Source: the human T2T-CHM13v2.0 reference genome, Homo sapiens. Taken from it: a stretch of 64,000 nt of DNA. The stretch is taken from the NCBI RefSeq assembly GCF_009914755.1, contig NC_060930.1; one strand, given 5' to 3'. Positions 1 through 64,000 of this stretch are shown piece by piece (the first letter of the stretch is position 1; each line of letters begins with the position of its first letter). The notes under the pieces are model-generated. The model did no database searches and was not told the DNA's origin. It worked only from the letters and a program-made list of their open reading frames with translations. Both the position numbers and the translations under genes were made by a program.

Positions 1-1367
1 ACTATCTCAGTTGCTGATTGGCTATCTGATTTGACTTATACATTACAAATAATGAGTACCGACCAGCAGCAAGACACAGAGAGATGAAAAACATGCAGTT
101 GTGGCCCTCAAGGAGTTTACGGTCTAGTTGTAAAAAAAAGACAACATCAGAAAATAAGAATAAAACATGTCAAATTATGCAATATGGAGTCTTACGCCAA
201 AGAATATATGTTGTTGTTGTTGTTAGTTGAGACAGACTTTTTTTACAATATCTTTTTTCCATATTTTGGATTTTTTATTTATGAAGAGATATAGAGAGTC
301 AAATTGTTGGATGAAGACTATTTGCTGTGGAGATATATGTCTATATTCCTTTTAGAGTGCCATTCACCATCAAGCACAAGACCAAATTTACCAAAATTTA
401 ACTCACAATAAGAAAAAATAAAACCACTGAGTAGCTTATTTGTAAAAAGTAGAATTTCATCATTTTAGTTTGGATTATTTAATTATGATTATGTTGCTTT
501 TTATCATTCATTGCTATTGATATAAAAATCATAATATACTTATGTGCAAAAGATATTGTTTGTTTTCTCCTTCTGCTCTTCTTCCTTTCCCTCTTCTCCT
601 TCTCCAACTTCTTCAGTCTGATTGTCCAATACTATAGGTATATAAATATAACAAGTCCAACTTGTGTCTGAATATTTTCTATACATTTTCTGCTCAGTTC
701 TATGACCACATGGGATTGTTTCCTGGAGTGTAGTTCGATGTATATTATATATACATCATTATATATTGTCTAGAGGCAAGGTGGTATTGGTTTTATTATT
801 TAATTAATAAATTAATTAAGGCCACCTGTTCTTAGATGGTAAGAAATCTAAATGTGGCTTTTGTTGGGTTAGGACTTGAATTGGAAAGCAGAGTGCAGTT
901 GTTTATACTATTAAACTTTTTTTCCTGAGTGCTAATTTCTATGACTTGTTTAAAGGCTATCTGGATGTGGAACGGGAGAACCATGTATTCTTTGGATTCT
1001 TAACCTGGCGTCAGAGCAGGCCTTAATTGAGTTGACTGGTCACAGCACTACTTCTGTTTTGAAAGCTCTCTACAAAAATATACAAAGTTTAACAACTTCA
1101 TTCAAAGGGAACAATAATTGGCCCTACTTACTATATCTGTTTTCATCCTAAAATTCTTCTTCAATTTTGAAATGTGGCTGTCAGTATATTTTGGCTCAAG
1201 AAAATTCATGAAGAAATATTGTACCACTGAGAATTATATCGGTCAGTTTCTCATCAATGAAAAGTTTTATTTCTTGTGTGAACTAGTCCTGAAAATGTAA
1301 ATGTGTATTACTTGATATTTAGAATAAAGCTATCTGAATAGTGTTTCCAGGGTTAGAAATGAGGCTG

Positions 1368-1456
1368 CAGAGTGAGCCGAGATCGCGCCACTGCACTCCA
1401 GCCTGGGCAAAAAAGCGAGACTCCATCTCAAAAAAAAAAAAAAAAAAAAAAAAAAA
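1368..1456 (+). mobile_element. Heavily 5'-truncated Alu (S/Y type) with A27 tail
   Basis: gtgagccgagatcgcgccactgcactccagcctggg...ctccatctc followed by poly(A); TSD agaaatgaggctg at 1355-1367 and 1456-1468. Confidence 0.92.
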
Positions 1457-1573
1457 GAAATGAGGCTGTAGATAGAGTAGTAGCAGGACAAAGACTCCAT
1501 TGTGGCTGAGTATTTATAGTTGGCCTGTTATGCTATAATATTTATATTTTTATCATATTTAAAATGTACACTT

Positions 1574-1862
1574 TTGGGTTTTTTTTTGAGGCAGAGTCTC
1601 GCTGTATTGCCTAGGCCCAAGTGCAGCGGCATGATCTCAGCTCACTGCAACCTCCGTCTCCCGGGCCCAAGCTATCCTCCTACCTCAGGGAAGCAAGTAG
1701 ATGGGACTACAGGCATGCACCACTACTCCCAGATAATTTTGGGGTTTTTTTTTGTAGAGGTGGGGTTTTGCCATGTTGCCCAGGCTCCTGGGCTGATGTG
1801 ATCCACCTGCCTCAGTCTCCCAAAAGTGCTAGGATTACAGGTGTGAGCCACTGCGCCTAACC
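1574..1862 (-). mobile_element. Alu (J-like)
   Basis: Full dimeric antisense Alu; near-perfect TSD ttaaaatgta(c/t)actt at 1559-1573 and 1863-1877. Confidence 0.92.
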
Positions 1863-2641
1863 TTAAAATGTATACTTAAGAGATAAAAATAACTTTATCT
1901 ATTTGATCCAGTAAAATTACCCTAAGCTTTCAGGTAATTAATCTTTAAACACTTTGCTGATGTCAAAGCCCAAGGTGAAGGTATTTTCTTGAATATTATG
2001 GTATTGCCTCTGGTGGTTAAGAGTCGTTTGTTGCAGACAGTAAGAGGCACGGAGACAAATTTAATTTTAGTTTTACTTTTTAGAAAAAGAAAAATAGAAG
2101 TATTTGTTCAGGTACAGTATAAATGTAGAATATATATATGTGTATATATTCACACAAACATACACACATGAAATATTTCTTTGTTTAAAGCAATCAATAC
2201 AACGTAAGACTCCAACACTTTGTGTAAACATGTTCCTGTACTACATGAAAGTTCCTATCTCAGTATTTATAGTATGATGTTGATAAATTGCATGATTTTT
2301 TTTTTCTGATTGGTGGTAATAAATGACAGTGATTTATCACTTAACTTTTCAGGTGAGTTCAAACAGTTGCCTAGGCTGATAAGCAACTAAAATATTTAAC
2401 AGAAAAGCAGACCTTTCTGTTTTCCCAGAAGCATATGTCCAGATATTAGCAATAGGATATGAAGAAGGGGAAAGAAAATTGTAAAAGGGTTGTTCTGAGA
2501 GCAGTCCGTACAGTCAGAGCTGCAATAAGAGCTCGTTTTCATGCCCAGCTGTGTGTCTGCTCTGTCAGCAGCGTTAGAGTCTTGATCTTTATCAGGTTAC
2601 TGCTGCTGATGTCTACATTTTCATTTACCTTGGCTGCCATT

Positions 2642-2670
2642 TAATAATAATAATAATAATAATAATAATA
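2642..2670. repeat. (TAA)n microsatellite
   Basis: taataataa... for about 9 units. Confidence 0.9.
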
Positions 2671-3484
2671 CGACAAATGATTAAGGCAGAGCTAGGAGTG
2701 GACCCGAGAACGCATGTCTCGTTATATGTCTATTACATCTCCTGTGACATCTATGATGGGGCATAGTCTTAATTTTACCAAGCCAGATTCCTATTTTTTG
2801 GTTTTCTAAGTTTTTCTAGCTTTTAATAAGTTTTTGGAATTATGAAAACGATGAAAACTCTGAAGTCTCATTTCTAGAAATTGTTCATTTTCAAACTGTG
2901 TTCTAAGGAGTGTTAAGGACACAGTTGCCTCTGATGCCATGGAGAACAGGGGTCAGAGAAGGGGAAGTTAACATCTCTCTGGGTTCCTCAGGAAAAGAAG
3001 ACTTTATCAAAGACTTCTATTTATATATTGGAGTTCGATAAGATTTCTTATAGAAAAAATAGCTTTTGAATAAAGTTTGAAGACCAATGGTCTAAGCCAT
3101 CATAACTGCGGAAATGTCTTTCTTCAGTATCCCTGCTTGGACAGTGGTTTTGCCCCCATTGTGCACAACACTTTTCCAAAAAGCCTTTCAACATTAATTA
3201 TGGCTGGAGCTGACTACTTTCCTCAGACCATCATGCTTCTCCTAATACAATAAATGTTTCTCTTGCTGGGCAGGTGGATGATTGGATTGATGAATGGATG
3301 CATAGGGATGGGCAGGAAGGAAGGGAGAGAGGGCATGCATTTATCTCCATGTGTCTGATCTTCTATGTCCAGACATTTTTTTAAAATTATTTGATTATAT
3401 TTCTTATCACTTAGGGTAGGAACCATATCTTGCCTGCATTTTTTCTAGCTCATATGCGGTTAGAGAAACAGTGAACTGCCTACT

Positions 3485-3960
3485 CACTCTTTCATGTATT
3501 TTGGGGGCCAGATATCCTTCTAGGTGCTAAGGATACAGCAGCAAGCAAAACAGACAAAAATGCCTGTTCTGGTGGAGTTCAGTTGGAGGAAAAAGAGTAA
3601 ACAGAGAAGTGAATTTTATGGTAGGCCAGTTACTGATCAGTGCTACAGAGAAATACAAAGCAGCAAAGGGGAGGAGGCAGCTATTTTGTATACAGCAATC
3701 ACTGATACTTGCACAAGGACCTGAAGGAGGTGAAGGAGGGGACCTGGGAGCCATAAGGAGAAAGACTTTGAAGTACGTGCTTGTTTGGCATATTCTAGGA
3801 CCAGCAAGGAGACCCCCTGGGGCAGGGCAGGAAGCGCCAGAAGCTGATTGCTATGAGGTCTGACTGTTTTTCCTTGTTCACTCTAAGCTGGGAAGACAGT
3901 CACGAAGTTTGAGCAGAGCAAAGACGTGATCCGACTTAAAAGAACCACTCTTACTTTAGT
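3485..3960 (-). mobile_element. L2 (LINE-2) 3' remnant
   Basis: ctaggtgctaaggatacagcagcaagcaaaacagacaaaaatgcctgttctggtggagttc resembles the antisense L2a 3' end. Confidence 0.65.
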
Positions 3961-3973
3961 GTTAACCATGGAC

Positions 3974-4199
3974 CAGGCATCAGAAACCTTTTTATGTAAA
4001 GGTCCAGATAGTAAATATTTTAGGCTTTACAGGCTATATGATCTCTTTCACAACTACTCAACTCTGCTATTTTAGTACAGAAGCAACCATAGACAATATG
4101 GAAGTGAAAGGCTACGGCTGTGTTCCGATAAAACTTTATTTTTTATAAAACAGGTGTCAGGCTGGATTTGGTTCCCATGCCACAGTTTGCCAACCACTA
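3974..4199 (+). mobile_element. MER58A (hAT-Charlie MITE)
   Basis: gtaaaggtccagatagtaaatattttaggcttt...caactactcaactctgc...ggctgtgttccgataaaactttatt...cagtttgccaacc matches the MER58A consensus. Confidence 0.85.
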
Positions 4200-4562
4200 A
4201 ACTAGACCATTTGCCAAGTGGTTTTGAATTGTGGCTATGAGTGCGTAATTATTTTGTCTGTATCACTTGTCAGCCAAAACACACCCCAAACAGTCTACCA
4301 TCTATTGATAATTTTTATGTGTAATGCCCTATTTACACAATTCATCTGTTACCACCTCAAAGCCGTAGATGTAATTTAATAAGTTGATGCTTTTAAAAGA
4401 CTTGTCTATTAGAAAGAAAGTTAGCCATTCATAGTTTCTTCATATCAAAGTTCCCATATCACTTTGAGGAATGGAATATCCAGGACAAGGACTGTGTTCC
4501 CTGTAATGATTGTTGTGAGTTCTGCTTACTCTTCTCTACTTTTTTCTCTGACTGGGCTAGCC

Positions 4563-4845
4563 CAGTGCAGTCCAAGAGAAATGTAACATGGGTCTCAAGT
4601 GCAAACCATATCAAGAAGTTTAAAACTTCTAGGAGCCACATAAAAAATGCAAAAAGAAACAAGGGAAATTAATTTTAATAATGTTTCGTTTAAACCAAAA
4701 TATTTCAGTACGTCATCAATATAAAATTACCGAGATATTTTACATTCCATATCTTGTACGAAGTCTGAATTCTGGTGTGTATTTTGCAATGTAGACTAGT
4801 CACATGTCAAACCCTCACTCCGTGGCCACATGTGGCTCTTGGCAG
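4563..4845 (+). mobile_element. MER33 (hAT-Charlie)
   Basis: cagtgcagtccaagagaaat...ctaggagccacat...gaaattaattttaataat...ggtgtgtattttg...ggccacatgtggct. Confidence 0.8.
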
Positions 4846-5100
4846 AGATCTACAGGATTGGAGAAGGCTCAGAATTTGGCCTTCCCTGATGAATGGCCTT
4901 TTGTAAAAACAGTAGCAACACTAATAACCCAGCAATAATCTTTAAGCTAATTTGTGAAACTAATTTACTTTTTCTTTGAAAGAGATTACAGGTATGGACC
5001 ACTTTACAAGCACTGAGATTATTATTATTGCTGTCTTCCAGTTACTCAACAATGATGAACAGCAAAGTATGATATAAGGAGGACTTCTAATATTCAATAG

Positions 5101-5477
<377 letters not shown>

Positions 5478-5862
5478 TAAAAATTGCAAAATCAGCTCAC
5501 TAGTGATTCTCTCACCCTCACCCCCAGCTCAATAACTGGCTCTAGAGTCATTTGGCAAGACTTTAGAACTGCACGGATTGCACCTTCTCCCCCTTCAGGG
5601 AGAATCTTCTGTGTGCTCTATCGGTTGTTTTCAATGTGAAACAGGACTCAGAGGTGGTGGCCACTGAAGGCCCAACCTGCAAATAAAGCTTAGTAATATT
5701 CATTTTGCACAATTTAAATACATATGTGTACATTTACTAATCTATAACTGATCCCCCCAATACAGAATTATCTGGAATTTGCATAAGAAACTGTTTATAT
5801 AAACTGCAAAACACCTATATGTTAAATGATTTTTAATAGAATTGAAATTCTAAGAAATTAAA

Positions 5863-6375
<513 letters not shown>

Positions 6376-7104
6376 TTAAAATATAAGACAACATAGAGTT
6401 TGAGAGTTGGCAAACAGCAGGGCATAAATAAAATAAATAAAATGCTACAGAGCCATTTGACTAAAATTTTTGAGAAACTTGTAGCACTACAGCAGGGCTA
6501 CTCCAACGGCCTGTAACAGCAGTAAAAGCAGCAGCACCTTTCCTCACTTTGCCAGACACTGCCGTTTTGGCTTTATCACCCGGAGGGGGTCCCATGCCAT
6601 TGTGGGAGTGTCCAGTGGTGTTCACGGGGACCCTGACACAGAAAACTGGCCATAGGATCTAATGAAGGAGGCGATGATCAGAGCTGGGAAAATTTGAGTT
6701 ACCACAGTTTCTCTAACTACATCTGATTCCACCACAGGATCAGTCATGGGTATCTTTGAGGTACACACATACTCAAATCTTGCTCAGTTAATTACTTTCA
6801 GGCACAACCAGGCCATTAAAATAGTAATTGAGTTATAAGTTACTATTTTATAAATCTCTTTCTAAGTCTTTGTAGATTTATAGATTCAGTCTTCATTAAA
6901 TTTGACCATAAGCCAAGTAATTTCAATTTCTTTAAGAAGAGAGTTTGGCAGATGTTAAAATAGAAGGGAAAACCTGATTTTATGGAATTTCTTGAAAGAG
7001 AACATTTTGAATCCAGTGAAAAGGGAAAAAAAGTCAGTATTATTTATAGTCACATAGTATAACAGCAACAAGAAGTAATTCCTCTGGCTAGACGTGACCT
7101 CCTC

Positions 7105-7322
7105 TGGCTAGGGCACTTTTAAAAATGCTTTATGTAGAACTTATTTAATTCTTACAATCATATGAGATAGGTATTGCTCTTTTCCTCATTGTGCAGTGAA
7201 AGAAACTGATTCCAAAAAGGTTTCATAACTTGCCCAAGGTTATACAGCCAGTAACTGGTAAAGCTGGGATTTGAGCCCAAACAGCCTGACTCTGGAGTTC
7301 CTCCCTTTAATCACCACACTAA
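7105..7322 (-). mobile_element. MIR
   Basis: tttaattcttacaatcatatgagataggtatt...gaaactga...aacttgcccaaggttatacagccagtaactggtaaagctgggatttgagccc is the antisense MIR core. Confidence 0.85.
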
Positions 7323-9304
7323 GTAAATATCCATGTGCATGATGAATGGATAACCTGAAAAGCATTTTACAGATCAAGTCGTATTAAGCACCTAATGGGT
7401 TTAAAACATAATGCGATCCCCTAGTGAGTCCTTGTGGCATCAGTGGGACATTATTAGCTTAAAATTCAGCAGTTTTAAAAATGTAGATTTTAAAAAATCA
7501 GATTCACCTAAAACGGAGATCATTTATAGAAAGAAAAAAACACAAAGGTCTTCTGTTGAACTGTTCAGTAAGTGTGTACTGATACAATAATATGGCAGGA
7601 TATTGGGTTTCCAACTCAGAGTTGATAGTTCAGAATTAAATTTTGGCCTATGTCTTGCTTTTTAGCTTTTTAAGCCATTCTGACGCTACCATAGACATGC
7701 CCATCTGGTAGATGAGAAATTCAGGTGTAGAAAGACTTGCAGAAATCTTATGAGATGCTCTTTCTTTGTTCCTGTTCTCTTTCTCTGAACCAGCTCCTAA
7801 CTTACATCTTTGTAGTCCCACCATTAATCCTACCTTTGACCTTCCGGGCTCAATTTTTACAGTTAGTCTTACCAGTGTTTCACACTTAGTTTTCCCTAAG
7901 TAACTCTTGCTGTCTGGGTAGGACAGCATGAGTCCTGTCCCATAAGACCCAACCTGCATCTGCTTTCTCGGACATGTTTTTTTAAAAGCAAATATGCTAG
8001 TGGAGTGTGTTATTTACAATGCCTTTTTCTTAGAGATTTCTCTGGAGGTTTATATGGGCTAATGGCTCCCCACCCACTTGACTTTTTGCCCATTACATTA
8101 TATGTTTCTTCCAAGGAACAAAAATATAACTCTCTTTCTCTGACAGCATGAGGGACATTCTCTTGCTGTTGCTCTCCAGGAAAAATCTCATAATCTAACT
8201 AGACAAACCCTTGCTGAAAAATTAGACCAAATGGCATTTGTAAACTCCAAGGAAAGCATTTTTCTTCTGTGAAGTGTTCCCTAGCTGGAAGTGTTAGAAA
8301 CTTTACATATACTGATACCAATTAGGTTTATGGAAAAAATGAAAAGCTATAAACAGCTGGATACACTGTCAAAACTGAACCCTGTCAACTTAATTTTTTC
8401 CCTAGCTCTGTATTCTAAGAACCTGGAAACAATCTTTATTCACACTGTTAAGACGATTGAGAAAAATGGATGGATAGAGTTTATTTGCTAAGAGAAAAAC
8501 TGAGTGACTACCTAGCTACCTCACTCCTTTTTGCTCTATTGGTAAGTTCAAATGAAGGAAATAGCATTAGAAAACATATGTTGGGATTATGTGCCTTTAT
8601 CCTCTTTCTCACACTGTATTCATACATAACAGTCAATGCACAGATTGTCCATATGCCTGATATGATTGGTGTTTATTTTATTTTTGACTCATGATCTAAA
8701 CCCATTACACAATGAAATATTTCATCTCGAGAAATACATATGATTTGCCTCTTTTGGCTTACCAGGGAACCATAAAGATCTATGTTGTTTACTTGTTTTC
8801 AGCATCAGATAAAATAAAAATGTTACATCTTTTTTGGGTAATTATGCTGCACCAATGTGACTTGCTTTATAGGGTTCTTTTATTTGTTAATTGGCACTCC
8901 ACTATCTAATTTATTTGAAGAAACTTCTCATGCCTTGTATATGATGAAGAACTACTAGTGAAGAAATAAGCATAGCCTGTAACTTATTTAACATACTTGT
9001 AGGTTCTTAGTAAACACAGTTACATAAATGTTGAAACAAAAATGGGCTGGAGTGAAGGAGTCCTGATCTATGGTTGATATTAAATGTAACTAACTTCACT
9101 ATCTAATGTGCCTTCTTCTTTTTAAGAATGAGATTGGTGGCATGTCTAAAGTTGGATTTTGGTTCTAATACATTAAAAAAATAACTTTCTTGTCTTGAAA
9201 AAGCAACTAGTGAACAGTAGAGATGCTTGCTCACTTTATGAGTGCCATGTATTAAGGGAGTTTTGAAGTGATATTTATCTGTACAACTTCAAATCTACCA
9301 TGGC

Positions 9305-9510
9305 ATTCTGTGGTAGAGTAAAAACTTTAGAGCTAAACATACCTGATGTTTATACATGACATATAGCTGCATGTCCTTGGGTAAGTTATTTAATTTCTCT
9401 CAACCCTAAATTTTGACTGTTTAAAGTAGGTTTTATAGGTTTTATGTAATTTGAAGTGTTGTTGTAAATAATAACGATAATAAAATATCTTACACAGTTC
9501 TTGGTTTGCA
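9305..9510 (+). mobile_element. MIR remnant
   Basis: tgtccttgggtaagttatttaatttctct resembles the MIR core. Confidence 0.55.
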
Positions 9511-10367
9511 AGATTGTTAAAAGGTACTTGTGGCCTAATTGGTTTCACTAGTAAATTCTAGCAAACATTTAAGGAAGAAACAACACTAATATGCAAAGTC
9601 TTTCAGAAAATAGAGGAGGTAAGAACATGTCATTTTATGTAGCCATCATAAACTTGATTAAAAAAATAAGTTTTAAAAATAGATATCTTAAGAAAATATG
9701 AAATGGAATGTAGCAATGCATAAAATTGGGATTTATCCCTGGAATGCAAATGGAATGCAAATCTTTAAATGCTTAAAGATTAACCTGTGTAATTCACCAG
9801 AACCACACAATAGAGGAGACAAAATATAGGATAGTTTAAATAATATAGAAAAATTATTTGACAAAAGGGAACATCTATTTATAATAAAAACTTGAAGCAA
9901 AGGTGCAATGGTAAGGAATTTCAATCTGTTAAGTGAATATATGGAAAATCTACAACTAACATTACACTTAATAGGGAAATACTGGATGTTTTCTCCCTAA
10001 GATTTATAACTAGACAAGGATGCCCACTCTCAGCTCTTTTAATTATCATTGTGTTGGAGGTCATAGCTAGCGCAATAGGAGAAGAAAATGAAATAAAAGA
10101 AATATAGATCGAAAAAGAAGCAATAAAACTGTCTGCTTGCCGATGATATGGTTGATTGCACAGTATGTCCTAATGACTCTACAAAACACCTATGAGGAAT
10201 ACTAAATGAATTTGGCAAGAATGCAGGATATATTGTTGATATGCAAATTCAAATGTATTTTTAGATGCTAGTACAAAGAAGTGGAAAAATAATTTTTAAA
10301 CTTCCACTTACAATGTCACGATGAAACACAAAATACTTAGGAATACCTTTAACAAAATGCATGCAAA

Positions 10368-10607
10368 GATGTGAGGGTGACCTGGCTGTGACATCTGTCA
10401 CCCCATTGATCACCAAGGTTGATTTGGCTGATCTGGATGGCCAGGCGGGTGTCCCCTACCTCCCTTACTGCTTCGTGTGTATCCTTCCTGAAGCTGCATG
10501 CTTGGTCGAAGAGGACAACCACCCCTGATATAGAGGAGGAACTATCTTCAGTGAAGAGTATATGAGTAGCTGTGCTCCCCTGCTAGAACCTCCAAACAAG
10601 CTCTCAA
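10368..10607 (+). pseudogene. 7SK snRNA (RN7SK) retropseudogene, 3'-truncated, no poly(A), inserted in an old L1
   Basis: gatgtgagggtgacctggctgtgacatctgtcaccccattgatc...gctcccctgctagaacctccaaacaagctctcaa aligns with roughly the first 240 nt of 7SK. A 15-bp direct repeat caaaatgcatgcaaa lies at 10353-10367 and 10605-10619. Confidence 0.95.
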
Positions 10608-11287
10608 AATGCATGCAAAACCTCTACACCAAGCACTATAACACATTGCTGAAACTAATGAAAGACAAGCTAAATATCTAGAAAGAGATGCCATGCTTAT
10701 TGATTAGAAATTTCTCAATAATGTTGAGATGTCTGTTGTTTCCAGATTGATCTATAAAGTCAGTGTAATCCCTTATAAAGCCCACCAGGCTGTTTTATTT
10801 ATTCTGCAAGAAGACATCCTAATTCTAAAAATTTATTTTAAATGAGCTAGAGCTAGGATATCTTCAGCAACCTTGAAAAAGAAGAGCAGTGTTGAAGGAA
10901 TTATACTATCTGGCTTCATAACTTACTACAAAACTACAGCAATCAAAACTTTGTGACCCCTTCATAAGGAGACAAGCAGATCAATGGAACAGGATTGAGA
11001 GCCTGGCAATAGACCCACACTTACACAATGGACTGATTTCCAATATATGTGCCAAAGCAGCCCAATAGAGAGAGGAAAATATTTGTAGAAAATGGTGCTG
11101 GAATAACTGAAGCATCAACCCCTACCTCACACCATTCACAAAAACTATTTTGAGATGGTTCACAAACCTAAAAATAAAAGCCAAAATTATAATGCATCTG
11201 AAAGAAAACATAGGAGAATATCTTTGCAATGTAGTGGGTAGGTGAAAGTGTCTTAGGTCACAGAAAGTGATAAAAATTGATAAACTA

Positions 11288-11601
11288 GGTCAGGCACAAT
11301 GGCTCATGCCTGTAATCGCAGCACTTTGGGAGGCCTAGGCAGGTGGATCTCTTTAGCCCTGGAGTTCAAGACCAGCCTGAGCAACATGACTGAAACCCAC
11401 ATCTCTACCAAAAATACAAAAAATTAGCTGGGCGTGGTGGTGTATACCTGTAGTCCCAGCTACTCAGGAGGCTGAGGTGGGAGGATCACTTGAGCCCATG
11501 AGATTGAGGCTGCAGCGAGCCGTGATCATATCACTGCACTCTAGCCTGGGTGATAGAATGATAGCTGTCAAAAAAAAAAAAAAAAAAAAAACCAAAACCT
11601 A
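11288..11601 (+). mobile_element. Alu (J-like) nested in L1
   Basis: Full Alu with poly(A); TSD ataaactag at 11280-11288 and 11602-11610. Confidence 0.92.
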
Positions 11602-13327
11602 ATAAACTAGACTTAAAGTTGAACTTGAGCTAATCAGAAGGCATTGTTAAGAAATTTACAGAATATACAAATATGACAAAGGGTTAGTATCCAGAATATA
11701 TAGCACTCTAAATCTCAATAACAAAAAGACAATTCAATAAAAAAGAGGCCAAAGACTGTCAAGTACTTTGCAAAGGAAGATAAACAAAAAATGCTCAATA
11801 TTATTAATTATCAAGGGAATGCAAATTAAACCAAGATGAGAGACATCCACTAGAATGGCTAAATTTAAAAAGACCAGCAGCAAATATTGGTCAGGATGTG
11901 GAGCAACTGGAACTTTTAAATTTTTAGTGAGTGTGTACAATTGTGCAGCCACTATGGATAAAAGCCTGGAAATTTCTTATAAAGCTAAATATAAACCTAC
12001 TCTGGAACCTACAATTTTACTTCTAGATATTTTCCAAAGAGAAATAAAAAAATACATCTACAAAAGTCTTATAGGAGTATTTACAACAGCTTTATTTAAA
12101 CTAGCCAAAAGTGAGAGTGGATGAACTATGGGATTCCTAAGTGGAATACTTGCCAGCTATGCCAAAGAACAAACTACACATTCATGCAACAACATAGATG
12201 AATCCCCCAAACTTTTATGCTGCATAAAAACCCTTATACAAACAAATACCTACTGTATGTTTCCATTTCTATGAAGTTCTTGAACAGGTAAAACCAATTT
12301 ATGATGAAAATATATCAGAACAGAAGGGATTGCAGCAGGGATTTACCAGGAAGGGGCATGAAATTTTGGAGTTGATAGTAATGTTCAGTATCTTGATGGA
12401 GGTACTTGTTATACAGGTGTATGTATTTGCTAGAGCTTATTGAGTGGTATACATTTTCTGTATTTCACAGTATGTAAATTTTGCATATAAAATACTGTAA
12501 AGCATTGCAGCATTTAGGGGTAAAGTGTACTGATGGTTGCAACTGACTTCGAAATGGATCAGAAAGTAAAATAGATTGATTAAGAGAGGGATGGGAAGAT
12601 GCATAGGTATATATAACCAAACATCAATGACAGAATTTAGGTGGAGGGAAAAATGGGCTTACATTGCATAATTATTTCAACTTTTCTGTGTGTGTGAAAA
12701 TTTTTATAATAAAATATTGTGATAAGCAATTATTTTTATGTTCTAACCTTTAAGGGTAGAAATGATCTTGCTTACAGGTGAAGAAGGCATTGAAATTCAA
12801 TCCCTCAAAATCCAAAGTTGTCAAATAACAGAGCTAGTATTAAACTTCAGGTGGCTCTAATCCTACAATCCATATCCTTGCTGTGTTGATGCACAAATTT
12901 CTAAATCTAAACACCCAGCGACCTTTGGTTAAAATAGGAAGTGAACATGAAACCTCAGCTTTGCTTTGAACCCCAGTGACGACTCTCCAGTTTCTTAATC
13001 AACTGACCTTTCCTTAAACAAAAATTATTCTCGAGGGAAGAAATGCTAGTAGTCAGGTTGTTGAGCACACATTTACTAAATACCCATAAAAGGAGATAAA
13101 TACTGAGATGAAATAAATTATAAGTCAATTTCTGAAAGAATTATTTTTCTTCCTAAGCTCAGGTGCTGAGAATTCTAGATGCAAAAATAAAAGGCCAAGT
13201 GTCTTAGAATGATATGCTCATGCCTATGTCTATTTTTTTCTTCGCCTTTCAAAGCAGAAATTCATCAAAGTCGTGCAGATGATAAGTGCGTATTCTGTTC
13301 CTAAGATCACTACAGGGCAGGCTTAGA

Positions 13328-13620
13328 GCAGTGTGTGGCAGTGGAAAGAGTTTGGGGCTGGCTGTGTGAGACCGGGCCTCTCATTGCAGGTCCTGTGACT
13401 TTGTACGACTCCTTTAACCTCTGTCAGCATCATTCTTCAATCCTGCTTTCCTTATTAGTGTGAGGATAAAAATAAAGCAAATTTCGAAGTTGAAAGAGAG
13501 CTAAAAGATAATCAAGCCCAACCTCCTCATTTTATCAGTGAGAAAATGAACCTCGCTCAAGGCAACTGAGCCCGATAGAAGCAAAAAGTGTTTACCTGAT
13601 TTAGAGGTTAGTTTAACTGC
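13328..13620. mobile_element. MIR remnants (one + and one - fragment)
   Basis: gtgtggcagtggaaagag...ctgtgactttg...tttaacctct, then cctcattttatcagtgagaaaatga. Confidence 0.5.
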
Positions 13621-16206
13621 TTCATCAAAATGATCTCTAGTCAATAGCTATGGAAATACTTCAAGGATATAGGTACTATAGGAATGCAAAGTGTTGATAT
13701 TTCTTTATTAGATTGTGTAAATATTGTATGCACATTTTTACTTAGAAAGTATGTCTTTTGAATTATGCATATTAAGATTTTATATTGAATCTGTAACTGT
13801 ATAATCACGTATATATAACAATCTATGTGTAGGGACATGGTCCTTTTTGTAAAATTCATCACTTTTTTAAATACTCTGACCACTTGACAATATGCTTGAC
13901 CTTTTTACAGATTATTCTTTAGTGTAATATTCAATATATATAATAAATTACAAGAGTCAGTATTTCAATTGTAGATATTTCACTGGGACCCGGTTGAGGA
14001 AAAGTATATAAAACACATTACACAGCATTGCATTTTGAAATAATAAAACTTTTGCAACACTGTAACTAAATATAATGACATCTTGTCAAATATAGTATTT
14101 TCTTTTTATCTTTAAAAAGCCAAAAGCCATTTTGAGGCAAAACAGGCTAAATGAGATTTCTTTAAACCAAATGTGCATTGGCAGCTTTTTAAATTTTGGG
14201 TTGTGTTTGTGTTTTGTCAACTTTATATTACATATATATTTTTAAACAACTTTATTGAGGTATAATTGAAGTACAATATTCTGTACATATTTAAATACAA
14301 TTTTATCAGTTTTGACATGTTTACACACTGGTGAAACCATCACCACAATCAAGATAAAGAACATTTCTGTTATCCTCAAAACATTCCTCAGAGCCCCTTT
14401 GCCATCTTCTCTCCTTCCAACCCCGTCCCCAGGAAACCACTGACTTGTCTTTTCTCACTATAAATTAGTTTGCATCTCTAGAGTTTTATATAAATAGAAT
14501 CATAAGCATACACAGTTTTTTGGCCTGGCTTCTTCACTGAGTATATTTTTGCAATTCATCTGTGTCATTGTGTGTATGAAAATTTTGTTCTTTTTTCTTT
14601 CCCTTCGCTCAGTAGGCATTATGTGGATAACGATGCCATCCTTTGCTTATCCATTCACCCATTTGTTGGACACTTGCATTGTTTCCACTTAATGGCTATT
14701 ACAAATAAAGCTGCCATGATCATTTGTATACAAATCCTTGTGTGGAAATATCTTTTCCTTTCTTTTGGGTAAATATCTAGGCCTGGAATAATTGGATTAT
14801 ATGGTATGCTTAATTATTTATGATGCTGCCAACGTGTTTTCCAAAATGATTATACCATGTTACATTCCCACCAGCAGTGAATAAGAGTTCTGGTTGCCCA
14901 AAGTCATTGTCGGTGTTTGGTATGGTCAGTCTTTTTAACCAATCTGCATAACCAATCTAATGGATATGCAGTATCACTTAATATTTTATTTGCTTTCCTA
15001 TAGGCACGAATGATGCCTGTATGTTTTATGCACTTTTGTCCATTTGCTTATCTTTTGCGAAGTGTCCGTTCAAATATTTTGTCCATTTTTCTAAACACTT
15101 CAGTTGTGTCTTATTATTTAACTGCAAAAGTACTTTATAATAATTTTGAATACAAGTCCTTCATCTGATATTTGTTTGGAGAAAATTTTCTTCCACAATA
15201 TAGCTTGCCTTTTCATTTTTTCGTGATTTTTTAAGAACAAAAGTTTTAGATTTTGATGAAGTCTGATTTATCAGTTTTAGCTTGTAAGTTTTGTATTTTT
15301 TGTGTGTTTTATTTAATAAAACTTTGCCTATCATAAGGTTACAGCTGTTTTCTCTAATGTTTTCTTTTAGAAGTTTTATAGTTTTAGGCTGTACATTTAG
15401 GTCTATGATTATTTTTACTCAAATTTTGTTTCGAGTGCGAGGTAAGGATCGTTGTACTTGTTTTTTTCAGTTTTGATTTCCAGTTGACCCAGCATCATTT
15501 GTTGAAATGACTTTCTTTTCTCTGTTGAATTTTCTTGACACCGCTGTCAAAATTCAAGTTATCATATATGCATGGGTCTCTTTCTAAACATTCTATTTTG
15601 TTCCATAGATCTATGTCTCTATTTTTTTTTTGCCAATAATCCACATTCTTGATTACTATAGCTTTATTGTATATCTTGAAGGTTAAGTGAATTCTCTACC
15701 TTTTCACTGTCTAGATCCTTTGCATTTCCATATCAGTTTTAGAAACAAGTTGTCAATTTCTAAAAGAAAAAAAGAAGAAAATCTTGGTATATTTTGTTTG
15801 GAATTACATTGAATCTATAGGTCAGTTTTTGGAGAATTGCCCTTCATGAACATGCCATTTATTTATATATTCTCTAATTTATTATAGCAATTTTTTGTAG
15901 TTTTTAGGCGAGAGGTATTGGGTATATTTACTTAGATTTATTACTAGGTATTCTTCTCTTCTCTCTGCCCAACTACTGTAATAGGAATTTGAAAGAAAAT
16001 CATTTTCATTTTTTTTGCTATGAATACATAATTACAGGATACTTTTTATATTAACATTTATCCTGCACATGGCTTAATTCTTTCATGCTTTATGTAAGTT
16101 TTGGGGAGTTCCTTGCTATTTTCTGTACAAACAATATATGATATGACAATATTGACAGATCTGTTTCTTCCTTTTTGGTTATTATCTGTTTGTTTCTTCT
16201 TTTGTT

Positions 16207-16269
16207 GGGATCAATCATACCCCAAACCTCAGCATCACGCAATATACCAGTGTAACAAACCTGCACGTG
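16207..16269 (+). mobile_element. Short internal fragment of an L1PA16/17-like 3' UTR
   Basis: gggatcaatcataccccaaacctcagcatcacgcaatataccagtgtaacaaacctgcacgtg; no poly(A) and no TSD. Confidence 0.75.
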
Positions 16270-16388
16270 ATTATATGGTTTCCTCCTTTACTAGGTTACT
16301 GTTTTAAATGACATTGATTTCTGCATGTTTAACCAACTTTGCATTTCTAGGAAAAGCCTACTTTTGTTATGATGTATTTTTTTATATA

Positions 16389-16798
16389 CAGCCGTGTCAT
16401 TTAATGACAGGGTTACGTTCTGAGAAGTGTGTCATGAGTCAATTTTGTCATCGTGCAAACATCATAGAGTGTACTTTCACAAACCTGGATAGTAGAGCTT
16501 ACCAGGCTACATGGCAGGGCCTATTGCTCCCAGGCTACAAACCTGTACAGCATGGTACTGTACTGAATACTGTGAGGGAATTGTAACACAATTGTATTTG
16601 TGTATTTAAACATGTCTAAACATATAAAAAAGGTAATGTGTTGAGCTAGGACATTCTGACAGCTACAATGTCACGTCACTGACAGGCTACCATGTCACTA
16701 GGCAACAGGAATTTTTCAGCTCTGTTATAGTTTTATGGGACTATTGTCATATATGTGGTTTATTGTTGACTGAAACATCATTATGCAGCACATGACTG
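16389..16798 (-). mobile_element. Tigger3a (MER7A-type TcMar MITE)
   Basis: TA|cagccgtgtcatttaatgac...cattatgcagcacatgactg|TA, with the Tigger3 internal motif cctattgctcccaggctacaaacctgtacagcatg. Confidence 0.88.
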
Positions 16799-17427
16799 TA
16801 TATAGGGAATTATATTTGATAACATTTTGTATCTTTACATCTATATGAAGTACATTGGAATTTTTTAAAAATAATATTTTTGTTTCATTTTTATGTTAGT
16901 CTTATGCTGGCCTTACAAAACCAAGTTGGGCAGTGATACCAACTTCTTTATCTTCTGAAAATATTTATGTTAGATAAGTGTTATTTATTCCTTGAAACTT
17001 TGCCAGAATTTACTACTGAAAGCATTTTACCCTGGAGTTTTCTTTTAGGAAAGATATTGGATAATTTAATTATATATAATTATACATTATTAATTGTCTT
17101 CATATAATTAATTATATATAGTTGTATATAGTATGTATTATATATATTTGGGCTTATGGGTTGCTGAATTAAATATATATTTGTTATTAAATACATATAT
17201 TGTAACTTTGTTTTTCTTGTGTCAATTTTGGTTAGTGTATTTTTTAAGAAAATTGTCAATTTTATGTAATTGTTGCATATTTTGCTGTAATATTGTATTG
17301 TTACCCCCTTTAAAGTCTATTGGTTCTGTGTCATTCCTGACATTAGTGATTTGTGTCCTTTCTCTCTTTTTCTTATACATTCCAGCTAGGACTTTTTAAA
17401 TTTTATTGATTCTTTTTTCAAGAAACT

Positions 17428-17568
17428 AGATGGCATAGTCTAGTATACACCTAGGGTATATGGTAGATCCTATTGCTCCTATGTTACAAACCTGTACAGT
17501 ACGTTACTATGCTGAATACTGTAGGCAATTATAACATATGCCCTAGGTGTATAGTAGACTATGCCATC
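17428..17568. other. Locally templated insertion: inverted copy of 19985-20093 plus a fold-back arm
   Basis: 17428-17536 is the reverse complement of 19985-20093 (106/109). 17537-17568 is a forward copy of 20061-20092 (30/32). Direct repeat tcaagaaactag lies at 17418-17429 and 17567-17578. Confidence 0.9.
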
Positions 17569-17988
17569 AAGAAACTAGCTATTAGATTTTTGTCTATCTG
17601 TTTTATCTTTCATCGATTTTTGTTTTTTGCTATTTTCTTCCTTCTACATTGAGTCTTTAGACCATGGTTGAATTTAAGTCCAAGATTAAATTACATATTT
17701 TCTGTAATTTTTTTTATTTACAGAAATAAAATTTTTTTCTTCTATTTCTATTTTTTCTATTTCTTTCTATTTCTATTTTTTTTATCTTCATTAGTCTTTT
17801 ATTCCTGCCATGTTTTAGTTTATTTGAATATCTTTTCAAATTCCATTTTTATTTATCTAATGTATTTTGGCTAAATCTCTTTTTGTGTGTGTGTTTTCTG
17901 TAGAAATTTTATTATACATACCAGCCCTTTCAGAGTTTATTTAGAGTTAATATTATGCCATTTCACATAAAAAGTAGAAAAATTTTGG

Positions 17989-18130
17989 GGCTGGGTGCAG
18001 TGGCTCACACCTGTAATCACAGCACTTTGGGAGGCCAAGACAGGAGGATCACTTGAGCCCAGAAGTTTGAGACCAGCTTGGGCAACACACAAAACCTTGC
18101 CTACAAAAATAAAAAAGAATAATTTAAAAA
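17989..18130 (+). mobile_element. Free left Alu monomer (FLAM-C-like)
   Basis: ggctgggtgcagtggctcacacctgtaatc...ggaggatcacttgagccc...gagaccagcttgggcaac followed by an A-rich tail; no right arm. Confidence 0.85.
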
Positions 18131-18969
18131 CAGTAGACAAATTGCAATAATATAAATGATCCTCCACTGACCCTTATGTTGTAATTTTTGTATGTATTGT
18201 ACATATATACATAAAAAAATCCCAACAGATAATAAAATACTGTTTGTTTCAACTAGTTATATGTATTTTAAAGAACTTCAAAAGGAAAAATAATCTTTTG
18301 TATTTACCCAGAAATTTACCATTTCTGTTGCTATTTCTTCATTCCTAAAGATCCACGGTCCTCTCTAGTATTATTTTCATTCAGTGTGGAGAACTTGCAT
18401 TAGCAATCTTATATTCAGCTCTCCTAGTGATGAATTATCTTACTTTTCCTTTATCTAAAAATGCGTTTATTTTGCTTGCATTTCTGAAGAACGTTTTCAC
18501 TAGGTATAGAGTTTGGGGTTGACAATTCTTTTCTTTCAGCCTGTAAAGAAGTTGTCTGCCATCAGGCCTCCATGATTTCTGATGAGAAATCTTCAGTATT
18601 TCCACCCATTCCTGTCTGTGTAATGAGGCATATATTTCTAGCTGTTTTCAATTATTTTTTCTTTATATTTGGTTTTCACCAGTTTAACTGTGATGTGTTT
18701 AGGTGTGATTTTCTTTGGGCTTGTGTATTGCTGAGCTTCTTGAATCTGTACATTTATGGATTTGATTAAATGTGGAAAGCTTTCCAGCATTGTATCTTCA
18801 AACAATTTTCCTTCTCAATCTCTCCTGTCCTTCTGGTACTCCAACCACATTATTTTTGATCTTCGGAAATTTTCCTACAGGTCCCTGAGGTTCTATTCAC
18901 TTATTCTTTATTCTCCACTTTCATTCTCTGTTCTTCATATTAGATTATTTCTATCGAGCTATTTCCAAG

Positions 18970-19364
18970 TGTTAAATTGAGTTTAGCCTAAAGCAGCCTC
19001 CTTACAAATTTTAAGTTCAGCCTAAAGGTTTCTCTGTAAATCGTGAACTAAATGGAGTTGTATACAGACTGCAGTCTACTCTTGTGCCAATCACTGAATG
19101 TTGGCCAGTCCAAGGTGGCCAACTGTCCAAACCATGTTCACATAAGGCAAATGCCAAGCTATAAACAATCCAGCTGCTTCTGAACCTCACTTCTGTTTTC
19201 TGTAGGTCACTTTCCTTTTTCCTATACATAAATCTTCTTCCAGTGCATGGCTATGCTGGAGTCTCTGAGCCTTCTTTGGCTCAGGAGGCTGCCCAATTTG
19301 CAAATCGTTCTTTGCTCAATTAAGCTCTGTTAAACTTAATTCGGCTAAAGTGTTTCTTTTAACA
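18970..19364 (+). mobile_element. MER57-family solo LTR (ERV1)
   Basis: TG...CA ends; tgttaaattgagtttagcctaaagcagcctccttac...gttctttgctcaattaagctctgttaaac...ttcttttaaca. Confidence 0.85.
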
Positions 19365-19419
19365 CACATTTGCTGATTCTTTTCTGCATTGTTTTTACAC
19401 TGCTTTCAAGTTCACCTAG

Positions 19420-19783
19420 CGTTTTAGTCCGTTTTCATACTGCTGATAAAGACATACTCGCGACTGGGTAATTTGTAAAGAAAAAGAGGTTTAATGGACT
19501 CAGAGTTTCATGCGACTGAGGAGGCCACACGATCGTGGTAGAAGGCGAAAAGCACGTCTTACATGACAGCAAGGAAGAGACAGAATGAGAGCCAAGCAAA
19601 AGGGGTTTCTCCTTATAACACCATCAGATCTTGTGAGACTTATTCACTACCATGAGAACAGTATGGGGGAGACCACCCCCACGATTCAATTTTCTCCCAC
19701 TGCGTCCCTGCCACAACATGTGGGAATCATGGGAGCTACAATTCAAGATGAGATTTGGGTGGCGACACAGCCAAACCGTATCA
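19420..19783 (-). mobile_element. THE1 (B/C-like) solo LTR, MaLR
   Basis: tagtccgttttcatactgctgataaagacatac...gagatttgggtggcgacacagccaaaccgtatca; 5-bp TSD cctag at 19415-19419 and 19784-19788. Confidence 0.92.
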
Positions 19784-19808
19784 CCTAGTGAGTTTTTCAT
19801 TTTAAATG

Positions 19809-20183
19809 CAGTAACGTGCTGCATTACAATGTTTTGGTCAACAACAGAATGTATATATGACACTGGTCTCAAGATTATAATGGAGCTGAAAAGTTTCTAT
19901 TACCTAGTGATGGCATAGCCATTGTAATGTCATAGCACAATACATTACCTTTTCTATGTTTAGACACACAAATACATAGCATTGTGTTATAATTGCCTAC
20001 AGTATTCAGCATAGTAACATACTGTACAGGTTTGTAACATAGGAGCAATAGGATCTACCATATACCCTAGGTGTATTGTAGACTATGCCATCTGGGTTTG
20101 TGTAAGTATGATGTTCCCACAATGATGAAATTGTCGAATGACACATTTTTCAGAATGTATCCCCATCAAGTGACACGTGACTG
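19809..20183 (+). mobile_element. Tigger3a (MER7A-type TcMar MITE), donor of the 17.4-kb insertion
   Basis: cagtaacgtgctgcattacaatgttttggtcaac...aagattataatggagctgaaaa...cagaatgtatccccatcaagtgacacgtgactg|TA. Confidence 0.88.
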
Positions 20184-21173
20184 TACTGTATATTTCACTT
20201 CCCAGCAATTTAATTTTTTTATTGTTTATTCTCTATTGAGAATTTTTGTTTTCATTCATTTGAAGAGTGTTCTTACTTATAAAGCATAGTCGTAAGAGCT
20301 GCTTAAACTTTCTTAAACTAGCTAGATCATCAGGTAACTTGAGAGGTTTTTGGTTTTTTTGTCATGAGAATTGGTCTTTTTTTGGTCTACTGAGTAATTT
20401 TGGATGGTATGGATATTGTGAATCTCTGTTGAATACAGTCTGTTAGAACATTCCTAATATACTTATTTTAGCAAGCAATCAGGCCACTTAAATTCAGACT
20501 GTAAGTTGTGTGTCATCTTCTATGAGAGGTAGTTCAAATCTCAGTTGAGTTTTTAAATTCTTGGCTTTATCGGGTTTGTGTCCCTCCTATGCATTTGCAA
20601 TTCAGGGGTTAGAATAAGACTTGTGCAGACAGCTCAAATCTCTGTTTGGCTTCCAAAGCATTTGTGATCTTTATTTGGGACTGTCTCATGTGTGCTTATT
20701 TCAGGAATTATGCTGATAGTTTTGTGAGGTTCATTCACAAATTAAAGGATTCCCTTCGCTTTCTGTTTTATCTGTGGGATTCTCCTTAAACTCTCAGGCT
20801 TGCAGGAGTCTTTCTTTTTGGTTTCTTTTGCCAGAGAAACAGGATTTATCTCAGAGTTTATCTGCTTCTGCAGCTGCCATTTCCTCACCATTTTGCAACT
20901 GAGGTCTACCCTTGAGATCATATTGCACAAGAAAGAAGCAACATGGAAAACTCATCACTGTGCAGTTCACTTTTTCAACTTTTGCCTCTCTTCTATGCTT
21001 GCTTTTGAGAGGTGGTTGTTTTCTTAAATGTATTTTATTCAGTTTTTAGTTGTGATTAGAATGAGGAATGGGCTGCCATGATTGAACTAGAATGTTTATT
21101 AATTTTTTTTGCCAGAAAAAATACTGATTATATGTCAAGGTATAGAACCTGTCTTTTAAAATTAACCAAACCA

Positions 21174-21489
21174 AGCCGGGCACAGTGGCTCATGCCTTTT
21201 GAGAGGGCCAGGTGGGAGGATTGCTTGATCCCCGGAGTTTGAGACCAGCCTGAGCAATATAGTGAGACCCTGTCTCCACAAAAAAAAATTTTTAATTTAA
21301 AAATTAGCTGGATGTGGTGGCTTGCACCTGTAAGTTCCAGCTACTCCAGAGGGTAGTAGTTGAGCATGGTAATATGGTAGTACTGAGATGGGAGGATCAC
21401 TGGAGGTCAAGGCTTCAGTGAACCATGATCGTGCCATTGTACTCTAACCTGGGTGACAGAACAAGACCCTGTCTCAAAAAAAAAAAAAA
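21174..21489 (+). mobile_element. Alu (J-like) with an internal deletion and a 30-nt insertion
   Basis: 16-bp TSD aaaattaaccaaacca at 21158-21173 and 21490-21505. Confidence 0.9.
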
Positions 21490-22554
21490 AAAATTAACCA
21501 AACCATTGTGATAGATGAAGTTCTGTCTTCATGAGTCAGTTGTGTAGAAAAGAGCAAAAGTGATTGTTAAATTGTGACTATTACACACACATGCACACAC
21601 ACACAATTTAATAAAATAGCTGCTTGTGATACTTTAGATTTCACATTCCACCTATTCTGTGTACTTAGTATTATTGTCAGTGAGTAAAAGACAACACTGT
21701 GTTTTCCTTCTCCACTGGGTTATTAAAGATAAAACCAATTGTATATTTGAAGTGCTTGGTGCTATCAGAATCAAGATGTATGTAAATTAAAGTGGTATTA
21801 TTTTTCTAATGCATAACTAATTCTTAGATATTGTTAAATCTCTTTACGACTGATTCTTTGAGATGATTTACATATAAGGCTTAGTTAAAAATCAAGTTTA
21901 AAATTAACATTGGTGACAGTGTTTCTTGTTGTCAAGTTCAAATAGTAGGTCAGTGACAACTTCCTTACGAAGTCGAGTTTACATAGTGATACAATATAAA
22001 AATCAAAGGATAAATTACTGTGTTTGATGCACATTTTGGATGTAGTATCGTTTTCTTTTCTTTTTTCCCTCAGAATAATCAAGGGCTAATGTGAATCCTG
22101 TATTATGTATTTCTACTTTTTTGATGGTGATTAGTGACTTTTAAGGAAATGAAAGAATGAGGGCAGCAAGGCCATTTTATGTAGCATTGAAGTTAAATTG
22201 TTCTTTAAAAAAATAAAGGATGTATGGGCATATGATAAACCATAAGATTTTCCATATGCTTATGATACCCTTCTGACCCTGAATTGGATCAAATTATTTA
22301 AATATGGCTCAGATAAGAAGCACATTGCAGTTCAGATGAAAGAGTATCCTAATGGACACTTTCCAAACATTTATTATTCTTGTTTGCCTTTTGAAATTGT
22401 GGGCATAGAAATAGCAAGTCTCTGAATTTATGTTATTATTTGTGAAATGATGAACTATTTAGACATTTTGTTATATGATTATGAGAATTTAAAAAATACT
22501 TATCTGATTAATCTCTAATTTATTGTATCACATGACCTCAGTATTTTACAGTTT

Positions 22555-23050
22555 TCAAAGTTGAGATATAATTGGCACTCGGTAAAATGCACAGATCTTA
22601 AATGTAAAATTCAATGAATTTTCACATAAAGTCTATACACTTTTTACATATATTACCCAGATCAAGATATAAAACATTTCTGTCATTCCTGAAATTTTTA
22701 TTGTACCCTTTTCCTTTCAATAGCTCCCACCCTGCAACTAGAGTCAGTCACACCTTTGTCAGCATAGATTAGTTACCTGCTCTTCAGGTGCATATATATA
22801 TATATAGCAGCATACAGTGTGCACTCTTTTGCATAATGTTTTCAAGATTCATGCATGTGTTGTGTTTTCATCCATGTGTTGTGTGTTATTTCATTTATAT
22901 ATTTGGGGAATATTCAGTTGTATCAATATTCCCCAGTTTCATTGTTCATTTTTCTCTTGCTGGACTTTTGACTCACCTCCATTTTTGAGCTATCATGAGT
23001 AAAGCCACTTAGGACATTCTGTATGTCTTTTTGTGAGACAGTTCTCATTT
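22555..23050 (-). mobile_element. L1ME-like 3' end remnant
   Basis: ttgagatataattggcactcggtaaaatgcacagatcttaaatgtaaaattcaatgaatttt...cccagatcaagatataaaacatttc. Confidence 0.75.
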
Positions 23051-23399
23051 TTTACATTAGATAATAAATTTATTATGAATTCATATGTAAATTTGCCTAG
23101 TTGGATTTCTGTTTCATGTCAACTTTTAGAATATAATTTGCTATGAAAAGTGGTTCCAAAAGGTGAAAGTTACACTAAAAAATTCTAACATTATTTGAAA
23201 GATTATTCTTCCTTTTTTAAAACATGGATTATCCATATTTGATTCTCCTGTGTAAACTGCAAGGAAAATTAAACTTTATAAATCTGTAAAAAGCATATGA
23301 AAATTAAAACACTACACACATGGCATTCTTACTTTTTCCAAACAACTGATGTGACCATTTCTCCCTTCAAGGGCCAGCCACATGGCTCCATATCCTTTC

Positions 23400-23572
23400 T
23401 CCACCATGCTATTTTACTATATTATGGTAAGCAGTGTATTCACCCATCTCCCCATGAGACTGTAAGCTCCCTGGAGACAAAGACCATCTGTGTCTTTTCT
23501 TTTTATCCCTAGCTTCTAGTGCTTTGCCTGGTACATGGTAGGTACACATTCTATGTTGAATGAACTGAACAA
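23400..23572 (+). mobile_element. L2 3' end
   Basis: agactgtaagctccctggagacaaagaccat...tgcctggtacatggtaggtac...tgttgaatgaactgaa. Confidence 0.75.
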
Positions 23573-26499
23573 CTGCCTTTTGTCTAGGGTATATATTTGC
23601 TTTGCAAAAGTTGCTTTTGCTGTGGAAACACAACATACACTTAGCTTTAGCTCAAGAATTTACTATTCCCTTTATGTCTTAAGGCTTTTGTTTAATACAT
23701 GAGCTGACTTATCCTAGTTTCCTGTTTATGTAAAGTATGCTTCTGATGAAAATATACACTACTAGAAACTTATAAAGGGTTGCTGTTTTATTAGTTTAAT
23801 AACATTGTTAAAATTTACTGATGTGTCATTGAGAAAAAACAACTTCAAGTGAGGACAACACACACACACACACACACATCTTTAACTGATTTTTTTCTTC
23901 GAGAGTATATTGTACTTAGCACACTATATACTTAGTGCATGGAATATAAACATCACTTTGCTTATTTTTATTGTTGGCAAAAGATACAATATCTGTTTTA
24001 CACAATTAAAAGACCTTGAAATTATGCATGATTTTTATTACTACTGGGATTTCCATGTTGGATCAAAGGTCATCATTCTAATCGTCTCAGGCTCCCTTTT
24101 TTTCTTCTAATTGATCATTGCAGTGCCCATCTGTCTGTGGCTCACGGTATAACCTTTTTTGATAGGGGCAGGGTGGCAGATGGACAGCAGATGGGAGTTT
24201 TGCCCTGCCTCGTGGTTCAGATCTTGGCCCAGGCACGAACTGTCAGAGACTGTCAGTTTGTCGTCTCGGCTTGTGGGCTCCAGTGCTGTGTTTGGCACCT
24301 CAGCCATGGGTCTGAATTGATGCCAAGCTGGACCAGCTATTTGTCATTGTGACTAGTTAATGACCAACATTAAGGGTGGGAGCACCTAGTGAGTGTGTAA
24401 GATAACCTAGTAGAATTGTGCTTTCTACTGTGAGCTGGATCCCCAGGACCCGAGAGTCAGCTCATTCTCGGGATAGAAGTTACAGAATTAGAAACATGTA
24501 GGTGTCTTATAGGTATTTACCCACTTTAAAAAGAACACAATTTCCCCAAAGATTTCCTTTCTATACAAAACCACATGAGGACATGAGTGAAAAGTAGAGG
24601 TAGATAGACAGTGGCTTGTGTTTTTGTCTAATTGTTGGACAGTTGTCATCTTCTGGAATTCCTAGGGGTACTGCATGATTGAAACTTTGACTATTGATAA
24701 CATTTTGAATGCAATAACTGTGACTGCTTCTGCCATCACATTAAAAGACAGTTCCTAAGATTGCTAGTCTTTTCAAAAGGAAAGAAGAAAGCCTTTAAAA
24801 AAATTTATTCTGAACTATCAGCACACTCTTTTTTTTTTTTAATGTGTGCATGAATTTACTGCTTTACAAGTGACTCTTTTCATTTCAATAGAAACCATAT
24901 TGAAGTAGACAGACGAGGCTGGGTGAAGTCTCCTAATGGAGGGTAAACCTTGGCAGTGACCATGAATAAAAGGCAATAATGAGTCAGAGTGGATGCTGAG
25001 TTCTGTGCTTTTCCTTATTTATTTAATTTCTTTAGACTTAGAGCTCCACGGAGATCATATCGTGCCATTCTTTAGCTGAGCTGAATCCCAATTTTGATGA
25101 ATGACACGAGAGTTTATATAATGAACATGTGCCCACAGATCTCTAAATAAATGTCCACAATAAGTATGGAAAACTGTCCCACTGTCTCTACCAGGGCCAT
25201 CAGTAACTTCTCACCCAGTTGTGGAGATCTTTAGAATACTCCATTTCTTTCCTGTCCTCTGAACTAAATCAAAATATTATGTCCTGATGGTTAATAGTAT
25301 CTCTGTTCATACAATAGGTACATGATGACATTATTAGACAGTTTATTAATATGAATTGTCCACATTTGAATATTTTCTTGTATTCTGGGAGTCAGAGGTT
25401 GCTCCTACATATTTGTAATGAATTATGCTGCTCCAAATTATATGAACAACATTGGATTGTTATGCTCAAATAAATTATGTTTTCATTCACTCCAGATATT
25501 CTCTCAATTTGATTTAGATATCTGCAGTGTTGACCACCACAAGGCACTTTAAAATCTACATTATAACAGATGGCTAGACAATCGTTTACTTAAACCTTGA
25601 GTAACCCCCGTATTATAAAATAAATATACATTTTATTCCATATTCCATCAGATATTCTTTTATCTCTTCAATTTTCTTCTTTCATAATTGAATATATTTA
25701 AAAATTGTAAAACTGTGCTTATATCCTCAGGTAAGATAGTGTGTGTATGCATTTGTCTGCTTATCTTTGTAATTATTGTTCAATTTATATATCTGACAGG
25801 TGACCAAGGTGCTTGTATTTTGGAATCTTGGCATTGTATCTGTGGCTTCCTTGAGACCAACTCATTTATTCTTTCCTTTTAAAGGAATCTTGAAATAGAA
25901 AAAAAAAAATCTTATTACAGTGCTACTCAGGATGGCCTAAAGGACTGTGTTATACCCCGGCTAGCTATTAATGTACTTTAACTTGGATCTTGCTAACATG
26001 ATTTCAGGTGAGGTGTGGACAGGATCTAATTAGTTATAAATCTGTAAATGCTTGAACAGAGGCTAGCTTGATATTCTCCATCTGACTGATGCTGCTGTAA
26101 TACTCTAATCCCAGAAAGCTGTCTAAAATGAATTTCCATTAGCCATGGAGTTAAGGGAAAGTCATGAACTTGAGGAAATTAAGCAATGTCTGTGACTTAG
26201 CCAGTTAGATAGAAGCTTTGCTTTGCCAGTACGCTATCTGCTTCCCCCTAGTCTTGTTCTTGCTTTGGGATGGCAGTTCTTAAATTACAACCACCATGAG
26301 CTGTTCTACAGAAATGTTTAAGCTATCTAACACCGAACGTCTTCTATAAATAGCTAATTTCTTGTGTTTAATCATCCTTTAGGTTATATAGTACTTATGG
26401 ATTACAAAGTGTTTCACTCCTGCTTTGTCTGATTTTTTAAACCCCCCATTAGGCAAGCAAAGAAGAAACCTACATAACCAAGAAAACAAATCAAAGTTC

Positions 26500-26750
26500 A
26501 GCATCCAGCTATATTAATTATTGCCTTTTATTCATAGTCATTGCTATTGGATATAGAACGGCAAACAAGAAAAAAAGTCTTCACCTTCAAGAAGCTTACA
26601 TTCTGATAAGGCCGGCAGTAAATAGAAAAGCAAATACTAGAACATCAGATCTAAAGAAGTGCTATGACAAAGACTAAGGCTAACGTGTCAGAAAATGAGG
26701 GAGAGGGAGGTGAAATTTTATGTAGGGTGGTCATAGAGAGCCCATCTCTA
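26500..26750 (-). mobile_element. L2 remnant
   Basis: ggatatagaacggcaaacaag...gtcttcaccttcaagaagcttacattct...aagtgctatg. Confidence 0.6.
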
Positions 26751-26868
26751 ATTGTGTGTGTGTGTGTGTGTATTTACAGATTGACAGGTTGTGAATCGCA
26801 CAAATCTTAAGCACGCACACACACACACATTGATATAACCTGTACCTCCGTCAATATATAGAACATTT

Positions 26869-27141
26869 TTTCTTTTCTTTCTTTCTTTTTTTTTTTTTTT
26901 GAGACAGGGTCTCACTCTGTCACCCAGGCTGGTATGCAGTTACATAATCGTGGCTCACTGTAGCCTCGACCTCTCACCTCAGCCTCCTGAGTGCCACCAC
27001 AGCTGGCTAATTTTTGTATTTTTTTGTGGAGACAGGATCTCCCCATGTTGTCTAGGCTGGTCTTAAACTGGGCTCAATCGATCCTCCTGCCTTAGCCTCC
27101 CACAGTGTTGGGATTACAGGCGTGCACCACTGTGCCCAGCC
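26869..27141 (-). mobile_element. Alu (J-like) with internal deletions
   Basis: TSD tat(a/g)tagaacattt at 26855-26868 and 27142-27155. Confidence 0.9.
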
Positions 27142-27156
27142 TATGTAGAACATTTC

Positions 27157-27202
27157 TATAAAATATAAAGATTATAAAATATAAAGGTTATAAAATATAA
27201 AG
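27157..27202. repeat. 16-bp-period tandem repeat, 3 copies (tataaaatataaag plus 2 nt)
   Basis: Units start at 27157, 27173 and 27189. Confidence 0.9.
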
Positions 27203-27945
27203 CTTGCTCCTGCACTTTTCTCCCCCATTGCCCCCAAGGGGCACACTGTTCTGATTCTTTCTTCATAGATGACTTTTGCCTGTTCTGGAATCACACAATA
27301 TGCACTCTGTTGTGGATGGATTCTTTTGCTCCTCTTAAGATTTTTGGTGTGTACCTATGTTATTGCTCCATTGGGATCGTTTCTTTTTATTGTGTTCTGT
27401 TGTCTGGATATACCACAATTTGTTTATCCATTCACCTGCTGAAGAACATTTGGATGTTTTCGGTGTTTGTCCATTGTAAATAAAGTTGTTAGGAACCTTT
27501 TTATACCACATTTTTTATGCGTATGTACTTACATTTCTTTGGGGTAAATACCAAAGGGTAGATGGTTAACTTTAAAAGAAAGTTCCATACTGGTTACTAA
27601 AGAGGTTGTACCATTTTACGCTCCCACCAGCAATGTAGGAGAGTTCTGTTTTTTCATATCCTCTTTGACATTTGGCATCATCAGTCTGTTAAATTTTAGC
27701 CATGTGAGTGGGCGTAGGGTGATTTCTCATGTGGTTTTGATTTGCATTTCCATAATGACTAATGATGGTGAACATTATTTCATGTGCTTTTTGGTTATTC
27801 ATATATATTTCTTTGTGAAGTGCCTATTCATGTCTTTTGCCCATATTATAAATTGCATTGTCTTTTTATTATTGAGTTGTAGGAGTTAGAAGTCCTTTGT
27901 CAGATATATATATTGTGAATATTTTCTCCTAGTTGGTAGCATTAA

Positions 27946-28272
<327 letters not shown>

Positions 28273-28597
28273 TCCTTATGGTGTCTTTCAAAGATCAAAC
28301 ATTTTAATTTTGATGAAATCCATTTGTATATTTTTTCTGTTATTTTAAATGTTTTCTTATGCTAAGATGTTCGTCTTTCCCAAGATCGTAAAGATACTCT
28401 TCTATGTTTTCCTTCAGAAGGCTTATAGTCTTATGTTTATGTTAAGATCTATAATCTAGGATACAGTTTTGTATATGATCTGAGATATGGGGTATTTCCC
28501 CAAATAAATAGCCAGTTGTTTCAGTATAACTGGTTGAAAAGAGATTTTCCTTTATCTATTGAAGTACTTTGGGGCCTTGGTTGAAAAATCAAGATTT

Positions 28598-29370
28598 GGG
28601 GCATCCAATTAGGATGTAGAAAGCTGAAAAAAGAATATTTCCACCCTTACAAGAACAACAAAATAGCAGAAAATTTGCAAATACATGCTGTTCTTGAACC
28701 TATGAGAGAGCCGAGGTCTCAGGGAAACCAGCTACAACTTAAAATTCAAGGAGGGACAAGTGTCTCTCAGGAGAGATGAGGGGCTAGCCCTTGCATACCT
28801 GGAGCAGATGCCTAGGATACTGGTAAGAAGAATTCCACTAAAATGTTTAACAAGTTGATAAAGGCCAATATTAAGCTAGTTAGAGCAACTAAAACCCCTG
28901 GGGACTGCAGACACAGGGAGATTTGCACTCCTTGGCAGGTTCTTCTTCACTGATGTGCAGGATATGCATAAAAAGGATAGGGCAAGAGTCCAAAAAAAAA
29001 AATTTCCCTCATGCAGGCCTGAGAGGGTGTTCAGGGGAGGGCATGAAGACCCACCTGTATCGCTTTCCCCTCTCTCTCCTACGGAACAAAAGCCTTAAAC
29101 TTCATGGGGAAGAGCAACAAACCCTGTTGTCCTTAGGGAACTGGGGAAAACTTACTGCAGCTGAAGGGAGGTACAGAAAAATCTCTCTTCCCCTGGGATG
29201 AGGCAGGAATACATCTTAGGCCCAGACCTATAGATGGGGGAGGAGCAGGAACCAAAGGATAGCCCTACCTTCAAGACCCAGGACTCACTGTCTGCCCAGT
29301 TAATCATTGCAACAGAGAACGTCTCCCATCCCCATCACCTGGCCGACAAGTGACAAGTGGCTATACCAGG
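28598..29370 (+). mobile_element. Probable 5'-UTR remnant of an old L1M element
   Basis: GC-richer, purine-rich block (aggatgtagaaagctg...ttcttgaacctatgagagagccgaggtctcagggaaacc) resembling L1M4/L1MD 5' ends. Confidence 0.5.
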
Positions 29371-29379
29371 ATGATCCCC

Positions 29380-29510
29380 AGGTTGCAAATGGAAAACTAA
29401 GAACAGGGAATTAAATGGGTTGCCCAAAGTCTCACAGCCGGTAAATGGAAAAACAGATTTGAACCCAGATAGTCTGGTGCCAAAGTCCCCATAACCACCA
29501 TGCAGTATTG
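29380..29510 (-). mobile_element. MIR
   Basis: gttgcccaaagtctcacagccggtaaatgg...atttgaacccagatagtctggtgccaaagtcc. Confidence 0.75.
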
Positions 29511-29559
29511 CAGAGGCAAGAGAATGGGGACTTGGAGGGAATGAGGCAAATCAGAAGAG

Positions 29560-29900
29560 TGACTCTCCTGGAACGGACAGAAGTGGCCAACAGAGCATGT
29601 GGTTTTAGGAAAGAGGATGCAATTGACAAGACCAAATTTAACAGAGCTGTTGAAACAGGTGAGAAATGAAAAGTGTCCATTGGATTTAGCAATGTAGAAG
29701 ATTTTGTTTAACTTTTAACAGTAAGCCGTTTTACTATAATTGTGAAGATTCAAACCAGAATTCACTGGATTCAGAAATGAATATAGAGTGATGAAGATGA
29801 GTTAGTAAAAATAGCCCACTTTCACCAAAAGTTTGGAGAGGACGAGGAGTTGGAGCACAGGTATGGAGTGACATGCAAAGAGGAGTGGTTTTTAAAGATA
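29560..29900 (-). mobile_element. L2 remnant
   Basis: gagaaatgaaaagtgtccattggatttagcaatgtagaag. Confidence 0.65.
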
Positions 29901-29906
29901 AAAGTG

Positions 29907-30324
<418 letters not shown>

Positions 30325-32769
30325 TTATAAAATAGGCATAAAGAGGTTTGTTGATTTATCTGGGGTATGTTTTGTGGCAGTTTTCTGAGTGTACAAACAC
30401 CCTTACTTTTTTTTAGCTTCTTGTAGTATTATTTTAAGTGATATATAATTTGCTCAATTTCAGTATATTCCTTATGTGAGCTAAGTTTTTATCCAAACTT
30501 AAATACATATGTGAATTTCACATACCTCTTGTGTAAATTTTTTTTGAGTAGGAAAAAGTTGTTTCATCTTTGCTGCTGTGTGTTGATATGCATTCTGTCA
30601 GAATACAGCTTTTTGGTAATGCTGCAATAAACTGTCACTCTAATGTGGTAACATGTAATAGATACAATAACTCAATCATTCCATATTACTTGACATAATA
30701 AAAAAAATGGCTTGAAAAACACAGCCTAAAGAACAAGGTTGAAACTCTAGTTAGCACAGGTGTTAGGCTTTCTACTGTTGTAGTCAATACTTTCGGAGCT
30801 GATACCTTTGGAGGCAAGGACTGTGAAAACGTTCATGTCTTTATCACCATTGCCTAGAATGGTGGATGCCTGAAAATGTCAGAGGTATGGGAAAAGAGGA
30901 TACATTTATTTAGGTTTATTATCAATATTTTAAAGCATATGGCTATTTTAAATGATTTAATCCCGTGTTTGACAAATAGTAGAACCTCCAGAAGCCCTGG
31001 AATTTCAACTACCTCCATGAAGTTTCAGCTGACTTTAGAGATTTAGTTTGATGGCCAATTACTGTGGGCAACCTAAAAGGCGTTGCACCTGGCAGAAGCA
31101 CTGGACACATCCTTTCCTTATGCTTCTAAACCTTGAGATGATATCATCAGGTCCAGTTCCATAGTATCCATCTTATTCTCAATATTCACTCTCTCCACTG
31201 ATACAAGTGTAGCACATCTGTTAATTTTTTAAAATGCATTAGTTTTTACTTCAAACATGAGATGGTTTTGTTTACACCAGTATCTCAACTATTAACACGT
31301 ATTAAGGAAAAAATTAAAAGTTTACCTTTGGAAATTGAATTGACATTGGGAACTTTAGGTTAACTATCACAGTGGGTCACAGGAAAGAATCTGGCCAAAT
31401 TTGTCAACCATATTTGGCCTAGTTTTCTGCATATGTTTGCCAGGTGCAACAGCCAGCTTATTGCTGGAGGGCACAAAAATCTGGAGGAAAGGCTTGGCAC
31501 TTGTGCTGTTTAACCCATTGAGGGGTCTTATTTTTGCTGAGATTTTGCCTACAGAGATCTGATTATACAATAGCGTATGAATGGGAAAGTGAGGCTTCTC
31601 TTTGCCTTCCGTAAACGAGAGATTTATAGAATGCACCTGTCAAGCATTTTTGGGAACACAGTCGCAAAAAAAAAAAGAAGATTAAAAATGTTATCTGTAT
31701 TGGGAAGAATACAGTTCTAGGTGTGAATGGTCAGGCAAATGGGCCAATTAACAAACATGTACTCTTTATTAGGGGGCTCTCAATTTCCCGGAAAGTTATC
31801 ACTTAAAATGGGAAGCATGAATATATATATATTTTTATAAAGTTAGCCTGATATGTAAAAGAATTTCAGAATTTTTGACAAATCATATAATTAGAGGTTA
31901 TATATTTATAGCTGATTCAAATCCCAAAATGAATAGAGATGTCAAAGCCTTGAGCATATTGAACGTTTACACATGAATAAGCAAGATGGCAGAAACTGTT
32001 TTCAAGCAGACCTATTTTTTTGCCTTTGTATGTTTTTGGTGGTTCTTCAACTTGCAATTTCCATATAATATTTTTTCATGTTTACATTAGCATGTAATTA
32101 GCATACATATAATTCCATAGTGGGATATGTAAATGCTCCCCACTCCCCAAATAGGTCAAATGGCTGTGAATTTTTATTTTGTTTAATACTATACTTCTAG
32201 ACTATTTGTTATTTAGACAGTAATTGTATTTTCTTTCTTTTTAATTATTAGTTTGAGTCATGTGGCAGCTTATTAAGTCCCATTTTTAAGTCAAAGACAT
32301 TAATGTTTCAGGACAGGTGTTTGAGTTTCAGAATTTGGAGGAATAGAATTGAACACATTTATATTACTTTTCCCTTTCACCACACTTAGTATTTGAAGAC
32401 TACAGTCACTCTTTAACTATCAAATTTTTTTCCATTATTTTCATAAAACCTTCATACAACCAGGCACCTAAATACTATCTCAAAGTCATAACTTACTTCT
32501 GGAGGTAGTCTCTCTGTAACTCTTCTCAGATCACTGGGAAATATCTGGGAAATGTTTGAGGAAAATATTTTAATGAAGTTTACCAAATTTATTTTTAATG
32601 CTCTGTGTGTGTATATACGTGTTGAGTGAAAAAGAGACACACACTATAGAGAATGTATTTCAATGATTAAAACACGCAGAGAATAAACCAGTTGAAGTAT
32701 CATTTATTTGGACATCTTATCTTTCACCTAATACAGATGTATGAGGATTATGAGTAAAGTTATACATCT

Positions 32770-32881
32770 TTATATATATGTGTGTATATATATGTATGTA
32801 TGTATATATATGTATATTTATATATGTAAGTATATGCATATATATTTATATCCAAAGACCTCTGACACAGGTGCGTGCATG

Positions 32882-32922
<41 letters not shown>
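32770..32922. repeat. TA/TG low-complexity tract and (AC)19 microsatellite
   Basis: (AC)19 at 32885-32922, with a TATG-type tract upstream. Confidence 0.9.
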
Positions 32923-32924
<2 letters not shown>

Positions 32925-32934
32925 CTTTGCATTT

Positions 32935-33220
32935 CTTTTTCTTTTTTTTTTTGAGATGGATTCTCACTCGGTCGCCCAGTCTGGAGTGCAGTGGTGCAAT
33001 CTCAGCTCACTGCAACCTCCACCTCCTGGGTTCAAGTGATTCTCTTGCCTCAGCGGACTACAGGCGCCTGCCACCATGCCTGGATAATTTTTGTATTTTT
33101 AGTAGAGAAGAGGTTTCACCACGTTCGCCAGGCTGGTCTCTAACTCCTGACCTCAAGTGATCTGCCCGCCGTGGCCTCCCAAAGTGCTGAGATTACAGGC
33201 GTGAGCCACTGTGCCCAGCC
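32935..33220 (-). mobile_element. Alu (S-like) with a small internal deletion
   Basis: Antisense dimer; TSD tgcattt. Confidence 0.92.
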
Positions 33221-33629
33221 TGCATTTTGTTTCTGGTTAGCTCAGGTCAGTGAGTCATTACTGCTGGGTACAGATGTGAAGTGTAGATGATTTCTCTAAC
33301 ACTGCTGTGGGAACAAGTGGGGCTAACTGTGGCTGCTCCAGAGAGGTACAGTTTTTAGGGCACTGAGATTGTTGAAAAAGAAAATGACCAGTGATACATG
33401 TGTAGGTAGCTGGAGTGGGTGGCCCTCATCACTTCCATGTCACTATATACCCTGTATTTCTATCTTTCCCTTGGTAATTTGCAGATTTATTGAGACAAAT
33501 ATTTTCAACTAAGTAATTCTTCACATCCTAACATGTATAGTGAAATTCCTACTTGTAGAGTTACTGTGTAAACTTAGTAACCATTGGAAGCATGGAAAAA
33601 ATTGATTTGGAAACCCTGAAAGCCCTATG

Positions 33630-33822
33630 ATAATAAAAATCATACAGCACTGAACTTGCCTAGGTGTATTATAATTACATTTGTCTGCCTCCCCCCACCC
33701 CCATACTGTGCTTTCATTAAGAGCAGGGACAAATTTTAAATTTCCAGATTTTAAATTTCACAGTTTGTTATGGCAGAAGCACACAATAAAGGATAGTTGA
33801 ATGAAGAAAATGATGAATGAAG
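33630..33822 (+). mobile_element. L2 3' end remnant
   Basis: tttgtctgcctcccc...gagcagggac...gttgaatgaagaaaatgatgaatgaa. Confidence 0.55.
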
Positions 33823-34699
33823 TTTAATGAAACATCAAGGTCTCTCTATTTTGTTATCTTTACCAAAATCATTATTTTTTTTGCTTAGGTAAGTGGCAGG
33901 AATTTATATTTATATTTCTCTTTTTTTGTATTTACTGATACTGTCAAGGAACTATGATGTTAGTAATGAAAAGAATGCTGGAATAATAATACCAATACCT
34001 GAGTTTAAATTTTGGCGTCACCTCCTCGAGCCTTCATTTCTTCATCTGTAAAATGGGCTAATAATATCTATACCATATAAGTGTTATTTCACAGTTATCT
34101 TTCTTTATTCAGGAAACTCTTGAAAATCTCCCATAATCCTAAACTGCCTAGCTAATATAGTAAGGATACAATTTTGAAACATTTCATGATGCTTTAAAAA
34201 AATAAATCCCTGTAAATCTTGCTCTGCAGGTGCCATGCTCATGGATGGGGAATTGAGAGCCACTGTTGCTTTAGGAGTAGGGCAGGGACAGCCTAGATTC
34301 TAGAACAAATGTGCCCTGGTAGCCATCAGAGAAGTTCTTATAAAAACCAGGATTTGTTGAAAATTCTAAAGCTTACATTTAAATATTAAGAAGAAACCCT
34401 GAGGATCTGAGACAGGATCTTATGTAAAGTGAGATGCAACCACATAGGAAAGCAAGATCCTTCTGGTGGATCAAAGTGATGCTTGAGGAGAGATTGAGGA
34501 TGGGGATCAAGAACAAGGTGATTAAAAACAACACAAAACACTTCGGAAGGTTGAGGAGGGATAGGCAGAGGAGGCCGTGTCTTCCTGATCCTCTGGAACC
34601 CTGGGGGAGTGCCTTTTGAGGATCTCCAAACCATCTTGGCACAGGTAGTAGAGTTGAAAAGTGGCCTGTTGAAGAAAAAGCCATTCTACTCACGTCTTT

Positions 34700-35400
34700 T
34701 CCAGGTACCTCATATCTTAAAATTGAGCCAGATGTTCTGGAGAGACAGATGATGAAGTGACCTAATAAGTAGGCATCAGCACACCTTGCAGGGTCCTGGT
34801 AGCTCTAAGCAAGGAAATCGGTGGCAGAGATTACAGGGTGCCCCTCTCCAAGCTGGAGTCACAGCTGAGTCTGAGCATCAGATAGAGCTGAGATGAGGAG
34901 TCTAGTCAGTCGGGGGAGATGGCCACAAGCAGGCATTGTTTGGTGCCTATGACCAGAGGACCATCCCAGACACTTCAGAAACAGTTACAGTGAAGTTAGA
35001 AGCCAACATCCACCAGCGACCAGGCAAGATTAGCTGTGCCTTACTCAGACTTCAGCAGCCCACCCAAGAAGGGCAGTGATGAGAGCAGATGTTCTTTTGC
35101 CACCACAGCGTTACATACGCTTCCTCTGAGGAGGTGCTAGCATGCCAGAAGGAGGGGGAAGAGAGAAAACAACCCGAAAGACTGAAAATCTGCCCCAAAT
35201 TGACCATTTTCCAGAGAACCCGAGTGATATTAAATGAACCAGCTTAAAATGTTTGTTTTGTTTTGCATTTTTATCACCAAGGGAGAATGGAGACTTGTGA
35301 GCAACATGAAGTTAGTTATGTGACGGGAAACACCATTTTTTAAAAAATTATTTTTTGCACATCTGTATTATAATGAATACATTTCCAATCAGCCACACCA
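34700..35400 (+). mobile_element. Ancient mammalian Gypsy-like LTR (MamGypLTR-like)
   Basis: ggtggcagagattacagggtgcccctctccaag...agatagagctgagatgaggagtctagtcagtc...gatggccacaagcaggca...ggtgcctatgaccagaggaccatcccagacact and a 3' ttttgcacatctg resemble the remembered MamGypLTR consensus. Boundaries are approximate. Confidence 0.55.
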
Positions 35401-35459
35401 GTGTGTCTTTCTCTCTTTTTAACTTGTGGATGTATAGTGTTCCCATTTGTAATGTATGT

Positions 35460-35680
35460 ATTTGGAGCATTTTATGGTATACAGAACGCTTTCCCATACG
35501 CCCTCTCATCTGTTCCTTACCGTAACACAATGAGGTAATGTCAATATTATTATGCTTATGTTTCAGGAAGTTGAAGATTTGTCCAGGAGCAGATAGCTGA
35601 AGAGAGAGAGAGAGAAGAGAGAACGGCTTACAGCTCAGGTCCTCTCTCCATGCTTAGGAACCACTACAAATGCTACTGCC
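35460..35680 (-). mobile_element. MIR underlying the lncRNA exon acceptor
   Basis: gctttcccatacg...ctcatctgttccttac...atgaggtaatg...attattatgcttatgtttcag...atttgtccaggagcagatagct...ctcaggtcctctctcc...aaccactac...ctactgcc is collinear with antisense MIR. Confidence 0.6.
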
Positions 35681-35740
35681 TTGAGTCTCATTTTGTTTCC
35701 CTCTGGAAACCACATGTGTACCTTGTTTGCAACAGTATGG
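35567..35740 (+). ncRNA. CASC15: Internal exon of a long non-coding RNA, probably CASC15
   Basis: Acceptor ...tatgcttatgtttcAG| ends at 35566 and donor TGG|GTATGG starts at 35741, giving a 174-nt exon with no ORF of 60 aa or more in the supplied track. The sequence (gaagttgaagatttgtccaggagcagatagctg...ggcttacagctcaggtcctc) matches my recollection of CASC15 transcript and qPCR-primer sequence. Not verified by BLAT. Confidence 0.7.
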
Positions 35741-38366
35741 GTATGGATGTTTTGGTAGTTCTTACACATTTATTTTAAAATTTAAAGAAGTAGTGCCATA
35801 AAGCTTTATCAGGATGTATTTAAAATGAAAATAGTCTCTTGTTATCTAGCATGCAACTGATTCTTTCAATTTGGTTTGGTTAGTCAGAATCTTACCAGAA
35901 GTCTGTCCAGGTGATAGGTTAGTTGAGAGCATCAAGACCAACCAAAATAAAACAAAAACAATAGCCTATGGCAAACTCATTCTGATCATTTCACATCCTA
36001 GAGAAAAGTGCAGAGAAACAAAAATGAGTCAATATTTTATAAATTCAGGGTCAATATTGTATGCAATGTCAATAGTGTATGAGTTCCAAAGGTTTTGTGT
36101 CACTATTAAATTAGAAATGATCCATTTTTATTCGACGTATAGTAGATCGGGCCATATAATGGCCAATAAATAAATAAATAAATAAAACCCCCACACCAGA
36201 ATACAAAGGATAGTGAGGAAACGTATTTTGTACGACAATTGCAAACCACTTATGGGCTTCAATACAAAGTAATAGAGACCATCTCTTCTCTTTGGCTTTC
36301 CATTCATTTTTAGCATTAGTGAATTTATGTCCTGTGCTCTTGACCTTGAGCCCTAAGAGGTGTATGTCTTTGCCATGCTTCTGTGGCTACATTTTAGGAG
36401 AGTGAGTGTGCATTACATGTCCGTAACCCAGATCTTAGATAGTAGAAGGGTGCTGTTATAATTTGTGGACAGAGGCTGTAATTTGGTGCTCAGGGATTAC
36501 CTCCTTTGTATATGTTTGCCTACTGCATGCTACCATTTATTGTAAGCTTTTTATTCATGATCTTCATTCTAGTTGAATCTGTGGAGCTATTGGTCATGAG
36601 TAGAGAAATAGATCTATAGGGTTTTCTTGAATGGCATTTCTCATTGCTAATGTGTTCTGTGACCAGCCAGGTTTATGGATAAACCCAGTTTTTGTGTTTC
36701 TCTGAGAGGTATGCATCAAAGCAGTTTTTTCCTCTTCACTTAGGAATTTTAATTTTCCTTCAGGGTTCAGTGGGCCATTTAGTACCTCCATTATCTCATA
36801 AGTTATTCTTACTATTTAAATGACTTTTTTTTTTAGGATGTTAGCATGTTGGCCCTTTTACTTTTATTTTCAAAGTCAGACCAAACAAACCATCAGAGTG
36901 CTGTAAATTTACACCTTACATTTGTTTGGAATTCTTTTTATATTAATATTTTTAGAGTCTTCATATGCAAGCAGAAATTTTCCATCCCCTCTCCACTGAT
37001 CACCATTGAGGACAGGGCATGAGATGGGCAAACCCATGCTTTTGTGTGCCTGTAATGGCTAGCCTCTTTGTTACACACTTTATATTGGTCGTTATCTGAT
37101 AGAATTCCAACAAATGAAAACATGCCCAAGTTAAAGAAATTAAATCTCCTTATCCATCACCTTAGAAAAATGACAACACAGCATGTATGTAATTTAAAAT
37201 GACTTGTTGGAATATTTATTGCTAGATTGGGAGAACATTTCTACTGATAAGAAGCTCCTTTGATTTATCAAAGTTTTCCATATTATTTGTTAATTAACTC
37301 CATGTCCTTAATATCCACAGCTCATTTTTCCTATGATAATGACTCCATTGTGAAACATATAAATATAATGAAAAATATCCCTACCTGTATTAAAAATTGA
37401 GAAACCTCAATTACTTCACACCCATTGTATTTTGTAGTCAGCTCAGGACTGTAGTTACATAACTTCAGTTATTATTGCTGGAGCAACAAGATAAGAGAGT
37501 CATTGAAACATTGCAAAAGAGAATGCAGTGGACCAGGGTGGTAATGTTGTCCTTGTAATAAGCCTACTCCTGCCATTGCTGTTAGATGAAGGTTTTCTTT
37601 TTCCAAGTGTTATATAATTATATGCAATTATTTTTGTCGTTTGGTTTTCCTATTATCTTTTTCCTCCTCTTTTTGACACGAAAATGATAGTAACTGGAAA
37701 ATATAAACCAATAAGATTTGAGCTATTTACTATGTTAAAAGAGAATTTGCCAGGTTTCAAATTATTTCCTCATTTGGATCTAGCGTGCAGCACTTACTGA
37801 TAAGAATTCTCTAACACATGTCTATTTAAAAGTATTAAAAGTATTGTGTACACATTTCAGCAAATTTTGGCAAAAGGGTGTCCTCTGATGGGGAAGTGAC
37901 TGTTCCTTTCTTTTGCCATTTCCCAGTCTTAAACCCTTGTTTTTACATCAAGCTCCTTTGTTAAGGATTCAACATAAAAGTCTTTGATATTATTGAGTCC
38001 ATCTCTGACTCATTATTAGCCAACACTTTGTGTCTGGCTGGCAGCTTTTCCGTAAGTGGTAAGGTCAGCCTCATACAGTATTGCACAGCCTTTCCCATTC
38101 CTTTTGCGTCAGTGAGAATCAAATGATTCAACAGTGAAAAGCAAACTCTTGGACTGGAATAGCAAGATGACCCATCTCTAAACAAAGCAAACTGACTAGG
38201 ATTCTCTCATGCTTAACATGCATCTTACTGGTTCTTTATGAAGAGCTTTCTCTTGGTAAGAGTACTCTTTAATATTTGTCTTTACTACAGGTAATCAGGA
38301 TCTGTAATTCATGATTTCTCTCCTCAGTTAACAAGGCTATGGAATATTTCAAAGCAACTCAGGGTC

Positions 38367-38570
38367 AGCATGGTATAGTGGAGAAGGCGTTGAGTCAATA
38401 GATACGTCTACCATCTGGGTGCTCATTGAGAGAGAGGCCTGTTACCTTCTCTTAGTCTATAACTTCATCTGTAAAATGGAAATAATCTTATCTGCTTCAC
38501 AAGGTTGATGCAAAAGTGAATATGTATAAAATTACTTGGTAAAATGTAAAACCCTATTCATATATAAGGG
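38367..38570 (+). mobile_element. MIR (MIR3/MIRc-like)
   Basis: cagcatggtatagtggagaagg...cttcatctgtaaaatggaaataat...cttcacaaggttg. Confidence 0.7.
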
Positions 38571-38707
38571 ACTGCTATCCTTTTAAGAAGCAGAAGTGTT
38601 TGCTATCATCATTTGAGAGAAGTTGAGAATACTGGAACCTTTTAAAAATTGCAGCATAATGTCTTGGAGTGATTTGTTAAATATTGGCTTAAACTAGTAG
38701 GATTTTC

Positions 38708-39117
<410 letters not shown>

Positions 39118-42100
39118 TAAAATGAAACTGGATTTGAGTTAGCTAGTACTCCTTCAGTAAATTGTATGTATTTCCTCTTAAGTAATTTGCTTCTTCCAAT
39201 TGTTTCATCTTTATCATTCATTCTCTTTCCTCAGTCCTTTATTCGCTGCTGAGGGGAAGCAATGAAGAATTTCCTTTGACTCTGCCCAGTTTTTTATGGA
39301 CACAAACAAACCATTTTTTTTTTTAAAGAGGCAGGTATTAATTCAAAGGAAATGTAATATATTTTTTAAACCTAGTGGCGGGGGTGCCAGTTAAGGAACT
39401 TGTAAGTAAAAGTTGAACTTTGGAGCCAAAACGATTGTTGGGACTCATCATCTTCATAATGAAAGTCTTTGCAATTATAATTTCATTTGGCAAAGATGAA
39501 GTTGTACCCTTGGGAGATGCCTTGCCAAATCTTTATCCATAATTCTGAATTGATTCCAGCCAGACTTTGTTATCGGAAAACTACTTCATATCCTTTCCTT
39601 ATGGTGTGTGCCCTTAACCTCAAGAATTCAGTTTGTGAACACTGAAACTGTTCACAGAAAGTGTTTGGAGAAGAGCGCCCTTTAAAAATTAGTCATTAAG
39701 GTATAATGCCATATGGGCTCAAGGGGTGGCAGAGATGCTGAGTGGCTTCTTGTTCGTTAAGACTGAAATATTTATATGAGCAGTAATAATAACAGCATAT
39801 TTCAGAGTCTGTGTGGTATGAAATTGAGCAGCGATGCAATTAGATAATATTGACAGCCCCTATTGTAATTATGTAAATAGTAGTAAGTTCAGCTCTCCTT
39901 TTATCTTTCATTTCCATGTGCACATGTAAGGAGAAGGCTAGAAAATATATAAATGTTGGGCAGGAGTGCTTGGCTATTTATTTATAGGACAGAGTAGCCT
40001 GAAGCTTGTGTTCCCCTGAGTTATTTTTTTTTTCTTCGAAATTAAGCAAGTCCAGTGGGTTCCCAGAGGGGACATGCAAATGCTTAGTGTTAAAGCATCC
40101 ACTTGAGGATCCTGACAACGTCATAGGTCCATTCTGAGTACTTTTCTTTTGGAGTTGTGTGTTGGGATCCTACTTGACTAATACCAATACTTTTTTTTTT
40201 TTTTTAACCTTTCAAACAGATAATTTAAAGTTGTTCTCCATAGAGATGTTTTCTATGTCTAGCTGCCTATCAATCTTTCCATCTCAATGCAGAAGTATTT
40301 GATTAGTGTATTTAAAGTAATAAAGATGCCAACAGTAGTGTCACCTTGATTGATGCTAATTATAAGTCTTTAATGGTTCCTCTGCTTCGGCCACTGTCTC
40401 TGCAGATTGTGATTTTTATGGTTAAAATAGTGCCCTGCTGTCCAAAGGCTTAATCATAAATTCTGGTCTCCCTTTCTTTAATGATTTTGCATGCAGTGGT
40501 ATAATCCCAGTAACATACATTATCTTCGTTAAAAGCAAGCAGTGACTTTCATAGGGGCGATTAATGCATTTATAAGGAGCTTGAGGAATCCTCGTTGGGA
40601 TCATAGCAGAGGTTACGATGATTGTGCTTCCTGGGCATTAGAATTAGCAGCAATGTTGCATAGACTGTCTGAAAATAATTGAAGATTTTGATGCAGTCCC
40701 TATTTAGCACACTAATGTTGTAAATGAGACTATAACTGCAATGGTAAAAAGGCAGGATTTGTAACCTGAAGATGCTATCAGTATGTGGCTGTCAGACCAG
40801 TGAAATGAAAAGCAAGTTAAATTATATGAGGGCTTTCCTTCTTTAGAACAGTCTTAAACAGATTTGGGGTCACTCAGTTTGAAATATCTGTTGATGAAAA
40901 TATCTCTTATCCTGAAGTTTTTCAGGCTGAATTTTCACAGTGTTAATATATGTTTAGTCTTTAATCTCCTTACTCAAGTCCACAGATACAGTTTTAAATA
41001 AGAAGAAATGTGCCTAGTAATACACACATTTATGGGACTTTCAAGGTATGGATAATTTGCTTATGTAAATATATGCCCATATACACTACACATACTAATA
41101 CTTCTCTGAAATGACATATCTTATTGCAGACAAGCTTGACATAAATTAAATCGATGCTTTGCTATCTTGTAAGAGCAGTTTACTTTCACATCAATTACAA
41201 TGCATAGCTTCTTGCATGTAGCGGGTATTTTAAAATAGTGCTTTAATGCTCTTATTGAAAAAACCTTGATAATTAAAAAAATTGTTTTTTAAAAGCACAT
41301 TAATACTGGCATACATTAATATTATTATGTACCTATTTTCTCCTATTTAATTTTACTATATTCTATGCTTACAAACTAAGCTAGATGGAACTATAATAAA
41401 ATGTTAGGTGTTTATATCATATTGCTTTCCACTAGTTATTCAGTTCTAATGATAATATCATACTATAATATCCTCTGTTAGTGCTAACCACTGACATCTA
41501 GACAAAATTGTTAACTTCTAGTAAGGAGAAGATACTTTTAAAATTTTTGAACCATTTACATTTTCAAAGAAGGGAATGCTAAATTGCTTTATAGGAAGGT
41601 AGTTATTTCCCAAGTGGTTCCGGCTTATAGGGAGAAACCACAGACCTCAGAAGCCAAGCTTGAAAGAGTATTCCTCTTGAAATAGCATCTATTCCACATT
41701 TCTGGGGGTAGCTGTAGTTAATAATTCTGGATGATAAGCAAAAGTCTACCCAATATTTATTTTTTTGGTGGAAATTTGAGGAGATATGCCCAGCTGCATA
41801 GTGGTTATTAGAAAATGCCTCAATTTACAAGCCTTATATTGAGAAACTTGTGACATCTACTTTGGGTATTTACAATAATGACTTACTTGCAAAGTCTTTT
41901 ATTTTGCCATAGTATAGTTTAAGGTGATTGTTTGAAATGTTAATGTTCAGATGTTCTGAGGTGCTCTTTTAGGTAATGGTTATCATCGGTGAGCCATTGG
42001 ACATCTTTTCACCAGAGTGATAATACGGAAAACATGTACACAGAATGTAACCTCTCCCACAGGGAACGTTTATCTTCTAGAGCGTCACTCAGACATTCTA

Positions 42101-43279
42101 AACATGGGCAGACCAGAAGGCGGTGTTAGAAAGCTTGCGATGGATGAGGAGGGCTGGGATTAAATGAACTAGGATTGACTGCGGAAGAAGACTGGTATGG
42201 GAGCCTATGGGATTATTACTGGGGATCTGTATGGTAATTAATCCCATATGAAGACAATACCTACCCTCCAATCTGTTTGTCTACTCATTCCACCATTGTC
42301 GTGCTCTACTGATTATCAATAGTGTCATTAGAAAAACCAGAGAAAGACTCTTCTGTGGGTGTCAACAGTCAGCAGAGGTCTGACTAAGCATTCGAATGAC
42401 ATCTTGTGTGATTCTACAATGAGAGTTGCAAACTGCTTGATCAGAGGAGGTGTGAGCTGCATTGTTTAGTCTGTCTTGCTGTGTGATAATTTTCTTTTGT
42501 AGTTTTGATAAATTAACATTGGCTTATGTATTCAGCAATATTCAACAGGAATCTTTTTTTTCTAAGCCCCCGGGCTTGTGTTTAAAAATGCAGGTTAGTT
42601 CTCAGAGGCTTTCAAAGCATTTCTGCATCATGCTACTAATTAAGATAAGGTTATCATTTTAAGTTATACCAGGAATGCAATTAGAGCTTCTAGTGAGAAC
42701 TGTAGCAATCAATTTTCTACAAATTATGCAGACCTGGTAAGGTAGAATACAGTTTTAATAGGACAAGTGAACATACAGTGATTTATTAGATATAATGTGA
42801 ATTCAAAAGACACCTGGACACAGCATCTGTAACACATCGTGTAGCCCAAGTCACTGGGACTCTAGTTCAACAGCCCTTCAGTGGGAGAGATTTAATAATA
42901 TGCCTTCCATTCTCCATTGTTCAGTGACTGTTATTTTGGATTTTGAGAGGGATTTTTGTTTTTCAGTTTGAATGGTTTTAGACATGAGAAAGGATACAAA
43001 GCGCAGATGAGTGAGGCCCCTCGTTTATCTAGACTGACCCACTGCGGAGCTGTGGGTCAGTCCTACCTGTCATTCCTTTTACTTTTGTGGGACCCACAGA
43101 GTCCAGGTGACTAGCTGACAGTGTAATTAACTAATTTTTCTACACTGTCCATCTCTGCTAAGAGTATTTGGTGTTGGATAAGAAACTTACATGCCTTATC
43201 TGCCAACTGTCGGTAATTACTTATTCATTGAATGGATACCTGTTTTCTAAGGATGTACGAGGACTGCAAGGTTGAATAG

Positions 43280-45020
43280 CTCCCGAGGAGGCTGTAGATC
43301 TTTTCTTCCTAGGATCACTGCAGGTCTTCTGGAGCTCTCCATTAGGTCATAAATTACAGTACTTCTGGGCTTCCTTTTCTTAAACCTCTTAAAAATATCT
43401 GGAACACCTTTTACTTCTCCCTGGTTGACTTTTATTCCATTTGACCTATCAGCTTGTTCTACATTTTTCCATGCACCTAAATTCCTCAAATTGCAGTTGT
43501 TCATTCAATGTATATCTAGAGATTTTCCGTTGTGTGCCATGCATTGTGCTAGGTATTGGACACATCGTGGTGAAAAAGGATACTTGTGCTAATATCTGTA
43601 ACATATGCCTGCCTTTCCCACCTCCACCATTAAGCACGTAACATCCCTTCCCAGCACTTGTGACCTTGCCTTGTAATTTACAGAGAAGATAAATATCCTC
43701 TAGTACAATCTCCTCTATCTTCTCCTTTCTTCCATATCTGCCATTATCTGCAGCTGAAAGGTGTTTTCTTTCTGTTCCGTCTCATAGAAAGTGTCACATC
43801 TCCTCCATTAAATTGCCATGATTAAGATAAATTTTCTTTAATGTTTCTATGCATTAATTTTTCCAATAATTTCTCTTTTTGCGATAATTTTTCTTTTCTT
43901 TTCTTTTCTTTCCTGCATAATTTTTTTCTACTTTATCTCAATCTTTCTTACTCTTCTGCTATTTCCCTTTGGCCAACAAGCAGGCTCACATTTTAGCTCA
44001 ACCCTATCCAGAAACAAAAAGTAAAAAATCTGTTATCTTACCTGTTACTCATTCAAACTTCCTAGTTGCTAGTTTCTTCAAAGTGTGCCTACACAAATTC
44101 TGATTTTTCTTCTTCATGTCTCTTATTACAACAGTCTGGCTTCTGGACCAGCAAATCTCTAGACCAAAACACACCAGTGGCCAAAGTTTACTTCTCACTT
44201 CACTTAGCCTCGTACTAACATTTGTTATTGCTGCGTCTTTCCTACTTCTGAAAATCGGCAGCTGTCTTCAATCTATGGTGTCATTTCTTCGTCCTCAATT
44301 TCTTAGGCTGAGTTGTCCTTTTTTTGCTAACCCTTTTGGTGACAATGTCCCTCAGGGTTTCAACTTTAGTATTCTTCTTTACTTACTCTGTGTGAGGAGG
44401 TTCTTAAAACAAGAGGCTTCAAAGGTGAACTGTGAATGCCCTAAAATCATATGCTAACATATATGGTGTGGGTACCTACATTTTTCTGAGAAAAGGGTTT
44501 GTAGCTTTCATGTGATTCTCAACAGGTGCCAAAGACCAAGCTACAGCTGAAACCTCATTCTTTGAATGGTGGCATCCTCTTCCATGGTGTCCTGCTCCAA
44601 ACTCTCACCTGCGTTTGTGCTGTATTCTATCTCAGGCTGACACATTGCTGTTGACCTAAGTTCTTAAAGAATCTTCCAGTGTGTTCTGTTTCCACACTCA
44701 GTTTTATGCCAAATTCTTTCCATTATGATTCAGAAATATAATTAGTCTGTCATGGTTTTGTCTTAGTTAGATTCCCTGTCACCTATTTCTTACCATCCTG
44801 GTCCAATCTGCACAATATCTCCAGAAATATCTTTTGATGTATCCTAAAATTAAAAAGCCTGCTCCTAGGATTTTCCCTCACTTACTATTCTTCAGTACAT
44901 TCTTTCCCTCCTCCTCTACAGGTCAGGTTCCAGGTGAGAAATCACTTGAATTATAAAAGTCTTCAATATAATTCTCCTTACTTATATCACTCTTCCTCAA
45001 CTTATGAACACTTTGAACCC
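43280..45020. mobile_element. Degraded L2 fragments, mostly + strand with a short - fragment at about 43500-43590
   Basis: Pyrimidine-rich L2-like text; ttcattcaatgtatatctagagattttccgttgtgtgccatgcattgtgctaggtattgg is an antisense L2 3' end. Confidence 0.45.
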
Positions 45021-45185
45021 TTTGCAATTAGCCAAGAGAAAACTCCCCCTTCACCCTTTAAAGGTTTGCTTAAAAATCAACTGACAAAAGACAGATTAAT
45101 AGGAGAAGAGGCATACACGTTTATTAACATGCACTGGAGTCTTAACAAAATATAAGAACTCAAAGAAATGGCCAGATGGTTGACC

Positions 45186-45899
<714 letters not shown>

Positions 45900-45906
45900 T
45901 GGTTGA

Positions 45907-46541
<635 letters not shown>

Positions 46542-47460
46542 TGGTTGACACTTTCATACCATCTTGAGGTTACAGAAAGAATGAAAACTTTGATTACAGC
46601 AAAACAGGTTATGAGAGGGCAAGAAGAGCAGGCCTGGCTAGCAAGGGTGGTCTTCTTATGTAGATGAAACCTCACAGGTAGCAGCCCTCAGAGAGAATAG
46701 ATGGTAAATGTTTCTTTAGACTTATAAGGTGTCAGACTCTCAGGTCATGTTTCCTAACTCTGCACAAGGGAGAGGCTCAGAGAAAAAGCATGGATGCATC
46801 CCTGCCAATTTTCTCTGCAGATGTAAATCTCCCCTACAGAAGACAGCTTTTCGGCTGTTCTTATATTTCTAGCCCTTCTGAATAGCCATCTTGAAATATG
46901 TCAAAGAAGTATGTTTTGGGGTGAAATATTTTGGTTTCCTTCACATTTCGCCAGATGTGTTATGCTGCGGTTTTCTCTCCCTGAAAGGAACCCCTCTTGT
47001 CTTGAATCTACATAGATGTTTCCTATTTATCTCCCACAGTCCAGCAGAGCCATTACCCTGGTCCCAGCCAGCGTTCAGCATGGCTTCCCTCTTGTCCATA
47101 ACTCTGTTGTTGCATTGACAACTATTCAATATCCTCACTTTGTTCCTATCTCTCTCTCCAACAATATGAGAGGCCAGGGAATTTGCAGCAAATTTTTGTT
47201 ATCTGAGTCTCCTTAGCACTTCAAGAAGTGCATGTTGACAGATCACACACTCTGAACTTCAATTGGACATTTATTTAGATATAAATGGCATTTTAGATCA
47301 TTTTTTGGATCAAACAAACACATCAACTTTTTCAGATTTGCTTTCTGAGTGAGACTCCAACAGCTGTGGTTAAAACAGCAGTTGCCATCCCTGAAATTCT
47401 CCGCATAGTGTAGTCTACATAAATGTGCATCATATGTAATGTATATTGTTATACATGTAA

Positions 47461-47688
47461 TATATGTGTATATGTATGTATATATATGTGTGTATATGTG
47501 TATATATGTATATATGTGTGTATATATATGTGTATGTATATGCATATATGTGTATATATGTATATATGTGTATATATGTGTGTGTATATATGTATATGCG
47601 TGTGTATATATGTATATATATGTGTATATATGTATATATGTGTGTATATATGTGTGTGTATGTATGTATATATGTGTATATATATGTG

Positions 47689-47737
<49 letters not shown>
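47461..47737. repeat. Compound (TA)/(TG) alternating purine-pyrimidine microsatellite
   Basis: About 275 bp of tatatgtg-type units ending in (TG)n(TA)n; accounts for the YICV/HTHI-rich pseudo-ORFs. Confidence 0.95.
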
Positions 47738-47769
47738 CACTCCCAGGCTGGAGTGCAGTGGCATGATCT
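47738..47769 (-). mobile_element. Short Alu 3' fragment
   Basis: cccaggctggagtgcagtggcatgatct. Confidence 0.75.
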
Positions 47770-48399
47770 AGCAGAAAGTCCTGGATCTATTTTATGAAAC
47801 AAAACAAACAGCATATATAAGCATATAATATATTTTCTGTGATACACTTTTTAAAGAGAAGGTAAATCTTGAGTATGTTGACAACAGCTCTGGGATAGTT
47901 GATGTGTGACTTCAGTGGTAATTTGGTATTTTGCGACTTTTGAGCAACTTTGTGCAAGGAGAGATCTCTCCCACTCCCCCCTTCCATGGTTCTTATTCTC
48001 CTTCTTGCCCATGGTTAAGGCAACATCAGACCAAAGCAACTGATATCTCTGTGCCTTAAATTTCACAGTGTCACATATTAATAAAAGTGATGGATATTTT
48101 TCTCTTTTCTGAGAGTTTGTTAGATTTGTTAAGGTAATTTATTAACAAGATGTATCCTAGGGAAATACATTTTTTCACCTATCACTATCTTAGTAACATT
48201 TTTTGCTAATGAGGAAACTAGGTCACAGAGAAGTTAAATTACTTTCCATGGAGTTTTTGTCAGAGAACCATTAAGTGTGATATCATTAAAAGTTACAGCA
48301 AATTTATTCTAGAAAAAAATGTAGTGCTTAATCATCTGTATTAGTACTTTATCCTTAAGTCAACCTGGTAAATAGTTTCTAGATACAGTACAAAGTTAG

Positions 48400-48858
<459 letters not shown>

Positions 48859-48948
48859 TAAAAGGAGTAGGTATAGAAAGAGTTAATTTTCTTTCTGACA
48901 CTTCTTAACATATGAAAGGAATTAATTATTTGGCTGTTAGGTAGATTA

Positions 48949-49721
<773 letters not shown>

Positions 49722-51150
49722 TTACCTGGAACTTTTTCTTCAAACTTCCCTTCAGCCTACAAAGAGTCGTGTTACAAAACCTCTGAATCCAAATTCTGCC
49801 TCCTTACCTTGTCATGTCTTGGCATGAGTCTATGCATTAGTCTCAGACTGATTTGATTCATGTTAGTTGTGGCCACCTCATATGTATTTTCTTGTGTACA
49901 AGAATGGAGCCTAGTTTTATAAATGTGATAAAATGCACTGGATTTTTTTTTTCTTTTTTCTGGAAGGAATTTTGAAAGCTTGAACTGTTGTCTCCTGGAG
50001 TATGTTAGAGTATAGGAATGTCTCGAGATACCTGACTTTGTCCATGAACTTCTGCATATCCTTGATTATCAAATATCACACACCACAACTGAAAGTATGT
50101 TTTATGATCATTCATTAATCCTCTCCATTGCAAAGGCTGAGTGGCACATTTAAGAGGTTGGGGAACATGAACTGATGGGCACACTCCTTTTAACATTGCT
50201 TCATTATAAGGCAGATTGATTAGGGCCCCTGCTACTGTCCTGAAAATTGTACATGTCCTCTGGGTCCAAATTACTGTTACTCCTGTTTCACTCTGATTTT
50301 TTTGATGACTTTTAGTACCTCCTAGGTTTTTATTCAAGATCTCATGTGAACTTTCTGTATCTTATCCTTTCTGCCTTTGTGATGCTACCAATTAGATTAT
50401 AGATAGAACATCACATCTGCTTGGTGCATCCCAGAATGGGCCCTATATACATTAATTATCCACTTTTCTGCCCCTGTTCAATCCTGATTTAGCAATAGCA
50501 ATCTTATCAGATTGAAGCTTGCTGCTTTAAGCAATATCTTTGCAGGATATTTTCTTTTGGGTCTTGATTTCTATAGATGAGTCTAAAGGTTCTACCACCG
50601 GCATTAGCTCTCTGAAGGCATTTAAACAATGTTGTTAGTCTGTGGGCATGATGAGAACGTATACCTTACTACCATAGACATTAGATTGGCCTGTTAAGAG
50701 TCAACTTGCATAAATCTGCACAAAGTGATTTATCATGAGTAATTGTTAACTCAAAATTTTCTATAAATAGAGACTCAAGAGATTACAGAACCCATAGATG
50801 CTAATCAAGGTGGACTCTGGGAAAAATCTGAGAGGCAGGACTGGAAAGTGGTTATCATTTGCTAATCAGAAACATTATCGGAGTATTGTATCCTGTTTTG
50901 AAAAGGGCTATACAAATATAACCAGGTTAGCAACTAAGAAAATGTAGAAAAGGAAAGTCACAAAGGCAAATACTGTTGATGTTCATGTAAGCAAAGTCTG
51001 GTGGAGAGGAAGTCTTGAATAAAAGACTTGAACCTTACCAGCAAAACTACTGATAAATTTAGCATCTATTGTGCCAGGCATATGCTAAAAACTTTATCTG
51101 CACTATTCTCATAACTTCTTAAAAGGACTTTTGACCTACTGTTGCATTTT

Positions 51151-53694
51151 TTTCTTTCCAACTTTTGTTTTAGGTTCAGGGATCCATGTGCAGGTTTGTT
51201 ACATGGGTGAATTACGGTCACTGGAGTTTGGTGTACAGATTATTTTGTCACCCAGTTAATAACCATAGTACCCAAAGGTGGTTTTTCGATCCTCACGCTC
51301 CACCCTCAAATAGGCCCTGGTGTCTATTGTTCCCCTCTTTGTGTCCATGTGTACTCACTATTTAGCTCCCACATCTAAGTGAGAACATGTGGTATTTAGT
51401 TTTCTTTTCCTGCATTAATTTGCCTAGGGTAATGGCCTCCAGCTGTATCCATGTTGCTGCAAAGGACATGATTTCATTATTTTTATGGTTGCATAGTATG
51501 CCATGGTGTATATGTACTGCATTTTCTTTATCCAGTCCACTGTTGATGGGCATTTAGGTTGATTCCGTGTCTTTGCTTTTGTGAACATTCCTGCAGTGAA
51601 CGTATGTGTGCATGTGTCTTCATGGTAGAACATGTTATGTTCCTTTGGGTATATACCCAGTAATGGGATTGCTGGGTCAAATGGTAGTTCTGTTTTAAGT
51701 TCTTTGAGAAATCTTCAAACTGCTTTCCACAATGGCTGAACTAATTTACATTCCCACCAGCAGTGTATAAGTGCTCTTTTTCCTCTGCAACCTCACCAGC
51801 ATCTGTTATTTTTTGCCTTTTTAAAAATAGCCATTCTGATTGGTGTGAGACAGTATCTTGTGGTTTTGATTTACTTTTCTATAATGTTTAGTGATGTTGA
51901 GCATTTTTCCATATGTTTGTTGGTTGCGTGTATGTCTTCTTTTGATAAGTGCCTGTTCATGTCCTTTGCCCATTTTTTAATGGTATTGTTTTTTGCTTGT
52001 TAATTTGTTTACATTCCTTATAGATCCAGGATGTTAGATCTTTGTTGGGTGCATGGCTTGCAAATATTTTCTCTCATTCTGTAGGTAGTCTGTTTACTCT
52101 CTTGATAATTTATTTTGTTGTGTAGAATTAGGTCCTGTTTGTCAATTTTTGTTTTTGTCACAATTGCTTTTGGAGTCTTTAAAATGAAATCTTTGTCATG
52201 GCCTATGTCCTGAATGTATTTCCTTTATCTTTTTCTAGGGTTTTTATAGTTTTAGGTTTTACATTTAAGTCTTTAATCCATCTTGAGTTGATTTTTGTAC
52301 ATAGTGTAAGGAAGGGGTCTAGTTTCAATCTTCTGCATATGGCTAGCCAATTATCCCAGCACCATTTTTTGAATAGAGTCCTTTCCCCATTGCTTGTTTT
52401 TGTCAGCTTTGTTAAAGATTAGATGGTTGTAAGTGTGCAGCTTTATTTTTGGGTTCTCTGACCTGTTCCATTGGTCTATGTGTCTGGTTTTTTTTGTTTG
52501 TTTGTTTTACAAATACCATGCTGTTTTGGTTATTGTAGTGTATAGTATAGTTTGAAGTTGGATAGTATAATGCCTCTGGCTTTGTTCTTTTTGCTTAGGA
52601 TTGCTTTGGCTATTCAGCCTCTTTTTTGGTTCTGCATAACTTTTAGAATAGTTTTTTTTTCTATTTCTTTGAAAAATGTTGTTGATAGTTTGATAGGAAT
52701 AGTGTAGAATCTGTAAATTGCTTTGGGCAATATGGCCATTTTAATAATATTGATTCTATTCTTGATCATGGAATGTTTTCCATTTGCTTCTATCATCTCT
52801 GATTTCTTTCAGCAGCATTTTATAATTCTTGCTGTAGAGATTTTTCACCTCCTTGGTTAGCTGTATTCCTAGGTTTTTTTTTTTCTTTTTTTCTTAATGG
52901 ATATTGTGAATGACATTGCATTCTCGATTTGACTTGGACATTGTTGATGTTGATGTATTGAAATGCTTCTGATTTTGTACATTGATTTTGTACCCTGAAA
53001 CTTTGCTGATTTATTAGATCAAGGAATCAATGAGCTTTTTGGCAGGGACTGTGGCGTTTCCTAGGTATAAAATCATATCATCTGTGAAGAGAGATAGTTT
53101 GATTGCCTCTCTTCCTATTTGGATGCCTTCTGTTTCTTTCTCTTGCCTGATTGCTCTGGCTACGACTTCCAGTACCATGTTGAAGAGGAGTGGTGAGAGT
53201 GGGCATCCTTGTCTTGTTCTGATTCTTAAGAGGAATGCTTCCAGCCTTTGCCCATTCAGTATGATGTTGGCTGTGGTTTGTCATATATGGCTCTTATTAT
53301 TTTGAGGTATGTTCCTTCAATGCCTAGTTTGCTGAGGGTTTTTAACATGAAGAGATATTGTATTTTACCAAAAGACTTCCCTGCATCTATTGAGATGATC
53401 ATGTGGTTTTAAATTCTATTTATGTGATAAATCACATTGATTGGTTTGCATATGTTGAAGCAACCATGCCTCCCAGGAATACCTACTTGATTGTGGTGGA
53501 TTAGCATTTTGATGTGGTGCTGGATTTAGTATGCGAGCATTTTGTTGAGAATTTCTGCATCCATGTTAATCAGGGATATTGACCTGAAGTTTCTTTTTTT
53601 TGTTGTGTTTCTACCAGGTTTTAGTATCAGAATGACACTGGCCTCATTGAATGTGTTAGGGAGGAGGATTCCCTCCTCCTCAATTTTTTAGAAT
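51151..53694 (-). mobile_element. 5'-truncated L1PA15/16-like element inserted into a MIR
   Basis: Antisense L1PA 3' UTR (catgtgcaggtttgttacatgggt...ctcccacatctaagtgagaacatg). The ORF2 remnant [24 protein letters not shown] is at 52614-52796(-). TSD ctactgttg(ca/tg)tttt at 51136-51150 and 53695-53709. MIR halves lie at about 51055-51130 and 53745-53830. Confidence 0.92.
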
Positions 53695-54029
53695 CTACTG
53701 TTGTGTTTTGAACTGTCAGGGATTCGTTCTAATAAATTTCTTATTACCAAGTAATTCAGTTATAAAGCTGGGATTTGAACCAAGGTTTTAGGGTTCCAAA
53801 GACTACAGTCTCACTAACTGTGCTATATAATTTTCTTGTACCAAGACTATTTGCTATAAGTAAAATAAACTTCTTATACTCCTTGAAGTACCCACTTAAC
53901 ACATAGAGTCATACAGCCATCAGGATAATCAAATCTCTCCTGCCACTTTGAAAACAATCCCTATATTCCTACTCTAAGTACCTGGAAGCCATTGCTCTGT
54001 CTTCCGTTCCCACCTACATTTTAAAAATG

Positions 54030-55195
54030 TATTTTTATTTTAAAATTATATTTACTTGTGTAAACTTAAGGGGTACAAGTGGAATTTTGTTATGTGCATT
54101 TATTGCATGGTGAAGTCTTGGCTTTTAGGGTAGCCATCATCTGAATAATTTACATTCTACCCACTAAGTTATTTTTCATCACCCACTCTCCTTCTGCACC
54201 CCGCTTTCTAGTCTCTAATGTCTATCTTTTTTTTTTTTTTTCATCTTCCCCTTACAAGCGGGAACATGCGGTATCTGACTTTCTGTTTTGGAGTTGTTTC
54301 ACTTAAGATAATGGCCTCTCCGTCCATCCATGTTGCTCCAATACATGATTTTATTCTTGTTTTATGGCTGAATAGTATTCAATTATGTATATATACCATA
54401 TTTTCTTTGTCCAGTGTTGATGAACACATAGGTTGATCCCATATCGTTGCTATTGGGAATAGTGCTGTGATAAATATAAGAGTGCAGGTATCTTTTTGAC
54501 ACAATTTCTTTTCCTCTGGGCAGACACATGGTAGTGGGATTGCTGACCTGAGTGGTAGTTCTATCTTTAGTTCTTTGAGAAATCTCCATACTGTTTTCCA
54601 CAGAGGTTTTACTAGTGTATAAGAGTTCCCTTTTCTTCCCATCTTCGCCAACATCTGTTGTTTTTTGACTTTTTACTAATAGCCATTCTGACTAATGTAA
54701 GATAATATCATTGTGGTTTTAATTTGCATTTCTCTGATGATTAGTGATTTGGGGCATTTTTTTTCATATGCGGGTTTACCATTTGTATGTCTTCTTTTAA
54801 AAAATATCTATTCATGTCCTTTGCCCACTTGTTAATGGGGTTGTTTTTGTTGTTGTTGAGTTGTTTGCATTCCTTGTAAATTCCGGATATTAGTTTTCTG
54901 TCAGATGCATAGTTTGTGAATATTTTCTCTCATTCTGCAGGTTGTCTGTTTGCTCTGTTGATTATTTCCTTTGCTGTGCAGAAACCTTTTTATTTCATTA
55001 CGTCTCAGTTTTTTATTTTTGTTTTTTGTGGCTTGTGTTTTTGAGGTCTTAGTCATGAATTATTTTCTTAGACCAGTGTCCAGAAGAGTTTTCTCTAGGT
55101 TTTCTTCTGGTATTTTTACAGTTTCAAGTATTACATTTAAGTTTTTAATTCATCCTGAGTTTATTGTTGTATATGGTGAGAGATATGGGCCTACC
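54030..55195 (-). mobile_element. 5'-truncated L1PB-like element
   Basis: aaggggtacaagtggaattttgttatgtgc...ggtgaagtcttggcttttagggtagccatca; ORF2 C-terminal remnant PLWKTVWRFLKELKIELP at 54379-54654(-). Confidence 0.88.
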
Positions 55196-55615
55196 TACAT
55201 TTTTTAATGTAAGGTTTACCAATCTGTGGCTGGCTTGGCCAGGGTAAAAATATGCATTGGTCAGATTAACAAAAATATCTGGTTGAATTGACAGTTGTAC
55301 ATCTCATTGTAAATTAATAGATTGACATTCTGATTAGAATTTCTTTCCGTGTTGTTTGCTTAGTAGGAGAGAATTAATTGACAGGTGTGTGTCTGCTTAA
55401 AAATACTCTTTTGTATAAAATAATAAAATGGCATATGCATATGTTTTTATATTTGTAGGAGGGATGAATATGATCATGGATATAAAAGTATAACTAAATA
55501 TTAGACTACAATGCCTTCTTTAATTATGATTCAAATTTATATTGATAAAAATACTTATTGGTGACCAAAATCAGAAGCAAATATCCAAAATCGGATTGAG
55601 TTTCAGATTGGGTTT

Positions 55616-55967
55616 TGATATGGTTAGGCTTCGTGTCCCTATCCAAATCTCATCTTGAATTGTAATCCCCATAATCCCCGCGTATCAAGGGACAGACCAA
55701 GTGGAAGTAATTGAAGCATACTGATAGTGAGTGAGTTCTCACGAGATCTGATGGTTTTATAAGGGGCTCTTCCACCTTCACTTGGCACTTCTCCTTCCTG
55801 CCACCTTGTGAAGAAGATACCTGCTTCCCCTTTGCCTTCCATCATGATTGTAAATTTCCTGAGACCTCCCCAGCCATGCTGAACTGTGAGTCAATTAAAC
55901 CTCTTTCCTTTATAAATTACTTAGGCTTGGGTAGCTCTTTATAGCAGTGTAAAAACGGACTAATACA
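55616..55967 (+). mobile_element. THE1 (D-like) solo LTR, MaLR
   Basis: tgatatggttaggcttcgtgtccctatccaaatctcatcttgaattgtaatccc...aactgtgagtcaattaaacctc...ggactaataca; 5-bp TSD ggttt at 55611-55615 and 55968-55972. Confidence 0.92.
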
Positions 55968-56370
55968 GGTTTGTTTCAGTAAATGTTTTGAACACAAGTT
56001 GTTCAACCAATGACTGTTTATTGAACATCTTCATCAGGCTAGAAACTGGTTGAAGAGGTGGGGCATTGGATGGAGTGAAAAACATTCTTAGCTGAGAAAA
56101 ACAGCAAGTGCGATGTGTCCGAAGTGAGAGGAACGTGGCATATGGAGTCATGAAGGAAGGCAGGGATAGCCAAAGAGAAATAAGGAAACCAATGGGTATG
56201 AGAGCAGAGTGGAGCATAGGCAGGGCTTGGATCTATTACTGGTTTCTGTGACATGTGTTATGAAGAGTATCATTTCACTGACTGGCTCTGCCCAAATATG
56301 TTTGACCATATTTACATCCCATCTCTCTCACTCTGGACTGCTGAAGAAGCTTACACTATCAACGTACTCC

Positions 56371-56457
56371 TTTTTTTTTTTTTTTTTTTTTTTGAGACGG
56401 AGTTTTGTTCTTGTCGCCCAGGCTGGAATGCAATGGTGCGATCTCAGCTCACTGCAA
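56371..56457 (-). mobile_element. Heavily 5'-truncated Alu (Sp/Sq-like)
   Basis: T23 followed by gagacggagttttgttcttgtcgcccaggctgg...gctcactgcaa; degenerate TSD atc(a/g)a(c/t)gtact(c/t)ct at 56358-56371 and 56457-56470. Confidence 0.88.
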
Positions 56458-56479
56458 TCGATGTACTTCTCTCATGTGT

Positions 56480-58665
56480 ACTCAACTATTCCCTCTCAAA
56501 TGAATCCTTTCCATTGACTTTCAGACTTGAATACAGCTCTCCCATCTCACCTGTAAACAAACAGCTCCTCCCTGACTCCTTTAGCTCCCTGCAGGTATTG
56601 CTTTCTTTCCTACTCTTTATAGCGAGATGTGCTGAAAGCACTTCCCTGTCTTCACTTTCTTGCCTTCCATGCACCCTTCTCTAATTTAGCTTCCAGCTTC
56701 ATCAAAACAACTTTTACTTGCAATGACTGACTGTTGTCCATCCCATAGTCCTCTTCTTAGTAAACTTAACAGCATTAAATAAAAACTGTCTTCTTCTGGA
56801 GCACCAACTTCCCTTGGCTTCCAGGATAGCCCAGCCTCCTCCTCCTTCAGGTCTGGTGATATACTCTCAGTCTTGTCTGCCAGGAATCAGTTACTAATAC
56901 TGGCAACGTCAAAATCCCTCTTCTTTTTTACCCCCTACCGTCTCCAAAGTTGGTTTCAACGCCCTTCCTTGGCTTGCTATGAGAATGACATAGGCTAGTT
57001 ATAGGATCTGCTCATTTAATAATTGTGAGGATATAATGAGTTCATATATGGAAAGTACTTAAAGTAATGCCAGGCAAATGATAGTTGCCCCTTGAGTCGA
57101 TAGCTGTAGTTACAATTTGTGGATGAAACCTGAATGACATCAGTCCATACCTATGTATTCAGTGGCCTATAACTATCTCCATATTCAACTCTAAAGGCAC
57201 ATCAAACTCAGTGTATCCAAGACCAAATGTATGTCATTCTTGTGCTTCATCCTGACAAAAATAAACCTGGTCTCTCCTAGTGTGTCCTGCTTCAATGAGT
57301 GGTCCAACCATTCTGTCATTTGCACAAGCCAGCAAAGTAATTTGGCCCACTAAATTTCTATGAAAAGCTTCCATTTCTCAACATTCCCTCTGCCAGCACA
57401 ATAGCCAGAGATACCATCATCTCTCTTCTGAGTTCTATAAAAAGAGATTGCCTTGTTTTCATTCTGTCGACTCATCACCCCCTATAAGTTCTCCCCCCAA
57501 CCCCCATTGCCAGAATGCTTATTTCAGAAGACCACCCTGAGCCCCCCTTTGCTTCCAGCCTTTCCATGGCTTCCCGTGACTCTCAGGATAATGACCAAAA
57601 TCCTTCACATGGTTTGCCAAGCCCAGCCTCTGAGGACTGTCCCACACATCTCCCATCCCACCTCCTGCTGTTCTCTCCACTCCAGCTGTGCATGTCACTT
57701 TCAGCTGCTCACACACACTTTACTCTCCCTGACCAGAGGATTTGTACATGCAATTCATCATGCTGGAAAGCTCTCTCCACCTTTATAAGCAATGTCTTAT
57801 GCATCCATTATCACAGCTCAAACCTCTCTTTTTCGGGGAAGACTTTCTTGACCTCCTAGTCTACTTCAGGTTACTATGTTATAAACTCCCACAAACTATA
57901 TTCTTCTTCTTTAGAATATGTACCTCATTTTTTAATTGTAGTATTGTGTTGGGGATCCCCAAGATAATTCTCAGGCTCAGTGATTTGCTGGAAAGACTCA
58001 CAGGACCCAAAAAAGCTGTTATACTCATGGTTAAAGTTTATTACATTGAAAGGATACAGAAAAAACTCAGCGAAGTGAAAAGGTGGATAGCGTGGAGTAG
58101 AGGAGAAATTAAGCACCAGCTTCCAGTTGTCCTCTCCCAGTGCCATTACATGGAGTACACTTAATTTTCTCAGCAACAACGTGTGACAACATATGTAAAG
58201 TGTTGCCAACCAACGAAACTCACTTGAGGCATGTGTCCAGGGTTTTTACTGGAGGTCAGTCATGTAGGCATGCAGCACCTTAGCTACCAGTCTTCAGGCC
58301 TCAGATCAAATTGGTACAGCATGATCCAAAGCCTCAGGCATACAAAAACAGGTGTTTGCCATAAATCACACTGTTGGCATAAACTCCTATCTCAGCCAAG
58401 GGCTCAGAAGTAATCTTCCCAGGAGCCAGGCCAAGACCAGTCTTGAGACTCTGGGAATACGCAAGGTTTGAGCAGCCCAGGCCTGTTGACGTAACCCTTT
58501 CCTGCACAAGTGTCAATAGTGCCATTCTTTGATTAATGTCTCTCTTCCTGCAGACTACATGAAAGCAAAATTTGTAACTGTGTAGGTAATATACCTAATC
58601 TTCAGCACAGCTGCTGATAATTGGAGGTACTCTGTAAATTTTTGTTGAATAAATGAATGAATAAA
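56480..58665 (+). mobile_element. Long degraded L2 interrupted by a MIR (about 56990-57100) and MER21
   Basis: cttcccttggcttccaggata, catcaaactcagtgtatccaagacca, ttccatggcttcccgtgactctcaggataatgaccaaaatccttcacatgg, and a terminal ttgttgaataaatgaatgaat. Confidence 0.75.
57945..58508 (-). mobile_element. MER21-family LTR
   Basis: tgtgttggggatccccaagataattctcaggctcagtgatttgctggaaagactcacaggacc...caggcctgttgacgtaaccctttcctgcaca. Confidence 0.85.
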
Positions 58666-58907
58666 ATCTTCTGATTGTCTTTATCTCCTTCTAGTCTATA
58701 CTGTGTTCTATACCTTTCTGCCCTATAGCTTTCAGACACTTCTTTATAATGGAGTCTTGTCATGCATTTTATACGTAAAGTTACTTTTGTGTTAATGAGT
58801 AATATGTAGTAAGTACTTAAAATATTTATTTTATTACTCTAATTCCCAATTATATCCCTATACCTCCAGGCATTATTCTGTCTACATATTAAACTTTAAA
58901 CTGGCAA

Positions 58908-59085
58908 ATGTTTTTCACAATTATACTTGAAATATATGTATAATTATGAAAAACATTTATATATCAGATTATATGATACCACATAATCTGATTATATATC
59001 ACATATATCAGATTATGTGATATCATATAATCTGATATGTTTTTCACGATTATATATATAATATCAGTGTATCAGATTATGTGAT
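58908..59085. repeat. Nested inverted and direct repeat cluster (quasi-palindrome)
   Basis: 30-bp units at 58963-58992 and 59007-59036 are 29/30 reverse complements and each is itself a hairpin. An 18-bp module occurs at 58908 (fwd), 58939 (rev) and 59037 (fwd). Confidence 0.88.
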
Positions 59086-59449
59086 GCCTACTTATAAGCA
59101 CCAAAGTTATTTCTAAGAGAATGAGTTAATGATCCAACATCTGCCTTAAGAATTCTAGTAAACAAATTATGCTTAACTTTGAAGCTACTGACTATATATA
59201 TTGAATTTTATCCTGGATATATTAGAAATATAGGAAGAAAGTTTCCTGGAATGAGGAGGTATATCCCCATTTTCTCTGTGAGATGGAAGAGCAAATATGT
59301 CCTGATGATCCGTAGTTTCTTAACCTTCAAAGTCCACATGACGTCACAGTGCTTTGCTCCATCCAGAATCTCTGTTTAGCCAAGGTCAAGAGGTGTCAGG
59401 CCCATTTTAGCAACGAATTTGAATGCATCTCCATTAAAAATTTCTTTAT

Positions 59450-60225
59450 TGTGTTAGTATTGGATTATAACCCAAAGTATAAAAGAAATACCCATGAGTC
59501 CATACTGATATAAAAAAAGATCAAATAAATAAATAACTGGGAGAGTGAGATGATTTTCCTATGCAGAAGAATGCCAAACAAATTATGTAGATTTTCTGCT
59601 TACAAATGGGTGGAGCATAACTTCCCACTCCTTAAATTTGGGATGCATATAGTGACTTTCTTCCAAAGAGTACAGTACAGAAAAGTGGGTGATGAGAAGA
59701 GTAACTTTACAGTGAAGAAACATGACAAACACTACCACAGCCAGGCAATCAAAGTTCACATCAATAGTATAAGGCATGCTGATGGTATGTACCTTTAATA
59801 TAATTTGGTGAGAATGGTACTTCACCTCTGTGGTCTTCCTCCCCAAAACCCATAACCCCAGTCAAACCCTAAGAAAAACATCAGCCAAACTCAAATTTAG
59901 GGCATTCTGCAAAAATAACTGACTGACTAGTACTCCCTCAAACTGTCAGGGTCACCAAAAACAAGGAAAGTCTAAGAAACTCACAGCCAAGAGGTACCTA
60001 AAATGACAAATAAATTCAATGTGGTGGCCCGGATGGGATCCTGGAACAAAGAAAAAGAATGTTAGCTAAAAACTAAGGAAATCTAAATAAATGTATAGGC
60101 TTTAGTTAATAATACTCTATTGAATATTCATTAGTTGTGACAAATATGAGAGGTTAGTAATAGGAAAAAAATGGGAACTCTGTGTATCTTTGAAATTTTT
60201 CTGTATATCTGAACTATTCTAAAAT
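59450..60225 (+). mobile_element. L1MC3-like 3' UTR
   Basis: ggattataacccaaagtataaaa...ccatgagtccatactgatata...gtggagcataacttcccactcctt...ttcacctctgtggtcttcctccccaaaacccataacccc. Confidence 0.82.
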
Positions 60226-61369
60226 TTTAGTACCACTAAAGGTTTTTATTACATAATAGTGTTTTAATTTAATCTCCATGCTATTTAATGAAATTTACCA
60301 GTTGTATTTGTGTTTGATTAGACATTATCTCAAGTTGATTGGAATTACTCATATTTCTTAATGCCATTGTTGCAGCTGTAATAAGGTTGACTTTTCTACA
60401 ATAGACACAGAAATCATTACATCACCATTTAATTTTTGAAAAATAATCCGATCCCCTGTGATTATAAACTTGAGATTCTTTAAGAAAGTAGAAAGGTTGT
60501 AAGATATTATGAGTCATAGGATATTTCCAGTTTTGAAGTAATAAGACAAAAATCATTAACTAAACAAATTGGCATTAAAAAAAAACAGTATTTTTGAGAG
60601 GACCAGTCCAGACAATGTGTCTGTAAGATAGACTTTACAAACTTAGTTTGATTAATTTTTGTTTTTCCGAGGATATGATTCTTTTCTATAATTACTGTTC
60701 TGTTTTTTTCTGACAGGCTATCAAATATTGGCTGCCTTAAGCTCTCTGTGAACTGAGTTATTCTCAATAATACTCTGTATTATGAAGGCATTATTTGAGT
60801 GGCTGTCCACTGTGATCTGGTTATTTGGAGCTTTACATAAAACAGGTGGTTCTTGCATCTCATTGACATTTCTTATTATCCAGAATTCACCATCCTTTTT
60901 CTATGGCTCATCATATGCAGGCCATCACAGACAGGGCCCTATCCTATGGTTTGCCCGAGTTTATTTGGTTTTTCATTTACATTGTGGTCTTTTCTCTTAG
61001 ATACTCCAAGTTTGCATGTTTTTGGACTTTATCAAGGCTCTTGCTATATGGTTATGTGTTTATTTACACTGGGAATAATTCCCAAAAGGCTTTGCAATAG
61101 CTAATTGTATTTGTTTGGCTCTGTGAGATGACCCAGGCACCTCCGATTCCAATCAGAGGGGCCACTTACTTTGAGTGGACATGAGGCTGATGCCCAGAAC
61201 CAAAGAGGAAGCAGCCTCTGATCCATGATCCTATAGTCACAGTGCTGCTCAATCGTGCCGTTTCTGCTGACCCAAATGCCTGGAGTTGACCCTGTTTGTC
61301 TCTCCAAACCTCTTTACTGGTTTTCCTTGACTTAGATGATGCTTTGAACTTGATCTGTTGTACTATGAC

Positions 61370-61590
61370 TGTAATTCCAAGAGCACAGGCTTTCCCGTCA
61401 TGTAGAGCAATATCCAAATCCTGCCTCAATCGTTTGTTACCTTTTGATCTTGAGGATGTTACTTCATCTCTGTGGGTTTCAGTTTCTTCATCTGTCAAAG
61501 GAGAATAACAGCACACTGGCAGAGTTGTTATAACAATTAGATAAAATGTTTCTAAAACTCCTTTAGAAAGCCTGGTTCTGTATCATGGAC
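61370..61590 (+). mobile_element. MIR
   Basis: aagagcacaggcttt...ttacttcatctctgtgggtttcagtttcttcatctgtcaaaggagaataacagcac. Confidence 0.75.
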
Positions 61591-61699
61591 ACTAACTATG
61601 AGGCCTGAGCAGATTCAAGAGAGGGATCTGCCTTTGATATGGTTTTGGGTGTTAGGGGTCAGGTGGGAGAAGAGAAAAAGAAGGAAGAGATACAAGGCA

Positions 61700-61905
61700 G
61701 AGTAATGGACTCTGGGGCAAGAATTGTGGAGCCTCACTACCTGAATATGCAGCCTGGCTCTCCCATGTGTTAGCTGTGTGGCCTTCGTGGTTATTGAACT
61801 TCTCTGTTGCTGCACTTTTCTCATCTATAAAATGGAGATTGAAATAGTGCCTAACTCAGTAAATGCGAAGTGCTCAGAGCAGTACCTAACATGTAGTACT
61901 AATTG
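61700..61905 (+). mobile_element. MIR
   Basis: tagctgtgtggccttcgtggttattgaacttctctg...ttttctcatctataaaatggagattgaaatagtgccta...agtgctcagagcagtacct. Confidence 0.75.
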
Positions 61906-63444
61906 TCCAGTATTAGTAGATTTACTCTTTTCCCAGGGTTTTACACTTTACATTTAACTACACCTGATAATCCGCTTACTGATCAATACGTCTTTTTGCA
62001 GCCTCAGTAACCTAAAAGTATTAAGATCATTTTGGCCTTTTTAGTATACTCGTATAAACAAAAGTTTCTCCTTTCAAAGAAGTCATATGAAGAGGTGCTA
62101 CATTTATGTCACTACATCAACATATTTGAATAATTATTTTTAAATTTTCCTTAGATTCTGAAAAAAGAGATTCTTTTCAGTATCCTCAGTAATAACAAAT
62201 CTTTGTCCTTGAATACAGAGTATCAAAAATTAAGCCAACTCTATTAAGATAAGTTATCTATGCAGATACTATCTTCTATATGTATAATTTTGCATACTTG
62301 TACAGTTAGATATACTTTATAACTTTATAATCTCAATAAAACATACACATATCTATTTATATATAAACTGTGAGTGAGTGAGTGTGTGTGTGTTTGTGTG
62401 TTTTGGGAAAGGGAGTATCAGGAACCAGTGTTTAATGTAAGCTGAACTATTTTCATGAACATAAATTCAATCATTGAGTCACAGCTCATATGAAAAAAAT
62501 CACATGTGATTTATTGCATGTTTCAGAGCTTTTAAAATAAAGCCTAATTAGATTTTTGACCTTATGGGATGAATTCTACATAAAGCATGCATTGAGTCTA
62601 ATGGAGTAAAAAATGAACATCTTTTCTTTCCAGTTCTGCCGTCCTTTTCCTCCCTTCCATATACCTACATCCTATAGACACCATAATACTATAGCACTGA
62701 TCTTGGAGGAACCTGCAGAAAAGGCCATCAAATGCAGTGGGGGCGGAGGGGGTGCTGTACTTCAATAAGACACTCAATCTAACCTTGGGCATAAGCGTGC
62801 CTCCTCTTTGCCTGAGAAAGCTTTACTGCTTTAGCAGCCAGTGATATATCTGTATGCATTTGGCATCCTGAACGTGGCCACTTTAATTATTTTAAGGTTT
62901 CCTCTAAAAGTCTGCCTTGCTACTTGAATGGAGATGTGGTCATTTGTGCTAATTGCATTTTAGAATCTCTATTTTATTGGTTACAATAAGCTAATGTTTA
63001 CAACTTTTGTTCATATCAAATGCCATTGGGCACTTAATTATGTAACAATTTGCTACCTAGGTATATTTTGCAAACATCAAAAGGCACCAGTCCATCTCCA
63101 CATCACTATGTCTGTACTATGTGTGCATCATATAGCTGTGGCTTTTTTTTTCAGGCTCATTGAAGTGCTGCATTCCCACTGCTACTGAAGCCCAGGGTCT
63201 TGGCTTGAGAGCCCTCTGCCTGATGCCCAGAAAGGGATTTGAGACTGAGACAATATTGTTGCACTAGGGTCTTTGCCATGAAGCTTTTAAGAATGAGAGA
63301 AACTAAGATACAATATGACTTGTGGATCTCCAGGATCATACGCTGCTTGGATAGCTTACTTGTTGAAAGCAGGGGATCTTCAAAAGCCAAAAAACATGCC
63401 TCCTTTCTGACATATGGGCAGAGAGCCTAGACACTCAGAGACCT

Positions 63445-63530
63445 CTTCTATTTTACAGAAGATGGCGCTGAGGTCAGGATGGTGAAGGAACATGCACAGA
63501 GAAAGGCTGGGCCAAAACTGGGCCCAGATT
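63445..63530 (-). mobile_element. MIR remnant
   Basis: attttacagaagatggcgctgaggtcagg. Confidence 0.45.
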
Positions 63531-64000
63531 TTGAGAAAATGAAGCCCACTGTTCCAATTTTTATTTTATTTCTTTTGATCTAAGAGAAAAACTGCATAGT
63601 CTAGTAATATACTTAGTAAAAAGACCAACTATTGTACTCTGTGAAGTTAATGTTATGAGGGTTGGATGTGTCTTAGAATCTGATCATGGAGTTAATTTTA
63701 CTGTATTGCAAGATTTTAAGATGAGCTGGTGTTCTCTTGTTATGCCCATATGCCATCATTCCCTCCCCCCTCACCCAGAATGTGAATAGTATTCCCATTG
63801 TGGGAACTGCTGATTGACATCAAGGCACTCTGTTGTCATGGCTCTAGTTTAAAAATGTGAAAGAAACTAGATCTTTTCAACCTAAAGGTTCTCTCTGTAT
63901 AGTTAATTAAAGACATTTTAAGAAGACATTTGGATTATAGGAAAGTGATGATATCACGTTATGACATTTATTCCTTACCCCAAGAATCTCAGTAATTGGT

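What the first reader, a model, noticed from the sequence alone, without database searches (positions are those of the whole stretch)
17418..17578. Pseudo-MITE made by serial template switching: inverted copy of a neighbouring Tigger3a plus a fold-back arm, with a 12-bp target duplication
Seen in sequence: (1) 17428-17536 is the reverse complement of 19985-20093 at 106/109. It shares that copy's private variants (ggatctacc, tataccctagg, gtaacatagg, agactatgccatc), whereas the nearer Tigger3a at 16389-16798 is far more divergent, so the donor is one specific copy 2.5 kb downstream. (2) 17537-17568 re-copies 20061-20092 forward, creating 32-bp terminal inverted repeats (17429-17460 vs 17537-17568, 30/32). 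(3) tcaagaaactag is duplicated at 17418-17429 and 17567-17578, and removing the insert restores continuous host-L1 text. (4) All three junctions carry microhomology: AG (CTAG against the remembered Tigger3a consensus), CA and TC. Established: Tigger elements make TA duplications and use their own terminal TIRs, both absent here, and L1 TPRT leaves poly(A), also absent. Inference: a FoSTeS/MMBIR- or Pol-theta-type event jumped to the opposite strand 2.5 kb away, copied 109 nt, folded back for 32 nt and returned about 10-12 nt behind the exit point. The product has TIR-plus-TSD architecture without any transposase, and the low divergence implies it post-dates Tigger activity. Repeat annotation would hide it as unremarkable Tigger3 fragments.
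Basis: partly seen in the sequence, partly recalled or inferred. Interest (0 to 1): 0.85.

Follow-up and report, generated by a model that had tools for sequence, protein, structure and literature searches.

The report
Polymerase-copied fold-back insert, not a transposon
A short piece of an old transposon copy lying 2.5 kb away was copied backwards, folded on itself and written into an ancient L1 by a DNA repair or replication slip, which makes it look like a miniature transposon although it is an ordinary, already known kind of human mutation.

Summary
17428-17536 is the reverse complement of 19985-20093 (106/109). 17537-17568 repeats 20061-20092 forward (30/32), which gives 32-bp inverted ends. 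An exact 12-mer flanks the insert, and each of the three junctions has 2 nt of microhomology. In the whole T2T genome the neighbour is the best match (97%; next best 87%), and no other site has this end layout. The insert shares 12 of the donor's 13 private variants. The host is an old minus-strand L1 that reads through once the insert is removed. It is therefore a single non-transposase templated insertion that post-dates Tigger activity (about 1.6% change per lineage), not a MITE family. The route is not settled. Multi-template germline templated insertions and small inverted duplications with microhomology are already described in print, so this is a new member of a known kind. No primate or pangenome data could be reached, so the date and fixation are untested. 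Interest is low to moderate.

The parts
17418..17429 (.). Left copy of the 12-bp flanking direct repeat. The last 2 nt (AG) could equally be donor-derived.
   Evidence: Exact 12-mer; junction analysis.
17428..17536 (+). Segment 1: a 109-nt inverted copy of 19985-20093 (the plus strand of the donor served as template).
   Evidence: 106/109. It is the best genome-wide match at 97% against a next best of 87%. It shares 12 of the donor's 13 private variants.
17535..17568 (+). Segment 2: the fold-back arm, a forward copy of 20061-20092 (equally, the reverse complement of the insert's own left arm 17429-17460). It includes the shared CA at its start and the shared TC at its end.
   Evidence: 30/32 to the donor and 30/32 to the left arm. 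The donor and the insert's own left arm give identical match patterns as templates.
17567..17578 (.). Right copy of the 12-bp flanking direct repeat. The first 2 nt (TC) could equally be donor-derived.
19985..20093 (-). Donor segment inside the downstream Tigger3-like copy. Both arms of the insert start at 20092/20093, about 90 nt inside the element's end.
19803..20185 (-). The whole donor element, an old dispersed DNA-transposon copy. Its terminus CAGTCACGTG is preceded by TA at 20185-20184. The family name Tigger3a is recalled and was not tested.
   Evidence: Inverted matches to the upstream copy (I2-I7). Pile-up of 28 family loci ends at 20185. Sequence read.
18435..18814 (-). ORF1 remnant of the host L1 (minus strand). 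It shows that the insert sits in an old L1.
   Evidence: Pfam Transposase_22 (E 3.6e-9) and Tnp_22_dsRBD (E 9.6e-5). Collinear L1 relatives across the empty site.

Best explanation
This is a single, non-transposase templated insertion. A free 3' DNA end at a break or stalled fork inside an old minus-strand L1 (at 17429/17430) was extended by a polymerase on the plus strand of the inverted Tigger3-like copy 2.45 kb downstream. Pairing at the start was only 2 nt (AG, with imperfect pairing behind it). The product is 137 nt of foreign sequence: 109 nt copied in inverted orientation plus a 32-nt arm in the opposite orientation. It is bounded by an 8-12 bp duplication of the target. The confidence given (0.85) is for this class of explanation.

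The route I think most likely (about 45% overall) has four steps:
1. The same 3' end left the donor after 109 nt.
2. It snapped back on its own new single-stranded tail at CA/TG.
3. It copied back 32 nt until it met the duplex boundary where the tail began. This would explain why both arms end at the same base.
4. It re-paired through TC 10-12 nt behind its exit point and resumed, which duplicated the target.

Shown: donor identity, uniqueness, target duplication, microhomologies and the continuity of the host L1. Inferred: the enzyme, the order of the steps, and whether one or two DNA ends did the copying. The element has no sign of mobility or function. It can fold into a 32-bp-stem hairpin, and it lies in an intron of CASC15.
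For: - Donor identity: 106/109 and 30/32 identities. The neighbour is the best genome match at 97% against at most 87% for all other scored copies, in both directions (40 of 1030 and 40 of 1826 candidates scored). The insert carries 12 of the donor's 13 private variants, and at the 13th both arms keep the family state, which indicates a later change in the donor.
- Uniqueness: only this site in 3.1 Gb matches the two-arm pattern at spacing 60-130, and none matches at spacing 30-60.
- Not the element's own ends: the copied ends lie about 90 nt inside the parent element, whose own ends are TA-flanked CAG...CTG termini.
- Target site: an exact 12-mer flanks the insert, and 11 of 14 L1 relatives read through the empty site.
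- Junctions: 2 nt of microhomology at all three junctions, joint chance 0.004-0.007.
- Independent history: four independent substitutions since the event (donor 1, insert 3) rule out an assembly chimera.
- Precedent: germline multi-template insertions that copy in reverse and then forward, with microhomology, are documented (PMC8421209, section 10 read). So are 277-311 polymorphic inverted duplications of median 284 bp, mostly with 1-15 bp of microhomology (PMC12350158, passages).
Against: - No ancestral empty allele could be inspected: there are no primate or pangenome data in the tools, and searches for stray copies found none. The insertion is therefore inferred from L1 relatives that are only 60-78% identical.
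- Microhomology of 2 nt per junction is weak.
- The genome searches score only the best 40 candidates, so a better donor is unlikely but not strictly excluded.
- For the serial route specifically: stopping of the snap-back at the tail's origin is assumed, not shown. The left edge of the duplication looks like an L1 endonuclease site, which the replicative route does not predict. A two-ended route explains the same product with fewer switches.
- The template distance (2.45 kb) is far beyond the 100 bp used to define MMB-TIs in PMC8421209.
Confidence: 0.85

Rival explanations
1. Two-ended route, the same class of event but a different path. A staggered cut leaves two 12-nt 3' overhangs; an L1 ORF2p endonuclease-type cut is the best candidate. 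Each overhang is extended on the same plus-strand DNA template, starting at its 3' terminus near 20093. The top end primes with AG and makes 109 nt; the bottom end primes with GA and makes about 34 nt. The two new 3' ends then anneal at CA/TG and are filled in. The target duplication comes from the stagger, and the identical outer ends come from the end of the template. (This lies inside the class given 0.85 above; 0.3 is its share, against about 0.45 for the serial route.)
For: - The geometry reproduces the product exactly (reasoned).
- The two primers sit on the donor one base apart (20093-20092 and 20092-20091), which this route explains directly.
- The left edge of the duplication reads TC/AAGA. 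It fits YY/RRRR and 4 of 6 positions of the L1 endonuclease hexamer, which is expected at 1.9-2.8% of sites given the three allowed edges.
- A duplication of 8-12 bp is in the usual L1 range (recalled).
- ORF2p has DNA-directed synthesis and template jumping (PMC10830420, passages).
Against: - There is no retrotransposed sequence and no poly(A) or poly(T) at either end.
- The motif match is relaxed, with two departures from the consensus.
- A single-stranded plus-strand template ending at about 20093 is assumed without any evidence.
- The published cases accompany an L1 insertion, which is absent here.
Confidence: 0.3
2. RNA-templated insertion by L1 ORF2p reverse transcriptase (a twin- or dual-priming variant, or a class 1 or class 2 templated sequence insertion). 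Both nicked strands prime on plus-sense CASC15 intron RNA from the donor region.
For: - Both segments are complementary to the plus strand, which is the sense strand of CASC15 according to the hub's annotation.
- A target duplication of at least 5 bp and an endonuclease-like site are present (class definitions in PMC5110952).
- Dual priming by two RNAs has been proposed (PMC2837659, passages).
- ORF2p can be primed by hairpins and can jump templates (PMC10830420).
Against: - There is no poly(A) tract or signal.
- The two segments overlap completely on the template instead of being adjacent with a deletion, as twin priming predicts.
- A source only 2.45 kb from the target is not expected for RNA-mediated events, which draw on transcripts from anywhere (inference).
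- Primer-to-template pairing is only 2 nt.
Confidence: 0.06
3. Two separate events. First, the 109-nt inverted copy is inserted with the target duplication. Later, a short-range template switch (four-point model) adds the 32-nt arm.
For: [quoted passage not shown] The arm's divergence (1/32) cannot be told apart from that of segment 1 (2/109).
Against: The arm would have to be placed exactly between segment 1 and the right copy of the duplication, and to end exactly at the first base of segment 1. That is two coincidences. At position 20077 both arms keep the ancestral state, which is uninformative.
Confidence: 0.07
4. A genuine MITE, or a transposase-mediated insertion of a Tigger-derived element, possibly homogenised later by gene conversion from the neighbour.
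For: It has inverted ends plus a flanking direct repeat and derives from a DNA transposon. The single strand folds at -39.1 kcal/mol, z = -9.3.
Against: - It is the only copy in the genome.
- The flanking repeat is 12 bp rather than TA.
- The ends lie about 90 nt inside the parent element, not at its CAG...CTG termini.
- Gene conversion cannot create the second arm.
- 12 of 13 private variants are shared with a donor that is 11.9% diverged from the family majority.
Confidence: 0.01
5. An assembly artefact in the T2T assembly.
For: None specific. Only one haplotype was available.
Against: The copy and the donor differ at 3 of 109 positions, and the arm differs at 2 of 32. These are spread over both lineages when polarised against the family. 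A chimeric join would be identical to its source.
Confidence: 0.01

Closest known systems
MMBIR-type templated insertions (MMB-TI), including 'complex' multi-template germline events (Osia et al. 2021, PMC8421209; section 10 and passages read)
   Same: The insert is an inverted copy of a nearby template with microhomology or microhomeology at its junctions. Several successive templates are used, including reverse-then-forward copying. The events are present as germline or evolutionary variants.
   Different: Those events were defined with templates within 100 bp and inserts no longer than a sequencing read. Here the template is 2.45 kb away, the insert is 137 nt, the second template is probably the new strand itself, and the target is duplicated by 8-12 bp.
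Small polymorphic inverted duplications in human long-read data (Nature 2025, PMC12350158; passages read)
   Same: The size class matches (median 284 bp). The copy is inserted in inverted orientation near its source. Most have 1-15 bp of microhomology, and a replicative origin is proposed.
   Different: This one is old (about 1.6% change per lineage) and probably fixed. It carries an extra fold-back arm that gives it inverted ends. I did not see whether any of the published calls have that layout; the supplements were not examined.
Short-range template switch mutations, four-point model (Loytynoja and Goldman 2017, PMC5453318; passages read)
   Same: A reverse-complement copy made by a nascent strand that switches template and returns. 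The process can create hairpins and inverted repeats.
   Different: The model covers one switch-and-return at short range, and its authors explicitly leave out long-range and multi-round switching. This event needs three junctions and a 2.45-kb jump.
L1 twin priming or dual priming, and local DNA-templated insertions at ORF2p breaks (PMC2837659, PMC11702581, PMC10830420; passages read)
   Same: The insert is bounded by a target duplication of L1-like length, holds an inverted and a direct part, sits at an endonuclease-like cut site, and both parts are complementary to one template strand.
   Different: There is no L1 or other retrotransposed sequence and no poly(A). The two parts overlap fully on the template. 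The source is local genomic sequence.
MITEs and non-autonomous Tigger (pogo-type) elements
   Same: Small size, inverted ends, a flanking direct repeat, hairpin-forming, and built from Tigger-family sequence.
   Different: It is a single copy. Its ends are internal sequence rather than the transposase-bound termini, and its flanking duplication is 12 bp instead of TA. It resembles a MITE in form only.

Membership tests
MITE / Tigger-type DNA transposon insertion | Several dispersed copies sharing the same ends | tested here: not met
   Only this site matches the two-arm pattern in 3.1 Gb (spacing 60-130; spacing 30-60, no hits). No other genome hit covers both arms (40 of 1030 candidates scored).
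MITE / Tigger-type DNA transposon insertion | TA target-site duplication | tested here: not met
   The flanking repeat is a 12-mer with an 8-nt unambiguous core. By contrast, the upstream full copy is flanked TA...TA and the donor terminus is preceded by TA.
MITE / Tigger-type DNA transposon insertion | Ends are the element's own terminal inverted repeats | tested here: not met
   The insert's ends correspond to donor position 20092/20093, about 90 nt inside the terminus at 20183-20185.
MMBIR / FoSTeS-type templated insertion | The insert is a copy (often inverted) of nearby sequence | tested here: met
   106/109 to the inverted neighbour 2.45 kb away, which is the best match in the genome. 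This is farther than the 100-bp search radius of PMC8421209.
MMBIR / FoSTeS-type templated insertion | Microhomology at the switch junctions | tested here: met
   AG, CA and TC, 2 nt each; joint chance 0.004-0.007.
MMBIR / FoSTeS-type templated insertion | Ancestral allele lacks the insert (a single mutational event) | not testable with these tools
   No primate or other human genomes are held. Stray-copy searches found none. The only indirect support is that 11 of 14 L1 relatives read through the empty site.
Four-point short-range template switch mutation | One switch-and-return, with the template within the local neighbourhood | tested here: not met
   There are three junctions and a 2.45-kb jump. 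The model's authors exclude long-range and multi-round events (PMC5453318).
L1 ORF2p-mediated insertion (TPRT, class 1 templated sequence insertion) | Target-site duplication of at least 5 bp | tested here: met
   8-12 bp. The definition is in PMC5110952.
L1 ORF2p-mediated insertion (TPRT, class 1 templated sequence insertion) | Poly(A) tail and an upstream polyadenylation signal | tested here: not met
   There is no A or T tract at either end of the insert.
L1 ORF2p-mediated insertion (TPRT, class 1 templated sequence insertion) | Insertion at the endonuclease site 5'-TTTT/A-3' | tested here: inconclusive
   One of the three allowed left edges reads TC/AAGA on the top strand (bottom strand TCTT/GA). 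This is a relaxed match with two transitions, expected at 1.9-2.8% of sites.
L1 twin priming | The inverted and direct parts come from adjacent, non-overlapping stretches of one RNA, with an internal deletion | tested here: not met
   The direct part (20061-20092) lies wholly inside the inverted part (19985-20093). The definition is in PMC2837659.
microRNA precursor families (mir-578, MIR6149, MIR6217) | Score above the Rfam gathering threshold, and sequence similarity to members | tested here: not met
   Scores are 20.8-33.8 bits against cut-offs of 98-110. The true mir-578 locus shares no sequence with the insert.

The most novel reading that the evidence does not exclude
The insert may be an 'orphan' scar of an L1 ORF2p-type staggered cut (TC/AAGA edge, 8-12 bp duplication). 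In this reading both 3' overhangs were extended from the 3' terminus of one local plus-strand template, either single-stranded DNA or nascent CASC15 intron RNA, with no poly(A) and no L1 sequence. It would then be natural evidence for the so far hypothetical 'dual priming' and for DNA-templated writing at ORF2p breaks in the germline. It would also be the first recognised example of a hidden class of single-copy structures with inverted ends and a target duplication, which repeat annotation files away as old transposon fragments.
Probability: 0.15. Interest if true: 0.55.

Novelty: new member of a known kind. Interest (0 to 1): 0.25.

Why it matters
Its importance is modest. It is a clean, fully resolved fossil of a multi-step templated insertion: every junction, the donor and the post-event substitutions can be read.

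It shows that polymerase template switching can by itself produce the inverted-ends-plus-target-duplication layout that programs and readers take as the mark of a transposon. That is a caution for MITE finders and for repeat annotation, which would label the insert as an old Tigger fragment.

Two details could inform the mechanism if they recur in a genome-wide set. First, both arms start at the same donor base. Second, the cut site looks like an L1 endonuclease site. A survey could ask whether such local insertions come from replication errors or from L1-endonuclease breaks repaired without retrotransposition.

The event also created a 32-bp-stem hairpin in a lncRNA intron. There is no evidence that this hairpin is used.

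Tried and rejected
- MITE family: two genome-wide pattern scans and two BLAST-type scans found no second copy with both arms.
- Better donor elsewhere: none. The next best copy is 87% identical, against 97% for the neighbour.
- microRNA: the sub-threshold Rfam hits to mir-578, MIR6149 (a plant family) and MIR6217 reflect the long stem only. The real mir-578 locus shares no sequence with the insert.
- Independent human or primate copies as contaminants in the prokaryote and viral contig collections: 0 hits for a 32-mer of the right flank. The empty-site, dating and polymorphism tests therefore remain undone.
As a substitute I scanned the 48 other 3-kb loci already held (150 kb). The only local pair of at least 90% identity and 35 nt was two Alu pieces. 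In the 64-kb window, the finding is the only real pair at 92% or above.
- Which template made the arm: I tried to decide between the donor and the insert's own left arm from shared variants. The one variant the arms share against the donor is the ancestral family state, so it is uninformative.
- Gene conversion of an older insert: rejected because it cannot make the second arm or the 12-bp duplication.
- One line (junction 1, second parent) is a base out of register through my coordinate slip.
- Literature on MITE birth by template switching: one search (7 papers held the terms, one listed, none on this point by title or abstract start). A second search on inverted duplication plus template switching plus target-site duplication gave no description of this layout. 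I saw listings only for most of those papers.
Full report
**What is there**

- 17428-17536 equals the reverse complement of 19985-20093 at 106 of 109 positions. Similarity ends abruptly on both sides.
- 17537-17568 equals 20061-20092 in forward orientation at 30 of 32. The insert therefore ends in 32-bp inverted repeats (17429-17460 against 17537-17568, 30 of 32).
- The 12-mer TCAAGAAACTAG stands at 17418-17429 and again at 17567-17578.
- Each junction has a 2-nt overlap that either parent could have supplied: AG, CA and TC. In one search the second-parent line for junction 1 is one base out of register; one search shows the right register.
- The chance of at least 2 nt at all three junctions is 0.004 with equal bases and 0.007 with local composition.
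- The 8 inner bases of the duplication, which no donor homology explains, have a chance of 1.5e-5 to 4e-5.
- As single-stranded DNA the 161-nt stretch folds at -39.1 kcal/mol. Shuffles average -13.9, z = -9.3, and 0 of 200 shuffles fold as well.

**The donor is that one neighbour**

A search of the window's own 3.1-Gb genome with 17400-17600 returned the locus itself, then the neighbour at 97%, then other copies at 87% or less (40 of 1030 candidates scored). The reciprocal search from the donor gave the same order (40 of 1826 scored).

I aligned the insert, the donor and 28 other family copies taken. The donor departs from the family majority at 13 of the 109 copied positions (11.9%), and the insert carries the donor's state at 12 of those 13. 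At the 13th position (20077) both arms of the insert keep the family base, so the donor changed there after the copy was made. The nearer upstream copy (16389-16798) is only 81% identical over the 70 nt that align.

Polarised in this way, four substitutions have occurred since the event:
- one in the donor;
- two in the 109-nt segment;
- one in the arm.

That is 4 in 250 sites, or 1.6% per lineage (Poisson 95% interval 0.44-4.1%). Using recalled primate divergence figures, this points to an event tens of millions of years younger than the transposon family, roughly of great-ape to catarrhine age. The estimate is an inference that no tool here could test.

**Not a transposon family**
- A degenerate pattern of the two 14-nt ends at spacing 60-130 hits only this site in the genome (the forward and reverse hits are the same place; the backwards-read control gave 0). 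A shorter-arm pattern at spacing 30-60 hits nothing.
- The parent family does have the expected pogo-type layout. The upstream copy runs from CAG... to ...CTG between TA and TA, and the donor's terminus at about 20183 is preceded by TA.
- The copied piece starts about 90 nt inside that terminus. The insert's ends are therefore not transposase ends, and its flanking repeat is not TA.
No tool here names repeat families.

**The host**
- Pfam finds L1 ORF1 domains on the minus strand at 18638-18814 (Transposase_22, E 3.6e-9) and 18435-18647 (dsRBD-like, E 9.6e-5). The other 8 reading frames tested gave nothing.
- The flank's relatives in the genome are old, at 60-81% identity.
- With the insert and one 12-mer removed (built inside a script), alignments run across the junction in 11 of 14 related loci and gain score. 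One locus stops 10 nt short and two do not align. With the insert in place, no alignment passes the junction.
- In the multiple alignment the relatives carry the 12-mer's counterpart once.

**How it most likely arose**

The product is 109 nt complementary to the donor's plus strand, followed by 32 nt of the opposite sense, between target duplications and with microhomology at each join. That is what microhomology-primed copying by a polymerase gives, and no transposase or canonical retrotransposition is needed. I put about 0.85 on this class of explanation. Within it, two routes fit equally well on the sequence.

It then snaps back on its own tail at CA/TG (5 of 7 bases pair there) and copies 32 nt. 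Finally it re-pairs by TC 10-12 nt behind its exit.
- *Route B (about 30%).* A staggered cut leaves two 12-nt 3' overhangs. Each is extended on the same plus-strand template, and the two new ends anneal at CA/TG.

The two arms begin on the donor at the same place: the primers cover 20093-20092 and 20092-20091. In route A this needs the snap-back synthesis to stop where the new single-stranded tail meets duplex DNA. In route B it needs a template molecule that ends near 20093.

Variants cannot tell whether the arm was copied from the donor or from the new strand, because the one state the arms share against the donor is ancestral.

**L1 endonuclease**

Poly(A) is indeed absent, and twin priming in the strict sense is excluded because the direct part lies wholly inside the inverted part (definition in PMC2837659).

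But one of the three permitted left edges of the duplication reads TC/AAGA. This fits pyrimidine-pyrimidine/purine x4 and 4 of 6 positions of the endonuclease hexamer. Such a match at any of three adjacent positions is expected at 1.9% (local) to 2.8% (window) of sites in one orientation. The 8-12 bp duplication is also of L1 type.

Recent work supports the idea that L1-cut breaks can be repaired in this way:
- ORF2p has DNA-directed synthesis, template jumping and hairpin priming (PMC10830420, passages).

An L1-endonuclease cut repaired from a local DNA template is thus a live version of route B. A purely RNA-templated version (plus-sense CASC15 intron RNA, dual priming) is unlikely, at about 6%, given the absence of an A tail and a source only 2.45 kb away.

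**Comparison with what is known**
- Germline templated insertions linked to MMBIR number about 100 per person at 25 bp or more. These include 26-33 'complex' events per person that copy from several templates, for example reverse and then forward, with microhomology at most junctions (PMC8421209, section 10). Those were sought only within 100 bp of the insertion.
- Long-read data from 1,019 people list 277-311 inverted duplications with a median of 284 bp. Most have 1-15 bp of microhomology and are ascribed to replicative mechanisms (PMC12350158, passages).
- The four-point model of short template switches explicitly leaves out long-range and multi-round events (PMC5453318, passages).
- Templated sequence insertion polymorphisms are split into a class with target duplication, poly(A) and the endonuclease site, and a class with none of these (PMC5110952, passages). 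The present insert has the first feature, lacks the second and half-fits the third, so it belongs cleanly to neither class.
- I found no paper describing a single-copy MITE look-alike made in this way (searches; mostly listings seen, supplements not examined). The underlying process is nevertheless well described.

**Verdict**

The exact path is unproven, and the dismissal of L1 endonuclease was too quick. The insert is a new, unusually legible member of a known kind of mutation. It has no sign of mobility or function, and its Rfam microRNA hits are far below threshold and reflect hairpin shape only.

It is rare locally. It is the only real pair at 92% or above in the 64-kb window, and none like it occurs in 150 kb of other loci. 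A wider base-rate scan could not be run.

The decisive tests are the orthologous empty site in primates, human pangenome haplotypes, and a genome-wide survey of such local copies with their cut-site motifs.

Noticed in passing
window 16389-16798 (+) and about 19803-20185 (-): Two near full-length copies of the same old DNA-transposon family lie in inverted orientation 3 kb apart, 74-83% alike. They bracket the L1 stretch that received the insert. The upstream copy shows intact TA...TA flanks and CAG...CTG ends. I did not examine whether this inverted pair favoured template switching.
   Followed up: partly
window 18435-18814 (-): Recognisable L1 ORF1 remnants (Transposase_22 and the dsRBD-like domain) survive in an L1 whose genomic relatives are only 60-80% identical. 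The L1 subfamily was not determined.
   Followed up: partly
window 17430-17569 (+): Rfam gives sub-threshold hits to three microRNA precursor families: MIR6149 at 33.8 bits, mir-578 at 32.5 and MIR6217 at 20.8, against cut-offs of 98-110. They are driven by the long stem only. The true mir-578 locus on contig C4 shares no sequence with the insert.
   Followed up: yes
window 47699-47733 and 32879-32913: The only other self-matches at 92% or above in the window are (GT)n microsatellite runs.
   Followed up: yes
window 17692-17726 (-): A weak Rfam hit to the bacterial sRNA family ES036 (24.1 bits against a cut-off of 37.6, E 0.023) in T-rich L1 sequence. Almost certainly chance.
   Followed up: no
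window 20092-20095 and 17422-17429: Behind the 2-nt AG overlap at the first junction, the host end and the donor share further interrupted matches (7 of the last 11 bases). The family majority reads CTAG there, where the donor now reads CCAG. The pairing at the time of the event may have been longer than 2 nt, but this cannot be decided.
   Followed up: partly
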